Source: an uncultured Bacilli bacterium
GTDB taxonomy: Bacteria > Bacillota_I > Bacilli_A > RF39 > UBA660
Length of the DNA stretch: 54,208 nt
NCBI GenBank assembly: GCA_947601485.1
Contig: CANQGF010000002.1
Coordinates: 1 to 54,208 of the forward strand
Direction of reading: 5' to 3'
The notes beneath the pieces were generated by a model that was not told where the DNA came from, did no database searches, and worked only from the letters and a program-made list of their open reading frames with translations. Below, in pieces: positions 1-54,208 of the stretch (positions within the stretch are counted from its first letter, which is position 1; each line of letters starts with the position of its first letter). Position numbers and translations under genes: made by a program.

Positions 1-76
1 TGGTGTCCCCTTAGGGATTCGAACCCTAGACCCACCGATTAAGAGTCGGTTGCTCTACCAACTGAGCTAAGGAGAC
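1..76 (-). tRNA. tRNA-Lys (anticodon CTT), CCA encoded
   Basis: The reverse complement reads GTCTCCT-TAGCTCAGTTGGTAGAGC...ACCGA-CTCTTAA-TCGGT...TAGGG-TTCGAAT-CCCTA-AGGGGAC-A-CCA. It has a 7-bp acceptor stem (one G-U), a canonical D loop and a canonical T loop. The 7-nt anticodon loop is CT-CTT-AA. Confidence 0.9.
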
Positions 77-163
77 AAATTAGTAGAACAATAAAATTAT
101 ACTCTAACTCATAATAAAATGCAAGGTATTAAATAATAGCGAAGTGTGTTATAATAAAAAAAG

Positions 164-1447
164 GTGAATTACATGTTCGTTGATGAAGTTAATTTAAAAT
201 TAATCGCTGGGTCTGGTGGGGATGGTTGCACTTCATTTAGAAGAGAAAAGTTTGTTCCTATGGGTGGCCCAGATGGTGGTAATGGTGGTAAAGGAGCCGA
301 TATCATTTTTAAAGTTGATTCGGGTCTTAAAACTTTAATTGATTTAAAATATCGTAAAATTGTAAAAGGAAATAAAGGGATAAATGGGCAAGGATCTAAT
401 AAATATGGTGCGAATGCTGAAGATGTAATTATTTATGTTCCAATTGGTACTACTATTACCGATTTAGATACTAATTTAGTTATAAAAGATTTAATTAACC
501 CAAATGATGAGGTCGTAGTAGCTTATGGTGGTAGAGGTGGCAAAGGCAATAAGGCTTTTGCTACTCATGACAACCCTGCTCCCAAATTTAGTGAAAAAGG
601 AGAAATGGGGGAAATCAAATTAGTTAAATGTGAATTAAAAATGCTTGCAGATGTTGGGTTAGTTGGATATCCTTCTGTTGGTAAAAGCACCATTATTAGT
701 ATGATTAGTGCTTCAAAGCCAAAAATAGCGCCCTATCATTTTACAACTTTATCTCCTAATTTAGGCGTAGTTAAATTAAAAAATGGTTCATCTTTTGTAA
801 TGGCTGACTTACCGGGAATTATTGAAGGAGCAAGCATGGGCATAGGTTTAGGTGATAAATTTTTAAGACATGCTATGCGAACTAAAATTATATGTCATGT
901 GATTGACATGGGTGCAAGTGAAGGAAGAACTCCTCTAGAAGATTACAAAATAATTAGAAAAGAAATGGAAGAGTATAGTGATAAACTAGCTCAAAAATTT
1001 GAAGTTATTATTGCCAATAAAATGGATTTACCTAATGCTTTAGATAATTTAACTAAATTTAAAGAAAAATATCCAAATAAAAAAATATTTGCTATTAGTG
1101 CTATTAATAATGAAGGAATTGAAGAATTAATTAATTATTTAGGTGAAAAACTTAATGATATAAATGATTCTTTAGAATATAAAGATGAAGAACTATTGAG
1201 TCATTTGGAATTTAAATTTAAAGAAGAAAAACCATATACTATTACTAAAGATGGCGATTTGTGGGTTATTCAAGGTAAAGAAATCGAAAAATTATTTAAT
1301 ATGACAAGATTTAATGAAGATGAAGCGGTTTTACGTTTTGCCAGGAAATTAAAAGCAATGGGTGTTGAAGAAGAATTAGAAAAACTTGGTGCTAAAAGAG
1401 GAGACGAAGTGCAAATTCTTGATTACATTTTTGAATTTAAGGAATAA
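164..1447 (+). CDS. obg: GTPase Obg/CgtA
   Basis: Glycine-rich Obg fold (AGSGGDGC...GGPDGGNGGKGADIIF). G-domain motifs GYPSVGKST, DLPG and NKMD. C-terminal OCT/TGS-like tail. ATG at 173 (MFVDE...) lies 6 nt after AAGGTG and is a likelier start than GTG 164. Confidence 0.95.
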   Translation: MNYMFVDEVNLKLIAGSGGDGCTSFRREKFVPMGGPDGGNGGKGADIIFKVDSGLKTLIDLKYRKIVKGNKGINGQGSNKYGANAEDVIIYVPIGTTITDLDTNLVIKDLINPNDEVVVAYGGRGGKGNKAFATHDNPAPKFSEKGEMGEIKLVKCELKMLADVGLVGYPSVGKSTIISMISASKPKIAPYHFTTLSPNLGVVKLKNGSSFVMADLPGIIEGASMGIGLGDKFLRHAMRTKIICHVIDMGASEGRTPLEDYKIIRKEMEEYSDKLAQKFEVIIANKMDLPNALDNLTKFKEKYPNKKIFAISAINNEGIEELINYLGEKLNDINDSLEYKDEELLSHLEFKFKEEKPYTITKDGDLWVIQGKEIEKLFNMTRFNEDEAVLRFARKLKAMGVEEELEKLGAKRGDEVQILDYIFEFKE

Positions 1448-1500
1448 ATTTCTAAAGAAAATTTTTAATTGTAAAGCAAGTGTTATCTATAATAAAATTA

Positions 1501-1529
1501 TTGATAAATTTAATTAATTAGGCTATAAT
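1501..1529 (+). promoter_or_regulatory. sigma-A type promoter (TTGATA-17 nt-TATAAT) for the 1558 gene
   Basis: TTGATA at 1501-1506, exact 17-nt spacer, TATAAT at 1524-1529, about 30 nt upstream of the start codon. Confidence 0.55.
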
Positions 1530-1557
1530 AATTTATATAAGGTATAGGGTGATTTAA

Positions 1558-2250
1558 ATGAATGAAGAAAATAGAAAAAAAGGATTTAAAAGATATGGGA
1601 TATATATATTAGCATTGGTTGTTGTGCTAATCGTATCACTTTTAGCAGTCAGTTATTCATACTTGTCATTTTTAGATACAAGTACCTCTACATCATCTAC
1701 TCTTATAGGAACAACAGAATGTTTAGATGTTACACCGAGTTATGAAGGAGTAGCTACTCTTACGAATAAATATCCTTTAACTGATGATGCAGCTGTAGCT
1801 GGTAAAGTAACTCCTATAACACTGACTATTAAAAATAATTGTACTGGAGGTAATCCAATTCCTTATAGTGTTATATTTACAAGCCTTGATAATGGTAGTA
1901 AATATATTGGTGATGGAAATGTTAAAATAAAAATCACAAAGACTATTGGTGATACAACAACAAATCCCAAAGATACTGGTTTATTAAATACAATGACTAA
2001 ATTAGCAAGTAGCAAAACTACATATGGCTTGTTAGATAGTAGACTTAAAGCTGACACTAAACTAACTAGTTATACTACTAAAACTCCGTATGTTGTTGAA
2101 GGCAGTCAAGAAATTAAGCCAAATGAGACAATTATTTATAAAATTTATTTATGGGTTAATGATCCAGGCAGTGAAGATAATACAACTCAAGATAAAAACT
2201 TTGCAAGTGTTACTAGTATAGTAGTTAACAATCCTGAAAGTTTGACTTAA
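1558..2250 (+). CDS. hypothetical N-terminally membrane-anchored, Thr/Ser-rich exported protein
   Basis: Track ORF with RBS GGGTGA upstream. Basic N-terminus is followed by a hydrophobic helix (GIYILALVVVLIVSLLAV). The rest is polar, T/S/N-rich, with 2 Cys. No family recognised. Confidence 0.6.
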   Translation: MNEENRKKGFKRYGIYILALVVVLIVSLLAVSYSYLSFLDTSTSTSSTLIGTTECLDVTPSYEGVATLTNKYPLTDDAAVAGKVTPITLTIKNNCTGGNPIPYSVIFTSLDNGSKYIGDGNVKIKITKTIGDTTTNPKDTGLLNTMTKLASSKTTYGLLDSRLKADTKLTSYTTKTPYVVEGSQEIKPNETIIYKIYLWVNDPGSEDNTTQDKNFASVTSIVVNNPESLT

Positions 2251-2261
2251 TATTACGTTTA

Positions 2262-2296
2262 AAAATATTGTGAAAGTTCTCACAATATTTTTTTAA
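2262..2296 (+). terminator. rho-independent terminator
   Basis: AAAATATTGTGA (2262-2273) pairs with TCACAATATTTT (2280-2291). 6-nt loop, then a T-run. Confidence 0.7.
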
Positions 2297-2356
2297 TAGT
2301 ATGTTGTCCTAGACTTTAAATAGACATTTTGATAAAATTAAAATGGTGATGAAATA

Positions 2357-2911
2357 ATGTATAGTTATTTAAATGGAATAATTGATAGTGTTACATCTAA
2401 CTCTATTATTGTTGATGTATCTGGGGTTGGTTATAATGTTTTTGTGCCAAATCCATTTAGTTATGAAGTGGGAAAAACATATAAAGTTTATGTTTATAAT
2501 CATTTAAAAGAAGATGAATCTTCTTTATATGGCTTTAAAAGTATGGAAGAAAAAGAATTATTTTTAAAACTCATTAATGTAAAAGGAATGGGACCTAAAG
2601 TAGCTAGTGGTATTTTTGCAACGGGTTCAATCAAAGGAGTAGTTGATGCCATAAATAAAGAAAATCTTTTATATTTAACTAAATTTCCTAAAATTGGTGA
2701 TAAATTAGCAAGACAAATTATTTTAGATTTAAAAGGAAAAGTTTACACAGATACTACTGAAGTAGAAGATACTAATATAGATGAATTAATAAGTGTATTA
2801 GAAAATCTTGGCTATAAAACGGTTGAAATTAAAAAAGTTGTTCCAATGGTTGATGCATCTAAAACTTTAGAAGAGCAAGTAAAAGAGGCTTTAAAACTGC
2901 TTTTAAAATAA
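2357..2911 (+). CDS. ruvA: Holliday junction branch migration complex subunit RuvA
   Basis: MYSYLNGII...VDVSGVGYNVFVP OB-fold N-terminus. HhH region LINVKGMGPKVA. Directly upstream of ruvB. Confidence 0.9.
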   Translation: MYSYLNGIIDSVTSNSIIVDVSGVGYNVFVPNPFSYEVGKTYKVYVYNHLKEDESSLYGFKSMEEKELFLKLINVKGMGPKVASGIFATGSIKGVVDAINKENLLYLTKFPKIGDKLARQIILDLKGKVYTDTTEVEDTNIDELISVLENLGYKTVEIKKVVPMVDASKTLEEQVKEALKLLLK

Positions 2912-2996
2912 TTAAAAATTTATTTCAAAAAATAGTTGCAAAGCAAACAAAAGTATGATAAGATTAATTTACGATTAGAGTAAGGGAGGTTATAAA

Positions 2997-4019
2997 ATGG
3001 ACAATCGCATAGTTGATTCTGATTTAAAAGATGAAGATATTTTTGAAAAGAGTATTAGGCCAGAATTTTTGGATGAATATGTTGGTCAACAAGAAATAAA
3101 AGAAAATTTAAGGGTTTTTATTAAAGCTGCTAAAATGAGAAACGAACCTCTTGATCATGTTTTATTATATGGTCCCCCAGGACTTGGTAAAACCACATTA
3201 GCCCATATTATTGCTAATGAGTTAGGTTCAACTTTAAGAACCGCTAGTGGACCATCTATTGAAAAAAGCGGTGATTTAGCGGCAATTTTGTCTAATTTAG
3301 AGCCAGGAGATGTTTTGTTTATTGATGAAATTCATCGTATGCCTTCATATATTGAAGAAATATTATATCCTGCGATGGAAGACTTTGAAATTGATTTAGT
3401 GATTGGTGGTGGCGATGGTAAAAGCAAAAGCATAAAAATAAATTTACCTCCATTTACTTTAGTAGGTGCTACTACAAGAGCAGGTGATTTATCTAGTCCT
3501 TTACGTGATCGTTTTGGAATAGTGGCAAAACTTGAGTATTATTCTTTTGATGAGCTTAAAGATATAGTCATTAGAAGTGGTAGAATTTTTAATATTAATA
3601 TTGATGAAGATGCTGCGATGGAAATTGCCAAAAGAAGTAGAAAAACACCAAGAGTTGCTAATAGATTATTTCGGAGGGTTAGAGATTTTGCTATAGTTGA
3701 AGGCGATGGTAAAATAGATTTAGAGATTACAAGAAAAGCTTTAAAAAGATTAAAAGTCGATGAAACTGGTCTTGATAATATTGACCGGGAATATTTAACT
3801 AGTTTAATTGAAAAATTTAATGGTGGCCCTGTAGGTGTTGAAACTATTGCTACAAGTATTGGGGAAGAGGTTACTACTATTGAAGATGTTGTTGAGCCTT
3901 ACCTACTTCAAGAAGGTTTTATTAAGAGAACTAGAAGCGGTCGAGTCGCAACTCAAAAAGCCTATCGCAGTTTAGGAATCACTTATAATTATGGCCTATT
4001 TGAGGAGGATTTAAAATGA
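2997..4019 (+). CDS. ruvB: Holliday junction DNA helicase RuvB
   Basis: AAA+ motifs [11 protein letters not shown] and FIDEIHR. RuvB-specific [15 protein letters not shown]. Winged-helix C-terminus. Confidence 0.97.
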
Positions 4020-4843
4020 CAATATTAGATGGAAAAATGGTTAGTAATGATATAATAGCTAATTTAAAAAAAAGAAGAGAAAAAATTAACGATACTATTA
4101 AATTAGCTATTATTTGGGTAGGAAATAATCCTGCTAGTGAAATTTATATTAATAATAAAAAGAAACAATGTGCTAAAATTAATGTTCTTTGTGATGTTTA
4201 TCATTTAGACGAGGATACTTTAGAAAATGAAGTATTAGAATTAATAGATAAATTAAATAAAGATACTACTGTAACTGGTATATTAGTTCAAAGCCCTTTG
4301 CCTAATGGAATCGATGAAATTAAATGTTTTAATAAAATTGATTCTAAAAAAGATATTGATGGTTTTTCAAATATATCAGTTGGTAATTTATATTTAGGTA
4401 GACCTAGATTAGTATCTTGTACTCCTAAAGGAATTATAAGATTATTAGAATATTATGGTATTGATTTAGAGGGTAAGAATGTATGTTTAATAAATCGTAG
4501 TAATATAGTGGGTAAACCGTTATTTCATTTATTAATTTCAAAGAATGCAACAGTTACAATGTGCCATTCCAAAACAAGAAATTTAAAAGATATAACAAAG
4601 AATGCTGATGTTATTATCAGCGCTGTTGGAAAGCCAAAATTCATTACTGCAGATATGGTAAGTGATGGTGCTATTGTTGTTGATGTAGGTATTTCAAGAA
4701 TTGACGGCAAAGTTGTTGGGGATGTAGATTTTGCTAACGTTAGTGAAAAAACCAGTTATATTACACCAGTACCAGGCGGTGTTGGGCCAATGACGATAGC
4801 AATGATTTTAGAAAATATATTAATAGCTAAGGAGAGTGAATAA
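4016..4843 (+). CDS. folD: bifunctional methylenetetrahydrofolate dehydrogenase/methenyl-THF cyclohydrolase FolD
   Basis: Start overlaps the ruvB stop (ATGA). Motifs [18 protein letters not shown]...[13 protein letters not shown]. Confidence 0.93.
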
Positions 4844-6064
4844 ATGGATAAAGAATTAAAAGAAGCGTTAGATTTAGAAAGGAAAAGACAAGAAGATAAT
4901 ATTGAACTTATCGCATCAGAAAACTATGTTTCTAAAGCAGTATTAGAGTTACAAGGAAGTATTTTAACCAATAAATATGCAGAAGGATATCCTCATAAAA
5001 GATATTATGGTGGATGTGAATACATTGATATTTTTGAAGAAAAAGCAATAGAATATGCTAAAAAGTTATTCCATTGTGAATATGCTAATGTTCAACCACA
5101 TAGTGGATCAAGTGCTAATATGGCTGTCTATAAAGCATTACTCAAACCAGGTGACAAAGTAATGGGGATGAATCTTTCTCATGGTGGGCATTTAACTCAT
5201 GGCTATAAGCTAAATTTTAGTGGGATGGAATATAATATAGTTAGTTACGATGTTGATAGTAAAACCGAAATGATCAATTACGATAATTTAAGAAATATAG
5301 CTTTGGAAGAAAAGCCACGAATGATAATTGCTGGAGCTTCTGCATATTCAAGAATAATTGATTTTAAAAAAATAAGAGAAATTTGTGATGAAGTTGGAGC
5401 TTATATGTTTGTTGATATGGCTCATATTGCTGGTTTAGTAGCTACTAATCTACATCCATCACCAATTCCTTATGCTGATGTTGTAACAACAACCACTCAT
5501 AAGACTTTGCGTGGTCCAAGAGGTGGCTTAATACTTACTAATAATGAAGAAATAGCTAAAAAGATTAATAAAATTGTCTTTCCGGGAATTCAAGGTGGGC
5601 CTTTAATGCACGTTATAGCTGCTAAAGCAGAATGCTTTTATGAAGCATTAAAACCTGAATTTAAAGAATATATGGAACAAGTTGTCAAGAATATTAAAGC
5701 AATGAGTGATGAGTTTATTAAAATGGGTTATCACGTAGTAAGTAATGGCACTGATAATCATTTGATTTTACTTGATGTCAAAAGTATAGGATCTACCGGT
5801 AAAGAAGCAGAAGAACTTTTAGACAAAATTCATATTACAGTAAATAAAAATACTATACCTAATGAAACCGAAAAAGCAACTATTGCAAGTGGCATTAGAA
5901 TTGGTAGTCCAGCCATGACTTCAAGAGGCTTAAAAGAAGATGAATTTATTAAAATAGCTCATATTATTGATGAAGCATTAAAAAATAAAGATAATGAAGA
6001 AGTGTTAAATAAATTAACTGATGATGTTTTAAGTATTACCCATAAACATCCACTTATGTATTAG
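4844..6064 (+). CDS. glyA: serine hydroxymethyltransferase
   Basis: [21 protein letters not shown], and the PLP-lysine motif [14 protein letters not shown]. Confidence 0.97.
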
Positions 6065-6076
6065 GAGGTATGAAGT

Positions 6077-6928
6077 ATGTCTAAATGGGATAAAAAATAT
6101 ATTGAATTATGTGAAGAAATACTTGAAAAGGGAGTAAGAGTAGAAAATAGAACAGGTATTGATACAATTAAAATTCCTTTTAAATCATTCGAATTTGATT
6201 TAGAAGAAGAGTTTCCAATTTTAACTACTAAATTTGTAGCCTTTAAATCAGCGGTTTTAGAATTATTATGGTTTTATCAAGCAAAAAGTAATGATGTTAG
6301 ATGGCTTCAAGAACGTGGTGTTAAAATTTGGAATGAATGGGAATTTGATGATAATGGAAATTATCAAGGTAAAACATTCCCAAAAGAATATGCTCATACA
6401 ATCGGAACTGCATATGGTTATATAGTAAATAAATTTAATTTAACTGATGATTTAATTAAAAAAATTAAAGAAACACCAACTGATCGAAGAATGATTATGA
6501 GTTTATGGCAAAATGATTATTTAAATACTGCTGTTTTACCTTCTTGCGTTTGGAATACAATGTGGGATGTAACTGATGGTCATTTAAATTGTGTTGTTAC
6601 TTGCCGAAGTAATGATGTCCCTTTAGGAATGCCATTTAATGTTACTCAATATGCTGTGTTAGTTCACTTACTTGCACAAGTAACTGGACTAAAACCTGGT
6701 AAACTATATTACAACGCTAAAGATTTACATATTTATGTTAATCAAATTGATGGTATTAAAGAACAAATTCAAAGGTATAAAGAATTAGGCGATTTTGAAG
6801 CTCCAAAATTATGGATTAATCCTGAAATTGATGATTTCTTTGCTTTTGATAATTCTAAAGAATTAAAAGACATAAAGCTAATTAGATATAAGCATCATGG
6901 TAAAATTTCAATGCCGGTGAGCGTATGA
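6077..6928 (+). CDS. thyA: thymidylate synthase (ThyA type)
   Basis: RTGIDT, DRRMIMS.W, active-site region LPSCVW, RSNDVPLGMPFNV. Confidence 0.95.
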   Translation: MSKWDKKYIELCEEILEKGVRVENRTGIDTIKIPFKSFEFDLEEEFPILTTKFVAFKSAVLELLWFYQAKSNDVRWLQERGVKIWNEWEFDDNGNYQGKTFPKEYAHTIGTAYGYIVNKFNLTDDLIKKIKETPTDRRMIMSLWQNDYLNTAVLPSCVWNTMWDVTDGHLNCVVTCRSNDVPLGMPFNVTQYAVLVHLLAQVTGLKPGKLYYNAKDLHIYVNQIDGIKEQIQRYKELGDFEAPKLWINPEIDDFFAFDNSKELKDIKLIRYKHHGKISMPVSV

Positions 6929-7410
6929 TATCATTAATTGCTGCGGTTGGTGAAAATTTAGAAATAGGTAAAGATAACCATCTAATTTGGCATTTGCCTA
7001 ATGATTTGAAATTTTTTTATAAAACAACCATAAATCATAAAGTAATAATGGGATATAATACTTATTTATCGATTGGACATGCTCTTTCTAATCGTACAAA
7101 TATTGTTATGGTTGATGATAAAAAGAAAGTTACAGCACAAGATGTTATAGCTTATGATAATATAGAAGAAATGATTGCCAAAGAAATTAAAAATGATGAA
7201 GAAGTTTTTGTTATAGGGGGAGCATCAATGTATAAATATTTTTATCCATTAGCTAATAGAATGTATTTGACATTAGTAAAAGCTAGCGATAAAGATGCTG
7301 ATACTTTCTTTCCTGAATATCGAAAAGATTCATGGCATAAAAAAATTCTTCAAGAAAATATTGACAATAATATTGCTTATACTTTTACTTTGTTTGAAAG
7401 AGAAAAATAA
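6925..7410 (+). CDS. folA: dihydrofolate reductase
   Basis: Start overlaps the thyA stop (ATGA). ISLIAAV..N..IGKDN.L.W.LP.DLK.F...T, MGYNTY.S, GGASMY. Confidence 0.9.
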   Translation: MISLIAAVGENLEIGKDNHLIWHLPNDLKFFYKTTINHKVIMGYNTYLSIGHALSNRTNIVMVDDKKKVTAQDVIAYDNIEEMIAKEIKNDEEVFVIGGASMYKYFYPLANRMYLTLVKASDKDADTFFPEYRKDSWHKKILQENIDNNIAYTFTLFEREK

Positions 7411-7437
7411 ATTTATAATAAAAATAGGAGAGTAGTT

Positions 7438-8013
7438 GTGGAAAAGAAAAAATTAATTATTATAGAAGGACCTCAAGGCACTGGTAAAACAACTTTAGCT
7501 AATTATTTAAGAGAAAATTTACCAGGATCTAATCTATATCGTTTATCAGGCCAAAAAGATAAATCAAAAACTGGTAAAGATTTTAGTTCAAAAATGTATT
7601 ATGCTTTATTAGACTATTTAGAAAAAATGCAAGATATTCCGATGGATTTAGTTTTTGATCGAACATTTTTTACTGAAGAAATTTATGCTCGTTTAGGCTA
7701 TAAAGAATATTCTTTTACTGATATTTATGAAGATTTACTTCAAAGGTTTGATAACTTAAATTATGATATCTATTTTATTTGTCTTTATTTAGAAGATACT
7801 AATTTATATATTAAGAGATTAGCAAGAGAATCACATCATAATTATCAAAGTTTTAAAGTTGAAAATAGTGTTAATCAACAAAATGAATATATAAAAATGA
7901 GTAAAGAAATTGAAGAGAAATATTCTAATATTAAAGTGTTACGTTTAAAGATGGATGATTTTACAAATTCATATCAAGTTATTGACGATTTATTTGAAAT
8001 AAATAATAAATAA
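7438..8013 (+). CDS. P-loop nucleoside/nucleotide kinase, thymidylate-kinase-like
   Basis: GTG start after GGAGAG. Walker A is IIIEGPQGTGKTT. There is a DR-type motif (VFDRTFFTEEIYARL) and a basic lid-like segment (KRLARESHH). It is the last gene of the folD-glyA-thyA-folA operon. The specific substrate is not established. Confidence 0.45.
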   Translation: MEKKKLIIIEGPQGTGKTTLANYLRENLPGSNLYRLSGQKDKSKTGKDFSSKMYYALLDYLEKMQDIPMDLVFDRTFFTEEIYARLGYKEYSFTDIYEDLLQRFDNLNYDIYFICLYLEDTNLYIKRLARESHHNYQSFKVENSVNQQNEYIKMSKEIEEKYSNIKVLRLKMDDFTNSYQVIDDLFEINNK

Positions 8014-8061
8014 ATAGACTTTTGCCCCTTTTTTCTTTATAATACTATTGGAAGTGGAAAT

Positions 8062-10523
<2,462 letters not shown>

Positions 10524-10895
10524 TTATTTACTCTTTTTATTTACACCAATAAGACCACCGAAAATACTTGTTATTAGTAAAATAAGGTAATATATAAAAG
10601 TTGATATATAGAGCTTATTAGAAAATAAAATAATTTTAATAATAAGCATCAAAAATATAAATATCATTCCTATAATTAGACCTTCAACAAGACCTCTTTT
10701 TTTCCATTTGTTAGCGTTTAAAAAGCTTAAAGTAAAAAATAATATGATATTAGCTATAAAAAGAATTATAGTAGTTATACCACTATTTAAACCTATTAAA
10801 TTTAAAAGACTAGCAATAAAAGTCAGCATTAATTCAAAAATTAAAAAAATACTTATAAATTTTAAATAATTTAATAATCTGTTCAATATAATCAC
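10524..10895 (-). CDS. small 4-TM integral membrane protein, YrzE-like (TIGR04086-type) by size and position
   Basis: 123 aa, almost entirely hydrophobic, with about 4 predicted helices. It sits where yrzE lies in the B. subtilis tgt-yrbF-yrzE-yrbG block. The family call is positional and compositional only. Confidence 0.35.
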   Translation of the reverse strand: MIILNRLLNYLKFISIFLIFELMLTFIASLLNLIGLNSGITTIILFIANIILFFTLSFLNANKWKKRGLVEGLIIGMIFIFLMLIIKIILFSNKLYISTFIYYLILLITSIFGGLIGVNKKSK

Positions 10896-10952
10896 CTAAT
10901 AAATTATAGTGAAATGTTTAAAAAGATATGAATAAAACCATAATATTAGTAG

Positions 10953-11609
10953 GTGATAAAATTGGAAATCTTACAAGTTCTATTTCGAACGGCTTTCTTT
11001 TATTTTTTTGTTTTACTATGTTATCGTATTATGGGTAAAAGAGAAATAGGCCAACTTGGAGTGGTCGATTTAATGGTTTCTATTCTAATTGCAGAATTAA
11101 TTGCTATTTCAATCGAAAACGTCAAAGATAGTATGTTACTTACTATTTTACCAATTATTTTACTAGTATTGCTTGAAATTGTTTTAGCATATATTTCAAT
11201 TAAATCAAGAGGAGTTAGAACATTTTTAGATGGCAAACCATCTCTTATAATTGTAAGTGGTAAAATTAATTATAATGAAATGGTTAAACAAAGATATAGT
11301 ATGGATAACCTTTTGTTAAGTTTAAGACAAAATGGAATTAAATCGATTGAAGAAGTTGAGTATGCATTTTTAGAACCAAATGGTAAATTATCGATATTTA
11401 AATATAATTATTTTCGTATTCCATCACCATATCCAATGCCTTTAATACTTGATGGCAATGTGCAAAAAAAAGCCTTAAAATATATTCATAAAAGTGAAAG
11501 TTGGCTTAAGTATGTTTTAAATAAAAAAGGGCTAGAAATTAATGATATATTTTATTGTTTTTATAAAAAGAAAAAATTATTTATCATTAAAAGAACTGAT
11601 TTAAAATGA
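10953..11609 (+). CDS. DUF421 (YetF/YrbG-like) membrane protein
   Basis: R.MGKREIGQLGVVDLMVSILIAE matches the DUF421 signature (GKR..sQLt.fD.v..i.iG). The soluble C-terminal half is as in YetF. TTG 10962, after AGGTGA, is an alternative start. Confidence 0.7.
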   Translation: MIKLEILQVLFRTAFFYFFVLLCYRIMGKREIGQLGVVDLMVSILIAELIAISIENVKDSMLLTILPIILLVLLEIVLAYISIKSRGVRTFLDGKPSLIIVSGKINYNEMVKQRYSMDNLLLSLRQNGIKSIEEVEYAFLEPNGKLSIFKYNYFRIPSPYPMPLILDGNVQKKALKYIHKSESWLKYVLNKKGLEINDIFYCFYKKKKLFIIKRTDLK

Positions 11610-11638
11610 ATTCAATATTAAATTATTGAATTTTTTTT
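11609..11638 (+). terminator. rho-independent terminator
   Basis: AATTCAATA (11609-11617) pairs with TATTGAATT (11624-11632), followed by a T8 run. Confidence 0.7.
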
Positions 11639-11681
11639 GAGATGAATTTTTTTAAAAATAGCAAGATAAATTATTTTTTGG

Positions 11682-11711
11682 TTGACAAATAAATGTTAAG
11701 TTATATATAAT
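11682..11711 (+). promoter_or_regulatory. sigma-A type promoter (TTGACA-18 nt-TATAAT)
   Basis: TTGACA at 11682-11687 and TATAAT at 11706-11711, about 30 nt upstream of ATG 11744. Confidence 0.55.
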
Positions 11712-11743
11712 TATATTGTAAATAGTAGAAAGTAGAGAGCAAT

Positions 11744-12514
11744 ATGGAAAAGTTAAACAATTTATTACAGGAATTAGGGGTTTCAAAAGTAAGACTTTCA
11801 AAATATTTAGGAGTGTCAAGACAAATGGTTTATAACTATCTTGTATTAGATAGTCTTGATAAATGGCCAAAAGAAAAGAAAATATTACTTCTTCAACTAC
11901 TAGATTTAAAAGATGGAAGTGATGAAGAACTAGCTAAAATTAAAGTAGATACTGAATACTTAATGAATGTTGAGAAAAGACTTAACATTGGAGTAAAAAA
12001 TGGCAATGATTTAGAAAATTTTTTAGATTTAAAAGGGCTCGATAAAGAAAGCAAAATGCTATTAAATGATATTGCCTTTCTTCTTAAAGAAAAATTAGAA
12101 GAAAATAAAGATAATGATGTTTTTGCTATTAAATATTTGTATAATTTATTGCAATCAATGGATAATGTGCCAGAAATAAAATATATGTTAGCTTATATGG
12201 CTAAAACAAATGGTTTTATCAATTCCGAAGAATTTGCTTTTGATGAAGATCGCCAATATATTTTTGAAGCTATTCTTTATGCAGCATTAAATTTATATAA
12301 CAATGGGGGCGCAAGTAAGAGTAAAGTCGCCGAAAATAGACGTAAATTTGTTGCGGAAATTGAAGCAAAAAAAGAAGAAAAATTAAGTAGGACTCAACAA
12401 TTAAATACAATCCGTATTCAAGCTCTAAAAGAACTTGGTTATACGGAAATAAATGAAGGCAATGCCGCAGAAGTATTTGAAAAAATTGCCGAGATTCAAT
12501 CTAGAAAAGTTTAA
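11744..12514 (+). CDS. hypothetical protein with N-terminal helix-turn-helix
   Basis: LGVSKVRLSKYLGVSRQMVYNYL is an XRE/HTH_3-like motif. The remaining ~200 aa are helical and acidic, with no recognised family. Confidence 0.55.
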   Translation: MEKLNNLLQELGVSKVRLSKYLGVSRQMVYNYLVLDSLDKWPKEKKILLLQLLDLKDGSDEELAKIKVDTEYLMNVEKRLNIGVKNGNDLENFLDLKGLDKESKMLLNDIAFLLKEKLEENKDNDVFAIKYLYNLLQSMDNVPEIKYMLAYMAKTNGFINSEEFAFDEDRQYIFEAILYAALNLYNNGGASKSKVAENRRKFVAEIEAKKEEKLSRTQQLNTIRIQALKELGYTEINEGNAAEVFEKIAEIQSRKV

Positions 12515-12538
12515 AAATGAAAGAGTAGAAGTAGAGAG

Positions 12539-13393
12539 GTGGAAAAAATGAAGAAAGAAGTTATAAAAAAAGATAAAAATCCAGATTATGTTTTAATTGG
12601 TTTAATCGTTGTTTTAATTATTGTTTTAGGAGTTTTGGTTTTTACAAAAATAGCAAGTCGTAATACTTACAAAACAGATGATGAATTAGTAGTGGAGTTA
12701 CATGATTATTTTAGTACTAAATCACTTGAAGATTGTAATGGCCTATTTAATTATTCTAATACAAAAGTAAATTCTTCTGAAATTGATAACGCTACTAAAT
12801 TATGCGTTGCTTATAATAAATCAAATTTAAAAGATAGCACTTCAAATACTCACAATGTTGATGAAAAAGCAAAAGAAGATCGACAAATTTGTACTGTAGA
12901 TGGTATGGTCTTTAAAGCTGACGAAGGTACTAAGAATTGTACTGTACAAGAGATAGCTAAAAATAAGATTAATAGTACTTACAAAAAAATATTTGGTAGT
13001 GATGCAGAAGAAATAGAATCATTTAAAACCGATAGTACGCATATTTGCTATTTAAAAGATGATAAATATTATTGTGGTTTATCAGAAAAATTTGATATCA
13101 TTGTAGGAAATGATGTAACAGTTTATAGGGTAGTGGACAGTGCCAAAGAAGATGATGGTACACTTACAATGTATGATTACTTCATTAGAAAAGTCTTAAA
13201 TGACTGCTATAATAATTATACAACTCAAGATACTAATGCAATTTGTACTAAAAATTTAAAGGGCCAAAAAGATTTAGATTATGATTTTGTTAAAAAATAT
13301 GGTGTTAAATATAAACATATTTATAAAAAAGCTAGTGATGGTTCATATTATTGGGTAAGTTCAGAACCTGTAGAAAATCCAAATAATAAATAA
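12539..13393 (+). CDS. hypothetical membrane-anchored, Cys-rich extracytoplasmic protein
   Basis: A likelier start is ATG 12548, after GAGGTGG. One TM helix (YVLIGLIVVLIIVLGVLVF). The ectodomain has 9 Cys in paired spacing. Translationally close to the HTH gene upstream. Confidence 0.6.
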   Translation: MEKMKKEVIKKDKNPDYVLIGLIVVLIIVLGVLVFTKIASRNTYKTDDELVVELHDYFSTKSLEDCNGLFNYSNTKVNSSEIDNATKLCVAYNKSNLKDSTSNTHNVDEKAKEDRQICTVDGMVFKADEGTKNCTVQEIAKNKINSTYKKIFGSDAEEIESFKTDSTHICYLKDDKYYCGLSEKFDIIVGNDVTVYRVVDSAKEDDGTLTMYDYFIRKVLNDCYNNYTTQDTNAICTKNLKGQKDLDYDFVKKYGVKYKHIYKKASDGSYYWVSSEPVENPNNK

Positions 13394-13417
13394 GAGAGAC
13401 TACTCTCTTTTTATTTT
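13393..13417 (+). terminator. rho-independent terminator
   Basis: AAGAGAG-ACTA-CTCTCTT hairpin immediately after the stop codon, followed by a T-run. Confidence 0.65.
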
Positions 13418-13649
13418 GAAAAAATAGGGTAGGAAACTACTCTACAAGTTATCTAAAATAAATAAAGTTGTGTGTATGTTCGCGTATATATATAATATCC
13501 TAATTAATATATAATTATTAGGATATATACGCGTATTATAACCTTATTTAATATTATTAATAAGGATATATAAATAAAATTAGCCAATTTAAATTTTAAT
13601 AATTAGTTTTTTTAATTATGTTAATTTGATTTTATTTATTACTTTGACA

Positions 13650-13658
13650 TGGTATAAT
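13650..13658 (+). promoter_or_regulatory. extended -10 promoter element (TGgTATAAT) upstream of zupT
   Basis: TGGTATAAT at 13650-13658. No good -35 at 17 nt. It would give a ~185-nt leader before GTG 13849. Confidence 0.35.
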
Positions 13659-13848
13659 AGATGTATATTAGCTAAATAATAGAATTTGTTTGACTAAAAA
13701 GCCTTTAAATTATTAAGTCAATGTGTTTGGCATAATCTATGTTATGTAAACCAAAGCCTTTGAAAAATAAATTTACGATTGTATTTTATAGACTACTCTT
13801 TAAATATTTTCATTAGTAAATGAATACTATTTTATTAGGTGATTCAAT

Positions 13849-14595
13849 GTGAGTGTTTTTAATGCCTTCTTAGTATCTACAATCGCTGGAATGTCCACTT
13901 TATTAGGTGGTATTATTATATTCTTTAAAATAAAGGATAATCATATTAATAAATTTATTACCTTTTGCTTATCTTTTTCTATTGCTATTATGATTGGGAT
14001 TAGTTTAACCGATTTAATTCCAACTTCCTTATTTAATATTCTTTATAATTATAAATTATTATTAGCTGTTTTAATTATTTTCATTTCCTTTTTTGTTGGA
14101 GGTTTAACTGTCTTTTTTATTAATCATTTAATGAAAAATCAGGATAATTCATTATACAAATTAGGTATCTTAAGTATGATTGCTTTAATAGTTCATAACT
14201 TTCCTGAAGGGATTGCAACATTTATGAGTAGCATTAAAGATGTTAATTTAGGTATCAAACTAGCTCTTGCTATAATGTTTCACAATATACCGGAAGGAAT
14301 TTCTATAGCAGTTCCTATATACTACGCTACTAAATCAAAGAAAAAAGCCTTGTTTAGCACCTTTTTATCTGGAATAGCTGAACCTCTTGGGGCTATTACT
14401 ACTTATCTTATTTTAAATAAGTATGTTACTGATACTATGATTAGTATCACCCTACTCTTTGTAGCGGGGATAATGATCACATTATCTATTGAAGAAATGT
14501 TACCTAAAGCTTTAAGTTATAAAAATAATAAATATATATATGGCGGTCTTATTTTAGGAATTATTCTTATTTTAATTAATCATTTTCTATTTTAA
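13849..14595 (+). CDS. zupT: ZIP-family zinc transporter ZupT
   Basis: 8-TM protein with the paired ZIP signatures HNFPEGIATF and HNIPEGISIA. GTG start after TAGGTGA. Confidence 0.85.
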   Translation: MSVFNAFLVSTIAGMSTLLGGIIIFFKIKDNHINKFITFCLSFSIAIMIGISLTDLIPTSLFNILYNYKLLLAVLIIFISFFVGGLTVFFINHLMKNQDNSLYKLGILSMIALIVHNFPEGIATFMSSIKDVNLGIKLALAIMFHNIPEGISIAVPIYYATKSKKKALFSTFLSGIAEPLGAITTYLILNKYVTDTMISITLLFVAGIMITLSIEEMLPKALSYKNNKYIYGGLILGIILILINHFLF

Positions 14596-14682
14596 TAACC
14601 CATATATTACCAATAAATAATATCCTTTCTAGGTATTAATTTATAAGAACAATCCATAATAAGTTTAGGAGGGATGTTATTT

Positions 14683-14826
14683 ATGAGTAGAAATGAACAA
14701 GCAAATAATTCTAGAAACGCAAACAACAGACGTAGTTGCAATAGCGAAGCAAATAACTCTAGAAATAGTGCTAATAACAAATCTAGAAGTAATAAAGAAT
14801 CTCGTAGTAATAACGAGAGTAGATAA
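14683..14826 (+). CDS. unannotated 47-codon ORF: highly basic Asn/Ser/Arg-rich small protein
   Basis: AGGAGGG at 14668-14674 lies 8 nt before ATG 14683. The product is MSRNEQANNSRNANNRRSCNSEANNSRNSANNKSRSNKESRSNNESR, ending at TAA 14824-14826. A strong hairpin terminator follows 18 nt downstream. It is below the ORF-track length cut-off. Confidence 0.5.
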   Translation: MSRNEQANNSRNANNRRSCNSEANNSRNSANNKSRSNKESRSNNESR

Positions 14827-14844
14827 TTACTATCTAACTAATAT

Positions 14845-14878
14845 AAAGGAAGAACGGTATAGTTGTTCTTCCTTTTTT
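14845..14878. terminator. bidirectional terminator between the small ORF and xerD
   Basis: AAAGGAAGAAC (14845-14855) pairs with GTTCTTCCTTT (14865-14875). 9-nt loop. T-run on the plus strand and an A-run (a T-run on the minus strand) upstream. Confidence 0.75.
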
Positions 14879-15758
14879 ATTCATTGTAATGAGGATGTTT
14901 TTGATAATCATCCATTAATTTTTCATTTGATAAATGACTATAAATTTCAGTAGTTGTGATATTTTCATGGCCAAGCAATTCTTGAATAATTCTTAAATCA
15001 GCTCCATTATTAAGCAAATGAGTGGCAAAAGAATGTCTTAAAACATGGGGTGATATTTCTTTTTTTATACCACATTCATCACAAATAGCACGCAATATCT
15101 TAAAAAATCCTTGTCTACTCATTCTACTACCATTATAGTTAACAAATAAATAATCAGATATTTTATCTTTTAAAATAAAATTACGATACTCATTAATATA
15201 TAAATTTAAATATTTTATAGTAATATCTCCAATAGGAATAACTCTTTCTTTACTCCCCTTCCCCATTACTTTAATAGATGCATCAGCTTCATTATAACTA
15301 GATAAAGTTAAATTTAATAATTCACTTACCCGCATCCCTGTAGCGTATAAAACTTCTAGCATAGCCTTATTACGATAATCAATAGGTTTTTTAAGACTAA
15401 TATTTAATAAAGTATCTACTTCATCTTCTGTTAAAAATTTAGGTAATTTTTTCTCTAATTTAGGCATTTTAATGTCTTCTGCGGGACTTTTTAGTATTCT
15501 GCCATTATCTAATAGGTAATCATAAAAAGACTTTAAAACAGTCAAATAATGGGCTTTAGTTTTACTTGTTTCATTAGCTTTATATAAAAATTCACGAATA
15601 TCATCAGTTGATAGGTTTAAAATATTTTTATCTTTAAAATATTCACTTATTTTTATTAAATTATAGCGATATGATTCATAAGTATTATTTGATAACTTTC
15701 TTTCATATCTTAAATAATCTAAATAAGCATTAACATCGGGATCTAATTTATCTATCAT
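14877..15758 (-). CDS. xerD: site-specific tyrosine recombinase XerD/XerC family
   Basis: SAM-like N-domain (YL.YL..ERKLS.NT..SY). Catalytic residues sit in ATGMRVSEL, HVLRHSFATHLL and LGHENITTTEIYSHL. The XerD versus XerC assignment is not certain. Confidence 0.8.
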   Translation of the reverse strand: MIDKLDPDVNAYLDYLRYERKLSNNTYESYRYNLIKISEYFKDKNILNLSTDDIREFLYKANETSKTKAHYLTVLKSFYDYLLDNGRILKSPAEDIKMPKLEKKLPKFLTEDEVDTLLNISLKKPIDYRNKAMLEVLYATGMRVSELLNLTLSSYNEADASIKVMGKGSKERVIPIGDITIKYLNLYINEYRNFILKDKISDYLFVNYNGSRMSRQGFFKILRAICDECGIKKEISPHVLRHSFATHLLNNGADLRIIQELLGHENITTTEIYSHLSNEKLMDDYQKHPHYNE

Positions 15759-15859
15759 AATATCATCCTCTACTCTATAATTATAATAAATTCTTTAATA
15801 AGAAGCAAATATTTGTTATAATTAATTTATGATTGTGTAATAATTAGCAGGTGATTTAA

Positions 15860-17056
15860 ATGAAAATTTTAGCAGATACAATTAGGCCAAATAAGCTATC
15901 ACTTATTGTAGGACAAGATCATTTAATTGGTGAGGGGAAAGTTTTAACTAATTTAGTTAAGAATAAGCACTTATTTTCGATGATTTTCTATGGTAAACCG
16001 GGAACAGGTAAAACATCTCTTGCTTATGTTTTAAGTCAAGAATTAGGTTTTAAAACGAAATTTTTAAATGCTACTTCTAGTAAAAAAGAAGATTTTGAAA
16101 TGGCAATCGAAGAAGCAAAATTTTATGGTGATTTAATTTTAATTATTGATGAAATACATCGCATGAATAAAGATAAACAAGATATTTTATTGCCCTTTAT
16201 TGAGAATGGTACCGTTATTTTAATTGGGCTTACGACAAGTAATCCTTATCATACTATTAATCCAGCCATTAGAAGTCGTTGCCAAATCTTTGAGCTTCAT
16301 GAATTAAAGACTGAAGACATTATTGTCGTTTTAAAAAGAGCATGTGCATCATTACCTGATATTAAAATTGATAAAGAAGCATTAAAATATATTGCTACCA
16401 TGGCTAGTGGTGATGTTCGAAGTGCCCTTAATACTTTAGAAATTGCCTACTACTCTTTTGATCATCATATAACTATTGATAATATAAAAAATATCAATAC
16501 TAAACCAGTTTTCTTTCATGATAAAAATGAAGATGGACATTATGATGTTTTAAGTGCTTTACAAAAATCAATTCGTGGTAGTGATGTTAACGCTACTATC
16601 CACTATTTAGCTCGTTTGATTGAGGCAGAAGATTTAGATAGCATTTTTCGAAGATTATCAGTAATTGCTTATGAAGATATAGGACTTGCTAATCCAGGTA
16701 TAGGTCCAAGATTATATGCTGCGATTGAAGCTGCTAATCGTGTTGGCTTACCAGAAGCAAGAATTCCCCTTTCAGAAATTGCTATTGAAATGGCTCTTTC
16801 TCCTAAAAGTAATAGTGCTATTATTGCCATCGATGAAGCCTTAAATGATATTCACCGAGGCAATACGGGTAATGTTCCTAATCATATTAAGAAAAATAGC
16901 CCCGATTATCTATATCCTCATAATTATCCTCATGATTGGATTAAACAAGATTACCTTCCTAATGAAATTAAAGATGCTAAATATTACAAACCTAAAGATA
17001 ATTTAGTAGAAAATAATTTAAATAAAGTACATAAAGAAATGACAGGTGAAAAATGA
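15860..17056 (+). CDS. rarA: replication-associated recombination protein A (MgsA/RarA, YrvN-like AAA+ ATPase)
   Basis: RP..L...VGQ.HL.G, Walker A GKPGTGKTSLA, IDEIHR.NK.KQD.LLP, and the MgsA C-domain HYD..SALQKSIRGSD.NA..HYLARL. Confidence 0.9.
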   Translation: MKILADTIRPNKLSLIVGQDHLIGEGKVLTNLVKNKHLFSMIFYGKPGTGKTSLAYVLSQELGFKTKFLNATSSKKEDFEMAIEEAKFYGDLILIIDEIHRMNKDKQDILLPFIENGTVILIGLTTSNPYHTINPAIRSRCQIFELHELKTEDIIVVLKRACASLPDIKIDKEALKYIATMASGDVRSALNTLEIAYYSFDHHITIDNIKNINTKPVFFHDKNEDGHYDVLSALQKSIRGSDVNATIHYLARLIEAEDLDSIFRRLSVIAYEDIGLANPGIGPRLYAAIEAANRVGLPEARIPLSEIAIEMALSPKSNSAIIAIDEALNDIHRGNTGNVPNHIKKNSPDYLYPHNYPHDWIKQDYLPNEIKDAKYYKPKDNLVENNLNKVHKEMTGEK

Positions 17057-18018
17057 AAATAACTATTATTGGTACAGGAGCATATAGTTTAGGTATAGCT
17101 ATGATGCTCTCTAAAAAAAGTCATAATAAAATAATGTTATGGACAGAAAGCAGTGAAAATGAACAAGAATTTAAAAAGACCCATGGTTTAAAAAAAATAT
17201 TTCCTAATATCACTTTTGCAGATAATGTTTTAATGACTACTTCTATAGAGGAAGCTATTAAAGAGACGTCCTTAATTTTTATAATTACATCAGTAAAATA
17301 TATTAGTAGTGTTTGTAAAGATATGCTACCATATTATAAAAAAACTCCAATATCTATTGCTTCGAAAGGAATTGATAGCACTTCTTTAAAGCCATTATCG
17401 GAAATTGTTAAAGATATTTTAAATACTAAAAATATTTCTGTTATTTCAGGTCCTACTTTTGCGATAGATTTAATTCATAATGAACCGGTAGCATTAGCTA
17501 TTGCAGGCAATAAAAAATGTTGTGATTTAGTTATTAAAAATTTAGCTAATAATACTTTAAAATTACGTAAATCGACTGATTTAATTGGGATTGAACTTTG
17601 TGGAAGCATTAAAAATGTTATTGCGATTGCATCTGGTATTATTGATGGCCTTGGATATAGTAATTCAACTCAAGCCTTCTTAATTAATGAATCTTTACAT
17701 GATTTAAAAAAAATTATTCATTCTTTAGGTGGGAAAAATAAAACCATTTTATCTTTTGCGGGTGTTGGGGATTTATTACTAACTTGTACAACGACTAAAA
17801 GCCGTAATTATTCTTTTGGTTATCTTATTGGAAGTAAGGGTGAGTATGAAGAATATTTAAAAAATAATACAGTTGAAGGTTATTATACTTTAGATTCTGT
17901 TTATAAAATGTTAAAGAAAAAAGGTATTAAAATACCTCTAATTAATATTATTTATGATATTGTAAATAATAAAAAAGCTCCCGAAGATTTAATTCATTTT
18001 TTAATTAAGAAACCTTGA
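17053..18018 (+). CDS. gpsA: NAD(P)H-dependent glycerol-3-phosphate dehydrogenase
   Basis: ATGA overlap with rarA. GTGAYSLG Rossmann motif, SGPTFA, GSIKNVIAIASGI.DGLG, GVGDLLLTCT...SRN..FG. Confidence 0.9.
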   Translation: MKITIIGTGAYSLGIAMMLSKKSHNKIMLWTESSENEQEFKKTHGLKKIFPNITFADNVLMTTSIEEAIKETSLIFIITSVKYISSVCKDMLPYYKKTPISIASKGIDSTSLKPLSEIVKDILNTKNISVISGPTFAIDLIHNEPVALAIAGNKKCCDLVIKNLANNTLKLRKSTDLIGIELCGSIKNVIAIASGIIDGLGYSNSTQAFLINESLHDLKKIIHSLGGKNKTILSFAGVGDLLLTCTTTKSRNYSFGYLIGSKGEYEEYLKNNTVEGYYTLDSVYKMLKKKGIKIPLINIIYDIVNNKKAPEDLIHFLIKKP

Positions 18019-18688
18019 TTATATCATTAATGATTTCATTAACTATTAGAATTCCAGCGATTCCAGGAGAAGTTATCATTGAATTAACTGCTCCTTTTTT
18101 TATTGGCTCTTCTTCACTAAAGCAAACTTTAATATGACCATTTAAATGATTATCTTTTACTAATTTTCTTAAAGCTTTAGCTAAGGGATCACCATAAGTT
18201 TTATCTAAATCAGTTATTTTTATTTTAGAAGCATTTATTCTATTGCCCATTCCCATTGAACAAATTATTTTAATATTATTTTCTTTAGCAAATTTAATTA
18301 ATTCTAATTTCGCATTTAAAGTATCACATGCATCAATTATATAGTCATAATCTTTAGCTAGTGTATTTATATTATCTTTAGTTAAATTCATTTCTAAAGC
18401 GTTAATTTGCATATTAGGATTTAATTCTTTAGCCATATCTTTAGCTACTTCAACTTTACTTTTTCCAATAGTTTTTAAATTGGCCACTAATTGTCTATTT
18501 AAATTAGATAATTCTACTTTATCTTTATCAATAACCGTAATATTTAAAAATCCACTTCGAATTAAAGCAATATAAGCAAAACTTCCTACTCCCCCACAAC
18601 CAACTAGAAGTATTTTAGCATTGTTTATTTTTTCAAAATTATTTATACCAATTAATTGAATTATTCTATCGTACATAAATTTCTCCAT
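18005..18688 (-). CDS. tcdA: tRNA threonylcarbamoyladenosine dehydratase (ThiF/E1-like, YrvM/TcdA)
   Basis: R..QLIG...F.K...AKILLVGCGGVGSFA...L.RSG..NITVID.D.V..SNLNRQ. The size and the neighbours (rarA, 6S candidate) match the B. subtilis yrvM locus. Confidence 0.8.
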   Translation of the reverse strand: MEKFMYDRIIQLIGINNFEKINNAKILLVGCGGVGSFAYIALIRSGFLNITVIDKDKVELSNLNRQLVANLKTIGKSKVEVAKDMAKELNPNMQINALEMNLTKDNINTLAKDYDYIIDACDTLNAKLELIKFAKENNIKIICSMGMGNRINASKIKITDLDKTYGDPLAKALRKLVKDNHLNGHIKVCFSEEEPIKKGAVNSMITSPGIAGILIVNEIINDIIKVS

Positions 18689-18690
18689 TT

Positions 18691-18861
18691 AAAAACCTAG
18701 TGGAAAGTTATTTGATAAAATCCCGCTCTAGGCAGGTGGTAGAACACATATCAAGTATTAGGATTCCTATAATTATATAGGCTTTCAACACCACAAGATA
18801 ATTAGTTCCCCAATATATCAATATAGTCGGTTTTATGTGAATAACTTTAACCTTCTAGGTT
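18691..18861 (-). ncRNA. ssrS: candidate 6S RNA
   Basis: A ~170-nt untranslated gap immediately upstream of tcdA. The 5' end (CCTAGAAGGTTAAAGTTATTCACATAAAACCG) pairs with the 3' end (CGGGATTTTATCAAATAACTTTCCACTAGG) into a long interrupted closing helix. The interior is unpaired, with an inner GTGGT/ACCAC helix and a perfect CCTATA-ATTA-TATAGG apical hairpin. A U5 tract lies at the 3' end and the region has its own promoter. In B. subtilis the 6S-1 gene (bsrA) lies in the aspS-yrvM intergenic region. Confidence 0.55.
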
Positions 18862-18867
18862 ATTTAT

Positions 18868-18897
18868 ATTATATCATGATAATTAGCTTCTATTCAA
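18868..18897 (-). promoter_or_regulatory. sigma-A type promoter (TTGAAT-18 nt-TATAAT) for the 6S candidate
   Basis: On the minus strand, TTGAAT is at 18897-18892 and TATAAT at 18873-18868. The closing helix of the RNA begins about 7-8 nt downstream. Confidence 0.5.
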
Positions 18898-18920
18898 TAT
18901 CTTTTCTCTTATTTGACATA

Positions 18921-19490
18921 TTATCTTTTTCTCTTTTTAACAGGATCTTGTTTTATTAAATAATCATTGATTATTTCTAAAGGAATATTATTAGAAACAA
19001 CTAAATTACGAAAATAGTTAAATTCTTCTGTATAATAATTATCAATTATTTTTTGAACAAAAGCTTGTAAATCGGCAAAGGTAGGAATTAAATTGTTACC
19101 CATAGTCATTTCATGGAAAAAAGTTTTAAATATTCTCTTGCCACCATAAAAACTACTAATTAAAAGATACATTTTATTATCTGGACCAATAAAATTAAAT
19201 AAACTTATTTTTTGCTTATTTTGGTTAAAATATTCCTTTTTAATATTTTTATTTTCTCTACTATATTCTTTTAGTATTTCATATAATAGTTTTAAATCAT
19301 TTTCCATTTCAGGATGGCTTTTAAGTCCTTCAGTAAATATTAAACTAATATTTTCAGCATATTCTTTAGTTAAAAAATTTTTAAAGCTTTCGTACTTATC
19401 CTTTTTTTCTTCACTTAATTTAGATAGTTCTAAACTATGATAAGCAATTTCGCTATTAATTTTCTTTAATGTCTTCATATTATTCCTCAT
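18921..19490 (-). CDS. hypothetical protein
   Basis: Track ORF, 189 aa, helical and Lys/Glu-rich. No motif recognised. It is downstream of rpmA, in the position spo0B occupies in B. subtilis, but has no detectable Spo0B features. Confidence 0.5.
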   Translation of the reverse strand: MRNNMKTLKKINSEIAYHSLELSKLSEEKKDKYESFKNFLTKEYAENISLIFTEGLKSHPEMENDLKLLYEILKEYSRENKNIKKEYFNQNKQKISLFNFIGPDNKMYLLISSFYGGKRIFKTFFHEMTMGNNLIPTFADLQAFVQKIIDNYYTEEFNYFRNLVVSNNIPLEIINDYLIKQDPVKKRKR

Positions 19491-19548
19491 TTAAGTTCTT
19501 ATTATAAACTATTTAGATGAAAAAATAAAGGATAAAAAAAGCATTTAC

Positions 19549-19833
19549 TTATGCTTCGTAAACGCTTACTTTCTTTTTATCTTTGCCAGCTCTTTCAAAC
19601 TTGACAATACCATCTATTTTACTAAATAAAGTATGATCTTTTCCCATTCCAACATTGTTGCCAGGATAAATCTTTGTTCCTCTTTGACGATAAATAATTG
19701 ATCCAGCACTACATTTTTCACCATCAGATAATTTAGCACCTAATCTGCGTCCTCTGGAATCACGACCATTATCAGTAGATGATTGTCCTTTTTTATGAGC
19801 AAATCTTTGAATATTTAATTTAATAAATAACAT
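19549..19833 (-). CDS. rpmA: 50S ribosomal protein L27 with cleavable N-terminal extension
   Basis: [20 protein letters not shown]...RQRGTK..PG.NVG.GKDHTLF. The 9-10 residue pro-sequence ending in F-A is typical of Firmicutes that encode Prp. Confidence 0.95.
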
Positions 19834-19835
19834 CT

Positions 19836-20126
19836 TTAACTCTCCTTTACTATAATATTTTTGGGATATTGTTTTGCTAAATCATTAAGTAATTCTAACA
19901 TACTATTAATTAATTTATCGGTAATGTCATCATGACTTAAAATATTAATAATTAAATCATTTTGATCAGTATATTCGATTGCTTTAGCATTAATACTTAA
20001 AATACCATTAATTGTAGTATAAATAATACTTGAAACACTAGCACAAACAATATCATAACCATAATCATTAAAATTAGCATGACCACTAACTTTAATTTGA
20101 TTTTTACTAAATGTAATTTTAATCAT
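19836..20126 (-). CDS. prp: ribosomal-processing cysteine protease Prp (YsxB family)
   Basis: Sits between rplU and rpmA. GHANF...[10 protein letters not shown] carries the His/Cys dyad. Confidence 0.85.
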
Positions 20127-20128
20127 AA

Positions 20129-20428
20129 TTATTTACTAATTTTCTTTACAACTAATTTAGTATATGGTTGTCTATGACCTTGTTTTTTACGATATTTCTT
20201 TTTAGGTCTATATTTGAAAACAACAATTTTTTTATTTTTGCCTTGTTTTTCAACGGTACATTCTACTTTAGCACCTTTGACAGTTGGATTACCAGCTACT
20301 CCATCAACAAATAATACTTCGTCAAATGTTATAGTAGAACCAACTTCAGCATCTAATTTTTCAACGTAAATAACGTCGCCTTCAGATACATAATATTGTT
20401 TTCCACCTGTAGTAAATATAGCTTTCAT
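20129..20428 (-). CDS. rplU: 50S ribosomal protein L21
   Basis: [21 protein letters not shown]...VG....FDEVL.V......G.P....A.V...V...GK.KKI.VFKY+.KK.Y+KK.GHRQ. Confidence 0.95.
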
Positions 20429-20526
20429 TTCATACCTCCTATTAAAATTTTTTAAGTCGCGCCCTTAAGGTGACTAATAGTCCTTATAACCTTTTTAGTG
20501 CGGTTTTTTACGAAATGACTTAAAAC
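20429..20526 (-). promoter_or_regulatory. rplU 5' leader (candidate L21-type ribosomal protein leader)
   Basis: A ~100-nt structured untranslated leader lies between a near-consensus promoter and the rplU RBS. It is GC-enriched compared with its flanks (GTCGCGCCCTTAAGGTGAC...). An L21 leader is known at this position in Bacillus. Confidence 0.4.
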
Positions 20527-20532
20527 AAGTAA

Positions 20533-20561
20533 ATTTTACCAAAAATATTGGGGTTTGTCAA
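20533..20561 (-). promoter_or_regulatory. sigma-A promoter (TTGACA-17 nt-TAAAAT) of the rplU-prp-rpmA operon
   Basis: On the minus strand, TTGACA is at 20561-20556 and TAAAAT at 20538-20533, with an exact 17-nt spacer. Confidence 0.65.
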
Positions 20562-20576
20562 ACAAAGTAAGGCAAT

Positions 20577-21341
20577 TTACTCTCTTTTATATAATAAATT
20601 TTCAATTTTTTTATTTTCTTTAATATAATGATTATTTTCTTTAAAAAAATGAAGGACATTTTTCTTTAAATCTTTAATCCTTTTGGTATGATTATCAATT
20701 TTATGATAGGAAAAATCTTCTAAATAACGTTCAATTAAAAAACGATTTTCAAAATAACGATAATTTTTATAAGCCATAATAATTTTATAGATTAAAAAAG
20801 TTATAATTAAGTAATTATCAATTTTATAAATATAGTTAATAATACTAAAAATAATTAAAGATATAATAGAAATGATGATATTTAAATAATATGATAAATG
20901 ATATGATAAAAATTTTTCCAATAATAAATTCATAATTTTGCTACCATCTAAAGGTATAATAGGAATTAAATTAAAAACCATTAAAATAAAGTTATAATTA
21001 ACGATTAAATGATATGTAAGAGGATGAAAATAACTTTTTAAAAAATAAATGCAAATAAGCAAAATTATTTGGGCAATAATACCTCCAGAGGCAATCACCA
21101 AATCTTTATTAATACTAGTATTAATCTTTTTATTAATTTCTGTGTAACCGCCAAAAGGAAGAATCTCAACACTGTTAATTTCGTAATTAAATATTTTAAT
21201 AAAAATAATATGTCCTAGTTCATGAAATATGCATATACTTAAGATAATAGTAATATTTTTAAGATAGCCACATAAAGCACATAAAATAATAAAAAAATAA
21301 GTATAGTTATTAATTTTAATTTTCTTGAAGATATTCATCAT
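20577..21341 (-). CDS. spoIVFB: M50 site-2 metalloprotease, SpoIVFB-like
   Basis: Polytopic membrane protein with HELGH and the second M50 motif NLIPIIPLDGSKI. It lies immediately upstream of rplU and downstream of an M23-like gene, as in the B. subtilis spoIVFA-spoIVFB-rplU arrangement. Confidence 0.65.
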   Translation of the reverse strand: MMNIFKKIKINNYTYFFIILCALCGYLKNITIILSICIFHELGHIIFIKIFNYEINSVEILPFGGYTEINKKINTSINKDLVIASGGIIAQIILLICIYFLKSYFHPLTYHLIVNYNFILMVFNLIPIIPLDGSKIMNLLLEKFLSYHLSYYLNIIISIISLIIFSIINYIYKIDNYLIITFLIYKIIMAYKNYRYFENRFLIERYLEDFSYHKIDNHTKRIKDLKKNVLHFFKENNHYIKENKKIENLLYKRE

Positions 21342-21987
21342 AACTTAAATGTTGTCCATTTTTTTCTAAAATTAAATAAATATAATCGTTTGAAGCTTCC
21401 CCTATAATAGTATCTTTTTCTACATAATCATATAAATTAATACTGATATTTGTTAATCCCCCATAAGTATAATCTATTCCATCATTTCCTTGAACAACTA
21501 GTACATTACCATAATCTTCTTTTTCTCCTAAAAATATAACAATTCCTCCATATAATAAAGAAATAGGACTACCCTTTTGATAATCAATTTGAACACCATC
21601 TTTATAAGTTACATAATTATTTTTTAAAAGATTACTACTAAATACTAAAGCATCTTTTTCTTGATCTTTACTAGAAACATTTGGTAATACGTTACCAAAT
21701 TTATCTTGATACCATTTATTGATGGCTGTAAATTTTAAATTATCATGAAAAAGGTATTTATCTACTAATGAGGCATTATCATCATCAATTTTAATGTAAA
21801 TAGCTATAGCAATAACTAATATAATACAAATAAGAATTCGTGATAATAAAGATTTGAAATATTTAATTTTTTTATTGTCATTACTATTAAGACTACTATA
21901 GTTTTTATGCGTTATTTTAGTATAATCATCTAATGCTTTTAAAGCTACTTTTCGATCCACTTTATCACCCGTTACAAATATATGCAA
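21316..21987 (-). CDS. spoIVFA: membrane-anchored degenerate M23/LytM-domain protein, SpoIVFA-like
   Basis: Single TM helix (ILICIILVIAIAIYI). C-terminal LytM-like fold (GGIVIFLGEKEDYGNVLVVQGNDGIDYTYGGL...GE...YIYLILEKNG) lacks the metal-binding His residues. It overlaps the M50 protease gene by 26 nt. Confidence 0.5.
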   Translation of the reverse strand: MHIFVTGDKVDRKVALKALDDYTKITHKNYSSLNSNDNKKIKYFKSLLSRILICIILVIAIAIYIKIDDDNASLVDKYLFHDNLKFTAINKWYQDKFGNVLPNVSSKDQEKDALVFSSNLLKNNYVTYKDGVQIDYQKGSPISLLYGGIVIFLGEKEDYGNVLVVQGNDGIDYTYGGLTNISINLYDYVEKDTIIGEASNDYIYLILEKNGQHLSYDEYLQEN

Positions 21988-21997
21988 TAGGTAATAT

Positions 21998-22927
21998 TTA
22001 TTTTCCTCTTTTTAAAATAGCAATGTCCATTTCATGTAAATATGAAAGGGGGTTAACACTACTACTCTCTAAACCTAAATCCTTAAGAATTTCTAAATGA
22101 TCTTTCCATTTATAGATTTCTTCATCAAATAAATAGTTAAATAAAATTATGCCTTTATCATCAATAAAATTGGTTAAATAATTAAGGAGATATTGATATT
22201 CATACTTATTTAAAGGTTTATGATATTCAACTTCATAGTAAGAAATAATATTTGATAAAAGCAATAATTGATATTTTTTAATTGGTAAATGCATGATATC
22301 AGTATTATAAAAATTAATATGAGCATTTCTTAAATTATTTTTTAATCTTTGGTAATAGTGAGCATTTTCTAAATATAAATTACCTCTTAAACTCTTTTTA
22401 AAACCAGATGTATTTTGACATATTAAATGAAGTAAATTAAGAGATTTTCCATTATTTTTTTGTAGTTCATAATTGTATTCAATAATTCTACTCCAAAATT
22501 CTCTATATTCTTTGTCCATATTTGGAAGAATTGATTCCAAAATACTAGTTAATTCCTCTAAAGAAGTATTTGCATTTATTAAAGTACTTACTATTTTTAA
22601 ATAATCTTCATAGTCATATTTTTCTATTAAAGTAAGTTTTAAACCAAAAACAATATATAATGATATTTTATTAATATCAAAAGTATCAATATTTAAAATA
22701 TCTTGACAAATTAGATTAAACATTTGATCCCCACTTGAAAGAACACTAAGGGCATTTTCATATAAAGAAATATCTAAATAATTTAAATAACCTTTAATAT
22801 TTTCATTAGTACTAAAATAAGCTTTAGAATACTTCTCAAAAGGTTTATTTGATAAATAAAAACCATTGTTATAACTTTTTTTAATTAATTGTTTTACTGC
22901 TTTAATATCATTTTCGATATTTTGCAT
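21998..22927 (-). CDS. hypothetical protein, possibly DUF3419/BtaA-like SAM-dependent enzyme fold
   Basis: VLSSGDQMFNL...IDTFDINKISLYIVFGLKLTLIEKYDYEDYL resembles the DUF3419 N-terminal signature (SaGdn.l.l......V.avDlN..Q..ll.LKlaa...L.yeef). Recognised from memory only. Confidence 0.35.
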   Translation of the reverse strand: MQNIENDIKAVKQLIKKSYNNGFYLSNKPFEKYSKAYFSTNENIKGYLNYLDISLYENALSVLSSGDQMFNLICQDILNIDTFDINKISLYIVFGLKLTLIEKYDYEDYLKIVSTLINANTSLEELTSILESILPNMDKEYREFWSRIIEYNYELQKNNGKSLNLLHLICQNTSGFKKSLRGNLYLENAHYYQRLKNNLRNAHINFYNTDIMHLPIKKYQLLLLSNIISYYEVEYHKPLNKYEYQYLLNYLTNFIDDKGIILFNYLFDEEIYKWKDHLEILKDLGLESSSVNPLSYLHEMDIAILKRGK

Positions 22928-23315
22928 AAGAATCCTTTCTAATTAAACTATAACTTAATAAAAAGATAATTAAATTAAAGAAAATATTTTTACCTATTTT
23001 TATTAAAATAATTTGAAGACTATTCCAAATAAAAATATTACTTAATATGATATAAATAATATAGTTAAAGATATTTATAAATAAATAGTTATAAATATTT
23101 TTCTTATTTAAATCTTTAAAGATATAGTTAATAATATATATGATAGTTAAAATTATAATATTATAAAAACTTTTAAAAATAATTAAATCTAAAATTAATG
23201 CTGTTAAAAGATAATATTTATATGGCTTATTATATAAATATAGAAGGAAAAAATATGATGTATATTTAGTGTAGTTATTAATTAAGACATCAAGTAAGAT
23301 AAATAAGTAAATCAT
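22908..23315 (-). CDS. mreD: rod shape-determining protein MreD-like membrane protein
   Basis: 135-aa polytopic hydrophobic protein whose start overlaps the mreC stop. The call rests on position and composition. Confidence 0.5.
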   Translation of the reverse strand: MIYLFILLDVLINNYTKYTSYFFLLYLYNKPYKYYLLTALILDLIIFKSFYNIIILTIIYIINYIFKDLNKKNIYNYLFINIFNYIIYIILSNIFIWNSLQIILIKIGKNIFFNLIIFLLSYSLIRKDSYAKYRK

Positions 23316-23959
23316 TTGGACTCCTTTAAAATACTAACATAATCAATTTTTTTGATATCGATAGGATAATTTACTTTAATTATTTTTTCAATTCCATCAC
23401 TCGTTAATGTAATATTTTTAACTGTGCCAATATAAATATTTTCTTTGGTATTTCCAAGCCCTGAGGTATAGATATTATCACCAACTTTAATATCGCTGGC
23501 ACTAGATATATTTCTTACTATTAACTCATTATTTTTAGCTTCTAAAAGACCTACTTCATCATTTATTTTAACAGAAACCTTACTATCTTTATTAGTAATC
23601 AAACTAACAATACTACTACTAGCATCTACTTTACTAATAAACCCGATTAAAGTATTATCGTAAATAACAGGATTATCTTTTAAATCCTCATCAGTTCCCC
23701 CTCGTATAGTTATTTCATTCATATAATTATAGATATCTTTATAAATAATATAAGTATTTATATAATCACTTTCATAAACTAAATCTATTTCACTGAATTC
23801 TAATAATTTATTATAATCACTTTCTAAAATATTACAACGAGTGGGTGTATAAACATTCTTATGAATAGTAATTATTTTATATAAAGGTTCTTTTAAAATT
23901 AATAGAAGAAAGAAAATTAAAAATAAATGATTATGCCAAAGGAATTTAACTATTTTCAT
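23312..23959 (-). CDS. mreC: rod shape-determining protein MreC
   Basis: N-terminal anchor plus the double beta-barrel signature: PVIYDNTLIGFISKV...SSIVSLITNKDSKVSV...GLLE...L.V.NIS....IKVGDNIYTSGLG....NIYIGTVKNI. Confidence 0.7.
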   Translation of the reverse strand: MKIVKFLWHNHLFLIFFLLLILKEPLYKIITIHKNVYTPTRCNILESDYNKLLEFSEIDLVYESDYINTYIIYKDIYNYMNEITIRGGTDEDLKDNPVIYDNTLIGFISKVDASSSIVSLITNKDSKVSVKINDEVGLLEAKNNELIVRNISSASDIKVGDNIYTSGLGNTKENIYIGTVKNITLTSDGIEKIIKVNYPIDIKKIDYVSILKESK

Positions 23960-24395
23960 TACTCACTTCTCCATATTCTTTTAAAATACTTTGGTTAATT
24001 TGATCATAAGCTTTAGTATCTTCTAATTTTTTAATTAATTCTTCATATTGCAAAAGTTTATTATAAAAATCTTTATCTACTTCAATCATTTTTAAATAGG
24101 GGTTAATATTGTTTTGTTTAAAATAAAGAAGCATATCATTTGTTATATCTAAATCTTCAAAAATGGCAATATATAATTTATATAGATTATCATGATTAAC
24201 TATAATATAAGGAATATTTAAATTATTATTTAAAGCATTTTCATAAGTATTATAAGATCCAACTTCAAAAGCATATACCTTATATTTTTCTTTAGCATAT
24301 ATATTTTCTTTATTTAAAACGAAAAAAGTGATAATTATTCCTAATATGAGCGAAGAAGCAATTAATAGAATATTTTTTTTCATTGGCATCACCAA
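23946..24395 (-). CDS. hypothetical membrane-anchored protein with SPOR-like domain
   Basis: TM helix ILLIASSLILGIIITFFVL, then YAFEVGSYNTYENA......IPYIIVNHDNLYKLYIAIFED, which resembles the SPOR repeat pattern (y.vQvGaf.....A......g....v...ly+V.vG.f). Confidence 0.4.
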   Translation of the reverse strand: MVMPMKKNILLIASSLILGIIITFFVLNKENIYAKEKYKVYAFEVGSYNTYENALNNNLNIPYIIVNHDNLYKLYIAIFEDLDITNDMLLYFKQNNINPYLKMIEVDKDFYNKLLQYEELIKKLEDTKAYDQINQSILKEYGEVSNENS

Positions 24396-24446
24396 TTAAA
24401 TAATAGCATAACTTAAGTAAATATTTTGTCGAAGGAAAGGTAAGGT

Positions 24447-24476
24447 GAAAAAAAGTAGTTAAATTTTCTAACTACT
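24447..24476 (-). terminator. rho-independent terminator after gatB
   Basis: On the minus strand, an AGTAGTT-9 nt-AACTACT hairpin is followed by T7. Confidence 0.6.
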
Positions 24477-24486
24477 AATTTTTTAA

Positions 24487-25923
24487 TTAATTTAGTTTCT
24501 CATTTAATATTTCTTTAACCAGATTAGGATTAGCTTTTCCTTTAGTTTCTTTCATTACTTGACCAACAAAGTAATCAAATAAATTGGTTTTACCATTATG
24601 ATAAGCTATTATTTGATCTTGGTTATTATCTAGAATATTAGTGATAATGTTTTGTAATTCGTCTTTATCAGATATTTGTTGATTATCTTTAGTTATATAA
24701 GTTTTAGGCTCACGCTTTTCAAGTAATGATTTATTAAATATTTCTTTAGCTTGTTTTGAAGAAATATAGCCTTTATTTTGAGCATCAATTATTTGATAAA
24801 GATAAGCTGGTTTTAAATAAAAATCTCTTAAAGTAATATCTTCTTTATTTAAATACGCTATTATTTGAACAATTAAATAATTAGCCGCTACTTTAGGATC
24901 AATACCAAGGTTTAAACATTCTTCAAAATAATCAGCATAATCTTTTTCTTTAATTATAATATTGGCATCATATTCTGATAAACCATAAGTATTTATATAT
25001 TTTTCTTTACGCTTTTCGGGAAGCATAGGAATTGTTTTTTTTATTTGTTCTAGCCATTCATCTGTAATTTTATATTTAGGAATATTGGGCTCAACAAAAT
25101 ATTTATAATCGATGGCATCAACTTTACTACGCATTCTTATGGTTGTACCATCATCTTCATTGAATCTTCTGGTTTCTTGTTCAATTTCACTATCTTTTCC
25201 TTCTTCTTTAAGCTTTGTTTGTCTATTTACTTCATAAACTATAGTATCATAAACGTTACTAAAAGAATTAACATTTTTAACTTCTACTTTTGTGCCTAAC
25301 TCTTTGGCATCTTCATCCATGATAGAGATATTGACATCACATCTTATTTGCCCACGCTTTGTATCAGCATCAGATACTTCACAATATTGATAAACTCTAC
25401 GCATGTATTCTAAGAACGCAACAGCTTCTTCTGGAGAATTTAAACATGGCTCTGTAACAAGTTCTAAAAGTGGTACTCCTGCCCTATTATAATCAATTAA
25501 TGAAGCATCGGAATAATGATCCAAACTAGCAGAATCTTCTTCTAAATGAATATCATGGATTAAAACTTCTTTTTTATAATCACCCATATCAAGAGTGACT
25601 TTTCCATGAGTACCTACAGGAGCATGCATTTGCGTTATTTGATAACCTTTGGGAAGATCAGGATAATAATAATTTTTACGATCAAAATACATATATTCAG
25701 GAATTTCGCAATTTAAAACTAAAGCCATCATTAAAGCTTCTCTTACGGATTCTTTATTAACAGTTGGTAAAATACCGGGAAAGGCCATATCAACTGGGGA
25801 AACATTACTATTAGGAATTTCACTATAAGCATTTTTAGCATTTGAGAAGACTTTGGCATTACTTTTAAGTTCACAGTGCATTTCAAGACCAATTACGGTT
25901 TTATATTTACTCATTTTCCTCAC
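24487..25923 (-). CDS. gatB: Asp/Glu-tRNA(Asn/Gln) amidotransferase subunit B
   Basis: IGLE.H..L....K.F, R.D.NIS, and the C-terminal YqeY/GatB_Yqey domain (GK.NLF.YFVGQVMKETKGKANP). Confidence 0.96.
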   Translation of the reverse strand: MRKMSKYKTVIGLEMHCELKSNAKVFSNAKNAYSEIPNSNVSPVDMAFPGILPTVNKESVREALMMALVLNCEIPEYMYFDRKNYYYPDLPKGYQITQMHAPVGTHGKVTLDMGDYKKEVLIHDIHLEEDSASLDHYSDASLIDYNRAGVPLLELVTEPCLNSPEEAVAFLEYMRRVYQYCEVSDADTKRGQIRCDVNISIMDEDAKELGTKVEVKNVNSFSNVYDTIVYEVNRQTKLKEEGKDSEIEQETRRFNEDDGTTIRMRSKVDAIDYKYFVEPNIPKYKITDEWLEQIKKTIPMLPEKRKEKYINTYGLSEYDANIIIKEKDYADYFEECLNLGIDPKVAANYLIVQIIAYLNKEDITLRDFYLKPAYLYQIIDAQNKGYISSKQAKEIFNKSLLEKREPKTYITKDNQQISDKDELQNIITNILDNNQDQIIAYHNGKTNLFDYFVGQVMKETKGKANPNLVKEILNEKLN

Positions 25924-27370
25924 TCCTTGCTATTTGGTTTAGATAAGGCATTTTGCTTTCTAAAGCATAGGCAATATTTAAAGTATTTTCATCATCATAG
26001 CAATTACCGGTAATATTAATTCCTACTGGCATTCCATCAATAAAGCCATCAGGAATAGTTATAGATGGAAATCCACCAAAGTTACCAATTTGCAAGTGTT
26101 CTTCTAAAACTCTTGTATCGCTATTATCTAGTATATCATTATCACCATCAAGCATTGGAGCAATCCCACTGCCAACTGGCATAATAAGGGCATCATAAGT
26201 TTCAAATAATTTTTTCATTTGATCTACTATTAATCTTCTAACTCTTTGAGCATTTACAAAATATCTTTCTTGATTTTCTTTTTGTAAAATATAAGAGCCA
26301 ATAACAAATCTTCTTTTAATAAGTGGTGAAAATCCTTTTGTTCGATGATCCATCATTATTTCTAAAGGAGTTTTTCCTTCACCTCTTGGACCAAAGATAA
26401 TTCCAGTCAAATTTGACATATTACTTGTCGCTTCAGCACTGGAAATACATGTGTAAACGCTTGGTAAAGCATTAAGTAAAGTTCTATCAAATGAAATTTC
26501 ATCGACTGTAACACCTTCTTCTTTTAGAATATTTAAAGTTTGGTGAAAATTATCCAAATGACGAATTAACATAGAACTAGGATTTTGATAATTATCAATA
26601 TTGCAAAGTTCTTTAATATAAAATAATTTTTTACCAGCAACATTGCCATTTAAGGAAGATAATAAATGAATATTTGATGAATCCCAAGTAGTTTGGTCTT
26701 TTGAATCAAGGCCTTTCATAGCATCAACAACGATTGCGGCATCCCTAACAGAACGAGTAAGAACACCACAATGATCTAAAGATGATGCAAAAGGAAATAA
26801 ACCATACCTACTAATCATGCCATAAGTAGGTTTATAACCAACAATCCCACAGTATGCTGCGGGTTTTCTAATTGAATCACCTGTATCACTACCTAAAGCA
26901 TAAGGATAAACTCCTGCTGCTACTGCGGCGGCACTACCAGCTGAAGAGCCCCCACACATTCTTTTAGTATTCCAAGGATTTTTAACCGGACCAGTGGCAC
27001 AAGTTGTTCCTGTTCCACCCATACCAAATTCATCTAATGCCGTTTTATTAACAGCAATCGCACCGGCTTCTTGTAATTTTAAAACAGCTGTGGCACTAAA
27101 AATTGGGACATAATCTTTTAATGTATTAGATGATCCCGTTGATAAAATTCCTTTAGTTGAATAATTATCTTTAATTCCAAAAGGAATACCGGATAATAAG
27201 TTATCGGTTACTTCATGCATTTCTGGTTTGTCAATAATGGTAACAAAAGCATTACATTTTTCTTCTACTTCATGGGTTTTATTTAATGATTCTTTGACTA
27301 AATCTTTTGGGGTTATCTCTTTATTTAAAAGCATTTCATGTAATTCTTCAATATTTTTTTGAATATTCAT
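25907..27370 (-). CDS. gatA: Asp/Glu-tRNA(Asn/Gln) amidotransferase subunit A
   Basis: Amidase signature GGSSAGSAAAVAAG....ALGSDTGDSIR.PA..CG.VG.KPTYG. Confidence 0.96.
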   Translation of the reverse strand: MNIQKNIEELHEMLLNKEITPKDLVKESLNKTHEVEEKCNAFVTIIDKPEMHEVTDNLLSGIPFGIKDNYSTKGILSTGSSNTLKDYVPIFSATAVLKLQEAGAIAVNKTALDEFGMGGTGTTCATGPVKNPWNTKRMCGGSSAGSAAAVAAGVYPYALGSDTGDSIRKPAAYCGIVGYKPTYGMISRYGLFPFASSLDHCGVLTRSVRDAAIVVDAMKGLDSKDQTTWDSSNIHLLSSLNGNVAGKKLFYIKELCNIDNYQNPSSMLIRHLDNFHQTLNILKEEGVTVDEISFDRTLLNALPSVYTCISSAEATSNMSNLTGIIFGPRGEGKTPLEIMMDHRTKGFSPLIKRRFVIGSYILQKENQERYFVNAQRVRRLIVDQMKKLFETYDALIMPVGSGIAPMLDGDNDILDNSDTRVLEEHLQIGNFGGFPSITIPDGFIDGMPVGINITGNCYDDENTLNIAYALESKMPYLNQIARSEENE

Positions 27371-27684
27371 TCTTCACCTCCCACTACTTTAGGCACTACT
27401 ACTTCTCTATCTTCATAATTATCGCAATTTTGTAATAATTCTTCAATACTAGGTGAATCACTTGCTACATCATCCCTAAGTTCAAAAGAAAAGTCATCTA
27501 AAGTATGAGTCATTGGTTCTACTTCTTCAATATGGGGTATTTTAGTAATTAATTCCATATTATGGTCGATAACATCAAATTCTTTTAAAACCATTTCATT
27601 TTCTTCTTTTGATAAACCAATTAATAGTTTATTTGCATAATCATCAACCATTTCACTTGTAAATTTACTCATCTTACACCTCAT
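27367..27684 (-). CDS. gatC: Asp/Glu-tRNA(Asn/Gln) amidotransferase subunit C
   Basis: ~100-aa acidic protein overlapping the gatA start. LA.L.LSEEE-type N-terminus (LLIGLSKEENEM). The likely start is the internal MSKF. Confidence 0.85.
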   Translation of the reverse strand: MRCKMSKFTSEMVDDYANKLLIGLSKEENEMVLKEFDVIDHNMELITKIPHIEEVEPMTHTLDDFSFELRDDVASDSPSIEELLQNCDNYEDREVVVPKVVGGEE

Positions 27685-27687
27685 ATT

Positions 27688-29061
27688 TTAATATTCACAA
27701 GATCCTGGTGTTCTTGGGAATGGAATAACATCACGAATATTTTCTACTCCCGTTATATAGATAATTAATCTCTCAAAGCCCATTCCAAAACCAGAATGGA
27801 AACAGCCACCATATCTTCTTAAGTTGCAATACCAATCAACTGTATCTGTATCTACACCAAGTTCTTTTGCTCTTTTAATTAATTTATCATAGTCATCTTC
27901 TCTTTGACTACCACCCATTAATTCACCCGCACCAGGGACTTCTAAATCAACGGCAGCAACTGTTTTATTATCATCATTAAGTTTCATATACCAAGCTTTA
28001 ATATCTTTAGGCCAATTTGTAATAAAAACAGGGCCATTGAAATATTCCGTAATATATTTTTCATGTTCTTTAGCAATATCATCTTCATATGATGGGGTAA
28101 ATTCCCATTTAATATTAGCTTTATTTAAAATATCAACGGCTTCATGATGAGTAATGCGAACAAATTTAGAATTAACTAATTTTTCTAATTTTTCTTTTAA
28201 GCCATTTTCAACAAACTTATCACAAAAGTCAATTTCATCTTCACATTTATCTAAAACATAACTTACCACATATTTTAGCATTTCTTCTTCAATGTCCATT
28301 AAACCATTTAAATTGCAAAAAGCAATTTCTGGCTCAATCATCCAAAATTCATTAGCGTGAGTTTTAGTATTAGAATTTTCCGTTCTAAATGTTGGACCAA
28401 AAGTATATATTTTTTTAAATGCCATAGCAAAAGCTTCACCATGTAATTGACCAGTTCCGGTAATAAAAGCTTGTTTATTAAATAAATCTTGTTTCATATC
28501 AACTTGACCATCTTTTAAAGGTAATTTATTTAAATCTAAAGTAGTAACCTTAAACATTTGGTCAGAGCCTTCACAATCAGCAGTGGTAATTAAAGGGGTA
28601 TGAACATATAAATAATTATGTGATTGAAAATATTCATGAATTGCCATTGCTACAGTGCTTCTAATTCTAAAAACAGCTTGAAATAGATTAGTTCGAGGGC
28701 GAAGATATGCTACCTCTCTTAAAAATTCGCGGGTATGTCTTTTAGGTTGAATCGGATAATCTTCGGGACAATTACCAAGAACATCTATTTTAGTTGCTTG
28801 CATTTCAATTTCTTGATTACCTTTTGATTCAATAATTTTACCGGTTATGCAAATTGCACATCCCACTAATAATTTTTGAACTTCAGAAAAATTACTTAAT
28901 TTTTCATCATAAACAACTTGTAAGTGTTCTTGACAAGTACCATCAGAAAAATCAATAAAACCAAAAGTTTTTTGATCACGATGATTTCTAATCCAACCAC
29001 AAATTGTAACTTCTTTATTTAAATATTTATCTTTTTCTTTCAGTAAATCTTTTAAATCCAT
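27688..29061 (-). CDS. asnS: asparagine--tRNA ligase
   Basis: Class IIb synthetase. OB-fold V.ICGWIRNHRDQK.FGFIDFSDGT. The diagnostic motif 2 region is FRTENSNT.THANEFWMIEPE. The C-terminus is GFGMGFERL..Y.TG..NIRDVIPFPR. Confidence 0.92.
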   Translation of the reverse strand: MDLKDLLKEKDKYLNKEVTICGWIRNHRDQKTFGFIDFSDGTCQEHLQVVYDEKLSNFSEVQKLLVGCAICITGKIIESKGNQEIEMQATKIDVLGNCPEDYPIQPKRHTREFLREVAYLRPRTNLFQAVFRIRSTVAMAIHEYFQSHNYLYVHTPLITTADCEGSDQMFKVTTLDLNKLPLKDGQVDMKQDLFNKQAFITGTGQLHGEAFAMAFKKIYTFGPTFRTENSNTKTHANEFWMIEPEIAFCNLNGLMDIEEEMLKYVVSYVLDKCEDEIDFCDKFVENGLKEKLEKLVNSKFVRITHHEAVDILNKANIKWEFTPSYEDDIAKEHEKYITEYFNGPVFITNWPKDIKAWYMKLNDDNKTVAAVDLEVPGAGELMGGSQREDDYDKLIKRAKELGVDTDTVDWYCNLRRYGGCFHSGFGMGFERLIIYITGVENIRDVIPFPRTPGSCEY

Positions 29062-29076
29062 TAATATTTTCCTTTC

Positions 29077-30816
29077 TTAATCTCTTATTTTTATATGTAA
29101 TTCCCTTAATTGTTTTTCATCTAAAGTATTTGGACTACCCATGAGTAAATCAATACCAGAAACATTTGGTGGGAATACTTGTACTTCTCTTAAATTTTCT
29201 TCATCAGTTAAAAGCATAATAATCCGATCAATTCCCGGAGCCATTCCAGCATGAGGAGGAGCTCCGAATTGGAAAGCAGTATATAAACTTCTAAATTTAT
29301 TTTTAATAACCTCTTCATCATAACCAGCAATAGCAAAAGCTTTTTTCATAATTTCAATATCATGATTTCTTACTGCTCCTGAAGCCATTTCATTACCATT
29401 ACAAACGAAGTCATATTGATAAGCTACAATATCTTCAATATTACCTTCTTCTAAAGCTTTTAGACCACCTTTTGGCATACTAAATGGATTATGACCAAAA
29501 TCCCATTTATTATCTTCTTCATTATATTCATACATTGGGAAATCATTAATAATACAAAATTCAAAACGATTATGATCAATTAATTCTAATTCTTCACCTA
29601 ATTTAATTCTTAATATACCAGCTAATTTAGAAATATTTTTATCACCTGCTATAATAAATATTACATCATTATTTTCTAAATTTAATTCTTCTTTAAGACT
29701 ATTAATTTCATCTTCACTTAAAAATTTAGCTATTGATCCCTTTAATTCATTAGCGTCATTTTTAAGATAAGCAAGACCTAAAGCCCCTTTTTCTTTCATA
29801 TATTCTTCTAATTTTTTATACCAAGAATTAGGCTTTTCATAGGCTTTATAAGCATTACTAACTTTAATTGCTTTAACAATTTTGCCCTTAAAACCATTAA
29901 AGATACTATTTACAAATATATTACTAATATCAGTTATTTCTAAAGGATTTCTTAAATCTGGTTTATCTGAACCATATTTAGCTATTGCTTCTTTATAAGG
30001 GATTCTTCTAAATGGACGGGGTGATACTTCTTTATTACTAAATTTTTTAAATGTTTCATAGAAGACTTTTTCACCAATATTATAAATATCTTCTTCCGTA
30101 GCAAAACTCATTTCCATATCTAATTGATAAAATTCTAAAGTTCGATCAGCCCGACAATCTTCATCTCTAAAACATGGAGCAATTTGAAAATATTTATTAA
30201 AGCCAGAAACCATTAATAGTTGTTTATATATTTGAGGAGCTTGGGGCAAAGCATAAAATTTACCTTTATAATTTCTTGAAGGAATAACGAAATCTCTAGC
30301 TCCCTCTGGACTACTTGCTGTAATAATTGGGGTTGTAATTTCTGTAAATCCTTCATCTTTCATAATTTTTCTTAAAAAATCTATAACATGAACACGGAAT
30401 ATAATTTTATCATGTACTAAACTATTTCTTAAATCAAGATAACGATATTTAAGTCTAGTTTCTTCACTAGCATCTTTACTTCTAGCAATTTCAAAAGGTA
30501 AAATATTTTGACATTTACCTAATATTTCCATTTTTTCTAAAACAATTTCAATATCACCCGTAGGCATTTTGGGATTAACATCACTACGCATTCTAACGGT
30601 TCCTGTGATACTAGCAGTACTCTCTTTAGTGACTCCTTCAAAAAGTTTGATATCTTCACTAATAATTTGAACTATACCACTTTCATCACGTAAAGTCATG
30701 AAAATAAGACCACCTAAATTACGAATGGAATTAATCCAACCTGCTACTCTAACAACACTACCGACATCTTCTTTTCTAATTTCACCACAATAACGGTTAC
30801 GATATATATTTTCCAT
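29077..30816 (-). CDS. aspS: aspartate--tRNA ligase (bacterial type with GAD insertion)
   Basis: R..YCGE.R..DVG..V.V.GW, LPQAPQ.YKQLLM, CFRDED.RADR..EFYQLD.E, GGLK, GMAPGIDR. Confidence 0.96.
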   Translation of the reverse strand: MENIYRNRYCGEIRKEDVGSVVRVAGWINSIRNLGGLIFMTLRDESGIVQIISEDIKLFEGVTKESTASITGTVRMRSDVNPKMPTGDIEIVLEKMEILGKCQNILPFEIARSKDASEETRLKYRYLDLRNSLVHDKIIFRVHVIDFLRKIMKDEGFTEITTPIITASSPEGARDFVIPSRNYKGKFYALPQAPQIYKQLLMVSGFNKYFQIAPCFRDEDCRADRTLEFYQLDMEMSFATEEDIYNIGEKVFYETFKKFSNKEVSPRPFRRIPYKEAIAKYGSDKPDLRNPLEITDISNIFVNSIFNGFKGKIVKAIKVSNAYKAYEKPNSWYKKLEEYMKEKGALGLAYLKNDANELKGSIAKFLSEDEINSLKEELNLENNDVIFIIAGDKNISKLAGILRIKLGEELELIDHNRFEFCIINDFPMYEYNEEDNKWDFGHNPFSMPKGGLKALEEGNIEDIVAYQYDFVCNGNEMASGAVRNHDIEIMKKAFAIAGYDEEVIKNKFRSLYTAFQFGAPPHAGMAPGIDRIIMLLTDEENLREVQVFPPNVSGIDLLMGSPNTLDEKQLRELHIKIRD

Positions 30817-30824
30817 GTTACCTC

Positions 30825-32087
30825 CTACAAATTACTAATAATGTAATCGACAATTTCTCCTAAATCAACTTTAACTTCTTCTTTAGTATGATTATCTTTT
30901 ACATTAACTAAACCTTTTTTTAAATCTTCATTATTTAATATAACAAGTAATCTAGCATTTAAACGATCTGCTTCATTAAATTGGCCTTTTAAATTTTTAT
31001 TTAAAGAATTAGTTTCTGTAATTACACCATTGAGTCTTAAACTTTGAACAATATCTAAAGCATGTAATTTTTCTTCTTCAGAAACATACATTACATAACA
31101 ATCAATTTCTTTCTTTACATTTTTATATAAATCAATTTCTTTCATCATGGCAATTATGCGATCAATTCCACAGGCAAAGCCAATGCCATAAGAATCTTTT
31201 CCCCCTAATTCTTTAATTAATTTATTGTATCTACCGCCACCACCTAAAACGCTTTGTCTAGTTTCATCATTATCTAAAGATACTATTTCAAAAACGGTAT
31301 GATCATAATAATCAAGTCCTCTTACTATTTTAGGATTTACTTCATAATCAACTTCTAATAAGTCTAAATATTTTAAAACCGTTTCAAATCTTTTTTTAGC
31401 ATCACTTGTTAAATAATCTAAAGTTGTCGGAGCATTTTTTAAAATATCATTTGTAGCATCAACTTTACAATCTAAAATACGTAAAGGATTAGTTTTAAAT
31501 CTTTCTTTACAATCTTCACATAATTCATCTATATGAGGTTCTAAATATTTTACTAAAGCATTACGATAATTGCATCTTGATTCTTCATCACCTAAAGTAT
31601 TGATATTTACTTGTAAATTACTTATATGTAAAGACTCTAAAATTTTATATTGAAGACTAATTACTTCAGCATCAATGATGGGATCATTGCTACCTAAAAC
31701 TTCAACACCAAATTGGGTAAATTCACGTAATCTTCCAGCTTGTGGTCTTTCATAACGATACATAGTACCATTATAATAATATTTTTTAATATCAGGTTGA
31801 GCATATAATTTATTTTCTAAATAGCTTCTTACTACTCCCGCTGTTCCTTCCGGTCTTAAAGTTAAATTACGATCTCCTTTATCTTTAAAATCATATGTTT
31901 CTTTCTTAACTATATCAGAAGTTTCGCCAACACTACGGTGATATAATTCACTAGCTTCAAAAATTGGTGTTCTAATAAATTCATAGTTGTAATTACTCAT
32001 CATAGTACTTACAACTGAATTAACATATTCCCATAATAGAGCATCACTTCCCGTAATGTCGATGGTTCCTTTTGGTTTAGTTATCAT
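30825..32087 (-). CDS. hisS: histidine--tRNA ligase
   Basis: KGT.D, LRPEGTAGV.R, YRYERPQAGR.REF.Q.G.E, GGGRY..L, and a C-terminal anticodon-binding domain. Confidence 0.96.
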   Translation of the reverse strand: MITKPKGTIDITGSDALLWEYVNSVVSTMMSNYNYEFIRTPIFEASELYHRSVGETSDIVKKETYDFKDKGDRNLTLRPEGTAGVVRSYLENKLYAQPDIKKYYYNGTMYRYERPQAGRLREFTQFGVEVLGSNDPIIDAEVISLQYKILESLHISNLQVNINTLGDEESRCNYRNALVKYLEPHIDELCEDCKERFKTNPLRILDCKVDATNDILKNAPTTLDYLTSDAKKRFETVLKYLDLLEVDYEVNPKIVRGLDYYDHTVFEIVSLDNDETRQSVLGGGGRYNKLIKELGGKDSYGIGFACGIDRIIAMMKEIDLYKNVKKEIDCYVMYVSEEEKLHALDIVQSLRLNGVITETNSLNKNLKGQFNEADRLNARLLVILNNEDLKKGLVNVKDNHTKEEVKVDLGEIVDYIISNL

Positions 32088-32099
32088 TTTTAATCATCC

Positions 32100-32308
32100 T
32101 CTCTTTAAAAAATAAAAAGACCTAAACATATAAGGGTGAGAATATTCCCACGGTACCACCTTACTTTAGGTCTTAAATTTCATCACACTATGTGCGTTTC
32201 TATTTATCTAAAAGTGTCTTCTTTTATTATCCATTTTGACTTTTCCACCAACCGTCTTCTCTTTAAAATATTTATTAATAAAATACTCATCTTTCCATAG
32301 AAATTACT
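32100..32308 (-). promoter_or_regulatory. T-box riboswitch leader of the hisS-aspS-asnS-gatCAB cluster
   Basis: Features on the minus strand, in order:
- basal helix GAAAG/CTTTT
- GATGAGTA (GA/S-turn region)
- helix TTTTATTA/TAATAAAA
- AGAGA box and distal GGTGGAA
- specifier loop GAA-GAC-AC (plus-strand 32214-32218)
- T-box AAGGTGGTACCGTGGG (plus-strand 32147-32162)
- terminator AAGACCTAAA...TTTAGGTCTT plus T-run (32115-32174). Confidence 0.9.
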
Positions 32309-32314
32309 AAATTA

Positions 32315-32343
32315 ATTTTATTACTTTTTTTAATTATCGTCAA
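32315..32343 (-). promoter_or_regulatory. sigma-A promoter (TTGACG-17 nt-TAAAAT) of the T-box leader
   Basis: On the minus strand, TTGACG is at 32343-32338 and TAAAAT at 32320-32315, with an exact 17-nt spacer. Confidence 0.6.
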
Positions 32344-32355
32344 CCAAGAATTTGA

Positions 32356-32980
32356 TTATTTATGTAGAGTTTTCTTAAAACTGTCTAGTTGTTCTTCACT
32401 ATAGTAATCACTTAATAAATCTGCACAAACACCCTCTAAAGATTTAACCCATTCTTGTCCTATATAACATGCATATATTAAATCTTTTAAAGAAGTTTCT
32501 AATAAAATAATCTAATCCATATTGAGAATTTAATATTTTGATTGTGCCTAAATTAAATTCGTCAATAAATTTAATAATTTGGTCTTCAAAGTGACTATAA
32601 TCAGAATCATAAGGCAAAGAGAATTCTATAGTTTCATCATCATAATTAATATGTTTGTAAATACTTGTCTTATAAGTTAGATTAAAATTAGTAGATATTT
32701 TATATTCATTTGCATCTAAAGATTTAATATTCATTTGATTTTTTAATAAATTATTTTGAATAACAAATGGGATAAATTTATAAAAGAAAAAATATAAATT
32801 CTTTTTAAGACCAATAACACTTAATACTTCTTCAAAATTATCTCTATTAACAGAATTGTGACCATACTCACATAGTTCATCTCTTAACTGTTTTTGCCTA
32901 TTATATACAGCCTTTGTTCTTCTACTTATTTCATAATTTTCTTTTAAAACATCATATAAGTCTAAAGCCCCTTTATCCAC
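32356..32980 (-). pseudogene. hypothetical protein gene, apparently interrupted by a frameshift near its 3' end
   Basis: The track ORF 32444..32980 ends ...GLDYFIRNFFKRFNICMLYRTRMG*. A second frame is open from 32511 to a TAA at 32356-32358. It has no start codon and reads LETSLKDLIYACYIGQEWVKSLEGVCADLLSDYYSEEQLDSFKKTLHK, ending 12 nt before the hisS -35 box. The start codon (GTG 32980) is also uncertain. Confidence 0.45.
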
Positions 32981-33018
32981 CTTTCTTGCATTTTCCCTCT
33001 TTTCCGATACCTCTTTCT

Positions 33019-33756
33019 TTATTTTTTATATTTTTGTAATATACGCGATCCACAAGAAGCCTTTTCTAATGTAGACTCATAAGAGCCATTAACTAATCCT
33101 GATGCATGTAAGTCCCTAATATCACTTAGTTTAATGCTATTAAAATAGTCAATATTAAATAGTTTTAATTGATCAGTAATTTCTGCATCATTAATTTTTT
33201 CATATTTACCTTGTAATAATAATTGTAGTATTTGTAAACTTCTTGGTAGTTTAATAATGTTATGGACAAACAAATTGGTATCAGTTTGTGAATCATTTCT
33301 ATCTGATTCTGTTCTTAAAAGATAAAAATCTTGCATATTTTCTTCAACAATTCTCAATAATGGGATATTATCAAAATCACCATTAATGTATTGTTTAATT
33401 AGATTTATTTGATCTCTGCATATATCCAAGTTTTCAAGCCAGCCATTTTCTAAATATCTTTCACATTGTTCTTGTAATTCCGCAATGCTTTTTGTACCGA
33501 TTACTTCTCTTAGTATTGAAAATGTATTATATATCACCGGAGTCCATACATGGGTATTAAATTCAATATCATGTATAGATAATTCCTGTGAATTTACAAA
33601 TCGATTTCTAACTTTTTCGACATTAGTTATTAAATAATATAATAAATTATCTTTGCTTTTTTCAAGTACACTTCTTTTATATTCTTTTAATTCTTCTTTT
33701 TTAGCTTCAATAGTATATAAATCTATACTATCATTTTTTCTATCATATATATACAT
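33019..33756 (-). CDS. hypothetical protein, paralog A of a three-member tandem family
   Basis: 245 aa. The N-terminus MYIYDRKNDSIDLYTIEAKKEELKEYK and the C-terminal ~85 aa (IIKLPRSLQILQLLLQGKYEKIND.EITDQLKLFNIDY.NSIKLSDIRD...ILQKYKK) are nearly identical to the product of ORF 35533..36261. No family recognised. Confidence 0.7.
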   Translation of the reverse strand: MYIYDRKNDSIDLYTIEAKKEELKEYKRSVLEKSKDNLLYYLITNVEKVRNRFVNSQELSIHDIEFNTHVWTPVIYNTFSILREVIGTKSIAELQEQCERYLENGWLENLDICRDQINLIKQYINGDFDNIPLLRIVEENMQDFYLLRTESDRNDSQTDTNLFVHNIIKLPRSLQILQLLLQGKYEKINDAEITDQLKLFNIDYFNSIKLSDIRDLHASGLVNGSYESTLEKASCGSRILQKYKK

Positions 33757-33813
33757 GTTAATGCTCCTCGTATAATATTTTTTGTAATCAATTAATTTTG
33801 ATTACTTTGATAT

Positions 33814-33855
33814 AAATTTTATAATTTTTAGTTATAACTAAAAATTATAAAATTT
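33814..33855. repeat. perfect 42-bp palindrome
   Basis: AAATTTTATAATTTTTAGTTA|TAACTAAAAATTATAAAATTT has exact 21-bp arms with no spacer. It is preceded by a second 8-bp-stem hairpin, GTAATCAA-TTAATT-TTGATTAC (33784-33805). Confidence 0.9.
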
Positions 33856-33862
33856 TCGCTTT

Positions 33863-33891
33863 TTGACTGTTGGTAGTCTAATACTTATAAT
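33863..33891 (+). promoter_or_regulatory. near-consensus sigma-A promoter (TTGACT-17 nt-TATAAT) inside the IS110 left arm
   Basis: TTGACT at 33863-33868, exact 17-nt spacer, TATAAT at 33886-33891. It would drive a ~245-nt untranslated RNA ahead of the transposase ATG at 34143. Confidence 0.6.
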
Positions 33892-34142
33892 ATTTCTCTG
33901 AAATATTTTAGTTGAATGTAAAATTCTTTCGCTCCTTGCAACTTTGATTGCTTTTTTAAGACTGCTTCCTAACTTAAATCTATATTCTTCTAACTCAGAT
34001 GCTGCAACTCTTTAAGTAACATAGCATTTTACCTACTTAAAGATGATTGCTAATATGCGAGGTTGCTGTTATGGTTTAAGATTAGGCTACCACATTCATT
34101 TTAATATTTCACAAAATTCTTAATTAGAAAGGTGGTGATTTT

Positions 34143-35405
34143 ATGAATCAAACTTTATTTGTTGGTATTGATGTCTCTCTAAAATCTAATCAAGTTTGTG
34201 CAATAAATTTTAATCAAGACAAACTTCTTAATTTGTCTTTTGATAATACTCCATCTGGTTCAGATTCTTTAGTTAGTTCTATTTCTAACATTATGAACGA
34301 TCATCATTTCAATAAGGTTATCTTTGCTATGGAATGCACTGGTGTTTATTATATTCATATTGCTTCTTTTTTAAGCTCTAATCCTATTTTAAACACTCTT
34401 AATTCTGTTGTTTATACTGTTAATGCTAAAAGCATTGACAAATACAAAGATTCCTATATTGAAATAGAAAAAACTGATCCAGGTGATGCTTTTATCATTG
34501 CTGATTTTATTCGCGTAGGTCGTACTAATTCTTTATCTCCTTTTAAAGGTTCTCAGTTTCTTGCTTTGCAAAGATTAACTCGTCAAAGAAAACACCTTGC
34601 TGACCAAATTACTAAAGAAAAGTGTTATGTTTCTGCTAATATTTTTCTCAAATTCTCTGGTTTGGAAAATACTGATAATAAACCTTTTTCTAATAAATTT
34701 GGTAAATCTTCTTCTGCTATTTTAACTGAATTCCTTTCCATCGAAGATATCATTAATACTCCTATCGAAGATCTTGTCGATTTTATTTCTTCTAAGGGGA
34801 AAAATCGTTTTAAAAACCCAAAAAACAATGCTAATATTTTAGTTAAAGCTGCTAGAGATTCCTATAGACTTGATGCAGTTTCTTATGAAGCTGTTGGATC
34901 TGCTATTGCTTCTTCTTTAACCGTTATTGCTTGCCTTCAAAGTGAAATAAAAAGTATTGATAAGGCTATTTTGAAAGTTATCAAAGGTTTAGATTCTAAT
35001 GCTTATCATATCCTTTTATCCATTCCAGGCATTGGTCCAGTTTTTGCTGCTGGTATCTTGGCTGAGATTGTTGATGTTAATCTTTTTAAATCTCACAATC
35101 AACTTGCTAAATACGCTGGTTTCTATTGGCCTAGACATCAATCTGGTGAGTTTGAACATTCTGATAAACCTATGGCTAAATCTGCTAATATGTACCTTAA
35201 ATATTACATATCGGAAGCTACTTCTTTAATGATTTTTCATAACTCTGCTATGAAAAATTATTATCAAAACAAAGTTTCAGAAGTAAAAACTCATCAACAC
35301 AAACGTGCCCTCGCTCTTTCTTCTCGTAAATTAATTAGATTGATTTTTGGTTTGCTATGTAAAAATCAACTATACGTTCCAAGTGAATTTGATATTATGA
35401 ATTAG
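34143..35405 (+). CDS. IS110-family transposase/recombinase (DEDD RuvC-like N-domain plus Tnp C-domain)
   Basis: The N-terminus is LFVGIDVSLKSNQVCA (DEDD_Tnp_IS110 signature GIDV.K). The C-terminal Transposase_20 region is LLSIPGIGPVFAAGILAEI.D...F.....LAKYAG. RBS is AAAGGTGGTGA. Confidence 0.9.
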   Translation: MNQTLFVGIDVSLKSNQVCAINFNQDKLLNLSFDNTPSGSDSLVSSISNIMNDHHFNKVIFAMECTGVYYIHIASFLSSNPILNTLNSVVYTVNAKSIDKYKDSYIEIEKTDPGDAFIIADFIRVGRTNSLSPFKGSQFLALQRLTRQRKHLADQITKEKCYVSANIFLKFSGLENTDNKPFSNKFGKSSSAILTEFLSIEDIINTPIEDLVDFISSKGKNRFKNPKNNANILVKAARDSYRLDAVSYEAVGSAIASSLTVIACLQSEIKSIDKAILKVIKGLDSNAYHILLSIPGIGPVFAAGILAEIVDVNLFKSHNQLAKYAGFYWPRHQSGEFEHSDKPMAKSANMYLKYYISEATSLMIFHNSAMKNYYQNKVSEVKTHQHKRALALSSRKLIRLIFGLLCKNQLYVPSEFDIMN

Positions 35406-35532
35406 CCTTTTGCTAGCAAACACTTGTTCACGATGCTGAACAGGGCTTTTTGTCGTGTAATAATTTATTTGATATAGCAGTAAATTATTTAAATATCTGC
35501 TAATTTTTTTCTTGACATATTACCAGATGTCT

Positions 35533-36261
35533 TTATTTTTTATATTTTTGTAATATACGTGATCCACGAGACACTTTTTCTAATGTAGATTCATAAGATT
35601 CATTAGTTAATCCTGGTATGTGCGAATCTCTAATATCACTTAGTTTAATGCTATTATAATAATCAATATTAAATAGTTTTAGTTGATCAGTAATTTCCTC
35701 ATCATTTATTTTTTCATATTTACCTTGTAATAATAATTGCAGTACTTGTAAACTTCTCGGTAATTTAATAATGTTATCGACAAGCCAAAAGTCACCATAC
35801 ATAGTTGTTTTTGCTGCTTCTGTCCTTAAAAGATAAAAATCATGATTGTTTTCTTCAATAATTCTTATTAATGGAATATTATCAAAATCACCATTAATGT
35901 ACTGTTCAATTAAATTAATATGTTCTATGCATTCATCCTCTAGGTCTTCCCAACCAATTCCATGAAACCTTAAACATAATTCTCGTAAATATGCTATGTT
36001 TTTTGTACCACCACGGTTTCTTAAATTTGATTGAATTTTTCCAGGAATGGTCCACTGAGGACCATATACAATATCACTTATAGCTAATTCTTGTGAATTT
36101 ACAAATCGGTCTTTAGTTGTTTCTACACTAGTTATTAAATAATATAATAAATCTTCATCATTTGCTTCAATTATTTTTTGCTTATATTTTTTTAATTCTT
36201 CTTTTTTAGCTTCAATAGTATATCGATTTATACTATCATTTTTTCTATCATATATATACAT
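35533..36261 (-). CDS. hypothetical protein, paralog B of the tandem family
   Basis: 242 aa. Its ends are near-identical to paralog A at both protein and nucleotide level. The central ~110 aa are divergent. Confidence 0.7.
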   Translation of the reverse strand: MYIYDRKNDSINRYTIEAKKEELKKYKQKIIEANDEDLLYYLITSVETTKDRFVNSQELAISDIVYGPQWTIPGKIQSNLRNRGGTKNIAYLRELCLRFHGIGWEDLEDECIEHINLIEQYINGDFDNIPLIRIIEENNHDFYLLRTEAAKTTMYGDFWLVDNIIKLPRSLQVLQLLLQGKYEKINDEEITDQLKLFNIDYYNSIKLSDIRDSHIPGLTNESYESTLEKVSRGSRILQKYKK

Positions 36262-36273
36262 GTTAATTCTCCA

Positions 36274-36939
36274 CTATTTTCTTCTTTTTTGCAAAATGTG
36301 AGCATCTAATGCTGCCTTTTTCATAATATCTTCATAAGTATTTTGCATAAGACCTGCATCAATTAAATCTTTTAAGTCATTTTCAGTAAATGTTTTATAA
36401 TGATTTATATCGAATAAATCTAATTGTTCACTAATTGGTTCGTCTTGTAATTTATCAAATTTGCCTAAAAGTAGAAGATGCAATAGATATAGCTCTTTAG
36501 GCAATTCCATAACTTCTCTTAATATCCACGCATTATAATCGATTTGACTTACATCATTAGTTAAATAATAAAAGTTTTTTCCATTTGGAGTATTAGTAAT
36601 TTTAACAACCGGTCTTCTATCTTTAAAACCTTGAAGATACCTATCTATTAAATCATTTTCATTTATATATTGTTGAATTGTTTCATCATATTTACCATTA
36701 TAATTAAATAATTTAGTTAATAACGCTACTAAATTTTTATTATTGCCAATATTTGCATAATCAATTTCTGAAGAATTGGCAAATTGTTTAAGAACTTTTT
36801 CTTTTTTAGAAATAAGATAATAAAAATAATTTCTTTTTTTAAGATTTAATATTTCTTCACGATATCTTTTTAATTCTTCTTTTTTAGCCGTAATAGTATA
36901 TAAATCAATTCCACCATTGTTTTTATCAAGTATAATCAT
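36274..36939 (-). CDS. hypothetical protein, paralog C (more divergent) of the tandem family
   Basis: 221 aa. It shares the architecture D+.N..IDLYTI.AKKEELK.Y+ at the N-terminus and ELPKELYLLHLLLLGKFDKLQDEPISEQLDLFDINHY......DLKDL at the C-terminus. It lies 12 nt upstream of paralog B and 34 nt downstream of dtd. Confidence 0.7.
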   Translation of the reverse strand: MIILDKNNGGIDLYTITAKKEELKRYREEILNLKKRNYFYYLISKKEKVLKQFANSSEIDYANIGNNKNLVALLTKLFNYNGKYDETIQQYINENDLIDRYLQGFKDRRPVVKITNTPNGKNFYYLTNDVSQIDYNAWILREVMELPKELYLLHLLLLGKFDKLQDEPISEQLDLFDINHYKTFTENDLKDLIDAGLMQNTYEDIMKKAALDAHILQKRRK

Positions 36940-36973
36940 TTTTCAAAACTCCCTACAAGTGTTTATCTTAACA

Positions 36974-37417
36974 TTATTTATTTTTACTGTCAATGATAAT
37001 AGTTATGGGGCCATCATTTTCAATTTTAACGAGCATATCAGCCCCAAAAACACCGGTTACAGTTGGAACTATTTTATTTAATTCTTGATTAAAAGTATCA
37101 TATAAATTTATTGCTTCATCACCATTTAAAGCTTTAATATAGCTTGGACGATTACCCTTTTTTGTATCAGCATACAAAGTGAATTGACTAATTGATAAAA
37201 TACTTCCACCAGCGTCTAAAATACTTTTATTCATAACACCATTTTCATCATCAAAAATTCTTAAATTAACAATTTTTTTAACTATGTAATTTATATCTTC
37301 TATCGTATCATCTAAAGTAAAACATGAAAATATAACTAAACCATTATTAATTTGATTATATATTTGATTATTAATCGAAACACTACTACATTTACTTCTT
37401 TGAATAACTACTTTCAT
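36974..37417 (-). CDS. dtd: D-aminoacyl-tRNA deacylase
   Basis: MKVVIQR......V, SQFTLYADT+KG.RPS, GADM.V...NDGP.T. Abuts the relA stop. Confidence 0.93.
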   Translation of the reverse strand: MKVVIQRSKCSSVSINNQIYNQINNGLVIFSCFTLDDTIEDINYIVKKIVNLRIFDDENGVMNKSILDAGGSILSISQFTLYADTKKGNRPSYIKALNGDEAINLYDTFNQELNKIVPTVTGVFGADMLVKIENDGPITIIIDSKNK

Positions 37418-39544
37418 TTATGCTATAACCTCAACATTTTTAAAACGACTTAATTTATTTTTAAAACGATCTAATTCTTCTTTATCATTAACTTTAACTA
37501 ATAATTCACAAATTGTGCCATTATCAATATCTTTATTTTTAAACTCGGCAATCGTTATTTTTTCTTTCGTAGCAAGAGCAATTAAATCAGCAAGAAAATT
37601 ATTATTATTAACTAACATGGTAATATTAGTATAATAACTATTGTTAGCTAAAGGATTCCAAGAAATATCAATTAATCTTAAATTACTATCTTTAATATTA
37701 GGACAGTTTTTTTTATGAACAGATATACCTTCTCCTTTAGTAATAAAACCTTTGATTTCATCGCCTTTAACTGGCTTGCAACATTTAGCTAAGTTGTACA
37801 TGATATTAGTATTGCCATCAACTATAATATCGTCATTTGATTTAATAATATTTGTATTTGGTTTTAATTTTTCTATTAAAATATCATCAATATTATGCTT
37901 ATCTTCACTGCTTAAATTAATTATATATCCTGCTGTATATCTTAAAGAGCCGATTGATAAATATAAATCTTCTAAATTATTTAATTTTAAATCTTTAAGA
38001 ATTTTACTTAAATTTTTATCATTAATAACATCACTATAACCTAGCTTTCTTTTTCTAATTTCTTTTTCTAATATATTTTTACCTTTAGCTATGATTTCTT
38101 CTCGATCTTTTTTACTAAAGAAAGCTTTAATTTTAGCTTTAGCTTGTTCGGTTTTGACAAAACTTAACCAATCATTACTTGGAACAGCATCTTTATTAGT
38201 AATAATTTTAACAACATCGTTATTTTGTAATTCATATGATAAAGGAACAATATTGTCATTAACAATAGCTCCGACTGTTGTATCGCCAACTTTACTATGA
38301 ATACGGTAGGCAAAATCGATTGGTGTAGCATCTTTTGGAAGTTCAATTACATCTCCTTTAGGAGTATAAACATAAATAAGTTCCCCTAAAATGTTACTAT
38401 GCATTGTCATTTCAAAAGAGTCATCGTTTTCATCACTGGCAGACTCAATGATATTACGAAATAATTCTAGTTTTTGTTCCATAATTGCTTGGATTTTTTT
38501 TACACCATGTTCCTTATAAGACCAATGGGATGCAATACCTTTTTCATCAATTTCATCCATTTCATATGTTCTAACTTGAATTTCATAAAATTTACCATCA
38601 TCTCCAAAGACAGTGGTATGTAAACTTTGATACATATTTTCTTTAGGATTAGCAACATAATCTTTAAATCTTTTGGGAACAGGACGATATTTAGAATGAA
38701 TTAAACCTATTACGGTATAACATTCAGTTTCAGTTTTAACAAAAACTCGTAACGCTAAAATATCATAAATATTATCCCAACTTTTTCCTGATTGTAATTT
38801 ATTATAAATACTATAAATACTTTTAACTCTTCCTTTAATTTCATGAGTTATGCCATTTTCAATTAAAAGATGGGAAATATCTTCTTTCATCTTTTGTAAA
38901 TTGTCATTTAATTCACTGGTAGTGTTATTTAATTTTTCTAAAATATCATTATAAACTTCCGGCTTTAAGATTTGTAAACATAAATTTTCCATTTCACTTT
39001 TAATGGAATTAATCCCTAAACGATGGGCAATCGGAACTAATATATCCATTGTTTCTTTAGCTGTTGCTTTACGACTTTTTTCAGATACGGCAAAACTAGT
39101 TCGCAAATTATGTAAGCGATCAGCTAATTTAATAAATAAAACTCGTGGATCTTCCGATAAACCAACTAAAACTTTTCTTAAATATATTTTAGAATTTTCC
39201 GTTTCATCAGTTAGTTCTAACTTATTAATTTTAGAAACATTTTCTACGATTAAAGCTACATCTTTACCAAATTTTTCTTCGAGAATTTCTTTAGTTGCGG
39301 TATTACCTTTATCGAGTACATCATGGAGAATTGCCGCAATTATGGTGGTATCATCAACATTTAAAGAAGTTAATATAAGAGCAACATGTAAAGGATGCGT
39401 AATATAATCATCACCTGAATGTCTTTTTTTACCAGCATATTCATTACATGCAAAAAGATATGCTTCTTTAATTTTTAGAAGTGTTTCTTCATTAAAATTT
39501 AATTTATCATAAATTGTTTCAAAGTTTATTTCTGTATCTTTCAT
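37418..39544 (-). CDS. relA: bifunctional (p)ppGpp synthetase/hydrolase RelA/SpoT (Rel)
   Basis: HD hydrolase domain (R.SG..YI.HPL.VA.IL, HD..D). The synthetase core is YRPVPKRFKDY.A.PK.N.YQSLHTTV. TGS domain (VYTPKG....LP.GATP.DFAY..H) and C-terminal ACT domain are present. Confidence 0.96.
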   Translation of the reverse strand: MKDTEINFETIYDKLNFNEETLLKIKEAYLFACNEYAGKKRHSGDDYITHPLHVALILTSLNVDDTTIIAAILHDVLDKGNTATKEILEEKFGKDVALIVENVSKINKLELTDETENSKIYLRKVLVGLSEDPRVLFIKLADRLHNLRTSFAVSEKSRKATAKETMDILVPIAHRLGINSIKSEMENLCLQILKPEVYNDILEKLNNTTSELNDNLQKMKEDISHLLIENGITHEIKGRVKSIYSIYNKLQSGKSWDNIYDILALRVFVKTETECYTVIGLIHSKYRPVPKRFKDYVANPKENMYQSLHTTVFGDDGKFYEIQVRTYEMDEIDEKGIASHWSYKEHGVKKIQAIMEQKLELFRNIIESASDENDDSFEMTMHSNILGELIYVYTPKGDVIELPKDATPIDFAYRIHSKVGDTTVGAIVNDNIVPLSYELQNNDVVKIITNKDAVPSNDWLSFVKTEQAKAKIKAFFSKKDREEIIAKGKNILEKEIRKRKLGYSDVINDKNLSKILKDLKLNNLEDLYLSIGSLRYTAGYIINLSSEDKHNIDDILIEKLKPNTNIIKSNDDIIVDGNTNIMYNLAKCCKPVKGDEIKGFITKGEGISVHKKNCPNIKDSNLRLIDISWNPLANNSYYTNITMLVNNNNFLADLIALATKEKITIAEFKNKDIDNGTICELLVKVNDKEELDRFKNKLSRFKNVEVIA

Positions 39545-39796
39545 TTAATCATTCCTATCTTTTCTTATAAATTCTATGTAATCTAAAAGATCTATGTTTA
39601 AAATATCATCCACTAGTTCATAGAGTCTTAAATTACTTTTATTTATCCATTTACATTTAATACAATAATTCCACATATCTATTGGTGAAGCATTATAAAA
39701 TTTGGCTCTTTCCCATTCTCTTATTTTAGTATTAAAAGCTGGAATTAGTCTTATATATAAATCATTTTGACTTATATTATCTTTATAATCTGCCAT
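39545..39796 (-). CDS. small protein, ComN/YrzD-like post-transcriptional regulator (tentative)
   Basis: 83 aa with a W/C-containing core (DMWNYCIKCKW) and a C-terminal DDILNIDLLDYIEF. It lies divergent from a spoVB-like gene, as yrzD/comN does in B. subtilis. Recognised by position and loose motif only. Confidence 0.4.
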   Translation of the reverse strand: MADYKDNISQNDLYIRLIPAFNTKIREWERAKFYNASPIDMWNYCIKCKWINKSNLRLYELVDDILNIDLLDYIEFIRKDRND

Positions 39797-39861
39797 AAAT
39801 AAGACATTCCTTTCATATTATTATTATATAATATTTAATTTGTTTTTTAAAGGATGAACTA

Positions 39862-41166
39862 ATGAAAAATAAAAATAACCTCTTTTTAAAATCAACTATT
39901 ATTTTAATTTTAGGTGGTATTATTACTAAAATTCTCGGATTTATTATTCGCATTATATACACTAGAATTGTTGGTGCAGAAGTTTTAGGATTATATTCTT
40001 TAGTTACACCAACCTATTCTCTTCTTATAACTATTGCCACATTAGCTCTACCCACCACTATTTCTAAATTAGTAGCGGAAGGCAATCATCAAAATGTACG
40101 AATATTATCAACTTCCACTATATTAATAATGAGTATAAATTTTATTGTCGTCATAGTCATGCTTTTATCAGCTAAATTTATTGCTATTAATCTTTTGCAT
40201 GAAGAAAGATGTTATTTACTAATTATTGCAATGAGTTTGACTTTTCCAATTATTTCTATTTCTAGTATTATAAAGGGGTATTTTTATGGTAAACAAAATA
40301 TGATACCTAATGTAGTATCAAATATCATTGAAGAATTAGTAAGAGGTTTACTCATCTATTTTTTAGTTCCTAGTATTATGGCAAAAAGTGATATTTTAGC
40401 AGCGGCTTCATTATTTGTGTTTTCTTTTATTGAAGAAATAGTTTCTATCTTTGTTAATCTATTATTTATTCCTAAAAAAATTAAAATTAAAAGAACAGAT
40501 TTTACGATGGACAAAGGACTATTAAAAAACATTTTAAATATTTCTCTTCCTACGGTTTCATCGCGTATTATTGGTAATATTGGTTATTTTTTTGAGCCAA
40601 TCATTTTAACGGGATTATTAACTTTTAGCGGCTATACCAGCGATTATATAGTTCTTGAATATGGAGCATATAATGCTTATACCATGTCTGTTTTAACTGT
40701 CCCATCTTTTTTTATTACAGCTATATCATCTTCACTAATCCCAGAAATAAGTAAAAATTATTTACGAGGTAACATTAAATCGCTTAAAAAAAGATTGGGT
40801 GAAGCTTTAGGATTTGCACTTTTTATTGGCATTAGTTACTCTCTTATTTTAATGTTTTTTGGCAGTAATATATTAAATATTTTATATAGAACTAACGAAG
40901 GGCTTAATTATATCAAAATATTAGCACCCATATTTCCTTTATTTTATATCGAAGCTATTTTAATGAGTTATTTACAAGCACTTGGTAAAGCTAAAATTAC
41001 AATGACTATCACCATTATTGGGGTCATTATTAAGTTAATAGTATTAGCAATTACCTCTCTTATGCATATTGGTATGTATGCTTTAGTAATAAGTGAAATA
41101 GTTAATATCTTTGTTGTTGTTTTCTTAAACATCTATTTTACAAAAAAGGTATCTAATCGATTATAG
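39862..41166 (+). CDS. MOP-superfamily flippase, SpoVB/MurJ-like polysaccharide biosynthesis protein
   Basis: About 12-14 TM helices. The N-terminus GGIITKILGFIIRIIYTRIVGAEVLGLY is typical of the SpoVB/Wzx-type Polysacc_synt family. Confidence 0.7.
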   Translation: MKNKNNLFLKSTIILILGGIITKILGFIIRIIYTRIVGAEVLGLYSLVTPTYSLLITIATLALPTTISKLVAEGNHQNVRILSTSTILIMSINFIVVIVMLLSAKFIAINLLHEERCYLLIIAMSLTFPIISISSIIKGYFYGKQNMIPNVVSNIIEELVRGLLIYFLVPSIMAKSDILAAASLFVFSFIEEIVSIFVNLLFIPKKIKIKRTDFTMDKGLLKNILNISLPTVSSRIIGNIGYFFEPIILTGLLTFSGYTSDYIVLEYGAYNAYTMSVLTVPSFFITAISSSLIPEISKNYLRGNIKSLKKRLGEALGFALFIGISYSLILMFFGSNILNILYRTNEGLNYIKILAPIFPLFYIEAILMSYLQALGKAKITMTITIIGVIIKLIVLAITSLMHIGMYALVISEIVNIFVVVFLNIYFTKKVSNRL

Positions 41167-42255
41167 ATACCATAGTTTTTTATCATTTTTATATACTTCT
41201 TTAATAAAGCCACAGCCAAGACATTCTTCACCTAAATATAAAACACAAGCTTGTCCTGGCGTCACTGCTTTAACTTTTTCAGGATAATTTACTAATATTT
41301 CATTATTTTCTAAATATGTAAGATTAACCGGATAATCTTCTCCACGATATCTAAATTTAGCAGTACAGTCAGTTGGTCTTTTTTCACTAATAAAATTAAC
41401 ATTTTCAATTAGACATGCATCACTATATAAATATTCTTCATCACCAATAGTAACATACAAAATATTTTTTGCCACATCTTTACCACATACAAAATGACGT
41501 TCAGTATTTCCAGAAATACCTACATTTTTTCTTTGCCCGATTGTATAATTCATTAATCCTTTATGGCGACCAATTATTTTTTTAGTTTGAACATCTATAA
41601 TATCACCAGGATTTTCTTCTAAATAATTTTTAATAAATTTTTGAAAATTTCTTTCGCCAATAAAACAAATACCCGTCGAATCTTTTTTATCCGCTACGAC
41701 TAAACCTTCATCTAAAGCTATTTTTCTAACTTCACTTTTAAGTAAATCTCCAATAGGAAATAAAACATCTTTTAATTCTTCAGTAGTAATATCAGCTAAA
41801 AAATAAGTTTGATCTTTATTAGCGTCCTTTGCTCGTAATAAATGATTATTATCTACTCTAGCATAGTGCCCAGTTGCAATATAATCTGCCCCTAATTTTT
41901 GAGCTTCTTTTTTAAATAAGTCAAACTTAATATATTTATTACATAGCATATCAGGATTTGGTGTTCTTCCTTTTTTAAGTTCTTCTAAAAAATATTTAAA
42001 AACATAATCCCAATATTCTTTAATAAAGTCTACTCGATAAAGAGGAATATCTAATTTTTTACAAACTAATAAGGCATCATTATAATCTCTTTCTTGAGGA
42101 CAAATAATATCATCATTTTGAAAATCTTCGCCATTAATTGTACTATCCCAATTTCGCATAAAAAGAGCTTTGACATTATAACCTTGCTTTTTCAAAAGAT
42201 AAGCCGCAACCGCACTATCAACGCCACCACTCATGCCAACAACTACACATTTCAT
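41161..42255 (-). CDS. mnmA: tRNA 2-thiouridine(34) synthase MnmA
   Basis: PP-loop VVGMSGGVDSAVAA, NPD..CN..IKF, ATGHYAR, DQTYFL. Confidence 0.95.
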   Translation of the reverse strand: MKCVVVGMSGGVDSAVAAYLLKKQGYNVKALFMRNWDSTINGEDFQNDDIICPQERDYNDALLVCKKLDIPLYRVDFIKEYWDYVFKYFLEELKKGRTPNPDMLCNKYIKFDLFKKEAQKLGADYIATGHYARVDNNHLLRAKDANKDQTYFLADITTEELKDVLFPIGDLLKSEVRKIALDEGLVVADKKDSTGICFIGERNFQKFIKNYLEENPGDIIDVQTKKIIGRHKGLMNYTIGQRKNVGISGNTERHFVCGKDVAKNILYVTIGDEEYLYSDACLIENVNFISEKRPTDCTAKFRYRGEDYPVNLTYLENNEILVNYPEKVKAVTPGQACVLYLGEECLGCGFIKEVYKNDKKLWYL

Positions 42256-42292
42256 TTTAAATCACCCACTAAATTCCTATATTTTACCTAAT

Positions 42293-43267
42293 TTATAAGC
42301 ATAAATCAATCACATAACTAATTAAAGCTACATCTTTATTAAGGTTTCCACTTTTTATTTTATAATCAATGGTACTTAATTTAATAATTTCCTTTTTTAT
42401 TTCATCTTTGCGATATTTTTTTAAATTATTTTGTACTTTATCAAACATCCAATCTGCAAGATGCAAATTACTTAATATTTCTTTAGTACTACAATTATTT
42501 TCTTGATAAAGAATGGTTAAAAGCATAAGTTTAAATTCACGATAAATAAGGGCAATAATAACTGATGGCTCAACTTTGAATATTTTAAGTTCATTAATAA
42601 GTTTTAAAGAATTATCTAAATCTCTTGAAATAATACTATCAACTAATTTAAAATTATTTTCTTCTAAAGTTTTGCTAGTTAAAGCTAAAACATCTTCATA
42701 TTTAATATCACATGGTTTACTATAATATAACATAATTTTTTTAAGTTCATTATATGCTAAATCAAAATTGTTATCTGAATTATTAATAATATGCCAAAGT
42801 GATTTATCTAAAATACTATACTTATTTTCTTTACAAATTTTAAATAGTTCATTTTTCATATCAGTTTTAGTCATACTTGGGCTTATCAAAACATGTTCAT
42901 TGTCTAATAAATATTTATATAATTTCTTTTTACTATCCACTTTACCATTCAAAACAAAAATTAATTTAGTATTTTTGTTCTCTTCTTCTAAATATTTAAG
43001 AATTTTTTCACATATTTCAGTATTTTTTTTCGAATCGTTAGTTTTACTTGCTAAAAAGAAACGAGCATTTTTAACTATTACACATTTTTCTTCATCAAAC
43101 ATTGAAAAATAAGAAGCTTCGGTTAATACATCATCAATACTATTTTCATCCATATTAAAAGTAACAATATTTTTAATATCGCCTTTTAAATCATTTAAAA
43201 ATTTATCAGTATAATAAATTGTCTCACTAACTACTAAATATGTATTCATACAATAAAATAATATCAT
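42293..43267 (-). CDS. holA: DNA polymerase III subunit delta
   Basis: ~320 aa helical clamp-loader fold. It is in the position comEA-comEC-holA, as in Bacillus. The C-terminal domain pattern L.......L..EL.KI. is loose. The start is probably the internal MNTYL. Confidence 0.65.
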   Translation of the reverse strand: MILFYCMNTYLVVSETIYYTDKFLNDLKGDIKNIVTFNMDENSIDDVLTEASYFSMFDEEKCVIVKNARFFLASKTNDSKKNTEICEKILKYLEEENKNTKLIFVLNGKVDSKKKLYKYLLDNEHVLISPSMTKTDMKNELFKICKENKYSILDKSLWHIINNSDNNFDLAYNELKKIMLYYSKPCDIKYEDVLALTSKTLEENNFKLVDSIISRDLDNSLKLINELKIFKVEPSVIIALIYREFKLMLLTILYQENNCSTKEILSNLHLADWMFDKVQNNLKKYRKDEIKKEIIKLSTIDYKIKSGNLNKDVALISYVIDLCL

Positions 43268-43270
43268 ATT

Positions 43271-43310
43271 TTAAAAGCATTTAAAAGAGTAAAGCCTTAA
43301 GTCTTTACTC
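43271..43310 (-). terminator. possible attenuating terminator between comEC and holA
   Basis: On the minus strand, a GAGTAAAG-8 nt-CTTTACTC hairpin is followed by TTTTAAATGCTTTT. Confidence 0.4.
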
Positions 43311-43343
43311 AATCTATATAAACATTATATAATGTATTATATT

Positions 43344-45359
43344 TTATGGCTTATACTCTTTAATGGAATGTTCATTTGCATTAATTTTTAATCTAATCGA
43401 TCCACTTGTTTGCGTATTTAAATACTTAATATTTAAATTATTCAATGTATTTAACGTTTCTTTAGAGGGATGATGATAGATATTTTCTCTACCACTTGAA
43501 ATAATAGCTAAAGAAGGATTAATCTCTTTTAAAAAATTATAATCACTTGATGTATTACTTCCATGATGTGCTATCTTTACAATATCAGTCTTAATATTAT
43601 ATGTTTTAATTAATTGTTGTTCTACTTCTTTAGTTGTATCCCCTAAATAAAGTAATTTATAATTTAAGATATTAAAATAAGTAATAATACTACTGCTATT
43701 TTCATCACTAAATCCATAATCTTTAAGATTTATAAAATTAAAATAAGTACTTTGATAATTGTTTACAACATGGCCTTTTAGAATAATTTCTTTTTCTAAC
43801 TCATTATAACTATTATTATTTAGGATAATGTTTTTTATCGTATATTTATCTAATAAATTCAGTGTTTCTTTAGCATGATCGGCATCACCATGAGAAAGAA
43901 TAAGTAAATCAATCTTTTTAATCCCCAAACTTTTTAAAAATAAAATAACATTATCAGATACATGATAATCATTGTAATCATTACCGCCTGTATCAATCAT
44001 TAATACTTCCCTTTTATAAGGACTTATTAAGATGCTTGAATCACCTTGGCCAACGTCTAAAAAATAAACATAATAATTACTGTCAAATTTAGGTATTAAA
44101 TAATTAATAATTAGAATTAATACTAATAAAATATAATATTTTTTAGCTTTAAAACGGTATATTAAATAAATACTAAAATAATAAATTATAATAACTATTA
44201 TAGAAAATTGAGGAATAATAATATTTAATTTTAAATTATAAAAATATGTATTAGATAGTTCTAATAGATTAATTAAGATACTATAAAAAGGGCTTAAAAA
44301 TGAAAAGATAAAGGTGATGATTGAACAAGGAAATAAAATAAGGGAAATAAATGGTACAAAGATAATATTTAATAAAATACTTAAAAGATTAATTTCATAA
44401 TTTAAATTGATAGTAATTGGTAAACTTACTAATAACGCAATAAGACTAATTTTTAATATTTTAACTAAATAATTGCCAGTTATTTTATTACTTGCCATAA
44501 TTAAAGCAAAAGAGATTAAAAAAGAATATTGAAACCCAACATTATAAATCATAAATGGATTAACAATTAAAATTAATGAAGCACATAAAATTAAAATATT
44601 TTCATTTGTTATATTAATATTAAAGTACGAAAAAATAGTTTTTAGAAAATAAAATAAAACCACACGCAAAACTGAAGCTGAATAATTAGTTAAAAAAGTA
44701 AAGAAACCAAGAAAAAAAGATGTAATTACTTTTTTAAAACGAAATTTCTTTAAAAAGAAATCAAAAAAGGAAATAATAAAACCTACATGCATTCCAGAAA
44801 TGGCAAATAAATGCCATATACCATTAGTTTTATAGATGTTATATAAATTATCGTTTAAATCATCTTTATTACCAGTAATAAATAATTTTATATAAGGCTT
44901 AATTATGTCATTAAAATTATCAATTCTATCATTTATTTTATTTTTAAGATGATAAAAAACATTTTCTTCTTTTAAGATTTCTAATTTATTTACTTCGTAC
45001 GTCAGATAAATCTTATTATTATATAAATAATTTTTATAATTAAAAGTATTTGGAATAGTATTATTATAAGTTTTTGTTGCCTTCCCTTCTACTCTAATCT
45101 TTTTGCCTAAAAGATCAATTTTATCCACTGTATAATAATTACATTCTATTTTCTCACTACTATTTAGTGTAAATTTTATTCCATAATCTTTATAACTTAC
45201 ATTAGTTACTATCCCTTCAATAGATGAAAAGTTTTTTAAGTTGGTATCATATTTAATAATCTTTGTCGTAACAATAATATAAATAATGGTTAAAATACAT
45301 AAAAAGAAATAAAATTTTTTAAACTGTAATATCGTCTTTAATTTTGTTGTAAGTTGCAT
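43344..45359 (-). CDS. comEC: DNA internalization competence protein ComEC/Rec2
   Basis: N-terminal OB/DUF4131 region. Polytopic competence domain (GI.HLFAISGMHVG). C-terminal metallo-beta-lactamase domain (FLDVGQGDS, SHGDADH, HHGS). Confidence 0.9.
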   Translation of the reverse strand: MQLTTKLKTILQFKKFYFFLCILTIIYIIVTTKIIKYDTNLKNFSSIEGIVTNVSYKDYGIKFTLNSSEKIECNYYTVDKIDLLGKKIRVEGKATKTYNNTIPNTFNYKNYLYNNKIYLTYEVNKLEILKEENVFYHLKNKINDRIDNFNDIIKPYIKLFITGNKDDLNDNLYNIYKTNGIWHLFAISGMHVGFIISFFDFFLKKFRFKKVITSFFLGFFTFLTNYSASVLRVVLFYFLKTIFSYFNINITNENILILCASLILIVNPFMIYNVGFQYSFLISFALIMASNKITGNYLVKILKISLIALLVSLPITINLNYEINLLSILLNIIFVPFISLILFPCSIITFIFSFLSPFYSILINLLELSNTYFYNLKLNIIIPQFSIIVIIIYYFSIYLIYRFKAKKYYILLVLILIINYLIPKFDSNYYVYFLDVGQGDSSILISPYKREVLMIDTGGNDYNDYHVSDNVILFLKSLGIKKIDLLILSHGDADHAKETLNLLDKYTIKNIILNNNSYNELEKEIILKGHVVNNYQSTYFNFINLKDYGFSDENSSSIITYFNILNYKLLYLGDTTKEVEQQLIKTYNIKTDIVKIAHHGSNTSSDYNFLKEINPSLAIISSGRENIYHHPSKETLNTLNNLNIKYLNTQTSGSIRLKINANEHSIKEYKP

Positions 45360-46062
45360 CTTTTATTCCATTAACTTTTTTAATATCTTCAATTTTTTTA
45401 AAAAGGCCATTATTTTCACGATAATTAATTATATCTTTAGCTTTACTTTCACCAATACCCGTAAGGGTTAAAAGTTCATTAATATTAGCTGTGTTAATAT
45501 TTACTTTACCACTTACACTACTAGCGTTATTTGAATTAGTACTATTATTATTTTGAGTAGAATCTTCACCACTTACAATAATACTACTTTTAGCACTTGT
45601 ACAATTAGATATATCATAAGTTTCGCAATTACAGCTTGTTTGTGTAACTAAATTACTTTTCTTATACTCTTTTTCTGTATAAACATAAATTACTAATTCA
45701 TCATCTAAATGACGACTTAAATTAATATTATCAGTATAAGCATCATCCTTAAAGCCACCAGCCATTACTATTACATCATTAATAATATTATTATCATTTA
45801 CTTCATACACTCCCGGTGTTTTAACAGCGCCTTTTATTTCAACATGATATGTTTTAGGTTCATTTGATGGTAAAACATCATCTTCCTTTTTATCCGTTAC
45901 TTCCTCTTTACTTTCAAGTAAAGGCATATCTAGACATTCACACTTATTATTAATAACTTTAAATAATAGTATTGAGGTGCATATTAAAAGAATTATATTT
46001 AATAAAATACTAACTATTAAAATTATTAATTTGTTATTTTTTAAGAATATCAAAAAATCCAT
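45319..46062 (-). CDS. comEA: competence protein ComEA (SLBB plus helix-hairpin-helix DNA receptor)
   Basis: N-terminal TM helix. SLBB region V.I.GAVK.PGVYE. C-terminus is VNINTA...EL..L.GIG..KA..II.YR..NG.F..IEDI..V.GI. Confidence 0.88.
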   Translation of the reverse strand: MDFLIFLKNNKLIILIVSILLNIILLICTSILLFKVINNKCECLDMPLLESKEEVTDKKEDDVLPSNEPKTYHVEIKGAVKTPGVYEVNDNNIINDVIVMAGGFKDDAYTDNINLSRHLDDELVIYVYTEKEYKKSNLVTQTSCNCETYDISNCTSAKSSIIVSGEDSTQNNNSTNSNNASSVSGKVNINTANINELLTLTGIGESKAKDIINYRENNGLFKKIEDIKKVNGIKDATYNKIKDDITV

Positions 46063-46132
46063 AATTTTCCTCCTTTCACTATATATATTGTCGGAATTTT
46101 ATGGATTTCCTTTTTTTAAAGAAAAATTTTTA

Positions 46133-47299
46133 TTAATTTGTTAATTTTTTCATTTCTAAATTAAATTTGGTATCTTTATTTTCAATTGCTACTCTTTCAG
46201 TTAGAAAAATCATTCCAATAAAATTAAGTGTCGATGACCCACCATAACTCATTAAAGGAAGAGGCACTCCGGTAAGAGGAATCAAAGCTAAAACACCACA
46301 TAAGTTAATTATAATATGGAAAACTAATAACCAAAATGTTCCATAGGCAATAATTGAATTACGTAAATTATAAGCTTCTTTAGCAATTTTTAAGATACGA
46401 TATAATAGAAAAATATATAAAAGTAAAACAATAATACCCACACCTAAACCTAATTCTTCAATTAAAATAGGATAGATAAAATCGGTATGACTTTCTGGTA
46501 AATATAAATATTTTTGAGTACTATTTCCAATACCTACACCTAGTATTCCACCATTATTAATAGCAATAAAACCATTGCATACTTGATAACCACTTTCTTC
46601 AGTATATCTTTGACAAGGATTACGAAAATTAAAACGGCTCATTTGGTCACTATTTAAAATATTGGTACCACTATAAAGTAAAACTAAAACTACAATAATT
46701 GCAAGAATTCCTAAAATAAGAATAATCTTTGGCAAATTGCTTTTTTCCATGGGAATACTAATAAAAATACAAAAACCAATCGCTAATAAAATCATCGCAC
46801 TACCAAAATCAGGTTGCATAGCAATAAGAATACCAATAATAAAAGTAATAGCTAAAGGAATTAAATATAATAAAATATTACTAGGTTTCTTTTTTATTAA
46901 TTTGCTATAATACATTGCCATAAATAAGATTAAAAAAGATTTCGCAAATTCACTTGGTTGAATAGCTAGTCCTGTATGAGGAATATAAAACCAACTTTGA
47001 ACGTGGTTTGTAATTTCACCATAAATAAGTAATGATGCTAAAACAAAAATAATACCTATTATTAAAAGCCAAGATATTTTTTCATAACGTTTAGTTTTAA
47101 TAAACAAAATGATAAATCCACCGATAAAACCAGCACTTAAAAAGATAAGTTGCCTAATAAAAAAATAAGTAATACTTTTATTATAACGATGAATCGCTGC
47201 GATAGATGAAGCCGAAAACACCATTAAAAGACCGATACTACATAAAATAATCGTCACTATTAATAAAGGTTTATCAATCTTCGATAATGTTTTTTTCAT
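46133..47299 (-). CDS. SEDS-family peptidoglycan glycosyltransferase (FtsW/RodA/SpoVE)
   Basis: 10-TM protein with QPSEF.K, the conserved E.HTDFI block, and G..P.TG.PLP..SYGGSS. Confidence 0.88.
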   Translation of the reverse strand: MKKTLSKIDKPLLIVTIILCSIGLLMVFSASSIAAIHRYNKSITYFFIRQLIFLSAGFIGGFIILFIKTKRYEKISWLLIIGIIFVLASLLIYGEITNHVQSWFYIPHTGLAIQPSEFAKSFLILFMAMYYSKLIKKKPSNILLYLIPLAITFIIGILIAMQPDFGSAMILLAIGFCIFISIPMEKSNLPKIILILGILAIIVVLVLLYSGTNILNSDQMSRFNFRNPCQRYTEESGYQVCNGFIAINNGGILGVGIGNSTQKYLYLPESHTDFIYPILIEELGLGVGIIVLLLYIFLLYRILKIAKEAYNLRNSIIAYGTFWLLVFHIIINLCGVLALIPLTGVPLPLMSYGGSSTLNFIGMIFLTERVAIENKDTKFNLEMKKLTN

Positions 47300-47420
47300 A
47301 TTTCCACCTTATAATTATCATACCACAGAAAACAAAATATCTAAATAAATTATGAATTTTTTTATGTCAAAATATGACTAAGAATAATAAAATATAGTAG
47401 ATACATAAAGGAGGTATAAT

Positions 47421-47618
47421 ATGTATTATTACGGAAATAATGGTTACTATGGTGGTAACTATGCTGGTACTCCTTGTTGTGGTGGCGGTAACTATGCAGG
47501 ATATACAAGCGGTTATGGTATAGGAGCTGCAATATGGATTGTATTATTTATCTTATTAGTAATAATTATTGGAGCAGGATTCTTTACAGGTAATAATAAC
47601 AATAATTACAATAATTAG
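47421..47618 (+). CDS. YjcZ-family-like tiny transmembrane protein with Gly/Tyr/Asn-rich termini
   Basis: AAAGGAGGT RBS. The core GIGAAIWIVLFILLVIIIGAGFF matches the tiny_TM_bacill/YjcZ pattern (G.GfaLIVVLFILLIIVGa). The N-terminus is YYYGNNGYYGGNYAG with a CC pair. The C-terminus is GNNNNNYNN. Confidence 0.5.
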   Translation: MYYYGNNGYYGGNYAGTPCCGGGNYAGYTSGYGIGAAIWIVLFILLVIIIGAGFFTGNNNNNYNN

Positions 47619-47640
47619 GAAGCTAGTCTTCCTTTTTATT
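47617..47640. terminator. bidirectional hairpin terminator
   Basis: AGGAAG-CTAGT-CTTCCT followed by TTTTTATT. It overlaps the stop codons of both convergent genes. Confidence 0.6.
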
Positions 47641-47835
47641 TGCATTTATTTTTCTTAATTTTGAGTCTATTCTATCTCTTAATTTATTTATTAATTCAGT
47701 GTAAGCAACATTTATTGCACGATCAAAACATTCTATATCATAATCATTTATGTATTTTATTAAAAATGTTTCTACAAATAAGTCACTAAAATTAGTAGTA
47801 AATTCATCAATCATTTTTTTGATTTCTTTATTCAT
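47623..47835 (-). CDS. hypothetical small helical protein
   Basis: Track ORF, 70 aa, with GAGGGAG RBS upstream. No family recognised. Confidence 0.45.
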   Translation of the reverse strand: MNKEIKKMIDEFTTNFSDLFVETFLIKYINDYDIECFDRAINVAYTELINKLRDRIDSKLRKINANKKED

Positions 47836-47970
47836 TTTTTTCTCCCTCTACTATTTATATACGACTTATTTTGTTCATTTCCTTTTAAAATATTTAGAAA
47901 ATTAAAAAATTCTTCTTAAATCTTATTTTAATAATACTTTTTTAAAGTTTGTATTGCCATATAACCACTC

Positions 47971-47999
47971 TTGATTTTTAATTTAAAGTTTTCTATAAT
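47971..47999 (+). promoter_or_regulatory. sigma-A promoter (TTGATT-17 nt-TATAAT)
   Basis: TTGATT at 47971-47976 and TATAAT at 47994-47999, 19 nt before ATG 48019. Confidence 0.55.
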
Positions 48000-48018
48000 A
48001 AACCTTTAAGAGGTATAT

Positions 48019-49017
48019 ATGGATTTAAAAGAATTTAAAATAACATTAGATGAATTAATAGCTAATAGTGATCTTGTTTTTATTTCACCTCATGTAAGAG
48101 CGGATTATGATGCATTAGCATCTTCGATTGCAATGAGTTTAATTGTCAAAAAATTAGGTAAAGAACCATTTATTATCATGAGTGATGATATTGATAAAAT
48201 GGAGCAAGGGATGAAAACAATTTACAATGAAGCAAAAGAAATAACTAGTTTTATTACTAAAGAAAAAGCCGAGGCAATGGTTACAAATAATACTTTATTA
48301 ATTACTGTAGATATGAATAAAACTTACTTAACAGCATGTCAAACATTTTTAGATAAGTTTAAAAGTATTGCTATAATTGATCACCACGATAAAGATCAAG
48401 ATACGATTATAACTGACTATCAATATATTATGCCTAAATTATCTAGTGCATCAGAAATTTTAACAGAAATGTTATTTATGTCTAATGTTAAAATCACTTC
48501 AAGAGTTGCTGATTATTTACTAGCAGGTATTTTTTTAGATACTAATAAATTCACAAAGAATGCTAGTACTAAAACCATGGAAACAATTTATAAACTTACT
48601 AAAAAAGGTGGCGAAATTGCTCGAGTAACCGACTTTTTTACAGAAGATTATTTGGTTGACCGTAAAATTCAAGATTTAGTTTCTAAAACGCGTTTTATTA
48701 CATATACAGCTGCGGTTACTATGGGTGATGATAATACTTTATATACTAGAGAAGAACTTGCTAAAGCAGCCGACTACTTATTAAAATACCGAAATATCGA
48801 TGCTACATTTGCTTTAGGATTAACTGGTGAAGACATTATAAACATTAGTGCCAGAAGTAAAGGAACTATTGATGTTAGTGATGTAATGCGTGAAATGGGT
48901 GGTGGCGGTAATGAATTTTCTGCTGCTAGTCAAATAAAAGATTCTACATTAGAAGATACAAAAGACAAATTAACAAGAAAATTAGTACCTAATTGTTATA
49001 AAATAAATAATAGATAA
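48019..49017 (+). CDS. stand-alone DHH/DHHA1 phosphoesterase (NrnA / GdpP-catalytic-domain-like)
   Basis: DHH motifs I-IV are present: HVRADYDALAS, ITVDMN, IIDHHD, GIFLDTNKF. The DHHA1 motif reads GGGNEFSAASQ, where GGGH is usual. Confidence 0.75.
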   Translation: MDLKEFKITLDELIANSDLVFISPHVRADYDALASSIAMSLIVKKLGKEPFIIMSDDIDKMEQGMKTIYNEAKEITSFITKEKAEAMVTNNTLLITVDMNKTYLTACQTFLDKFKSIAIIDHHDKDQDTIITDYQYIMPKLSSASEILTEMLFMSNVKITSRVADYLLAGIFLDTNKFTKNASTKTMETIYKLTKKGGEIARVTDFFTEDYLVDRKIQDLVSKTRFITYTAAVTMGDDNTLYTREELAKAADYLLKYRNIDATFALGLTGEDIINISARSKGTIDVSDVMREMGGGGNEFSAASQIKDSTLEDTKDKLTRKLVPNCYKINNR

Positions 49018-49051
49018 AATTCTATTATAAATTTACTAATTAACATTATAT

Positions 49052-49823
49052 ATGTATAATATTATTAGTGATTATATGAAATATGGGATGCCTACTTTAA
49101 TTGAATTTAAAAATATTTGGGAAAATGTAGAATTTGCTTTAAAACATAATTTAAAATTTATTGAGCTTAATATGGATTTACCTTATTGTTTAGCAATAAA
49201 TAAACTAAATTTAAAAGAATACAATATTGAATTTACTATGCATTTAACTGAAAAGTTAAATGTTGCATCACTTAATAATGATTTAAGAAAAAAGTTATTT
49301 AAAAGAAGCAGTTAGAGAAATAAAATTAGGAATTAAAAATAATATTAAAAAATATAATTTACATATTGATTCAGGAGTTTATTTTACCCTTCCAAATGGC
49401 AAAGTATTTTTAAATAATGAATATTTAAAAGTATATTTAAAAAATTTAGATAAGAGTTGTAAAGTATTAAATAAATTAGCTTTAGAAAATAACATTGAAA
49501 TTAATTTTGAAAACACTAAAATTCACCCATTTGTAAATGATGCTGTTAAGGTAATCAGTAAATATGATGCACTTGGGTTCACTTTAGATATTGGCCATAA
49601 TGAAAAAAATGGTGATAAAGCCTATCCGTTATTTAAAGAAACAAATAAAATTAGACATATTCATATGCATGATTATGATGGAGATAGTGATCATTTAGAA
49701 ATTGGTAAAGGTAAAATAGATTTTCATAAATATGAAGATTTACTCAAAAATAATTATGTAGTTATTGAAGTTAAAGAAAAAAATGAACTAATAAATAGTA
49801 TTGATAAAATTAAAGAAATTTAA
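49052..49823 (+). pseudogene. xylose-isomerase-like TIM-barrel (AP endonuclease 2 / sugar phosphate isomerase family) gene with a +1 frameshift in an A6 run
   Basis: Frame 1 (49052..49315) stops at TAG. A second frame is open from 49287 to TAA 49821-49823 and has no start codon. It encodes ...LHIDSG...FEN...LGFTLDIGH...IRHIHMHDYDG.SDHLEIGKGKIDF, the family's metal-binding motifs. The two frames can only be joined inside AAAAAA at 49288-49293. Confidence 0.7.
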
Positions 49824-49924
49824 TTTTATCTTTTTTTATATTATAAATTTTAATTCAATATTAATAATTAATATTGATAAATTCCTAAAAATTTTTTATT
49901 CTAAATTATTGAATAAAATAAAAA

Positions 49925-49943
49925 GTTAAGATTCCCACTTAAC
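49925..49943 (-). terminator. weak terminator hairpin after the 254-aa gene
   Basis: On the minus strand, GTTAAG-7 nt-CTTAAC is followed by TTTTATTTTATT. The stem is only 6 bp. Confidence 0.35.
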
Positions 49944-49960
49944 CTCTTAATTAAAAATTC

Positions 49961-50725
49961 TTACTTTCTTAATAAGATTTCTAAAGATTTTTTATGCCCA
50001 TTTTGGCTAATTGATAATAATTTTTCTTGTTCGTATTTTTTTAAAGTATCATAATAACTGGGTGTAGAATAAGCATTAATAATTTGTTGCATTTCATAAG
50101 GATATAATTCAATTTCTTGACTAGCACTTTGATATAAAAAATTTCTCGATAATTTAAAATTTAAATAAGTTTCTAGATTATTTGCTCTATTTATTTTATC
50201 ACATAAATCTTTAAGATTACTTGTCAGCGTATTAATTAAACGTTCAGCATCTTCTAAAGAAATATTACCAAATTCGTCTAATGTTATATCTAACATTTTA
50301 AGCTCTTTTTCAATGGATGATGTATTGTGCTCACTAATTTTTTTAAGATAATCTACTATTAATAATATTTTACCTTTTAAAATATTAGTATAACTTTGAA
50401 AGTATTCCAATGTAAATGGTTCAAAGTGATATCTGCTAGATTGCAATTCATCTGAAAAATTTTTTAAAGATTCTTTAATATCATCTATTCCCCATTCATT
50501 TAAAGATTTGTATTTTTTATTTTTAGTCTTATCTAATCTTAATTTTAATTCTTCATTTTCTTCAATAAATTTTTTATTTAAATATGCCTTTATCTCATCT
50601 TCCGTAACAGTTATTTGTTCATTAATTGTCCAATTTATAATTTCTTCAAAACCACAATTAAATTCTAATCTAAATATATAAGGTATAAATCCTTGGGAAT
50701 CTAAAAAATTTTCATCACTACCCAT
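49961..50725 (-). CDS. hypothetical protein (second gene of the IS-flanked pair)
   Basis: Track ORF, 254 aa, with AGGAGG RBS. Predicted mostly helical. No family recognised. Confidence 0.6.
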   Translation of the reverse strand: MGSDENFLDSQGFIPYIFRLEFNCGFEEIINWTINEQITVTEDEIKAYLNKKFIEENEELKLRLDKTKNKKYKSLNEWGIDDIKESLKNFSDELQSSRYHFEPFTLEYFQSYTNILKGKILLIVDYLKKISEHNTSSIEKELKMLDITLDEFGNISLEDAERLINTLTSNLKDLCDKINRANNLETYLNFKLSRNFLYQSASQEIELYPYEMQQIINAYSTPSYYDTLKKYEQEKLLSISQNGHKKSLEILLRK

Positions 50726-50792
50726 AACTTGCCTCCTATTAGGATTATATCAGATAACATAAGAAAAATAAATATTGTTATTAATCCACAAT

Positions 50793-52295
50793 TTAATATC
50801 CGCTTCTTAATTCTCTTACAAACATTTTATCTTTAGGATATATTCTATCCCTATCAACTAGTACCAAAGGATACTTTTTAAACCAAACTGGTACTTTCTC
50901 CGGATTTAAGCAATCCGCATCACGATATGTATCCAATAACATAGTATTATCTCCACATGTTCCCTTAATTAAAGTGTCATTTCTTCGATAACCTAATCTA
51001 TCAAGTTCTAAGTCAAAATATCCAAAATATTTAGGATCAATATTAATTGCTTTTCTAGTTAAATACTTTTGTACTTCTAGTCCACCTTTAACTATACCCT
51101 CATTATCCCTTAAATATATTTCTTCATAATTTTTTGCAATTAAATAAAGATTAGGACAAATGACATCTTCATAAGACCATTTTGTCTTTACAAGTTTAAT
51201 AACATAATCACCAATCCTATAACAACTACAAGTTGTACCATTACCAACAAAACCATATTCTTTACTTTGACTTAAGTCCATATATTTTTGGGTCCACTCT
51301 TCTAATAAAATACCTAAACCACATTCATATATTGATTCTAAATCCCTCTCATCTTGAGTTCCAAAAATACTAGATTTTTGTGTATCTTGTCTAGGATAAT
51401 CTAAAAAATACTTTAATCTAATGGCAAAATCATCTAATAATTCTTTACTTATCATTTCTTTATGTCTTAAATATAATGAAAAACGATAGTCAGCTGATGT
51501 ATTAAATAAAATATCAGCATCTTCCTTGAAAATATTCTCTTTTATGTCTTTATGTGGATCACTTAATAACCTACTTGTATCTGAATCAATAATTATGTCA
51601 TTTGTTAATAACCTAGATGCTAAATAATTATATTTATAATCTTTAATAATAAATTCTTTTAATTTTCGATAATCTTTTTCACGATTATTGGTTAGTAATA
51701 AAACCGCTAATTTAGATATGTCATCGGGATTCATTAGTTGAGGTAAAAATGTTAATTGTTCATATTGTTCATAAGTAACTGATGTAGTATATTTGGTAAT
51801 ATCATCATATATTGTATCTATCATTTCTGGATGATTTTTAATCAAATAATTCATAAACAAATAACGAATATGAAGATCTTTATATCTTGATAATTTATGA
51901 ATTAATTCTTTATTGCTACTATCAAAAGCATATTTAACAATATAATCAAAAAACTTTGTATCTCCATTATTAATTAATAATGTATCAAAATATTCATATA
52001 ATATTTTCAAGCCTAAAGGAGAATTATGTAAAAGATTATTGAGCATTTCCGGAGTTACTTTTTTAATATCTAATAACTCATAAGATTCATCCATAAATTC
52101 TGGAATATCATATATTATTGAAAAACAAAATAATGGTAATTTATCTTTTAATTTAGGTAAAAATCCATTTATTATTTCTATTCTACTTGGAGACTTTCTA
52201 ACAAGTTCAATTAAATGCTTGTAATCATATGGTGTACAGTGAAAAACAAAATCAACTTTACCATCTTTTAAATATTCTAATGTATTAAATGCCAT
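50793..52295 (-). CDS. hypothetical protein: helical-repeat N-region plus C-terminal protein-kinase-like module (tentative)
   Basis: Track ORF, 500 aa, with AAGGAGGG RBS. Residues ~347-486 carry GFVGNGTTCSCYRIGDYVIKL (Gly-loop plus Lys strand), YRRNDTLIKGTCGDNTMLLD, and PLVLVDRDRIY (DFG-equivalent strand). No family confidently recognised. Confidence 0.6.
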   Translation of the reverse strand: MAFNTLEYLKDGKVDFVFHCTPYDYKHLIELVRKSPSRIEIINGFLPKLKDKLPLFCFSIIYDIPEFMDESYELLDIKKVTPEMLNNLLHNSPLGLKILYEYFDTLLINNGDTKFFDYIVKYAFDSSNKELIHKLSRYKDLHIRYLFMNYLIKNHPEMIDTIYDDITKYTTSVTYEQYEQLTFLPQLMNPDDISKLAVLLLTNNREKDYRKLKEFIIKDYKYNYLASRLLTNDIIIDSDTSRLLSDPHKDIKENIFKEDADILFNTSADYRFSLYLRHKEMISKELLDDFAIRLKYFLDYPRQDTQKSSIFGTQDERDLESIYECGLGILLEEWTQKYMDLSQSKEYGFVGNGTTCSCYRIGDYVIKLVKTKWSYEDVICPNLYLIAKNYEEIYLRDNEGIVKGGLEVQKYLTRKAINIDPKYFGYFDLELDRLGYRRNDTLIKGTCGDNTMLLDTYRDADCLNPEKVPVWFKKYPLVLVDRDRIYPKDKMFVRELRSGY

Positions 52296-52401
52296 AAAAC
52301 CCTCCTTGTTGGTATAGTATTATATCATAACAAAGAAGATATTACTAATTTTTCCTATTGAAAATTCACTAAAATTAATTAAATGTAATAGATATAATAC
52401 C

Positions 52402-53430
52402 TTGCCAACTTTTAATATGAATTGTCCTAAAACTTCTAAACCACCTTTTGTATGTAACGGTTGTCATTCAAGAACTTGTTGTAGAAAAAATAGATTTATG
52501 TATTTTGCTGAAGATGCTAATCGTGAATATAAAGATAAACTTTCTACTTCTAGGCAAGGTATTAATTTAAATCCTGAAGAATTTGACAAGCTTAACAAGA
52601 TTGTCAAAGATGTAATTGAAAGAGGTCTATCTTTTGCAATGATTATTAGTTCAAATAAAGATATACCGGTTTGCAAAAGAACTTTATATCGTTATCAACA
52701 AATGGAATATTTAAACACTTTAAATATTGATTTACCTAGAAAAGTTCGTTATAAAAAAAGGAAAAAGAATTCTAATTCTATTATAAAAGATAGAAAATAT
52801 CGAATTGGTAGAACTTATCAAGATTTTTTGAAATTTAAACAAGAATTCTTTTTAGAAAACGAATATGATGTTGAAGTTGTTGAAATGGATACTGTTGAAG
52901 GTATTAAAGGTGAAAATGAAGCTGTTTTACTTACTCTTTTATTTACTTCTTCCAATTTTTTAATGGCTTTTAAAATGGAACATAAAAATGTTGAATGTGT
53001 TTCTAAAGTATTTGATTATTTAAAAGACACTTTGGGTTATGATATGTTTTGTGATTTATTTAAGTGTATTCTTACTGATAATGGTGTTGAATTTTCTAAT
53101 CCTGAATACATTGAAGATAATGGTTTTGAATCTTTAAAATCACGTGTATTTTACTGTGATCCTAATCGTAGTGATCAAAAAGGTAAAATTGAGGTTTGCC
53201 ATGAATTTATTAGAAGATATATTCCCAAAGGTGTTTCTTTTAACTCTTATTCTCAAGAACAAATTACTGAAATGATTAATCACATAAATTCTGTTCCAAG
53301 AGATTTATTTAAAGGTCAATCTGCTTTCTCTCTGCAATATCTTTTTACTTATGAAAATTTTTTTGAACTTTTAGGTTACAAACAAATTAGATATGAAAAT
53401 TTAATTCTTAACTCTGATTTATTCAAATAA
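52402..53430 (+). CDS. IS30-family DDE transposase
   Basis: The catalytic region is VVEMDTVEG...AVLLTLL....F..A.K (D), ILTDNGVEFSN (D), and DQKGKIEVCHEFIRRYIPKG (E). The basic RKVRYKKRKK linker and Cys-rich N-terminus are typical. The start may be TTG 52402 or ATG 52417. Terminal repeats were not identified. Confidence 0.8.
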   Translation: MPTFNMNCPKTSKPPFVCNGCHSRTCCRKNRFMYFAEDANREYKDKLSTSRQGINLNPEEFDKLNKIVKDVIERGLSFAMIISSNKDIPVCKRTLYRYQQMEYLNTLNIDLPRKVRYKKRKKNSNSIIKDRKYRIGRTYQDFLKFKQEFFLENEYDVEVVEMDTVEGIKGENEAVLLTLLFTSSNFLMAFKMEHKNVECVSKVFDYLKDTLGYDMFCDLFKCILTDNGVEFSNPEYIEDNGFESLKSRVFYCDPNRSDQKGKIEVCHEFIRRYIPKGVSFNSYSQEQITEMINHINSVPRDLFKGQSAFSLQYLFTYENFFELLGYKQIRYENLILNSDLFK

Positions 53431-53674
53431 AAAAAGATAATACCTTTTATTTAGTATTATCAGTTGTTACAGCAAGTAACATATACAATAAACATAAAAT
53501 TAATTATTTATACAAGCAAAATATCATTTATTATTTTCAAGTTTGTTTTGCACTATTTTTGGCAAAACCTCTTTTGCGTGTTTTTTTAATAATTAATTAT
53601 GACTTTATAATATCATTTTTTTATTTTTTTGCAATATAAAACTCTCGTTTTTATCAATTTTATCTGACATTTTT

Positions 53675-54191
53675 GGCTATTGCTGCTTTTTACTAGTTAC
53701 TTTTGAAATTGATCAAAAATAAAAAATGGTTCTTAAACATTGAGGGGTGATGAATGAAAATTCATCACTCTTTTACGTTTCCTAAAAATGTTAGTAATAA
53801 TCATGATTCGATTTTTAAAATTATTAAAGTTTCTAAATCCAAAGGCAATTCTTTTTATTAATTTACAAGTATTATTGTTTCTTTCCATAACTCCGTTACT
53901 ATATGGTTGTTCTAATGTATTTTTAATATGACTTTTAAAATCTTTTAAAGTGCTTTGAGTTGTTTTCATGTATTCGGATATTCCTTCATATTCTGCCTCT
54001 ACAATTTTTAAAAATAATTGGTAATCCTTCCTTTGTAAAGCATATAACACACTTTGATAAAAGTTATATGTTTCCTTTAGTTCTTTTTCTTGTGATAATA
54101 AATAATCTACTACATCTACTTCTGTCATAAGATGTTAATTTTTAAATTATTTACACCAATTTATTGCAATTTTGAAAAAATAAAAATAGCC
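53675..54191 (-). mobile_element. internally deleted ISL3-family remnant bounded by imperfect inverted repeats
   Basis: GGCTATTGCTGCTTTTTAC at 53675 on the plus strand matches GGCTATTTTTATTTTTTCA at 54191 on the minus strand (13/19, both starting GGCTATT). They bracket a 131-codon ORF that corresponds only to the C-terminal part of an ISL3 transposase. Confidence 0.4.
53733..54128 (-). pseudogene. ISL3-family transposase, C-terminal fragment
   Basis: The SNGVMERNNNTCKLIKRIAFGFRNFNNFKNRIMI motif matches the ISL3 C-terminal signature (TNG..EG.NNKIK.IKR.aYGyRNF.nfr.RIl). Full-length enzymes are around 400 aa. Confidence 0.7.
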
Positions 54192-54208
54192 AAACAAGAG
54201 AAAATAGG

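Follow-up and report, generated by a model that had tools for sequence, protein, structure and literature searches.

In the A+T-rich genomes of Mollicutes, the vsp, vlp and vsa arrays of variable surface lipoproteins consist of tandem paralogs that are conserved at their ends and differ in the middle. In Firmicutes, esaG (DUF600) and tipC, immunity genes of type VII secretion systems that encode small cytoplasmic proteins, form arrays of non-identical tandem paralogs in which some blocks are very similar at the nucleotide level (one at the 5′ and one at the 3′ end in tipC, three in esaG). These arrays recombine through the conserved blocks, and such homologous recombination accounts for copies being gained and lost (Garrett et al. 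2022, PMC9484751). The acquired interbacterial defense (AID) clusters of gut Bacteroidales are arrays of orphan immunity genes without cognate toxins, which are exchanged between species, protect against type VI toxins and are carried on mobile elements with recombinases (bioRxiv 10.1101/471110; PMC12247911).

Here we analyze a stretch of 54,208 nt from an uncultured Bacilli bacterium (the window), in which a tandem array is wedged into the relA–dtd/hisS–aspS synteny, as an earlier reading of the sequence had noticed. We call the family of paralogs A, B and C family X, a second repeated family Y, and a fourth X type D. We consider it probable that the locus is a recombining, horizontally exchanged and hypervariable accessory island in the gap that separates dtd from the hisS T-box leader in one rabbit-gut Bacilli lineage. 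The features of the locus are as follows.

36974..37417, dtd, flank of the X array
36940..36973, minus strand, spacer of 34 nt from the dtd stop to the start of C, upstream edge of the island
36274..36939, minus strand, X paralog C, 221 aa, short type (X-family HMM E = 3e-86)
35533..36261, minus strand, X paralog B (type B), 242 aa, from ORF and alignment
33770..35530 (ends approximate), plus strand, IS110-family insertion sequence, placed by its transposase domains and the limits of spacer homology
34143..35405, plus strand, IS110 transposase ORF, opposite in strand to the X paralogs and between B and A
33019..33756, minus strand, X paralog A (type A), 245 aa, from ORF and alignment
32356..32998, minus strand, decayed member of family Y (Y-family HMM E = 6e-59; mechanically called as ORF178, 32444..32980)
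32343..32315, minus strand, hisS promoter-like site, part of the downstream edge of the island
32307..32129, minus strand, hisS T-box leader (RF00230, 56.2 bits, E = 5e-11; gathering score 93)
30825..32087, hisS, flank of the X array

The three X genes lie between dtd and hisS, all on the minus strand, at the coordinates and lengths given by the sequence-only reading, which had also taken them to be homologous; it was found that A and B share 68% protein identity, and that C shares 35–36% with A or B and lacks a ~21-residue insertion that the alignment places at residues ~65–85 of A and B. The spacers it had reported from dtd to C (34 nt) and from C to B (12 nt) were likewise found, and from dtd to the hisS leader the minus strand has no terminator-like site. 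The co-transcription with relA–dtd that this reading had proposed is possible; a search for RNA runs containing the sequence found none. One further gene had been counted in addition to the paralogs, but two are present, the IS110-family transposase and ORF178, which is the decayed Y. The downstream edge of the island is formed by the hisS promoter-like site and T-box leader (32129..32343, minus strand); the T-box match scores below the Rfam gathering score, spans the full-length model and contains the AGAGA and GGUGGUACC motifs. At the upstream edge, other metagenome-assembled genomes (MAGs) have a 243-nt gap, or a different gene, Z, comes next.

The nucleotide identity of A and B alternates along the gene, being 95% in codons 1–20, 53–63% in codons 61–110, 85–89% in codons 111–150, 56% in codons 151–170 and 92–93% in codons 171–210. 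This bears out the mosaic pattern that had been proposed, and it is not the uniform divergence that had been named beforehand as grounds for abandoning it. The extent of the conserved ends had been overstated: instead of ~60 near-identical codons at the start (42 of 60 residues are the same), only the first 24 qualify (22 of 24), and in the last ~85 codons 71 of 85 residues are the same. The similarity claimed at the nucleotide level for 33019–33260 and 35533–35775 holds, at 88.1% identity. A third conserved block lies in mid-gene at codons ~116–150, where conserved ends only had been described. The non-identical A and B thus have in common a 5′ block (first 72 nt, 95.8%), a middle block (85–89%) and a 3′ block (243 nt, 88.1%), and the 5′ block is also common to C.

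Family X was, as the sequence-only reading had said, unrecognized: no match was found in four HMM libraries (Pfam, NCBIfam, PHROG and PADLOC). Pfam gave nothing for A, B or C at E ≤ 0.1, and when 116 homologs were searched singly at E ≤ 1, no Pfam family was common to more than four members. Known anti-phage defense was also considered, but paralog A had one weak PADLOC match (AbiLi, E = 0.0049) and no PADLOC model was consistent across the family, each matching at most 2 of the 116 members. An AlphaFold model of A (pLDDT 87, pTM 0.83) found no structural relative by Foldseek in the PDB (best E 1.7, TM ~0.1) or in BFVD (best E 0.47), and a profile search of PDB sequences with X had a best E of 0.21. 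The most conserved positions among the 116 homologs are nearly all hydrophobic, the few polar ones being K/R, T, Q, G, P and one D/N, with no conserved His, Cys, Ser or Glu. No hydrophobic segment was found in A, B, C or Y (maximum 19-residue Kyte–Doolittle hydropathy ~1.0), the N-termini are polar and the pI is ~5–6. X and Y are orphan families whose proteins are small, soluble and for the most part acidic, and are predicted to be cytoplasmic.

The element between B and A is, as judged from its transposase, a member of the IS110 family, with both the DEDD N-domain (Pfam DEDD_Tnp_IS110, 2.6e-27) and the C-domain (Transposase_20, 1.5e-18), and it also matches the NCBIfam model "IS110 family RNA-guided transposase" (NF033542) at 7.6e-59 (199.6 bits against a cut-off of 140). 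About 270 nt of non-coding DNA lie 5′ of the transposase ORF. The element fills the B–A spacer almost wholly: homology to the X-to-Y spacers of other arrays ends 3 nt past the stop of B and ~14 nt short of the start of A, and no remnant of Y was found in this spacer. The only Y in the window is a pseudogene, whose ancestral ATG at 32998 is now AGG and in which a 5-nt deletion near 32500 causes a frameshift with loss of the most conserved C-terminal ~45 residues; the C-terminus continues in the +1 frame. A contig from run X4 has an extra AATAA after 32500, and insertion of these nucleotides restores a full-length Y. All three X copies are intact. The island in the window is decaying, as shown by the IS110 insertion and the broken Y.

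The same dtd–hisS gap holds X/Y arrays in four related rabbit-gut Bacilli MAGs. Read from dtd to hisS, the arrays are as follows.

Window: XX[IS]XY
L001: YYXXYXYYY
L008: Z-YYXYYYY
L011: Z-YXXYYY
L009: Z…XY, where the contig ends

Copy number and order differ in each of the five arrays. Type A has an ortholog in L008 (10001-10741; 86% amino acid and 89.9% nucleotide identity), type B has orthologs in L001 (10001-10732) and L009 (10084-10812), with 82–83% amino acid and 89–90% nucleotide identity across the two, and type D occurs in L001 and L011. The Y copies also have conserved ends in common.

Between species, the cassettes resemble one another much more than the flanking core genes do: third-position identity is 84–89% for X_A, X_B and Y6, whereas it is 63–75% for dtd, hisS and relA, with a core-gene dS of 0.5–0.97. 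This would be expected if cassettes had been exchanged between related species.

The sequence-only reading had attributed the conserved ends and variable core to diversification by gene conversion. This can be kept in part: recombination between copies probably contributes, while the mosaic shape is mostly a constraint profile of the whole family, since conservation among the 116 distant homologs rises and falls along the protein as the identity of A and B does. A and B are old types maintained in several species and did not arise by recent diversification in this genome, because 83 of 91 informative sites join them to their orthologs in other species. Both observations could be accommodated by constraint only, in which the tolerance of the fold sets the ends and the core and old duplicates diverge independently with no real part for recombination. 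The low-pLDDT segments of the A model (residues 61–80 and 151–160), which fall on the variable stretches, agree with such an explanation, as does family Y, in which the highly conserved C-terminal block is no poorer in synonymous differences than the remaining codons. We nevertheless regard it as unlikely, on the evidence of synonymous sites and of one junction. The dS between A and B is about 2-fold higher in the variable blocks (0.70) than in the conserved ones (0.36), whereas between orthologs it is uniform across blocks at 0.17–0.28; these contrasts involve few synonymous sites (~40–100 in each class), the two comparisons of type A with type B are not independent of each other, and the extreme A+T codon bias could distort the dS values. 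The lower synonymous divergence between X types is strongest in the first ~30–45 codons, and the 5′ block is poor in synonymous differences overall (p = 0.001–0.02). Over the first 30 codons, the synonymous sites at which C differs number 1 of 17 against A and 1 of 16 against B, compared to 28 of 62 (p = 0.0035) and 30 of 58 (p = 0.0012) in the rest of the gene, and between orthologs no such 5′ depletion was found. The X_D–Y junction of L011 equals the X_D–Y6 junction of L001 up to ~column 717 and the X_B–Y5 junction of L001 from ~column 777, and is identical to both L001 copies in between. This is a clean crossover inside a block of ~60 nt that comprises the 3′ end of X, the spacer and the 5′ end of Y; it is the one clean crossover documented, and the event that separates L001 from L011 was either a deletion or an insertion. 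Homologous recombination through the conserved blocks, by unequal crossover and short gene-conversion tracts, would expand, contract and reshuffle the array. There is no signature of positive selection because ω between orthologs stays below 1 even in the variable part of X (0.3–0.7), with no excess of non-synonymous change. An assembly artefact, in which a MAG contig mis-joined or collapsed repeated genes, is scarcely credible: Logan unitigs do break at the conserved blocks, where many spurious short-sided joints arise, but the whole stretch was recovered in independent Logan assemblies from three runs of the same sample, long pieces from runs X1 and X2 are without differences throughout the X and Y genes, also in the region of the Y frameshift (depth ~57), and arrays lie between the same flanking genes in the four other MAGs.

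The distribution of X beyond the rabbit clade bears on what the protein does. Its homologs form ~369 representative clusters, nearly all of them single-domain proteins of ~220 aa (210–250 aa), and each of the nine loci examined outside the rabbit clade has a single copy of X, in contexts unrelated to one another and often downstream of same-strand housekeeping genes (for example tsaD or ddl/2-thiouracil desulfurase). Single-copy homologs with a known housekeeping role had been named beforehand as evidence against diversification; the homologs are mostly single-copy, yet they have no known role. X was absent from phage, plasmid and IMG/VR collections. It is possible, if doubtful, that X serves a structural or regulatory function in the cells of particular lineages and is normally single-copy, and that the array of the rabbit clade is an incidental amplification with no adaptive meaning; single-copy X in unrelated and often housekeeping neighborhoods fits such a role as well as it fits immunity. 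This explanation is harder to reconcile with the lack of any neighbor conserved between loci, with an ω of 0.2–0.7 for X compared to 0.08–0.16 for the flanking genes, with the closer likeness of cassettes than of core genes between species, with the keeping of distinct types across species, and with copies that are truncated (the X at 7878-8501 of L001 stops early relative to other short-type copies) or arrays that are interrupted (the insertion sequence in the window). A duplicated two-gene toxin–antitoxin or defense module made of X and Y is very improbable. An X followed ~20 nt later by a Y does recur in the window, L001, L008, L009 and L011, and one distant X homolog carries a fused extra domain of 240 aa and follows genes for an AAA_14/DUF4143 ATPase and a Phd/YefM antitoxin. 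However, such a module is contradicted, and largely refuted, by the anatomy of the loci, in which X types and Y types are not fixedly paired, runs of Y without X and of X without Y are both present, and no Y was found near the distant X homologs; the inconsistent PADLOC matches also speak against it. X appears to be independent of Y, given the absence of fixed pairing, the broken Y beside intact X genes, and the distant X homologs without Y.

Compared to the described systems, the X array appears to evolve in the manner of esaG and tipC, with three conserved blocks, a crossover within a shared block, and copy numbers that differ between close relatives. Unlike esaG and tipC, X resembles no Pfam family in sequence and no PDB structure in fold, the arrays at the loci seen have no T7SS, LXG or WXG100 gene and no toxin gene beside them, a single array interleaves two unrelated families, and the island lies between housekeeping genes instead of in a secretion locus; an immunity role for X would be by analogy. 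On the same grounds of Pfam, fold and adjacent genes, X is not assigned to EsaG/DUF600, TipC or other catalogued immunity families. The likeness to AID clusters is that the cassettes are closer between species than core genes; the differences are that the host is a Gram-positive-type member of the Bacilli and not a Gram-negative member of the Bacteroidales, that the island has no integrase or recombinase except the intruding IS110, and that the families are unrelated. The small adjacent genes, short spacers and variable location resemble type II toxin–antitoxin and two-gene defense modules, but an obligate, conserved bicistronic pairing of X and Y with fixed partner types was not found, and Y decays while X stays. 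In its tandem paralogs, conserved at the ends and variable in between, and in the A+T richness of its genome, the locus recalls vsp, vlp and vsa; surface antigenic variation is ruled against by the absence of a signal peptide, lipobox or membrane segment from A, B, C and Y, and neither internal tandem repeats nor an invertible promoter or recombinase accompany X and Y.

X may be a non-enzymatic binding protein, and we suggest tentatively that it could act in immunity to, or neutralization of, polymorphic toxins or other invaders, although no toxin, secretion-system or defense gene adjoins X or Y in the window and ~14 related loci. In that case its specificity would lie in a variable helical hairpin and two loops (residues ~61–115 and ~150–163). 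More broadly, and doubtfully, X and Y could be two undescribed folds that together form an island for orphan immunity or for self/non-self specificity, equivalent in Firmicutes to the AID clusters, for which the dtd–hisS gap would be a hot-spot and which would be passed between species and remodeled through its built-in blocks of homology.

If this role is true, two new families, one of them with a confidently predicted fold without structural relative, would join the polymorphic protective genes that gut bacteria share horizontally, and such arrays would be seen to occupy a plain gap in a housekeeping operon without linked toxin, secretion or mobile-element machinery. Even if it is false, the locus offers a compact natural case in which conserved gene ends would drive expansion, contraction and cross-species exchange, and it brings to notice an uncharacterized family of ~370 clusters.

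The island lies between dtd and hisS on a contig whose source sample is a rabbit gut metagenome. The features of the region are as follows.

Gene order of the region, from relA to hisS
39544..37418, minus strand: relA
37417..36974, minus strand: dtd
36939..36274, minus strand: paralog C of orphan family X, 221 aa
36261..35533, minus strand: X paralog B, 242 aa, followed by a gap of 1,776 nt to A
33770-35530, plus strand: IS110-family element in the gap between B and A, in the orientation opposite to the paralogs
34143..35405, plus strand: IS110 transposase ORF (Pfam DEDD_Tnp_IS110, 2.6e-27; Transposase_20, 1.5e-18)
33756..33019, minus strand: X paralog A, 245 aa
32980..32444, minus strand: ORF178, a member of orphan family Y
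32307..32129, minus strand: T-box-like leader of hisS (56 bits against a gathering score of 93, E = 5e-11)
32087..30825, minus strand: hisS, then aspS and asnS

The array of three paralogs described in the sequence-only reading is real, the spacers are 34 nt and 12 nt long as claimed, and terminator-like sites are indeed absent from the minus strand inside the array. The leader upstream of hisS, with a promoter-like site directly ahead of it, matches the T-box model over its full length, yet lies well under the Rfam gathering score; in this very A+T-rich lineage, default thresholds may miss T-box leaders routinely. Beside hisS, AspRS has a 579-aa form in the window (29077-30816, minus strand) and a 429-aa form in two related rabbit-gut genomes, L001 (14283-15572) and L011 (15611-16900), the latter with an additional gap of ~1.3 kb at AspRS. 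This looks like the swapping of one AspRS type for another among close relatives.

The IS110 transposase also matches the NCBIfam model 'IS110 family RNA-guided transposase' (7.6e-59), and the window holds no second copy of the element. Similarity to the short spacers that separate X from Y in related arrays was found to end 3 nt past the stop codon of B and ~14 nt ahead of the start codon of A. The gap retains no trace of another gene; therefore, the spacer is filled by the IS110 element. In the ~270-nt non-coding stretch 5' of the transposase ORF, TTGACT-17-TATAAT (33863-33891) resembles a promoter more closely than any other site of the region, and the stretch could encode the guide RNA of the family. 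A structured RNA in this stretch was considered and rejected, the predicted fold being no better than that of shuffled sequences (z = −1.1).

The fourth gene that had been noted downstream of A is present as ORF178; what the earlier description had missed is that it belongs to a repeated orphan family, Y, and is decaying. Y spans 32356-32998 (minus strand) in the window, its ancestral ATG is now AGG, and a 5-nt deletion near 32500 shifts the frame of the C-terminal ~45 residues, which are the most conserved. Independent assemblies made from the source sample (depth ~57) show the frameshifted form with no differences. In run X4, from a second rabbit sample, one contig has AATAA at ~32500, the insertion of which yields full-length Y, and the frameshift is therefore polymorphic in the population. 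With the IS110 insertion and the Y pseudogene, the island is partly decaying in the window.

Arrays of X and Y between dtd and hisS were also found in four rabbit-gut MAGs labelled 'uncultured Bacilli'.

Array composition, read from dtd to hisS
window: X X [IS110] X Y(broken)
L001: Y Y X X Y X Y Y Y
L008: Z Y Y X Y Y Y Y
L011: Z Y X X Y Y Y
L009: Z … X Y, contig ends

Z is a third orphan gene directly after dtd (L008 7606-8709, L009 8179-9285, L011 7543-8700); neither the window nor L001 has it. Z encodes a Cys-rich protein of ~367 aa with the motifs CQICGGKCCLDSSC and SKCSHLSDxGC, and it had no match in Pfam or NCBIfam. At L001 7878-8501, a short-type X (tail '...INSKYASKCL') stops sooner than the other short-type X copies, which suggests that an array member is decaying in a second genome as well.

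A toxin–antitoxin reading, in which each X would be paired with its Y, is disfavoured by these arrays. None of the X types A, D and B has the same Y type after it in every genome: Y6 or Y4 comes after A, Y6 or Y5 after D, and Y5 or Y8 after B. Runs of Y without X occur, and in the window A, B and C are intact while Y is broken. The pairing of X with Y is therefore not obligate. Profile–profile comparison found X and Y to be unrelated to each other.

At the protein level, A shares 68% identity with B, and C shares 35–36% with each of them. The nucleotide identity between A and B is 95% in codons 1–20, 53–63% in codons 61–110, 85–89% in codons 111–150, 56% in codons 151–170, and 92–93% in codons 171–210. 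The mosaic of conserved ends and a divergent core proposed in the sequence-only reading is therefore real at the DNA level, with three conserved blocks instead of two. The description of the first ~60 codons as almost identical was too strong, as 42 of 60 are identical (22 of the first 24); of the last 85 codons, 71 are identical; the nucleotide stretches singled out for comparison (33019-33260 and 35533-35775) are 88.1% identical. Across 116 distant homologs, conservation is high at residues 1–30, 121–130, 161–200 and 231–245 and low at residues 61–120 and 151–160, which matches the A–B profile. The mosaic mainly reflects this family-wide constraint.

The mosaic had been attributed to diversification by gene conversion, and this attribution was evaluated using quartets that combined A and B with orthologs in L008, L001 and L009. 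Orthology was supported by 83 of 91 informative sites, and grouping of A with B within a genome by 5, 3 of which lie in the first 22 nt. Recent within-genome homogenisation of whole A and B was rejected on this count, and A and B are old types. Ortholog dS is equal in the variable and conserved parts (0.17–0.28), whereas dS between A and B rises from 0.36 in the conserved parts to 0.70 in the variable ones, a contrast between the A and B types that is repeated in two other genomes.

When the synonymous comparison was confined to codons with identical amino acids, differences were depleted at the 5' end: 1/17 in the first 30 codons against 28/62 in the rest for C and A (p = 0.0035), 1/16 against 30/58 for C and B (p = 0.0012), and 1/31 in the first 45 codons against 28/131 for A and B (p = 0.018). 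Constraint on the 5' end of the mRNA is unlikely as the cause, because there is no such depletion between orthologs. In Y, synonymous differences are as frequent in the very conserved C-terminal block as elsewhere in the gene; the conservation of this block is due to selection. Recombination is also seen where L011 has …X_D–Y5… (letters and numbers denoting X and Y types) in place of …X_D–Y6–X_B–Y5… in L001. The L011 sequence tracks the X_D copy of L001 to about alignment column 717 and, beyond about column 777, the X_B–Y5 copy; between these columns (X 3' end, spacer and Y 5' start) it is identical to both, so that the difference is a preserved crossover. Arrays of esaG and tipC have been described as recombining by this mechanism (PMC9484751). 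Taken together, the gene-conversion proposal stands to the extent that recombination is visible in the dS values and the crossover, but A and B are old types, and the constraint profile is family-wide.

The flanking core genes of the window and the MAGs differ at dS 0.5–0.97, with 63–75% third-position identity and ω of 0.08–0.16. In comparison, third-position identity is 84–89% for the X_A, X_B and Y6 cassettes, and dS of X orthologs is 0.17–0.28. Because the cassettes are closer at silent sites than the core genes, the cassette ancestor is more recent than that of the genomes that carry them. Changes in the cassettes are even across the three codon positions (ω 0.2–0.7), and the cassettes are under weaker protein constraint than the core genes.

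The family was unrecognised, as had been stated: A, B and C had no consistent match in Pfam, PHROGs, NCBIfam or PADLOC, nor did Y, nor did the 116 aligned X homologs in Pfam and PADLOC (Pfam or NCBIfam was also run on neighbour genes, the fused homolog and Z). A word-indexed search gave 13 X clusters only, and an exhaustive HMMER search gave 369 representative clusters at E ≤ 1e-3 (248 at E ≤ 1e-10), nearly all single-domain proteins of 210–250 aa and none with a Pfam domain or name. X had no match in phages and plasmids (tblastn) or in a scan of IMG/VR. As to copy number and context, the tandem arrangement did not extend to the contexts examined outside the rabbit clade, where X is single-copy in surroundings unrelated from locus to locus, and an all-against-all BLAST of 14 loci found no common neighbour.

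One distant homolog (237 aa) lies in a type IV pilus-like cluster (L004 6136-13616), after pilD and beside IS1595, in the order T2SSF gene, prepilin peptidase, 268-aa membrane-anchored protein, X, IS1595 transposase and T2SSE ATPase. This context recurs in no other locus, and the pilus association was therefore set aside. Other homologs follow tsaD, follow ddl and 2-thiouracil desulfurase genes, stand isolated with long spacers on both sides, or precede a protein with a histidine-triad-like HxHxH motif (spotted by eye). A fused homolog (L020 2039-3424, protein P0107), encoded after the genes of an AAA_14/DUF4143 ATPase and a Phd/YefM antitoxin, has an extra helical domain of ~240 aa with no database match. 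This domain, the L004 protein upstream of X and the protein downstream of X at another distant locus, L021, were tested as hidden Y homologs and are not Y; in the all-against-all comparison of the 14 loci, Y was confined to the rabbit clade.

The AlphaFold2 model of A is a confident α/β structure (pLDDT 87, pTM 0.83), weak at residues 61–80 and 151–160. At a Foldseek threshold of E < 0.05, it had no match in either the PDB (best E 1.7, TM ~0.1) or BFVD (best E 0.47), and the X profile found nothing among PDB sequences. The Y model, built on 4 sequences, is weaker (pLDDT 72) and had no PDB match at the same threshold. X and Y are predicted to be soluble (maximum hydropathy ~1.0) and mostly acidic. 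Nearly all X positions that are strongly conserved in the 116 homologs are hydrophobic, with 'LPxxLYLLQLLxxGxF' and 'QLxLFxI' as the main motifs. Polar conservation is limited to a few positions (K/R, T, Q, G, P and one D/N), and no His, Cys, Ser or Glu is conserved. This composition argues for X as a binding or scaffold protein, not an enzyme.

The most economical functional guess, which we infer tentatively and would rate as rather unlikely, is an immunity-like binding role for X, but no toxin, secretion or defence genes were seen near X or Y in the loci examined. A cellular role fits about equally well, given that the distant homologs are single-copy in housekeeping surroundings.

The island is a lineage-specific accessory array of two orphan families. 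Homologous recombination through the conserved gene ends would remodel the array, and cassettes would be exchanged among related species. The esaG/tipC immunity arrays and the Bacteroidales AID clusters already exemplify this kind of evolution, whereas the X and Y families and the apparent fold are new.

Follow-up and report, generated by a model that had tools for sequence, protein, structure and literature searches.

The 500-amino-acid (aa) protein encoded in the 54,208-nucleotide (nt) stretch of DNA analyzed here (the window) belongs to an uncharacterized family that is confined to one lineage of uncultured gut and rumen Bacilli; its gene is chromosomal, has been inherited vertically, and stands alone. 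Structure models support a protein-kinase-like (PKL) fold for the C-terminal ~155 residues, and the protein is most likely an ATP-dependent phosphotransferase with a minimal PKL core, whose 254-aa neighbor is unrelated; we assign this reading as a whole a probability of roughly 0.6. The gene, its two domains, and the codons of the putative catalytic residues, with their conservation among 80 family members, are located as follows.

50793-52295, minus strand: 500-aa gene (ORF call)
51273-52295, minus strand: codons 1-341, all-alpha N-terminal domain (AF2 secondary structure and pLDDT)
50796-51272, minus strand: codons 342-500, predicted minimal protein-kinase-like module
51237-51239, minus strand: codon of G353, predicted Gly of the β1-β2 nucleotide-binding loop (80/80)
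51195-51197, minus strand: codon of K367, predicted β3 Lys, equivalent to K72 of PKA (80/80)
50976-50978, minus strand: codon of D440, candidate catalytic-loop Asp (D in 75/80, 94%; E in 5/80)
50946-50948, minus strand: codon of N450, predicted catalytic-loop Asn, equivalent to N171 of PKA (80/80)
50853-50855, minus strand: codon of D481, putative metal-binding Asp of the D481-R-D483 motif (D481 in 80/80, D483 in 79/80)

Distribution and selection of the family

At least 286 full-length homologs of the 500-aa protein were found with identities of 50 to 87%, none of which is named or carries a Pfam domain, and the 202 clusters of the family among 1.84 billion representatives all have the same architecture. 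The family is present in 44 species-level genomes, and its hosts are without exception gut or rumen Bacilli/"Tenericutes" MAGs with a GC content of 23 to 31%; a search of the IMG/VR, phage, and plasmid collections returned no relative. Homology to the relatives at the DNA level (blastn) is limited to positions 52347 to 50791, i.e., the 500-aa gene and ~50 nt upstream of it. The genes next to the family differ between lineages and have mostly housekeeping functions, the clustering of flanking ORFs from 47 loci gave no common partner gene, and the gene context provides no clue to the substrate. Three tandem paralogs, all of which have kept the catalytic signature, are present in genome L043. Some relatives adjoin mobile or polymorphic-toxin-type genes (serine recombinase, Fic, Imm33), and around the serine-recombinase element in L054 no convincing att-like repeats were detected.

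The gene is under purifying selection, with a dN/dS of 0.17 to 0.24 over its whole length, 0.09 to 0.13 in the C-terminal module, and 0.21 to 0.31 in the N-terminal domain, which varies more than the module and has lineage-specific indels at about aa 75-115, 230-250, and 295-313.

Structure and conserved residues

Both AF2 models, i.e., that of the full-length protein (pLDDT 88.6, pTM 0.81) and that of the isolated C-terminal domain (pLDDT 80.5), are confident. The predicted order of elements in the module is β1-β3, β4-β5, one helix, the catalytic loop, β7, an insert of 23 residues, β8, and the metal-binding Asp, and the AF2 models and Foldseek agree on a five-stranded N-lobe sheet followed by a catalytic-loop/β7-β8 core, the arrangement that defines the PKL fold. 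The chain ends ~19 residues past D481, so that kinase subdomains VIII-XI are missing; the sole helix of the lobe comprises residues 421-433, and both the helical C-lobe (αE-αI) and the activation segment are absent from the AF2 model. A preceding interpretation of the DNA by eye (the sequence-only reading) had proposed a minimal kinase-like fold for residues ~347-486 and structure prediction with Foldseek as the check on it; for the C-terminal module of the 500-aa protein this check returned a kinase-like fold, with matches to kinases only.

Conservation was counted over alignment A2, which comprises 80 members with identities down to 20%. G353, K367, N450, F472, P476, and D481 are invariant in all 80, and no other residue is; D440, E407, Q409, G435, and D483 are conserved in at least 90%. 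The three motif segments pointed out earlier exist in the canonical order and contain G353, K367, D440, N450, and D481, and K367 and D481, which had been singled out for mutation, are among the invariant positions.

The predicted secondary structure places G353 between strands 347-352 and 356-361, K367 in strand 364-369, and N450 directly before β7 (451-453), and hhalign pairs the three residues with G52, K72, and N171 of PKA. Two further assignments were made by secondary-structure register: D440, located two residues past the predicted β6 (436-438), would be the equivalent of PKA D166, with which hhalign does not pair it, and D481, two residues past β8 (477-479), would be the equivalent of the DFG Asp (PKA D184). 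The predicted positions of D440, N450, and D481 follow the canonical order and strand register. D440 and N450 are spaced 10 residues apart, as against 5 in the canonical loop, and model confidence is low in the insertion. In place of an αC helix only a one-turn helix (374-378) is predicted, and no family-wide Glu was found that could pair with K367, E376 being present in 37/80 and E391 in 63/80 members, with no invariant acidic residue in this region. The 23-residue insert between β7 and β8 is itself conserved (Y457, A460, P469, F472, K473, and P476).

The N-terminal domain gave weak solenoid-like Foldseek matches to designed PPR proteins, and an hhalign self-comparison revealed no internal sequence repeats (P 0.18). 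Of the helical repeats initially suggested for residues 1-340, the helices are thus confirmed by AF2 and the repeats are not.

Proposed function

We infer that the last ~155 residues of the 500-aa protein form a minimal PKL catalytic core, in which ATP-Mg would be bound by the G353 loop, K367, N450, and D481 (with D483), with D440 serving in phosphoryl transfer. As in NleH and OspG, this core stops past subdomain VII and has neither an activation segment nor αF-αI helices. Its stabilization in cis, as well as the formation of the substrate site, would fall to the 340-residue helical N-terminal domain and the 23-residue β7-β8 insert. The substrate of such an ATP-dependent phosphotransferase would probably be some cytoplasmic protein or small molecule. 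A more far-reaching proposal is that of a new kinase-fold architecture, namely, a core that is cut past subdomain VII and whose αF-αI C-lobe is replaced in cis by the N-terminal helical domain; such an enzyme would be a housekeeping or regulatory kinase specific to this lineage of uncultured gut Bacilli with small genomes. This we regard as tentative, with odds well below even.

The closest parallel for the truncation is provided by NleH and OspG, which lack kinase subdomains VIII-XI and have a core of ~160 residues (PMC12756638). NleH1, NleH2, and OspG (PDB 4lrj, 4lrk, and 4o96) are truncated at the same point as the 500-aa family, and they were retrieved by Foldseek with a probability of 0.97 to 0.99 and a target-normalized TM of 0.41, the best among the PDB matches listed. 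Activation of OspG requires a bound partner (PMC3585378), a dependence that parallels the proposed in-cis support by the N-terminal domain. However, NleH and OspG are type III secreted effectors of gammaproteobacterial pathogens that act in host cells, whereas the 500-aa protein is chromosomally encoded in gut commensal Bacilli and looks cytoplasmic; moreover, they lack the 340-aa helical N-terminal domain and show no detectable sequence similarity to the family.

With the eukaryotic-type kinase core (Pkinase; ERK2, CDK7/Kin28, PKR, and PknB) the module shares the N-lobe topology and the same order and register of the Gly loop, the β3 Lys, the catalytic Asp/Asn, and the metal Asp. It differs from that core in the absence of an αC helix with its conserved Glu, in a catalytic loop that is 5 residues longer, in the added 23-residue conserved β7-β8 insert, and in the lack of an activation segment, an APE motif, αF-αI helices, and an HMM match. 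Small-molecule kinases (APH, choline kinase, Kdo/WaaP, and RIO) carry a D-x-[DE] metal motif that resembles D481-R-D483, and they have no activation-loop regulation. Two enzymes, APH(2'') and WbdD, are among the Foldseek matches of the 500-aa protein, but the module has neither the canonical H-x-D-x4-N spacing nor the helical C-lobe of the small-molecule kinases.

A PKL fold need not be a phosphotransferase. ATPases are known among Bud32, RIO, and UbiB-type proteins, and other chemistry is exemplified by AMPylation in SelO and glutamylation in SidJ. The 500-aa protein might accordingly be a pseudokinase, a nucleotide-binding scaffold, an ATPase, or an enzyme of another kind, and the atypical catalytic loop with its wide D-to-N spacing, the missing αC helix and Glu, and the extreme divergence from all kinase HMMs are compatible with such a role, as is the loss of the whole peptide-substrate platform, which follows from the early end of the chain. 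Nevertheless, we consider it unlikely, since strong purifying selection has kept the whole set of nucleotide- and metal-binding residues, together with the catalytic-loop Asp, either invariant or conserved to at least 94%, which is unusual for pseudokinases, and since NleH and OspG, with the same truncation, have been described as kinases (PMC12756638).

Fold and profile searches

In the domain-only Foldseek search against the PDB (350,000 chains), the best 50 matches were all PKL enzymes, with probabilities of 0.97 to 1.0 and E values of 2.7e-4 to 2.5e-3 (17 with E ≤ 1e-3), at a moderate structural similarity (TM 0.36 to 0.46, rmsd 5 to 9 Å). Among them are AceK, Kin28, CDK7, ERK2, PknB, PKR, NleH1/2, and WbdD. 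Kinases also dominated the full-length searches against the PDB and BFVD, the latter including phage and giant-virus mini-kinases of 146 to 226 aa. These mini-kinases are comparable in size to the module, and A0A6J5KT55 (146 aa) gave the best target-normalized TM (0.53, probability 1.0), but they are viral and single-domain, whereas the 500-aa family has no relatives in the virus, phage, and plasmid collections.

Sequence profiles were silent. None of the 80 members matched a Pfam kinase family at E ≤ 10, including Pkinase, APH, Choline_kinase, Kdo, RIO1, and AceK; NCBIfam matched neither the 500-aa nor the 254-aa protein, and searching the PDB sequences with the family profiles likewise gave no match. 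An hhalign comparison of the family with a PKA+CDK2 mini-profile reached P 0.004 and a probability of 8%; it is suggestive for G353, K367, and N450 but unreliable past N450, where the DFG motif was paired with the poorly conserved D455/T456 region and not with D481. A CdiI match (E 0.03), seen in 1 of the 80 members, was dismissed as noise.

The isocitrate dehydrogenase kinase/phosphatase AceK (PDB 3lc6) was the best Foldseek match in both the full-length and the domain runs. In AceK, as in the 500-aa protein, a C-terminal PKL domain follows a helical N-terminal one, but the full-length superposition has an rmsd of 25 Å and the kinase domain of AceK is full-size. Homology to AceK was rejected: hhalign against a single AceK sequence, used in this comparison after a search with E. 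coli AceK had given only ~100%-identical E. coli copies, yielded a probability of 0.1%, and PF06315 and PF20423 matched none of the 80 members.

It is conceivable that the kinase resemblance is an artifact of modeling or fold search and that the G/K/D/N/D residues have another function within a different α/β fold; the TM values below 0.5, the large rmsd, the lack of HMM-level signal, the hhalign probability of 8%, and the origin of all models from AF2 would fit. Such an artifact is improbable, however, as two independent models, full-length and domain-only, retrieved kinases exclusively among the best 50 PDB matches with probabilities of ~1.0, the viral library also returned kinases, and both the order of the invariant residues and their register relative to the strands are canonical.

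Gene neighborhood and the 254-aa gene

The surroundings of the 500-aa gene comprise the following features.

47887-50790: window-specific segment
48019-49017, plus strand: DHH/DHHA1 (NrnA/GdpP-like) gene, within the window-specific segment
49052-49823, plus strand: xylose-isomerase-like TIM-barrel pseudogene with one frameshift
49919-49949, minus strand: weak terminator-like, AT-rich 12-bp hairpin with U-tract, 3' of the 254-aa gene
49961-50725, minus strand: 254-aa gene (ORF call)
50726-50792, minus strand: 67-nt spacer between the two genes, holding AGGAGG (50732-50737) and a TGATATAAT box (50744-50752)
52300-52307, minus strand: ribosome-binding site (RBS) of the 500-aa gene, AAGGAGGG, with AGGAGG core at 52301-52306
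52319-52327, minus strand: extended -10-like box of the 500-aa gene, TGATATAAT (motif scan)
52402/52417-53430, plus strand: IS30-family transposase gene, likely true start ATG at 52417
53733-54128, minus strand: C-terminal remnant of an ISL3 transposase gene

The layout of the locus had been read correctly from the DNA, including two co-directional ORFs with a 67-nt spacer, an AGGAGG-type RBS for each, the IS30-family gene ~100 nt upstream with the ISL3 remnant beyond it, and the frameshifted TIM-barrel gene on the other side. Each AGGAGG is located 5 to 6 nt upstream of its ATG. The IS30-family transposase scored 116 bits on NF033563 (cutoff, 80), its start lies 106 to 121 nt from the start codon of the divergent 500-aa gene, and possible terminal inverted repeats are located at 52370-52387 and 53495-53512; the stitched translation of the pseudogene matched AP_endonuc_2 with 59 bits (cutoff, 31). 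The description of the gene pair as IS-bounded did not hold, since the IS30 and ISL3 sequences are both on its upstream side (52402-54128), the downstream flank consisting of the TIM-barrel pseudogene, the DHH gene, and core genes. A composite transposon or IS-bounded islet was rejected on account of this one-sidedness and of the absence of repeats flanking the segment. Both IS sequences represent ordinary insertions located 5' of the 500-aa gene.

The 254-codon ORF is longer than expected by chance, since shuffling the window 100 times gave stop-free runs of at most 157 codons. RNA folding and a consensus terminator scan revealed no terminator or stable hairpin in the spacer, so that read-through is possible and the 254-aa gene may be co-transcribed with the 500-aa gene. 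The hairpin 3' of the 254-aa gene folds with -11.1 kcal/mol (z -1.76) and is not called by the consensus scan. An operon is nonetheless not supported: the 254-aa gene has an exact TGATATAAT extended -10 box of its own, 19 nt 5' of its ATG (motif scan), and the pairing is conserved nowhere.

Within the source species, the 500-aa/254-aa arrangement recurs in three other assemblies, and the 254-aa gene is intact in two assemblies besides that of the window. In a 96%-identical sister strain a 47-nt deletion shifts its reading frame; the codon differences from the 96%-identical strain are 8 synonymous and 2 nonsynonymous. The sole match of the 254-aa protein is a 99%-identical fragment, with no homolog outside the source species and no match to any family or to phage, plasmid, or viral sequences. 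Next to all family members examined, which came from 44 genomes and an additional 10 contigs, the gene was absent (including by tblastn), even beside the 87%-identical relative of the 500-aa gene. It is an ORFan specific to this species and unrelated to the family gene, 3' of which the segment that carries it was inserted. PADLOC and PHROGs gave no significant match for either protein, and neither was found in the phage, plasmid, and IMG/VR collections.

An IS-mobilized two-gene conflict module (anti-phage or toxin type) that pairs the kinase-like protein with the 254-aa protein as its functional partner, as originally suggested from a kinase-like protein and an uncharacterized neighbor on an IS-flanked islet, is very improbable and largely refuted by the non-linkage: the shared orientation of the genes, the short terminator-free spacer, the adjoining IS30 and ISL3 sequences, the recurrence within the species, the tandem paralogs, and the recombinase, Fic, and Imm33 genes near some relatives are outweighed by a partner that is confined to one species, missing beside every other family member, frameshifted in the sister strain, and equipped with its own promoter-like box, as well as by the one-sided IS elements, the lack of defense, phage, and plasmid matches, and the predominantly housekeeping context of the family. 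Unlinked homologs and a housekeeping context are two findings that the sequence-only reading had itself named as speaking against its proposal.

Implications

The first interpretation of the locus is hence corrected: the two genes do not form a conserved module, and evidence for a role in defense is lacking. The stand-alone 500-aa gene instead adds an unnamed family with several hundred members, which no sequence profile recognizes, to the PKL superfamily. Structure-based surveys now find new PKL families in batches (bioRxiv 10.64898/2026.09.18.752743), so that a further family is useful rather than surprising. In this family, a kinase core that is among the smallest known retains the complete catalytic signature and is fused to a large helical domain. 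If completion of the core in cis proves true, the protein would be the intramolecular counterpart of OspG, which is completed in trans by a host partner. If the enzyme is active, it would show the extent to which the kinase C-lobe can be replaced, and it would offer a handle on signaling or metabolism in abundant, uncultured gut Bacilli.

Genomic setting and the conserved gene family

The two minus-strand ORFs described in the sequence-only reading are present as claimed, 67 nt apart and each preceded by AGGAGG, and so are the transposase sequences upstream and the frameshifted TIM-barrel gene on the other side:

50793-52295, minus strand: 500-aa protein, member of the family
49961-50725, minus strand: 254-aa protein, 3' neighbor
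Start ~106-121 nt upstream of the 500-aa gene, divergent: IS30-family transposase (NF033563, 116 bits; cutoff, 80), followed by an ISL3 C-terminal remnant
Other side of the pair: AP_endonuc_2 TIM-barrel pseudogene with one frameshift (59 bits for the stitched translation)
34143-35405: intact IS110-family transposase (DEDD_Tnp_IS110 plus Transposase_20)

In 100 shuffles of the window sequence (26% GC), the longest stop-free run was 157 codons, and the 254-codon ORF therefore lies far above chance. The description "IS-bounded" was inaccurate, because the IS30 and ISL3 sequences both sit on the same side of the pair. Three different IS families (IS110, IS30, and the ISL3 remnant) occur in the window, the remainder of which is ordinary chromosome (HisRS, RelA/SpoT, MnmA, HolA, ComEC, ComEA, and FtsW). 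A 19-nt inverted repeat (52308-52326 versus 52391-52409; 84% complementary) connects two divergent genes, with one arm in the promoter/5' region of the family gene and the other in the corresponding region of the IS30 transposase gene; each arm reads GATATAATAC..T.CCAAC towards its own gene, which may reflect chance or a common promoter/leader motif.

The 500-aa protein is a member of a family that is real and conserved but has no name. Among 5.8 billion proteins searched, at least 286 are full-length homologs (50 to 87% identity), all annotated as "hypothetical" and none with a Pfam domain. When 1.84 billion cluster representatives were scanned exhaustively with an HMMER profile, only 202 family proteins emerged, all with the same architecture of ~450 to 520 aa. 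With one genome scanned for each GTDB species, the gene was present in 44 species (32 to 87% identity), all of them gut or rumen MAGs labeled Bacilli, Tenericutes, or Mycoplasmatota; relatives were absent from IMG/VR, GenBank phages, and PLSDB plasmids. Three contigs labeled Ignavibacteriales, Muribaculaceae, or Clostridia (L038, L033, and L024) have a GC content of 26 to 29%, as in the Bacilli loci. Since all family loci share 23 to 31% GC, these labels look like binning or labeling noise, which points to MAGs that were mislabeled or mis-binned, not to horizontal spread on a wide scale. Pairwise dN/dS is 0.17 to 0.24 for the whole gene, 0.09 to 0.13 for the C-terminal module (residues ~342-500), and 0.21 to 0.31 for the N-domain (residues 1-341).

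Copy number and integrity vary locally. One contig (L043, 5992-10406) carries three tandem paralogs of 498, 484, and 495 aa, which share 42 to 47% identity among themselves and all retain G353, K367, D440, N450, D481, and D483. Decayed copies were seen at two loci. At L050 6028-6429, only the last ~133 codons remain; this copy begins inside strand b2, stop codons precede it, and the neighbors normally found upstream are deleted. At L023 10-1273, the gene is split by a frameshift.

A reduced kinase-like module

The full-length AlphaFold2 model (38-sequence alignment; pLDDT 88.6, pTM 0.81) is helical throughout residues 1-341. The "helical repeats" proposed for this region thus hold as predicted helices, but a search for internal sequence repeats came up empty. 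Between residues 347 and 487, three strands are followed by a short linker, two further strands, a helix (421-433), and four short strands (436-438, 451-453, 477-479, and 485-487). Foldseek matched the full-length model almost only to protein kinases (~170 to 190 columns, probability 0.9 to 1.0, E about 1e-2), with AceK and weak helical-repeat matches to the N-domain in addition, and to phage and giant-virus mini-kinases in the viral library. With a domain-only model (residues 311-500; pLDDT 80.5), 17 matches reached E<=1e-3 and the top 50 (probability 0.97 to 1.0, TMq 0.36 to 0.46) were all protein-kinase-like (PKL) enzymes, e.g., AceK, Kin28, TNIK, ERK2, PknB, PKR, NleH1/2, SRPK1, and WbdD. 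As modeled, the C-terminal module clearly, if divergently, resembles PKL enzymes at the fold level, in agreement with the kinase-like C terminus of the sequence-only reading.

In an alignment of 80 members with identities down to 20%, only G353, K367, N450, F472, P476, and D481 are invariant, and G362, E407, Q409, G435, D440, L454, Y457, A460, P469, K473, V478, and D483 are at least 90% conserved; every one of these columns falls in the C-terminal module.

Candidate catalytic residues and PKA counterparts, assigned by predicted-strand register
Residue; position; PKA residue
G353; b1-b2 loop; G52
K367; b3; K72
D440; two residues past b6; D166
N450; immediately before b7; N171
D481; two residues past b8; D184

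An hhalign comparison with a PKA plus CDK2 mini-profile (sequences verified) independently pairs G353-G52, K367-K72, and N450-N171; the P value is 0.004 and the probability only 8%.

Unlike a canonical kinase, the module lacks the aC helix and its conserved Glu, has a catalytic loop that is 5 residues longer and modeled with low confidence, carries a conserved 23-residue insert between b7 and b8, and stops ~19 residues past D481, so that subdomains VIII to XI are absent. The same truncation defines the "minimal kinase fold" of NleH/OspG (PMC12756638), and OspG activation needs a bound partner (PMC3585378). The missing helix and Glu, the unusual loop, and the absent subdomains would also fit a different chemistry or a pseudokinase role, which we regard as rather unlikely. 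We favor a predicted phosphotransferase core of minimal size that would bind ATP-Mg and in which the helical N-domain would make up in cis for the missing C-lobe, as suggested by the high full-length pTM, the higher confidence of the module in the full-length than in the domain-only model, and the conserved polar N-domain residues Y62, R144, N223, S267, and Y338. The b7-b8 insert would help to form the substrate site; the substrate could be a protein or a small molecule, and the gene context gives no hint.

Gene context and the 254-aa neighbor

The pair had been read as a two-gene operon that is compatible with an accessory conflict module. It is not conserved as a unit. By tblastn, the 254-aa gene was found in none of the homologous loci, and its product has a single database match, a 99%-identical fragment. 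DNA homology to the 87%-identical relative (L001) spans 52347 to 50791, i.e., the family gene plus ~50 nt upstream, breaks off two bases beyond the stop codon, and picks up again at 47886; segment 47887-50790, with the 254-aa gene, the TIM-barrel pseudogene, and a DHH/DHHA1 gene, is therefore species specific. L001 has two unrelated small ORFs in its place, and three further assemblies of the species show the window arrangement. Beyond the segment, a 65- to 69-aa ORF is kept in the window (47421-47618, plus strand) and L001 (3658-3867, minus strand), with a Gly/Tyr/Asn-rich N terminus (MYYYGNNGYYGG...), one hydrophobic helix, a poly-Asn tail, and no family match; the adjoining 70/81-aa ORF (47623-47835) is likewise conserved.

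In a sister strain, one of these three assemblies (L052; 96% DNA identity, aligned to 49498-51174), a 47-nt deletion at 50477-50523 frameshifts the 254-aa ORF, which at a coverage of just 1.4x may be an assembly error; the other differences comprise 8 synonymous and 2 nonsynonymous codons. Judged from these two observations, the 254-aa gene is probably a real but dispensable, species-restricted gene. An exact TGATATAAT box lies 19 nt upstream of its ATG (7 sites in the window; ~0.002 expected in the 67-nt spacer by our own estimate from a motif scan). Because the spacer contains no hairpin while the 254-aa gene has its own box, read-through from the 500-aa gene appears possible but not required; a weak AT-rich hairpin follows the 254-aa gene.

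Clustering of flanking ORFs from 47 loci revealed synteny within sub-clades only and no universal neighbor. Annotated neighbors are mostly housekeeping genes (PPDK, FolD, Mfd, RecG, GluRS, Ham1, ACPS, RNase HII, Tmk/ThyA/DHFR, an RluA-type synthase, glycosyltransferases, and Frr), with occasional mobile or polymorphic-toxin-type genes (serine recombinase, Fic, and Imm33), and neither protein matches PADLOC or PHROGs. A two-gene defense module or IS-bounded islet failed on every testable point and is not supported.

In one sub-clade (L057 82-2202, L024, and L025; clusters c62 and c63), a transglutaminase-core-like 594-aa protein and an immunity-type Imm33 protein of 106 aa directly precede the family gene. 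Lineage-specific DNA recurs on its 3' side (window 47887-50790; L054 7591-12500; L011, L012, L016, and L026), and in the lineage of the ortholog P0013 a large serine recombinase begins 127 nt past the stop codon; after it come a 590-aa unknown protein, an HTH protein, a Bro-N protein, and then frr. This flank may be a hot spot for integration; a search around the serine-recombinase element of L054 gave no convincing att-like repeats.

Classification

The module passes the fold-level PKL tests for structural similarity and for the Gly loop plus b3 Lys and fails those for the aC-Glu and a helical C-lobe; its candidate catalytic-loop and metal-binding residues stand in canonical order and strand register, with a D440-N450 spacing of 10 rather than 5. 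No kinase family was matched by a Pfam scan of all 80 members, the NCBIfam search of the 500-aa protein gave no family membership, and PDB sequence profiles gave no kinase membership; hhalign gave no support for AceK membership. Because every sequence-family test failed, the 500-aa family should, on present sequence comparisons, be treated as a new family within the PKL superfamily, separate from Pkinase, APH, AceK, and NleH. Such families are now reported by the dozen in structure-based surveys (bioRxiv 10.64898/2026.09.18.752743). What is new here is a previously undescribed PKL family that is confined to one lineage and joins an unusually reduced core to a helical partner domain at its N terminus.
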